NCBI GenBank assembly: GCA_046581755.1 | Contig: JAYGFR010000336.1 | Coordinates: 1 to 12,451, forward strand | DNA from: Nitrospinota bacterium | Lineage (GTDB): Bacteria; UBA8248 | Direction: 5' to 3' | Length of the DNA: 12,451 bases | Shown: piece by piece, positions 1 through 12,451 of the stretch | Layout of the letters: each line of letters opens with the position of its first letter | How positions within the stretch are numbered: position 1 is the first letter of the stretch | Program-made: the position numbers and the translations under genes | Notes under the pieces: generated by a model | What the model saw: the letters and a program-made list of their open reading frames with translations, nothing else | Database searches by the model: none | What the model was told of the DNA's origin: nothing

Positions 1-183
1 CGGGATTGTTTTCAGGGACTCAAGGGATCCTTTCTGAAAATGAATGAGCTTCAGCCTGCCCTCGATGTGCTTGTTGAGCGGGTCTACCTGGCCAAAATAC
101 CCCAAGAGGGCAGCGGGAAGGCCGGTAGGCCGTCGAGTGCCTCCTATTGTGTCAATCCTTCCTTGACGGAGGACTGGGCATGA
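1..183 (+). CDS. C-terminal fragment of a DUF3987/YfjI-family replication (primase-associated/helicase-like) protein, 5'-truncated by the window
   Basis: Frame 1 is open from base 1 to TGA 181-183: RDCFQGLKGSFLKMNELQPALDVLVERVYLAKIPQEGSGKAGRPSSASYCVNPSLTEDWA*. The 'AL..L.E..YL...GRPS..Y.VNP' tail is typical of DUF3987 C-termini. Not listed in the ORF track. Confidence 0.7.
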   Translation, partial: RDCFQGLKGSFLKMNELQPALDVLVERVYLAKIPQEGSGKAGRPSSASYCVNPSLTEDWA

Positions 184-569
184 GCTGGCGGGAAATCCTC
201 GGAGCCAAGAAACGGGAAATAGAACCTCTAGAACAATATCCTCAATATCCTCAAAACCCCACCCAAGCCGGGAATTCTGAGGATATTGAGGATATTGCTC
301 TGGGGGAGACGAAGTACGAATCCCATCTGGCCCCAGGCTTTACCCCCGAGGATGCCGTTCTCATCCGCAAGAGAGCGAAGGCTTTCCAAAGTCATTTAGA
401 TAAGCCCGGCCCGCACCTCTTTTTTGTCCTTAATGGCGCGCAAATCCGAGAAGGGTATTGCCTGACGTGCGGTGAGCGGCCCGTTGCTGGACGGCTTGGG
501 GTGAGGTGCCGGATTTGCGGGGAAGCGGCCCGAATCGCCCTCTCCGGGGAAAAGGTGCGGGAGAAATAG
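180..569 (+). CDS. Hypothetical protein (129 aa) with C-terminal CxxC...CxxC zinc-ribbon; N-terminal part overlaps the iteron repeat
   Basis: ATG at 180 overlaps the upstream stop (ATGA 180-183) and follows GGAGGA, so it is preferred over the track start at 147. Contains CLTC and CRIC motifs. Confidence 0.6.
   Translation: MSWREILGAKKREIEPLEQYPQYPQNPTQAGNSEDIEDIALGETKYESHLAPGFTPEDAVLIRKRAKAFQSHLDKPGPHLFFVLNGAQIREGYCLTCGERPVAGRLGVRCRICGEAARIALSGEKVREK
234..297. repeat. Perfect 20-bp inverted repeat, each arm made of tandem 9-bp units (CAATATCCT); candidate replication origin
   Basis: CAATATCCTCAATATCCTCA (234-253) and its exact reverse complement TGAGGATATTGAGGATATTG (278-297), 24-bp spacer. 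Imperfect pairing extends out to about 225/306. Confidence 0.9.
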
Positions 570-573
570 AGCC

Positions 574-690
574 ATGTCTCTCAAGCCCATGCCTGAGCCA
601 AACCCCTACCTGAATGCGCCCCTATCCCTTGTGGAGGAGCTTCCGTCCACCAATCACGCCCATCACAAGAAAAGCACCGATAGAAAATGA
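574..690 (+). CDS. Putative 38-aa small protein
   Basis: MSLKPMPEPNPYLNAPLSLVEELPSTNHAHHKKSTDRK*. Starts 4 nt after the previous stop, and its TGA overlaps the next ATG (ATGA 687-690). Below the ORF-track length cutoff. Confidence 0.35.
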   Translation: MSLKPMPEPNPYLNAPLSLVEELPSTNHAHHKKSTDRK

Positions 691-875
691 TCAAAGATAG
701 CGATTTCCAGGAGTCCCAGGCCAGTGAAAACCCAGGCGCGCTAGTTTTTGATCTGGTGGGGAAAATTCTTGCGTCAGCAGCAAAACGTATCCAAGAGCAA
801 GATCCCGCCGTTCTTGAAAAGATGGAAGAAAAAAAACATAAGGGTTCAAAATTAAACATAATTTGGAAGAATTAA
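687..875 (+). CDS. Small hypothetical protein (62 aa)
   Basis: ORF co-oriented with the element genes, predicted amphipathic helix (VFDLVGKILASAAKRI) and basic tail. No recognised family. Confidence 0.5.
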   Translation: MIKDSDFQESQASENPGALVFDLVGKILASAAKRIQEQDPAVLEKMEEKKHKGSKLNIIWKN

Positions 876-876
876 C

Positions 877-906
877 TTGATTTTCATCCTCTTTAGATAT
901 AACTAA
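877..906 (+). promoter_or_regulatory. Candidate promoter/operator for the HTH-integrase operon
   Basis: TTGATT (877-882) and TATAAC (898-903), with a short 15-bp spacing. The -10 sits within the near-palindrome TTAGATATAACTAA (893-906, 12/14 symmetric). AGGA RBS precedes ATG 923. Confidence 0.45.
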
Positions 907-922
907 TAGGTTAGGATATGGC

Positions 923-1141
923 ATGAAAGAAAAACAGTTAGGGAAGATATTGAAATCTATGCGCCTTAAAAAGGGTCTTTCTGCCGAGGCGCTTTCGAGG
1001 GAAAGCGGTGTCAGTGCCATGCATATAGGACGAATTGAACGCGGGGATATGTCTCCTACTATGGGGATTCTAAATAAAGTTGCTTCGGGTTTGGATGTCG
1101 AAATGGTCTTGCGATTCAGGAAGAAGGGGAAAAAGAAATGA
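923..1141 (+). CDS. XRE/Cro-C1 family helix-turn-helix transcriptional regulator (72 aa)
   Basis: LGKILKSMRLKKGLSAEALSRESGVSAMHIGRIERGDMSPTMGILNKVASGLDV fits the HTH_3 pattern. Its stop overlaps the integrase start (ATGA 1138-1141). Confidence 0.92.
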   Translation: MKEKQLGKILKSMRLKKGLSAEALSRESGVSAMHIGRIERGDMSPTMGILNKVASGLDVEMVLRFRKKGKKK

Positions 1142-2694
1142 AGCTAGCCGCTTTATATGCTCGAAGCAGTAAAGATCGCAATGATGTATCAGTTGATTCT
1201 CAATTAATCGATCTTCGGAAAAGGGCGAAGGAAGACGAATATTTGGTGGTCCAAGAATATGCCGATAAGGCCTTTTCTGGAAAAGATGACGATAGGCCTG
1301 GATTTCAAAATATGATCCGAGATGCGCAATTGGACAATAGGAAATGGGACCGTTTGTACATGCTTGATACCGCGCGGTTTTCTCGGTCAATTTATGATGC
1401 TGTTGTATACGAAAGATTACTCCAAACTAATGGGATTAGAATAACCTATCTCCAAATTCCAGATGATACTGAGTCCGGGGTGAGTGAATTAATTACACAG
1501 GTAATGCGAGGCATAAACAGATTTCATAGTGTTAAGTCAAAATCAGGTGCTTTGAGAGGAATGAGGGAAAATATTCGGAGGGGATTTCGAGCTGGTGGGG
1601 TTGCTCCGTATGGGTATGAATTAAAATATGAAGATACTGGTGCAGTAAGGGAAGGTAAGCCAGTGATGAAGTCTCGGCTTTTCATTAATCCCGAAACATC
1701 AAGGGTTGTGGCTGAATATTTTGAGCGGCGGGCGAGGGGAGAGGGTCGGAAAACAATCGCCATGGATTTTAATGGGCGCGGGATTCAAGCTCCTAGAGGT
1801 GGTATGTGGTCTTCTTCCTCACTTCGCAGCTTTGAAGACAATGTCATGGTCTACCTTGGTCATACGGCTTGGGGCCGGGATGGTGAGCGGATAGATGGTA
1901 AATTCATCAATGGTCGCTGGAAAGAGCAAAGGGAGTGGGAAATACACGAAGACACCCACGAAAAGTTAATTACACAAGATGTCGCTGATGCTGTTATGAG
2001 GCAGCGGAAAAAACGTTCGTCAGGAGCGTTAAAACCATCTAATTACCTTCTCACGGGGACACTTACTTGCGGTTCGTGCGGAAGCCTCTACACGGGGAAT
2101 AGGGGGTATTACCGATGCGCCGGTGGAGATAAGTACGGACGGGGTTATTGCGGAAACGGCCAGATCTCACAAGAAATTCTCGAACGTGAAATCCAACGGG
2201 CTGTTAAAGATTTTGTCCTCGTACCTGAATTCACGAAAGAATACATCAAATCGGCTCGACGCCACCTGAGGGCTAAGCCTGAAGCCAAAGAGAATATCTC
2301 TTCGCTAGAAAAACAGATCGCCAAGATCGAGAGAACTATTCAGCGGTGGATGGGTGTTTTTGAATCCGAAGGGATAGGATGGGAGAGGGCAGTTGAGCGT
2401 ATACAGGAGCTTGAGGCTGAAAAAGAAGAAGTTGAAGTGAAACTAGCTAGCCTAAGATCGTCCTCTCAGGTAGTGCCCTTAACTGCTGATATTTCCGAAC
2501 AATTTTTGGAAGAGTTGCTAGCGCGGTTTGAAGAAACCATGTCTCTCGGCGACATGGTTGACCGAAAGGCACTAATTGGGGAAGTGGTGGAAAAGATAGA
2601 AATCGGCCCCAAAGTAAAAAGTAGTCGATGCCGGGAATTGACGATGGAAACCTGCCTATTTCCCCTTATTTCTGGTGACCCCAAGGGGATTTGA
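1138..2694 (+). CDS. Large serine recombinase (serine integrase), 518 aa
   Basis: Resolvase catalytic domain (YARSS, D..FSG...DRPGF, RFSR), recombinase domain (GG.APYGY; HE.LI), Zn ribbon (CGSCG...YYRC...C) and coiled coil (LEKQIAKIERTIQRW...LEAEKEEVEVKL). Confidence 0.96.
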   Translation: MKLAALYARSSKDRNDVSVDSQLIDLRKRAKEDEYLVVQEYADKAFSGKDDDRPGFQNMIRDAQLDNRKWDRLYMLDTARFSRSIYDAVVYERLLQTNGIRITYLQIPDDTESGVSELITQVMRGINRFHSVKSKSGALRGMRENIRRGFRAGGVAPYGYELKYEDTGAVREGKPVMKSRLFINPETSRVVAEYFERRARGEGRKTIAMDFNGRGIQAPRGGMWSSSSLRSFEDNVMVYLGHTAWGRDGERIDGKFINGRWKEQREWEIHEDTHEKLITQDVADAVMRQRKKRSSGALKPSNYLLTGTLTCGSCGSLYTGNRGYYRCAGGDKYGRGYCGNGQISQEILEREIQRAVKDFVLVPEFTKEYIKSARRHLRAKPEAKENISSLEKQIAKIERTIQRWMGVFESEGIGWERAVERIQELEAEKEEVEVKLASLRSSSQVVPLTADISEQFLEELLARFEETMSLGDMVDRKALIGEVVEKIEIGPKVKSSRCRELTMETCLFPLISGDPKGI

Positions 2695-2747
2695 ACCCCT
2701 GTTCCAGGCTTGAGAGGCCTGTGTCCTAACCACTAGACGATGGGGCC
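2673..2747 (-). tRNA. tRNA-Glu (anticodon CUC), 75 nt with encoded CCA
   Basis: Reverse complement: GGCCCCA TC GTCT AGTGGTT AGGAC A CAGGC CTCTCAA GCCTG GAAC AGGGG TTCAAAT CCCCT TGGGGTC A CCA. All four stems pair. The anticodon CTC is at + strand 2712-2714. Confidence 0.97.
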
Positions 2748-2780
2748 GTGGTGATGCGCCTCTGCCTCAAACTCGCGGCG

Positions 2781-2809
2781 AGAGTAGCCCCTCGCCGGGA
2801 GGCCGTCAA
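2781..2809 (-). promoter_or_regulatory. Sigma70-type promoter of tRNA-Glu
   Basis: Minus strand TTGACG (2809-2804), 17-bp spacer, TACTCT (2786-2781), followed by a GC-rich discriminator, about 33 nt upstream of the tRNA 5' end. Confidence 0.75.
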
Positions 2810-2915
2810 GTTTCGGGCCCGGCTCCTCCGGCCCTCCCGGCGGCGCGAGGGCGGTATGCTGAGGAGACCGGTCGGTGCGGCGCCGTCCGCCGCATGGGGG
2901 CAGGGAGCCGGGCGC

Positions 2916-3104
2916 ATGGACACCTCCAATCCGATCCGGATCGTCCTTTTATTCTTCGCCCTGGCCGCTGCCGCCGGGGCGATGGTGTTCATGGTATTTC
3001 TCGAACTCCTCCCGGAATCCTGCGAGAGCGCCAGCCGCTCGTCGGTCGGGCTCCTCGTCAGCCTGACGCTCGGGGCGATGATCCTCTTCCAGGGCTTCCT
3101 ATAG
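2916..3104 (+). pseudogene. Truncated ZIP-family (ZupT/GufA-like) metal transporter remnant or 62-aa two-helix membrane protein
   Basis: MDTSNPIRIVLLFFALAAAAGAMVFMVFLELLPESC...GLLVSLTLGAMILFQGFL resembles the last two helices of ZIP transporters (A.AAGAM...V..EL.PE). GGGAG RBS precedes ATG 2916. Far shorter than a full ZIP protein. Confidence 0.6.
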
Positions 3105-3118
3105 AGGGGCGGGCTTCC

Positions 3119-3147
3119 TTGACAGAGGCTCCGCGGGTTCCTACTGT
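3119..3147 (+). promoter_or_regulatory. Sigma70-type promoter upstream of the aminotransferase
   Basis: TTGACA (3119-3124), 17-bp spacer, TACTGT (3142-3147), followed by an AT-rich leader and GAGGA RBS. Confidence 0.65.
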
Positions 3148-3218
3148 TCGGGATGTTTGACACAAAAATAAAAAATTCCAGATAAACCGAAATTATCTTT
3201 CACTGAGGATCGAGCGAA

Positions 3219-4157
3219 ATGCCAAAATACGGGCACAGCAAGGTCTGGCTGGACGGGGAGATCGTCGCCCCCGAGGAGGCCAAGATCAGCGTTTTTTCGC
3301 AGGCGGTCCTGCGGGGCGGGAGCGTCTACGAAGGCATCCGTGGCTACTGGGGGGAGGAGCGCGAGAACCTTTTCGTGTGGATGCTCGATCCCCACTTCGA
3401 CCGTCTCTACGAGAGCATGAAGATCATGCGGATAGACCCGCCATACAGCCGCGAGGAGATGCGCGAGGCCATCCTCGAGTGGATCCGCGCCAACGACTTT
3501 CGGGAAGACATGCATTTCCGCCTCAACATCTATCTCGGGGACGCGGGCCGCTTCGATATGAAGGGGTACGGGTCCGCCGAGGTCGAGGCCGGGATGTTCA
3601 TTTCGGGCGGGTCGCGCAAGAACGCTGAGCGTCTCAAGAACGGCGTCCACCTGGGGGTGAGCAGCTGGCGCCGGATATCGGACGACAGTATCCCGCCGCG
3701 CGTCAAGGCCTCCGCCAACTATCAGAACAGCCGCTTCGCCGGGGTGGAAGCCCGGGTGAACGGCTACGACGATGCCATACTCCTGAACCAGAGCGGAAAG
3801 GTGGCCGAGGCGCCGGGCGCCTGCATCATGGCGATCCGGGACGGCGAACTCATCGTCCCGCCCGTGACGGAGAGCATCCTCGAGAGCATCACGCGGTCGT
3901 GCCTTTTGGAGATGTACGGCAAATACATCGGCAACCCGGTGGTCGAGCGGCCGCTCGACCGGACCGAGCTTTACGTCGCCGACGAGGCGATCATGTGCGG
4001 CTCGGGCGAGGAGGTCACCCCCATCGTCTCGGTGGACCGCATCGCCGTGGGAGACGGGAAGCCGGGCCCGCTGACCCGGCGACTCCAGGATATCTTCTTC
4101 TCCGCCGTGCGCGGAAGCGACGAGGCCTACGAGAAGGGGCTCACCCCGGTCTATTGA
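3219..4157 (+). CDS. ilvE: PLP-dependent class IV aminotransferase (branched-chain amino acid aminotransferase-like)
   Basis: VWLDGEIV, G.SVYEGIRGY, HFDRL..S, catalytic Lys in RVKASANY, GYDDAILLN..G.VAE, ILESITR, ELY.ADE..MCGS..EVTPI, G.PGPLTRRL. Confidence 0.88.
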   Translation: MPKYGHSKVWLDGEIVAPEEAKISVFSQAVLRGGSVYEGIRGYWGEERENLFVWMLDPHFDRLYESMKIMRIDPPYSREEMREAILEWIRANDFREDMHFRLNIYLGDAGRFDMKGYGSAEVEAGMFISGGSRKNAERLKNGVHLGVSSWRRISDDSIPPRVKASANYQNSRFAGVEARVNGYDDAILLNQSGKVAEAPGACIMAIRDGELIVPPVTESILESITRSCLLEMYGKYIGNPVVERPLDRTELYVADEAIMCGSGEEVTPIVSVDRIAVGDGKPGPLTRRLQDIFFSAVRGSDEAYEKGLTPVY

Positions 4158-4180
4158 TCGCGGGCCATCGCCTATCTTTT

Positions 4181-4218
4181 GGAACGAACCTCCGGAACGA
4201 ACCTCTGGAGCGCCCTCC
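4181..4218 (+). repeat. Short tandem repeat, about 3 copies of a 13-bp unit
   Basis: GGAACGAACCTCC (4181-4193), GGAACGAACCTCT (4194-4206) and degenerate GGAGCGCCCTCC (4207-4218), between convergent genes. Confidence 0.65.
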
Positions 4219-4246
4219 GGCCGGGGCGGGTGTCCCCTCCCGCCGG

Positions 4247-5221
4247 TTAGGCGAGAATCTCCAGGCCCCGCTGAACCACCTTTCCGTCAATCTCTATTGT
4301 CGGGTCCCACATTATGAGGTCGTAGTGGGTGGCCGCCTTGAGCGTTCCCCCCAGCATGAGGCTGGTTCCGATCCCGATGTGAATGGTGTTGAGGACCCCC
4401 TCGTCCTCGAGCATCCGGCCGGTCATCCGGGCGCCCGGGTTGAGGCCGACGCCGAGTTCGGCGACGTTCCAGCAGTTGGGGTCGTCGTGCCCGGCGATGG
4501 CGTCCTGGAGGATTTTCACCTGCTCCCCGCCGCCCTCGATTTGAGCGATGAATCCTTTTTCAATCGTGCATGTGAACGGCTCCCGGAGGGAGCCGATGCC
4601 CAGGTAGGGGATGCTGGCATCGACCACGAAGGTGCCCTCGGCGGTGCCCTCGATGGGCGGGACGTTGACCTCGATCGTGGGCACCGGCGAAATCTCGCCC
4701 GGATCCGGAATGTTGGTCATCACGTTCGCCTTCCGGCCTCCCGCCTCGAAACGCAGGTCGGTTCCCCGCGGGGAGGTGAGCCGGAAAGATTCGCCCTCGG
4801 TGAACGCCCGCCCGAGCCTCCGGCACACCTCGGCCTGGGCGGAGAAGTCCGTTTCGAGAATCGCCGGGCTCAGGAACATCTCGTCCGACCAGTCCGACAT
4901 GGCCAGTATCCGCGCCCGCGCACGGAGGGCTTCCTTGACGGCCACCGTGTGCGTCATCGAGATCGATACCGGGATGAAGATCAGATCGGCTTCCTTCATC
5001 GCGGCGGCCACCGGCGCCGGCGGCTCCTCCCCGTGCATCCGGCGGGGGGGCATGACCGCCGTGACCACCTCTCCGCCCAGCGAGGCGGCGGCGCGCGCCA
5101 CCCGCTCTGCAAGTGTGGTCGTATCGTAGTCGGTGATGACCAGGACGCGCTCGCCCTCCTGGACCCGCCCGTTCACCTGCGCGAGGCGAAGCGCCCCGCG
5201 GGCCAGCATGACTTCGTTCAT
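4247..5221 (-). CDS. M29/thermophilic metalloprotease-fold protein (leucyl aminopeptidase/aminopeptidase T-like)
   Basis: GERVLVITD, GEEPP..VA.AM, TSPRGTDL, P.IEV, AELGVGLNP, LEDEG..NTIHIGIG and THYD metal-ligand motifs. GGAG RBS upstream on the minus strand. Confidence 0.85.
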   Translation of the reverse strand: MNEVMLARGALRLAQVNGRVQEGERVLVITDYDTTTLAERVARAAASLGGEVVTAVMPPRRMHGEEPPAPVAAAMKEADLIFIPVSISMTHTVAVKEALRARARILAMSDWSDEMFLSPAILETDFSAQAEVCRRLGRAFTEGESFRLTSPRGTDLRFEAGGRKANVMTNIPDPGEISPVPTIEVNVPPIEGTAEGTFVVDASIPYLGIGSLREPFTCTIEKGFIAQIEGGGEQVKILQDAIAGHDDPNCWNVAELGVGLNPGARMTGRMLEDEGVLNTIHIGIGTSLMLGGTLKAATHYDLIMWDPTIEIDGKVVQRGLEILA

Positions 5222-5369
5222 AAATATCTCCAGAGGTCTCTATGAAAATGGTCGGGATTCTTTCGGCCAATTTACCCCCTCCGGGGGTCCTCATGAAAGC
5301 GGAAAGGTTTCGCCGCCCCGCCGATTCAGGGATAATGCGGCCTCCAAGACTTTATTCACGGAGCGCCAG

Positions 5370-6476
5370 ATGCCACCGGAAACCAAACAGCCCATCGAGT
5401 GGGCCTGGTACCTTCCCTCCAACAAGCGGGGAGACGCCACCCGCCTCGGGACCGGGGGGGTCGAAATCCCCCCGTCGCCGGAATATCTCGTACATATCGC
5501 CCGGACGGCCGAGGCGAACGGCCTCGCCAATATCCTGATTCCGTGCAACTCCTCGTGCCCGGACGGCTGGCTCCTCGCCTCCGCCCTGAGCCGCGAGACC
5601 GAGCGCCTCAAGTTTCTCGTCGCCATTCGCCCCGGCCTTTCCGGCCCCGCCCTCGCCGTACAGCAGGCGAACACCCTCGATCAGCTATCGGGCGGGCGCC
5701 TCACCGTGAACATCGTGCCCGGCGGCTCGACCGAGGATCAAAAGCGCTACGGCGACCATCTGGACCACGACGAGCGCTATGAACGCGCCAGCGAATTTCT
5801 CGACGCGGCGCGCGCCTTCTGGCAAAAGCCCGGGGAGCGGGTGAATTTTAGGGGGAAGTATTTCGAAATTGAGGATGGCGCGGTGTATCCGGACCCCTGG
5901 CGGCCCGGCGGACCGCCCCTTTATTTCGGGGGAAGCTCGCCCGTCGCCAAGCGCGTCATCGCCCGCCACGCCGATGTCTTTCTCAAATGGGGGGAGACGC
6001 CCGCCCAGATTCGCGAGGAGTACGAGGAGGTGCGGAAAATGGCCCGCGAGGGGTACGGCCGCAGCCTCCGCCTCGGGGTGCGCTTTCATATTCTGGTCCG
6101 CGAGAGCGACGCCCAGGCCAAACAGGATGCCGAGGCCCTTATCGCCGGTGGTGCCTCCTACGGCGATGTCTCCGAGGTGACCGGACGGGTGCAAGGCGAT
6201 GTGGAATCCATCTCCCAGCAACGCATGAACGCAATGAGCGTGGGCGGAAGGCTCTGGTGGGGCAAGGCGCTGTTTTCCGGGATCAATCTCGTCCGCCAGG
6301 GGGCGGGCACCATGCTTGCCGGGAGCCCCGAGGTCGTGGCCGAGGCGATCCGCGAGTACATCGACGCCGGGGCGACGACGTTCATCATGAGCGGCTGGCC
6401 GCACGACCGGGAGGCCGAGAATTTCGGGCGCCTCCTCAGGCCCCTCCTGCCCGAAGAGGCGGCCGTCCCGGCCTGA
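5370..6476 (+). CDS. LLM-class (luciferase-like) FMNH2-dependent monooxygenase, SsuD/MsuD-like
   Basis: W.LP...GD, YL..IA..AE..G, TERLKFLVAIRPG, TLDQLSGGRL.VNIVPG, HDERYERA.EF, PPLYFGGSS, WGE, GSPE.VA...EY...G...FI.SGWPH..EAE.F. Start placed at ATG 5370 (GGAG RBS), because the track start at 5133 overlaps the opposite gene. Confidence 0.9.
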   Translation: MPPETKQPIEWAWYLPSNKRGDATRLGTGGVEIPPSPEYLVHIARTAEANGLANILIPCNSSCPDGWLLASALSRETERLKFLVAIRPGLSGPALAVQQANTLDQLSGGRLTVNIVPGGSTEDQKRYGDHLDHDERYERASEFLDAARAFWQKPGERVNFRGKYFEIEDGAVYPDPWRPGGPPLYFGGSSPVAKRVIARHADVFLKWGETPAQIREEYEEVRKMAREGYGRSLRLGVRFHILVRESDAQAKQDAEALIAGGASYGDVSEVTGRVQGDVESISQQRMNAMSVGGRLWWGKALFSGINLVRQGAGTMLAGSPEVVAEAIREYIDAGATTFIMSGWPHDREAENFGRLLRPLLPEEAAVPA

Positions 6477-6505
6477 GGCTCCTCCCCGGAGGCGGGGAGG
6501 AGCCT
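6476..6505. terminator. GC-rich hairpin between convergent genes (probable terminator/mRNA-stabilising stem)
   Basis: AGGCTCCTCCCCG - GAGG loop - CGGGGAGGAGCCT, a perfect 13-bp stem beginning at the last base of the LLM stop codon. Lacks a strong U-tract. Confidence 0.65.
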
Positions 6506-6569
6506 TCGAACATCCGCATCGCGTTCCGTCTCATCCACGAGAGTGTCTTTTTCCTACAAATCGTTCAGT

Positions 6570-7673
6570 TCAGTCGAAGCGCTTCGGGTCGTAGGGGACC
6601 GGGTCGATGGCGGGCTCGGCGCCTGTGATCAGTGCCGAAACGAGCGCCGCGCTCAGCGGGGCGGGGGTGATTCCGGTCGGGCCGTGCCCGGTGCAGAAGA
6701 ATAGGCCCTGGATGTGGCCCTCGCCGATCAGGGGGAGATAGTCGGTGCAAAGCGGGCGGAAGCCGGTCCAGGTTTCGAGGATGGGGGCCTCCCGCAGGGC
6801 GGGTACGGTCTCGATGGCGGCGCCCAGGAGCCAGGACAGCCCGCCGGCCGTGAGGCGGGGGTCTTCGCCCGCGAATTCGCGGGTGGCGCCGAGGATGAGT
6901 TTGCCGTCTGTCCGAGGGACCAGATAGGGGTCGTTCACCGTCATCAGCACGCGGCGCACCCCGAGGCCCCGCGCATCGAGGGCGACCATCTGGCCCCGCT
7001 GGGGGGTGATGGGCGGGGCGGGCCGCGCCCCGGCGAGGTGGGCGCTTCCGATTCCCGCACAGATAACCACGACGGGCGCTTCGAAGTCTCCGGCGGATGT
7101 CCGCACCCCCCGGACGCGATCTCCGGCGGCGATTATCTCTTGGCTGACGACCGCCGTCCGTATATCCACTCCCGCGCGGCGGCAGGCCATCTCGAGCGCG
7201 GGCCCGAGGCGGCGCACCTCGACATTTCCCCCCTTGACGAGCAGCGCGCCCGCCAGGTTCGTGGCCAGGGCGGGCTCCTCTCCGGGAAGTCTCTCCGGTT
7301 CGATCCACTCGGTGTCGCCCCACTGGCGCGTCACGGCCTTTTCCTGAATGCCACGCTTTTCGTCCTCGTTCAGGGCGAGGAGGAGAACCCCGGTGAGGCG
7401 GAACTCGACGTCCATGCCGCTCTCCTCGCGGATGGCGTCGGGGAGGTCGAGCCACATATCGTAGGAGGGGTGCCGAAGACGCGTTCCGGCTTCTCCGGCC
7501 AGATCGGCCGCGCCGCTCGAGCCGTGGGGGGAGATGATGCCGGCCGAGGCCCATGTCGTGCCCCCGCCGGGCTGTCCTTTTTCGAGAAGGAGAACCCCCC
7601 GTCCCGCGCGAGCGAGTTCCCGAGCCGTCAGCAGGCCCATGATCCCGCCGCCGACGACGATGATGTCGGTCAT
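6570..7673 (-). CDS. FAD-dependent oxidoreductase, glycine oxidase (ThiO)/D-amino-acid oxidase family
   Basis: DIIVVGGGIMG Rossmann motif, TTWASAGII, PQRGQM, YLVPR.DG.LILGAT.E, WTGFRP, TGHG..GI..AP, P.RF C-terminus. Confidence 0.9.
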   Translation of the reverse strand: MTDIIVVGGGIMGLLTARELARAGRGVLLLEKGQPGGGTTWASAGIISPHGSSGAADLAGEAGTRLRHPSYDMWLDLPDAIREESGMDVEFRLTGVLLLALNEDEKRGIQEKAVTRQWGDTEWIEPERLPGEEPALATNLAGALLVKGGNVEVRRLGPALEMACRRAGVDIRTAVVSQEIIAAGDRVRGVRTSAGDFEAPVVVICAGIGSAHLAGARPAPPITPQRGQMVALDARGLGVRRVLMTVNDPYLVPRTDGKLILGATREFAGEDPRLTAGGLSWLLGAAIETVPALREAPILETWTGFRPLCTDYLPLIGEGHIQGLFFCTGHGPTGITPAPLSAALVSALITGAEPAIDPVPYDPKRFD

Positions 7674-7683
7674 TTCGGACCCT

Positions 7684-8193
7684 TTATTGGGCTGCGTTGC
7701 GCTGGCGGAGGTAGGCGACGAGGCCTCCCGCCCGGATGATTTCCATCAGATGCTCGGGAAGGGATTCGGATTTGAGAAGATTTCCCTGGGTGATGTTTTC
7801 GATTTCACCGGCGATGGGGTCCGCGCGAAGGAGATCGCCCGCCGCGATGGCGCCCGCTTCGGGACAAATGAGAACCGGAAGGCCGATGCAGATCGAATTT
7901 CGGAAAAAGGTCCGCGCGAATGACTGCGCGATCACGGCGCCGACCTTTGCATACTTGAGGCCCCGGGGAGCGGTTTCGCGGCTGGAGCCGCAGCCGAAGT
8001 TCGACCCGCCGACGACGATGCCGCCGGGCTGGACCTTGGAGGCGAATTCGGGGTCGATGCCGGACATGACGTGCTGGGCAAGCTCCTCGTCGGGCAGGCT
8101 TCCGAAGGTGCCCGGCATGATGAAGCCCGTGTCCACGTTGTCGCCGAAGACCCAGGCGTTTCCTTCGATGGTCTTTGTTGCCGTATTGCTCAT
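7684..8193 (-). CDS. leuD: 3-isopropylmalate/homoaconitate dehydratase-family small subunit (LeuD/HacB/DmdB type)
   Basis: G.AWVFGDNVDT..I.P, NFGCGSSRE.A, A.SFAR.FFRN...IGLP, GGL..Y. ATGA overlap with the large subunit stop. Confidence 0.9.
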   Translation of the reverse strand: MSNTATKTIEGNAWVFGDNVDTGFIMPGTFGSLPDEELAQHVMSGIDPEFASKVQPGGIVVGGSNFGCGSSRETAPRGLKYAKVGAVIAQSFARTFFRNSICIGLPVLICPEAGAIAAGDLLRADPIAGEIENITQGNLLKSESLPEHLMEIIRAGGLVAYLRQRNAAQ

Positions 8194-9455
8194 GAGAGGA
8201 ACTCCCTTGGGTCTGCGACGTGTCCCCGAATCGCGCTGGCCGCCACCATGGCGGCGGACCCGAGATAGATGGATGCGTCGATGCTCCCCATCCGGCCCTT
8301 GTAGTTGCGGTTGGCGGAGGAGACGCAGGTTTCTCCGGGGCCGAGCTGGCCGAGGCCGGTTCCGGTGCAGATGCCGCAGGTGGTGGGCATCAATATGCCG
8401 CCGGCGTCGATGATGGGCTCGAGGGTTCCCTCGGCCCAGGCTTTATTCATGATGGCCTTGCTCGCGGGAGCGATGAGGAGCTGGACGCCGTGGGCCACTT
8501 TGTGCCCCTTGATGACGCGCGATGCGCCGCGGAGGTCTTCGAGTTTGGCCCCGGTGCACGAGCCGATATGCGCGCGCTGGATCGGGCCGGAATCCACCTC
8601 TTCGATGGGAAATACATTGTCCATCCTGTGCGGGCAGGCGACCTGGGGGGAGAGATCGGATACGTCGTACTCGTAGCGGGCTGCATAGGTGACGTCGGGA
8701 TCGGAGGTGAACGCCTTCCATCCCCCCTCGACTCCGGCCTCGCGGAGGTAGGCTTCGGTTTTCTCGTCCACTTCGATGAGGGAGCTTTTGGCGCTGACCT
8801 CGGCGGACATGTTCGTCAGGGTCATCCGGTCCTCGACCGGGAGCGACATGACGGCGTCCCCGCCCCACTCGAGCACCTTGTAGTCACCGCCGGCGACGCC
8901 GATGTCTTTGATGGCGAGAAGAGAGAGGTCCTTTCCCCAGGTGCCCAGCGGCATCTTTCCGTTGAAATCGACCCGGATGGTTTCCGGGACGCGGAGCCAG
9001 ACTTCGCCCGTCGTGAGAATGCCGATGCTCTCGGTCGGACCCACGGCGATGCCGAGCGCGCCCAGCGCCCCAGCGTTCGTGGTGTGGCTGTCCGTGCCCG
9101 TCAAGATTCCTCCGGGGCGGACGAAGCCCCTTTCGGCCATGAGAATGTGGCAGATTCCCTCGCCGTCGTAAAAATGGGGGAGTTCGTGTTCTTTGGCGAA
9201 GTCGCGGGTGATGTTCAATACCTTGGTCTGGGTGTCTTTCGTGGGGGGATTGTGGTGGTCGGCCGTGAGGACGAATTTGTTCTTATCCCAGATGGGCAGG
9301 CCGAGGGATTCGAAATCCTTGCCCATCCGGTAGGGACCCTGGTTGTCGTGCATCAATTGGGCGTCCACTTTGGCGAAGACGATCTCGCCGATGGCGACGC
9401 TGTCCTTGCCGCTTGCATGGGCGATGATTTTTTGTGCGGCGGATTGGCCAGGCAC
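8190..9455 (-). CDS. leuC: 3-isopropylmalate/homoaconitate dehydratase-family large subunit (LeuC/HacA type, [4Fe-4S])
   Basis: DH, GICH, G.DSHT..AGA.GA, W.RVPETI, R.TL.NM..E, IGSCT, CG.C.G, NRNY.GRMG, YL.S....AASA..G. Start placed at GTG 9455 (GGAG 6 nt upstream); ATG 9467 is an alternative. Confidence 0.9.
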   Translation of the reverse strand: MPGQSAAQKIIAHASGKDSVAIGEIVFAKVDAQLMHDNQGPYRMGKDFESLGLPIWDKNKFVLTADHHNPPTKDTQTKVLNITRDFAKEHELPHFYDGEGICHILMAERGFVRPGGILTGTDSHTTNAGALGALGIAVGPTESIGILTTGEVWLRVPETIRVDFNGKMPLGTWGKDLSLLAIKDIGVAGGDYKVLEWGGDAVMSLPVEDRMTLTNMSAEVSAKSSLIEVDEKTEAYLREAGVEGGWKAFTSDPDVTYAARYEYDVSDLSPQVACPHRMDNVFPIEEVDSGPIQRAHIGSCTGAKLEDLRGASRVIKGHKVAHGVQLLIAPASKAIMNKAWAEGTLEPIIDAGGILMPTTCGICTGTGLGQLGPGETCVSSANRNYKGRMGSIDASIYLGSAAMVAASAIRGHVADPREFLS

Positions 9456-9547
9456 TTTATTCTCCATTTTGAAAGTGTGGGTGAGGTGCCCTGGGGAGCC
9501 CCCGGGGGACGGGTGCATTTTTCCTCCATTTCGGCCCCGGATGCAAG

Positions 9548-9565
9548 CGGGGCGGGCCCGCCCCG
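9548..9565. repeat. Perfect 18-bp GC palindrome just downstream of the enolase-superfamily gene
   Basis: CGGGGCGGGCCCGCCCCG is its own reverse complement and lies 15 nt past the stop at 9581 on the minus strand. Confidence 0.6.
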
Positions 9566-9580
9566 AAATCGTTGGAGGGT

Positions 9581-10750
9581 TTAGCTGTCAACCAGTTCTT
9601 TCATGATTTTGTAGGGCTCGTTTTTCGCCTCCAGCCCGATGCCGGGAAGGTCGGGGAAGCCGACGTAGCCGTCCTCGACCGGAACGCGGTCGGCGAAGCC
9701 GTTGAAGGGCTTGAACACGTCCGGGTAGGATTCATTTCCTCCGAGGCCCAGGCCAGCTGCAACATTCAGGCACATCTGGTGACCTCCGTGGGGGATACAG
9801 GAGCGGCGCGACCATCCGCTTTCTTCGAGCATCTCGAGAGTCCGCATGTATTCGACGAGTCCGTAGCTGAGGGCGCAATCAAACTGGAGGATATCGCGGT
9901 TGGGGCGCATTCCCCCGTGGCGGATGAGATTCCGGGCGTCCTGCATGGAAAAGAGGTTCTCGCCGGTCGCCATGGGGCCCTCGTAGTGGCCCGCGAGCTC
10001 GGCCTGGAGGGCGTAGTCGAGCGGGTCGCCGGCTTCTTCGTACCAGCGGAGTCCGTAGGGTTTGAGCGCCTCGGCGTAGGTGATTGCCTCCTCGATGCAG
10101 AATTTTCCGTTGGCATCCACGGCGAGATTGCCACCATCGCCGACCACCGCGAGCACCGCCTCGATTCTCCGGAGATCTTCATCGAGGGACGCGCCGCCGA
10201 TTTTCATTTTGACGGTCGTGTAGCCTCGGTCGAGATAGCTTTGCATCTCCTGCTTGAGCGCTTCGAGGCCCTTGCCGGGGTAGTAATAACCGCCTGCCGC
10301 GTAGATGGAGACTTTCTCGTCGGCCTTGCCGCCGCGATACCGGTCCGCAAGGTATCGGTAGAGGGGCACACCCTCGATTTTGGAGACGGCGTCCCAGACC
10401 GCCATGTCGATGACGCCGACAGCCACCGAGCGGTCCCCATGGCCCCCCGGTTTTTCGTTTTTCATCAGGCTGGCCCATATTTTTTTCGGGTCCAGGTTGC
10501 CGCCCTTCTCGTTGAGAAGGCTTTCCGGCGCCGCCGCCTTGAGCCGGGGGATAAAGCGTTCGCGTAGAAGGCCCTGTTGCGCGTACCGGCCGTTCGAGTT
10601 GAATCCGAACCCGACCACGGGTTTGCCGTCCCGGAGGACGTCGGTGATCAAAGCGACGACGCTGACCGTCATCAGGCCGAAGTCGATATAGGCGTTGCGA
10701 ATGTCCGAGCGGATAGGAATGACGGTATCTTTAATGTCAATGATTTTCAC
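9581..10750 (-). CDS. tarD: Mandelate racemase/muconate lactonizing enzyme family protein, D(-)-tartrate dehydratase-like (389 aa)
   Basis: IRNAYIDF, GFNSNGRY, NEKPGGHG.RSVAVG, YAAGGYYY, KMK, metal ligands in AVDAN/WYEE/TGEN, IPHGG and NESY, all matching the TarD subgroup as I recall it. Start placed at GTG 10750. Confidence 0.85.
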   Translation of the reverse strand: MKIIDIKDTVIPIRSDIRNAYIDFGLMTVSVVALITDVLRDGKPVVGFGFNSNGRYAQQGLLRERFIPRLKAAAPESLLNEKGGNLDPKKIWASLMKNEKPGGHGDRSVAVGVIDMAVWDAVSKIEGVPLYRYLADRYRGGKADEKVSIYAAGGYYYPGKGLEALKQEMQSYLDRGYTTVKMKIGGASLDEDLRRIEAVLAVVGDGGNLAVDANGKFCIEEAITYAEALKPYGLRWYEEAGDPLDYALQAELAGHYEGPMATGENLFSMQDARNLIRHGGMRPNRDILQFDCALSYGLVEYMRTLEMLEESGWSRRSCIPHGGHQMCLNVAAGLGLGGNESYPDVFKPFNGFADRVPVEDGYVGFPDLPGIGLEAKNEPYKIMKELVDS

Positions 10751-10910
10751 GAGTGCATTTCCCGGTATCGAAACGGAAGTGTTGTATAAATTGCTGTGCT
10801 GAACACTGCTGGGATGATACACGAATTCGATGTGGGATTGTTTTCGCGATTTTGTAGATTCATGCTCCGGTTGGGGAACATGCCGACATGAACTTCTTCG
10901 CAGGGGGGCC

Positions 10911-11849
10911 ATGATGAGTATCTCGTATTCGGATATCTGGGATTTCCATACCGACCTTCGACTGATTCAACGCCTGCCCCCGGACAGGGAATATCTCCAG
11001 GAACAAATGGATATTCCCGCGGCGGGGAGGCTCGGCGGGCTTTTTACGGCAACGGGAAGGTTTGCCGATCTTCCGGACAAAGAACAACTTGCCCGGCTCG
11101 AAGAAGAGGTGAATTTGATCGCGGGGGCCAGCGGCCTGGATCTGGTTCTTGCAGCGAAAGATTCGGAAGGCACGGGAAATCAATTGCTCCACGCCGAGGG
11201 GATTTATTTTATTCAAAATGAGGAAGACATTGAGTTGATCGATCGGCTCTGGGGCCTTGGCTTCAGGAGCCTGGCGCCGATGTACAACGCGGACAACGCG
11301 CTGGGCGGAGGAGCCGAGGGGGAGCCCTCGCGCGGGCTAACCCGCCTCGGGCGCGCGTTTGCGATGGGAGCCTGGGCGCGGGGTTTCCTGGTGGACTGCG
11401 CCCACGCGAACCACACGACGAAGGGGGATCTGATCGATCTGGCGCTCGTAACGGGCAGCGCCCTTCACTACTCACACGGTCATCTCGATGAGCCGGTGGA
11501 TAAGAGTTTCAAGGAGCGGGGGCTGCCGAGGGAGGCGGTGGAGCGGCTCCTTGAGACGGGCGGTTTGATCGGTCTTTCACCGCACCCGGGTTTTTTGGGC
11601 TCGTTCGAGAGGTATCTTGAAGAGATTGAATTCATCGCCGGAATCGCTCCCTCCCAGGTGGTCCTCGGAACGGATTTCGCCGGGACGAACCGGCCGGGAC
11701 CGGATGGAAACAGGATTTTCGAGGAATTTCGAGGTGTCTGGGGGCTGCCGTCATTTTCAGGTTATTTGCGGAAAAGTCTGGGTAAGGACTTCACTCAAGC
11801 CTACCTGGGCGGAACCCTGAAGACCTATTTAAAAGGAGCGCTTTCCTGA
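10911..11849 (+). CDS. Membrane/renal dipeptidase (peptidase M19, amidohydrolase fold) family protein
   Basis: DFHTD (HxD), HAEG, GFRSL...YN..N, GLT.LG, LVDCAH, YSH, R.L, GG.IG, LGTDFAG. Start placed at ATG 10911 after AGGGGGG. Confidence 0.82.
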   Translation: MMSISYSDIWDFHTDLRLIQRLPPDREYLQEQMDIPAAGRLGGLFTATGRFADLPDKEQLARLEEEVNLIAGASGLDLVLAAKDSEGTGNQLLHAEGIYFIQNEEDIELIDRLWGLGFRSLAPMYNADNALGGGAEGEPSRGLTRLGRAFAMGAWARGFLVDCAHANHTTKGDLIDLALVTGSALHYSHGHLDEPVDKSFKERGLPREAVERLLETGGLIGLSPHPGFLGSFERYLEEIEFIAGIAPSQVVLGTDFAGTNRPGPDGNRIFEEFRGVWGLPSFSGYLRKSLGKDFTQAYLGGTLKTYLKGALS

Positions 11850-11943
11850 TTCGGAAATCCGCTATTCAGTTTTTGCCCAGATGTGATATTTCATCCGTGT
11901 GTGGTCTTGGCAATTAAACGGGAAATATTTTTAGGAGGAACAA

Positions 11944-12446
11944 ATGAAGATCATTCGCCGTTACGGAATCGCAGTTTTCGTCGCATCCTTGATTGTGGCT
12001 GGCCAGTTTCTCGTGGTTGAAGCCGCTGCAAAAAAAAGAGGGGGTGCAGCTGGGAAGCCTCGTCTGTAAATCCCTGCCGGGGACAAGAGTGCAAGTTTTT
12101 CTGCGGTCATCCGTTGCGATCAAGTGCTCATTCAAAACTTCCAATGGCGAGGAAAAATACAAGGGCGAGATTGGATTCCTGGGGATCGACTTGAGTAAAA
12201 AATCCGAAGAAACCCTCTTCTTTTACCGTTTTGGGGTTGACCACGGACGTGAACATTGGCAGTTACACCCTGGCGGGGGATTATGCTGGCGTATCGGTGT
12301 CGGTGGGCATAAAAGAGGGAATCGGAACCACTCAGTTCGTAGGAGGTTTAAAGAACAACTTCAGCCTGGTTCCATCAATTGATACATTTAAAGGAACGGG
12401 GATTTCCGCCGGTGTGAGCCGAATGAAGCTCATGGCCGACAAATAA
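11944..12446 (+). pseudogene. DUF992-like exported protein interrupted by two +1 frameshifts
   Basis: AGGAGG RBS, ATG 11944 and signal peptide MKIIRRYGIAVFVASLIVAGQFLVVEAAA. Removing one A from A8 (12030-12037) and one T from T4 (12221-12224) gives a 166-aa ORF with G.L.C...SS...C.F...E.Y.G.I...GID...LAG.Y.G.S...G.G...VGG...L.P pattern. Confidence 0.75.
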
Positions 12447-12451
12447 TCGTT

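Follow-up and report, generated by a model that had tools for sequence, protein, structure and literature searches.

A truncated mobile element with a large serine integrase and a replication module at tRNA-Glu(CUC) in a marine bacterium

The window analysed here, 12,451 nucleotides in length, is the entire contig G000:C164, and the element described below is therefore truncated at base 1. The host is a marine bacterium, and positions 1–2694 contain the right-hand end of the element, which is small and mobile; its features are listed in Table 1. All genes of the element are read in the same direction, from the primase to the integrase. The GC content is 47.6% in 1–2672 compared with 62.6% in 2748–12,451, and the GC3 value is 0.42 for the integrase compared with 0.89 for the next host gene. 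A promoter scan gave 0 sites, where 2.7 were expected. The original prediction for this DNA had named a DUF3987-like gene end, an iteron inverted repeat, three small ORFs, an XRE helix-turn-helix gene and a large serine integrase running toward a tRNA 3′ end, together with a compositional drop relative to the host; all of these, with the exception of the shortest ORF, are borne out by the results given here.

Table 1. Features of the right end of the element and of its target site, with positions in the window
Feature	Position	Strand	Basis or remark
Toprim_3 + DUF3987 primase-helicase-like replication gene, 3′ end (60 aa)	1–183	+	cut by contig start
Inverted repeat built from 9-bp iterons, probable origin of replication	225–306		repeat significance and conserved position
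129-aa ORF	180–569	+	overlaps primase stop by ATGA; no family match
38-aa ORF, unsupported	574–690	+	shorter than the 40-aa cut-off used for searches
62-aa conserved ORF, candidate recombination directionality factor	687–875	+	co-occurs with XRE gene and integrase
XRE-family HTH regulator	923–1141	+	PF01381 (HTH_3), E 3.8e-12; overlaps integrase start by ATGA
Large serine integrase, 518 aa, intact	1138–2694	+	PF00239, PF07508, PF13408; phrog_95, E 8e-78
Host tRNA-Glu(CUC), intact, integration target	2673–2747	−	ARAGORN; orthologs in relatives
17-bp att core	2673–2689		common to four natural junction types

The 60 residues encoded at the left edge of the window align with the C-terminal ends of four DUF3987 proteins at identities of 87% (P0055), 77% (P0056), 72% and 68%, where the first two alignments extend across all 60 residues. 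The fragment by itself has no Pfam match; Toprim_3 and DUF3987 domains were verified on P0055 and P0056, and domains were also verified on P0058. The inverted repeat has two arms of 32 nt (225–256 and 275–306; 88%), which are composed of 9-bp direct repeats. Its score is 21, while 100 dinucleotide-shuffled versions of positions 1–1140 scored 11 at most, and its fold has a z value of −6.1, with none of 200 shuffles equally good. The repeat sits within the 129-aa ORF and is not intergenic. A repeat with the same pattern occupies the same position, directly 3′ of the DUF3987 stop codon, in three further elements; one of them loses the ORF immediately after the repeat. These properties suggest that the repeat is likely to serve as the replication origin.

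The N-terminal part of the 129-aa ORF spans this repeat, and its C-terminal part contains two CxxC pairs. Four homologs of the ORF were found among seven candidates, and homologs of its C-terminal domain are present in the G014:C173 element, in the G032:C44 element and on G000:C242. Neither this ORF nor the 62-aa ORF has a Pfam, PHROG or usable Atlas match. At the position of the 38-aa ORF, the G014:C173 element has no intervening ORF. The 62-aa ORF has counterparts in the same position in L037 (35% identical) and G014:C173 (23% identical), which share it while carrying replicases other than the DUF3987 one, and in both of them an XRE homolog precedes the integrase. Among 1.84 billion proteins the 62-aa ORF gave four matches, of which two are short homologs and the other two, being long repeat proteins, were set aside; within the set of loci examined, only three elements carry the gene. 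The shared position next to the XRE gene and the integrase makes the 62-aa protein a candidate recombination directionality factor. According to the available part of one study, such factors have no common family and are difficult to find (PMC11795197).

The predicted integrase has the domains that characterize the large serine integrases, namely Resolvase with Ser10, Recombinase, and Zn_ribbon_recom, a zinc ribbon with a coiled coil, in which the four zinc-ribbon cysteines are found. In a way not mentioned in the original prediction, the ORF enters the tRNA gene and overlaps its last 22 bases, where the antisense T-loop provides the stop codon (2692–2694); the C-terminus, GDPKGI*, is thus located inside the antisense tRNA, and the stop lies to the right of the predicted crossover. 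When the integrase was placed in a phylogeny, as had been envisaged originally, a quick tree assigned it to an 8-row branch with an SH-aLRT value of 100. Across 80 genome loci of the clade, the antisense tRNA at the integrase end was tRNA-Glu in all 57 that were called (23 gave no call), and three of four same-genus genomes have a related integrase whose end likewise lies at this tRNA. Judged from these sequences, the integrase is a member of a clade that targets tRNA-Glu. In the main texts of the openly accessible literature, no report was found of a tRNA-Glu serine integrase clade or of a serine integrase that swaps a degron.

A comparison of two relatives at the orthologous site agrees with the predicted integrative element, which combines a replication module with a large serine integrase targeting tRNA-Glu: the site is empty in G010, an empty-site relative of the kind sought, and is filled in G014 by a 3.4-kb insert with a 17-bp duplication. 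In marine metagenome contigs the 17-bp core occurs in four types of junction, which indicates that the site recombines. The symmetry of the attachment arms is 9.5/17 in the 43 attP-like sites of the clade (n = 43) compared with 3.7 (n = 81), is seen at offset 0 only, and reaches 14–15/17 for the same-genus arms. Because this symmetry peaks at the centre 2683–2684, the crossover dinucleotide is predicted to be the AA at these positions, at the boundary between the T-stem and the acceptor stem of the tRNA.

The position of the att site within the integrase gene would affect the protein's C-terminus. Across the clade, a basic, degron-like Ala-Ala tail is present in 20 of 43 attP-like forms and in 0 of 79 integrated forms. 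This pattern suggests that in most of the clade integration would replace the Ala-Ala tail, which is likely a ClpXP tag, with residues derived from the tRNA. A related arrangement is described in the available text on mycobacteriophage BPs, where attP lies within the repressor gene and integration removes a C-terminal proteolysis tag, while Int keeps its own tag (PMC3694055). The Ala-Ala tails of the clade resemble such tags in sequence, and their distribution is that expected if integration removed a tag; however, att is here in the integrase gene, with the XRE gene ending 1.5 kb before the core. The copy in the window reads att in a shifted frame, and its tails in the junctions seen are GI* and GTRS*, neither of which is an Ala-Ala tail. 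Proteins ending in GTRS account for three of the six full-length members of the integrase cluster.

The genes of the element are combined differently in its relatives. The cassette of the 62-aa ORF, the XRE gene and the integrase adjoins a DUF927/Toprim replicase in L037 and a DnaB_N/AAA_25 replicase in G014:C173, and the same replicase and repeat as in the window adjoin tyrosine integrases in G012, L227 and L228. From these arrangements, the cassette appears as one exchangeable module and the replication module as another. An ORF on L036, which we take to resemble a small terminase, had no Pfam or PHROG match and was rejected as such. The CRISPR of the G012 element has 18 spacers, which gave only partial matches of 16–19 nt.

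The left part of the element was sought in the G000 assembly. The second att copy anticipated in the original prediction was not found there: no 12-mer starting at 2673–2678 recurs elsewhere, and a search with the 17-mer core allowing up to three mismatches gave nine matches, of which one is the query site, two are copies of the tRNA-Glu(UUC) type (C11 and C338) and six are chance-like. The DUF3987 family search of G000 gave 0 matches, and P0055 and P0056 matched only the window. A single-protein locus search gave no match. Contig C74 was rejected as the left end, as the two contigs have only a 28-nt repeated motif in common. Since the left end, the cargo and the second att site are absent from the assembly, the size of the element and its self-replication are deduced from its relatives.

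We consider that the locus represents a small mobile element with a primase-helicase, a likely iteron origin and a tRNA-Glu(CUC) serine integrase, which would follow the life cycle of a satellite-like island, and we assign a probability of about 0.55 to this reading. The integrase would recombine at the AA dinucleotide within the tRNA gene, so that the tRNA is restored, and the XRE protein would control the operon. The 62-aa protein would act as the directionality factor, enabling the integrase to excise the element, and the excised circle would replicate from the inverted repeat by means of its own primase-helicase. Transfer between cells might take place in particles or vesicles of other makers, as for satellite-like islands with an integrase, a regulator and a primase. 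On integration, most of the clade would exchange the putative tag, and this copy would gain none.

PICIs and capsid-forming PICIs (cf-PICIs) are defined by packaging or capsid-remodelling genes (TerS, capsid) and by a helper phage that induces and packages them. It is unlikely that the element is a true phage satellite of either type, with its packaging genes in the unassembled left part; none was found in 1–2672. Such genes do occur on L228, a 9.5-kb IMG/VR contig on which HNH, Terminase_4 and TerL genes accompany the repeat and the DUF3987 gene (50% identity); however, the L228 integrase is of the tyrosine type, and its TerL and TerS have no tblastn match in G000 at E 0.01, an assembly in which the left part of the element is missing. 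The two closest relatives of the cassette have no packaging gene in their available DNA, and no capsid or terminase gene was seen in the available parts of L037, G014:C173, the G012 element and L227, where the ORF lists were inspected by eye and selected ORFs were scanned. IMG/VR yielded no near copy of the integrase, its best full-length matches being 33–40% identical. Marine satellites of the VEIME module 3 and PLE types have primases/helicases as here, and serine recombinases, found in 91% of the former and also in the latter, lend some weight to a satellite of this kind (PMC9618062); VEIMEs are, however, defined by concatemers in virus particles, and the present element is known from assembled contigs only.

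It is quite improbable that the element is a stranded remnant without self-excision, in which case the variety of tRNA junctions would come from other serine-integrase elements inserted between the remnant and the tRNA. The only non-tRNA arm found joined to this integrase (runs X4, X5 and X7) matches its left arm at 3/17, which is below all 43 attP-like sites of the clade (lowest 5), and fits the G003-/G014-type arms of another subtype at 10/17; the degron-like tail that it encodes lies in the other frame. The left arm of the integrase does not have the G-run typical of most clade arms, so that the integrase may be impaired, and the arm joined to it fits a neighbouring element better. At this site, the relatives G004 and G014:C50 also contain att copies in stacks, together with integrases of which only decayed ends are left. 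In contrast, the integrase is full length and keeps all catalytic and zinc residues, the six full-length cluster members, which come from separate assemblies, are all intact, and P0002 (77%) retains the same reading frame. The four junctions are exactly the set expected from one excision, and among the junctions listed for X5 none joins a second integrase to the tRNA. Owing to the arm mismatch, the reading of the GTRS-ending proteins as the excised-circle form, which was favoured at first, was lowered. The genome contigs contained no match to a pattern conjectured on the basis of the GTRS tail, and the actual junction pattern was found in one metagenome contig and in 0 viral contigs. Run X3, which was read to 70% and in which the integrase is uncovered, is not counted as evidence.

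A temperate prophage, of which this would be the right end and the primase the replication gene, is very improbable, because the 35–45-kb IMG/VR contigs on which the clade is common, and the IMG/VR origin of 38 of the 43 attP-like sites, are countered by the position of those contigs in a separate 56-row branch, by L037, a member of the 8-row branch with context, which is a compact unit of about 5 kb (MerR-HTH, primase, XRE, integrase), by the unidirectional gene order and by best matches of only 27–28% identity among 50,697 phage records.

With respect to known systems, as far as the available parts of the cited papers describe them, the satellite-like island resembles several types without coinciding with any. 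PICMIs and generic islands with an integrase, a regulator and a DUF3987 primase likewise have a small regulator and a terminal integrase, and in PICMIs a small gene overlaps int by ATGA, as here (PMC10803314). The PICMI combination of an integrase and a primase (DUF3987 or DUF5906) is present; however, AlpA (PF05930/PF12728), which PICMIs require, has no Pfam match in the available ORFs, where an XRE gene with HTH_3 is found instead, although it might be encoded in the missing part, and PICMIs are located after fis in Vibrionaceae, not at tRNA-Glu. The PICMI search model admits the serine-integrase Pfams PF00239/PF07508 with a DUF3987 primase (PMC10803314), and together with VEIME module 3 and the PLEs this makes the originally proposed undescribed family too strong a term. 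The comparison with tycheposons, offered on the premise that these pair serine recombinases with tRNAs, also did not hold, as 910 of 937 tycheposons have a tyrosine recombinase and 27 a serine one (bioRxiv 10.1101/2020.12.28.424599). Tycheposons do share the tRNA target, the replication module adjoining the integrase, the marine host and a single tRNA at which elements stack one after another. They are further characterized by adaptive cargo or phage-interference genes, for which the unassembled left part would be the place here. However, their integrase is usually of a tyrosine lineage and by definition faces inward, whereas the serine integrase here reads outward into the tRNA; their seven tRNA targets do not include tRNA-Glu, and their hosts are picocyanobacteria, unlike the present one (the NCBI label of the primase homolog P0055 is Nitrospinaceae).

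A published layout of this kind is that of the Dehalococcoides ssrA islands, where the 3′ end of dsiB, which encodes a serine integrase of about 500–540 aa, overlaps att and the stop codon lies beyond the element's end; a further likeness is that one RNA gene can hold a tandem array (PMC3146451). These islands target tmRNA (ssrA) rather than tRNA-Glu and have no DUF3987 primase in the available description, and their six-gene module (dsiA, recF-like, parB, mom) is absent from the available part of the present element, in which the neighbours are the XRE gene, two small ORFs and the DUF3987 gene. The same paper already suggests a regulatory meaning of the overlap between gene and att, and its available text proposes no degradation tag for DsiB (PMC3146451).

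The type of element is familiar, an integrative island with a variant integrase branch; new here are the frame-shifted branch and, as a directionality-factor candidate, the 62-residue gene accompanying the integrase, a kind of gene that is hard to find. A wider reading, which we regard as doubtful, is that a cross-phylum tRNA-Glu clade strips a ClpXP degron by its own integration, that this branch escaped by a frameshift before att, with its direction set by the new 62-residue factor, and that cycling between chromosome and circle is frequent enough for all four att junctions to coexist in ocean samples. The conservation of the target across many phyla, together with the predicted crossover, makes the integrases a possible broad-host integration tool. 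L058, which is integrated, and L059, which is tailed, are near-identical, and such tailed members and the frame-shifted branch form a natural pair for the idea of a self-integration degron.

As listed in the table, every strand-assigned gene of the element reads in the plus direction, and the integrase ORF covers the last 22 bases of the minus-strand tRNA-Glu(CUC), with its stop codon in the antisense T-loop. The GC content is 47.6% at 1-2672, 62.6% in the rest of the contig and 60.2% in the whole genome (G000). The original prediction of a compositionally distinct gene run, from a DUF3987-like gene end through an XRE gene to a large serine integrase, directed toward a tRNA 3' end, is thus borne out, and the 38-aa ORF is probably its third small ORF. 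This is a genuine integrative element with the integrase-regulator-primase plan, here in a form that uses a serine integrase and targets tRNA-Glu. Because the window is the whole contig, everything left of base 1 is unassembled. In G000 (96.5% complete, 400 contigs), neither the duplicated att copy that had been expected, nor the remainder of the DUF3987 gene, nor a match to the terminases of the viral contig L228 was found.

Features of the element and its target
Feature	Position	Strand	Remark
Cut ORF	1-183	+	left end lost at contig start
ORF129	180-569	+	129 aa
38-aa ORF	574-690		read from sequence
ORF62	687-875	+	62 aa
XRE gene	923-1141	+	
Large serine integrase	1138-2694	+	518 aa
tRNA-Glu(CUC)	2673-2747	-	

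The 60 residues encoded by 1-180 correspond to the C-termini of four longer proteins (68-87% identity); Toprim_3 and DUF3987 domains are present in the homologs P0055, labelled Nitrospinaceae bacterium by NCBI, and P0056. The 32-nt inverted repeat at 225-306 scores 21, where 100 shuffles reach at most 11, and folds with a z of -6.1, far more than chance would give. The same repeat directly follows the DUF3987 stop in the related genome G012 (contig C2) and the viral contigs L227 and L228. In G012 the reading frame terminates immediately past the repeat, which indicates that the DNA, not a peptide, is conserved; the repeat is likely a replication origin. The zinc-binding domain of ORF129 has a second homolog at G000:C242:2301-2633 (E 1e-8), among transposase fragments.

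In G012, L227 and L228, the replicase and repeat adjoin tyrosine integrases; the G012 element (15.3 kb) lies at tRNA-Gly with a duplicated 25-nt end, and L228 additionally carries HNH and terminase genes. The ORF62-XRE-integrase cassette recurs at tRNA-Glu(UUC) in the locus L037 (integrase 53% identical, DUF927-type replicase) and in G014:C173 of a same-genus genome (42%, DnaB_N/AAA_25 replicase). The replicase with its repeat and this cassette are two exchangeable modules. The ORF62 counterparts are 35% (L037, pairwise E 2e-5) and 23% identical (G014:C173, E 0.026); an ORF62 profile gave no further convincing copy over the collected loci, and among 1.84 billion proteins four matches turned up, two of them short true homologs. 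Its small size and linkage to the integrase make ORF62 a candidate directionality factor.

Two of these loci are of separate note. L228 (IMG/VR, 9452 bp) is compact and PICI-like, with the shared replicase and inverted repeat, HNH, small and large terminase subunits and tyrosine integrase. The DUF3987 element of G012 (L224:1863-17180, tRNA-Gly(GCC)) carries a 1089-aa Cas9 (RuvC_III, HNH_4, Cas9_a), an ORF that looks Cas1-like by eye, and an array of 36-nt repeats in which the core occurs 19 times: a type II CRISPR system carried as cargo by a satellite-like island. Its spacers gave nothing beyond 16-19-nt partial matches to the sequences examined.

The original prediction took tycheposons to pair large serine recombinases with replication genes at tRNAs. 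In the available part of the preprint (bioRxiv 10.1101/2020.12.28.424599), 910 of 937 elements have a tyrosine recombinase and the integrase faces inward, whereas the window has a serine integrase facing outward toward the tRNA; by that account the premise was mistaken, and the element fails to qualify as a tycheposon on two features. PICMI, in the accessible portion of PMC10803314, shares the DUF3987 primase and a gene overlapping by ATGA, but needs AlpA and fis. Serine recombinases were already known in satellites, namely marine VEIME module 3 and PLEs (PMC9618062, in part).

Alignment of 22 integrase homologs yielded 160 loci, 80 each from genomes and from viral sequences. The antisense tRNA at the integrase end is Glu in all 57 genome loci with a call (53 UUC, 4 CUC; 23 of the 80 had none); the viral loci comprise 13 with antisense Glu, 4 with same-strand Asp or Gln genes farther on and 63 with none. 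Among 42 family genomes, the same tRNA is occupied by related integrase ends in three of four same-genus genomes; in the fourth, G003, the contig ends 195 bases past the tRNA in sequence resembling the G014:C173 integrase end. An empty-site relative, as anticipated, exists: the orthologous site is empty in G010 and filled in the same-genus G014 (3.4-kb insert, 17-bp duplication). At the other tRNA-Glu (UUC) in G000, with labels given by eye, the C-terminal remnant of a serine-recombinase-like gene runs into 24 nt of tRNA sequence (C11:9841-10176), and a tyrosine-integrase-like gene now adjoins the intact tRNA (C338:447-868); a newer element appears to have displaced an older one here.

Across the 160 loci, 92 run into the tRNA, 49 have the core followed by other DNA and 19 lack the core; requiring full arms left 91 tRNA-side and 48 non-tRNA loci, and removing duplicates 81 and 43. 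Arm symmetry around the dinucleotide past the first ten core bases was 9.5/17 in the non-tRNA set versus 3.7/17 on the tRNA side, and at most 5.1 at every other offset. Arms of the same-genus genomes G001, G002 and G004 match att copies in G004 at 14-15/17 with the same centre, 2683-2684 in the window, where the crossover is predicted.

Part of the window's stretch occurs in 20 of 24 listed metagenome runs; these come from 13 studies, and all represent marine, vent or sediment samples. Contigs of six runs, together with full-length cluster members and the contig L036, show four junction types on the 17-bp core 2673-2689. The integrase is joined to the tRNA in X1, X4 and X7, and to an alternative arm in X4, X5, X7 and three of six full-length cluster members. 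Another left flank is joined to the tRNA in X5 and to the same alternative arm in L036. We favour movement of a neighbouring unit, at odds of roughly two to one, although contigs cannot say which unit moves. Excision of the window's own element is the less probable source: a single round of integration and excision would formally give these four junctions, no second integrase is joined to the tRNA among the X5 contigs listed, and the two X5 junction contigs have similar depths (6.4 and 6.0), but the alternative arm matches the window integrase's arm at 3/17 positions and the G003 and G014 arms at 10/17, and in the other frame encodes a tail ending GLRLAS-stop. Whichever unit moves, these contigs show a polymorphic tRNA site that recombines inside the predicted core. 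Just inside the alternative arm lies a 169-aa ORF (L036rc:1528-2037) with no Pfam or PHROG match, although it resembles a terminase small subunit; a DNA copy, 76% identical, ends contig C300 (G000:C300:5119-5451).

Since att lies inside the integrase gene, integration alters the C-terminus. Myxococcus phage Mx8 has a similar layout, with a gene overlapping att. In the part of McMurdie 2011 available (PMC3146451), dsiB overlaps att and its stop codon lies beyond the island. The 43 attP-like forms end in Ala-Ala in 20 cases and in [AVILR]-Ala after basic residues in 31, 17-33 residues beyond the symmetry centre; neither tail occurs in the 79 integrated forms. The Ala-Ala background is 39/832 among long ORFs and 0/75 in other frames of the same arms; the [AVILR] class was defined after data inspection and the sites are related, so p-values are overstated. 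The tails draw on every one of the four Ala codons, a pattern that suggests selection acting on the peptide. Such basic Ala-Ala tails are probably ClpXP tags. Analogy with phage BPs (PMC3694055, in part) supports this reading and makes the attP-form tails candidate degradation tags. The near-identical integrases of L058 and L059, ending FEPLYRP-stop when integrated and GIRIAA-stop in the attP-like state, are a ready test pair. A search of the main texts of openly available papers turned up none on a tRNA-Glu clade of serine integrases or on a degron swap in such an enzyme; PMC12424338 and the available parts of PMC12884075 and PMC12286644 hold nothing on this clade.

The greatest interest lies in this clade-level switch, which the window's copy does not use. 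A quick 77-row tree, built with tails trimmed, places every Ala-Ala form within one 56-row branch and the window's integrase in a separate 8-row branch (SH-aLRT 100); there, six rows read the core in a shifted frame, one (P0003) reads it in the usual frame and one row is cut short. The two junctions seen for the shifted frame give the tails GI-stop and GTRS-stop. Same-genus arms of the P0003 type encode, in the usual frame, a tail ending RIKRIA-stop, which indicates that the branch formerly had the tail; the switch would thus have been lost in the window's lineage.

Elsewhere in G000, contig C161 (reverse strand, about 1120-3400) shares synteny with the G004 island at its left edge and carries a degenerate 8-nt att-like core and, by eye, mobile-element remnants including a terminase-like fragment; this contig could represent the far edge of that island region. 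A segment of about 120 bp (2970-3092), upstream of the window's tRNA and inside a short hydrophobic ORF (2748-3104), is 72-81% conserved in many relatives, as distant as members of the same class. Towards the right end of the contig (10830-12451), the GC content drops again, to 47-54%, around 10500-11250 and 11500-12250.
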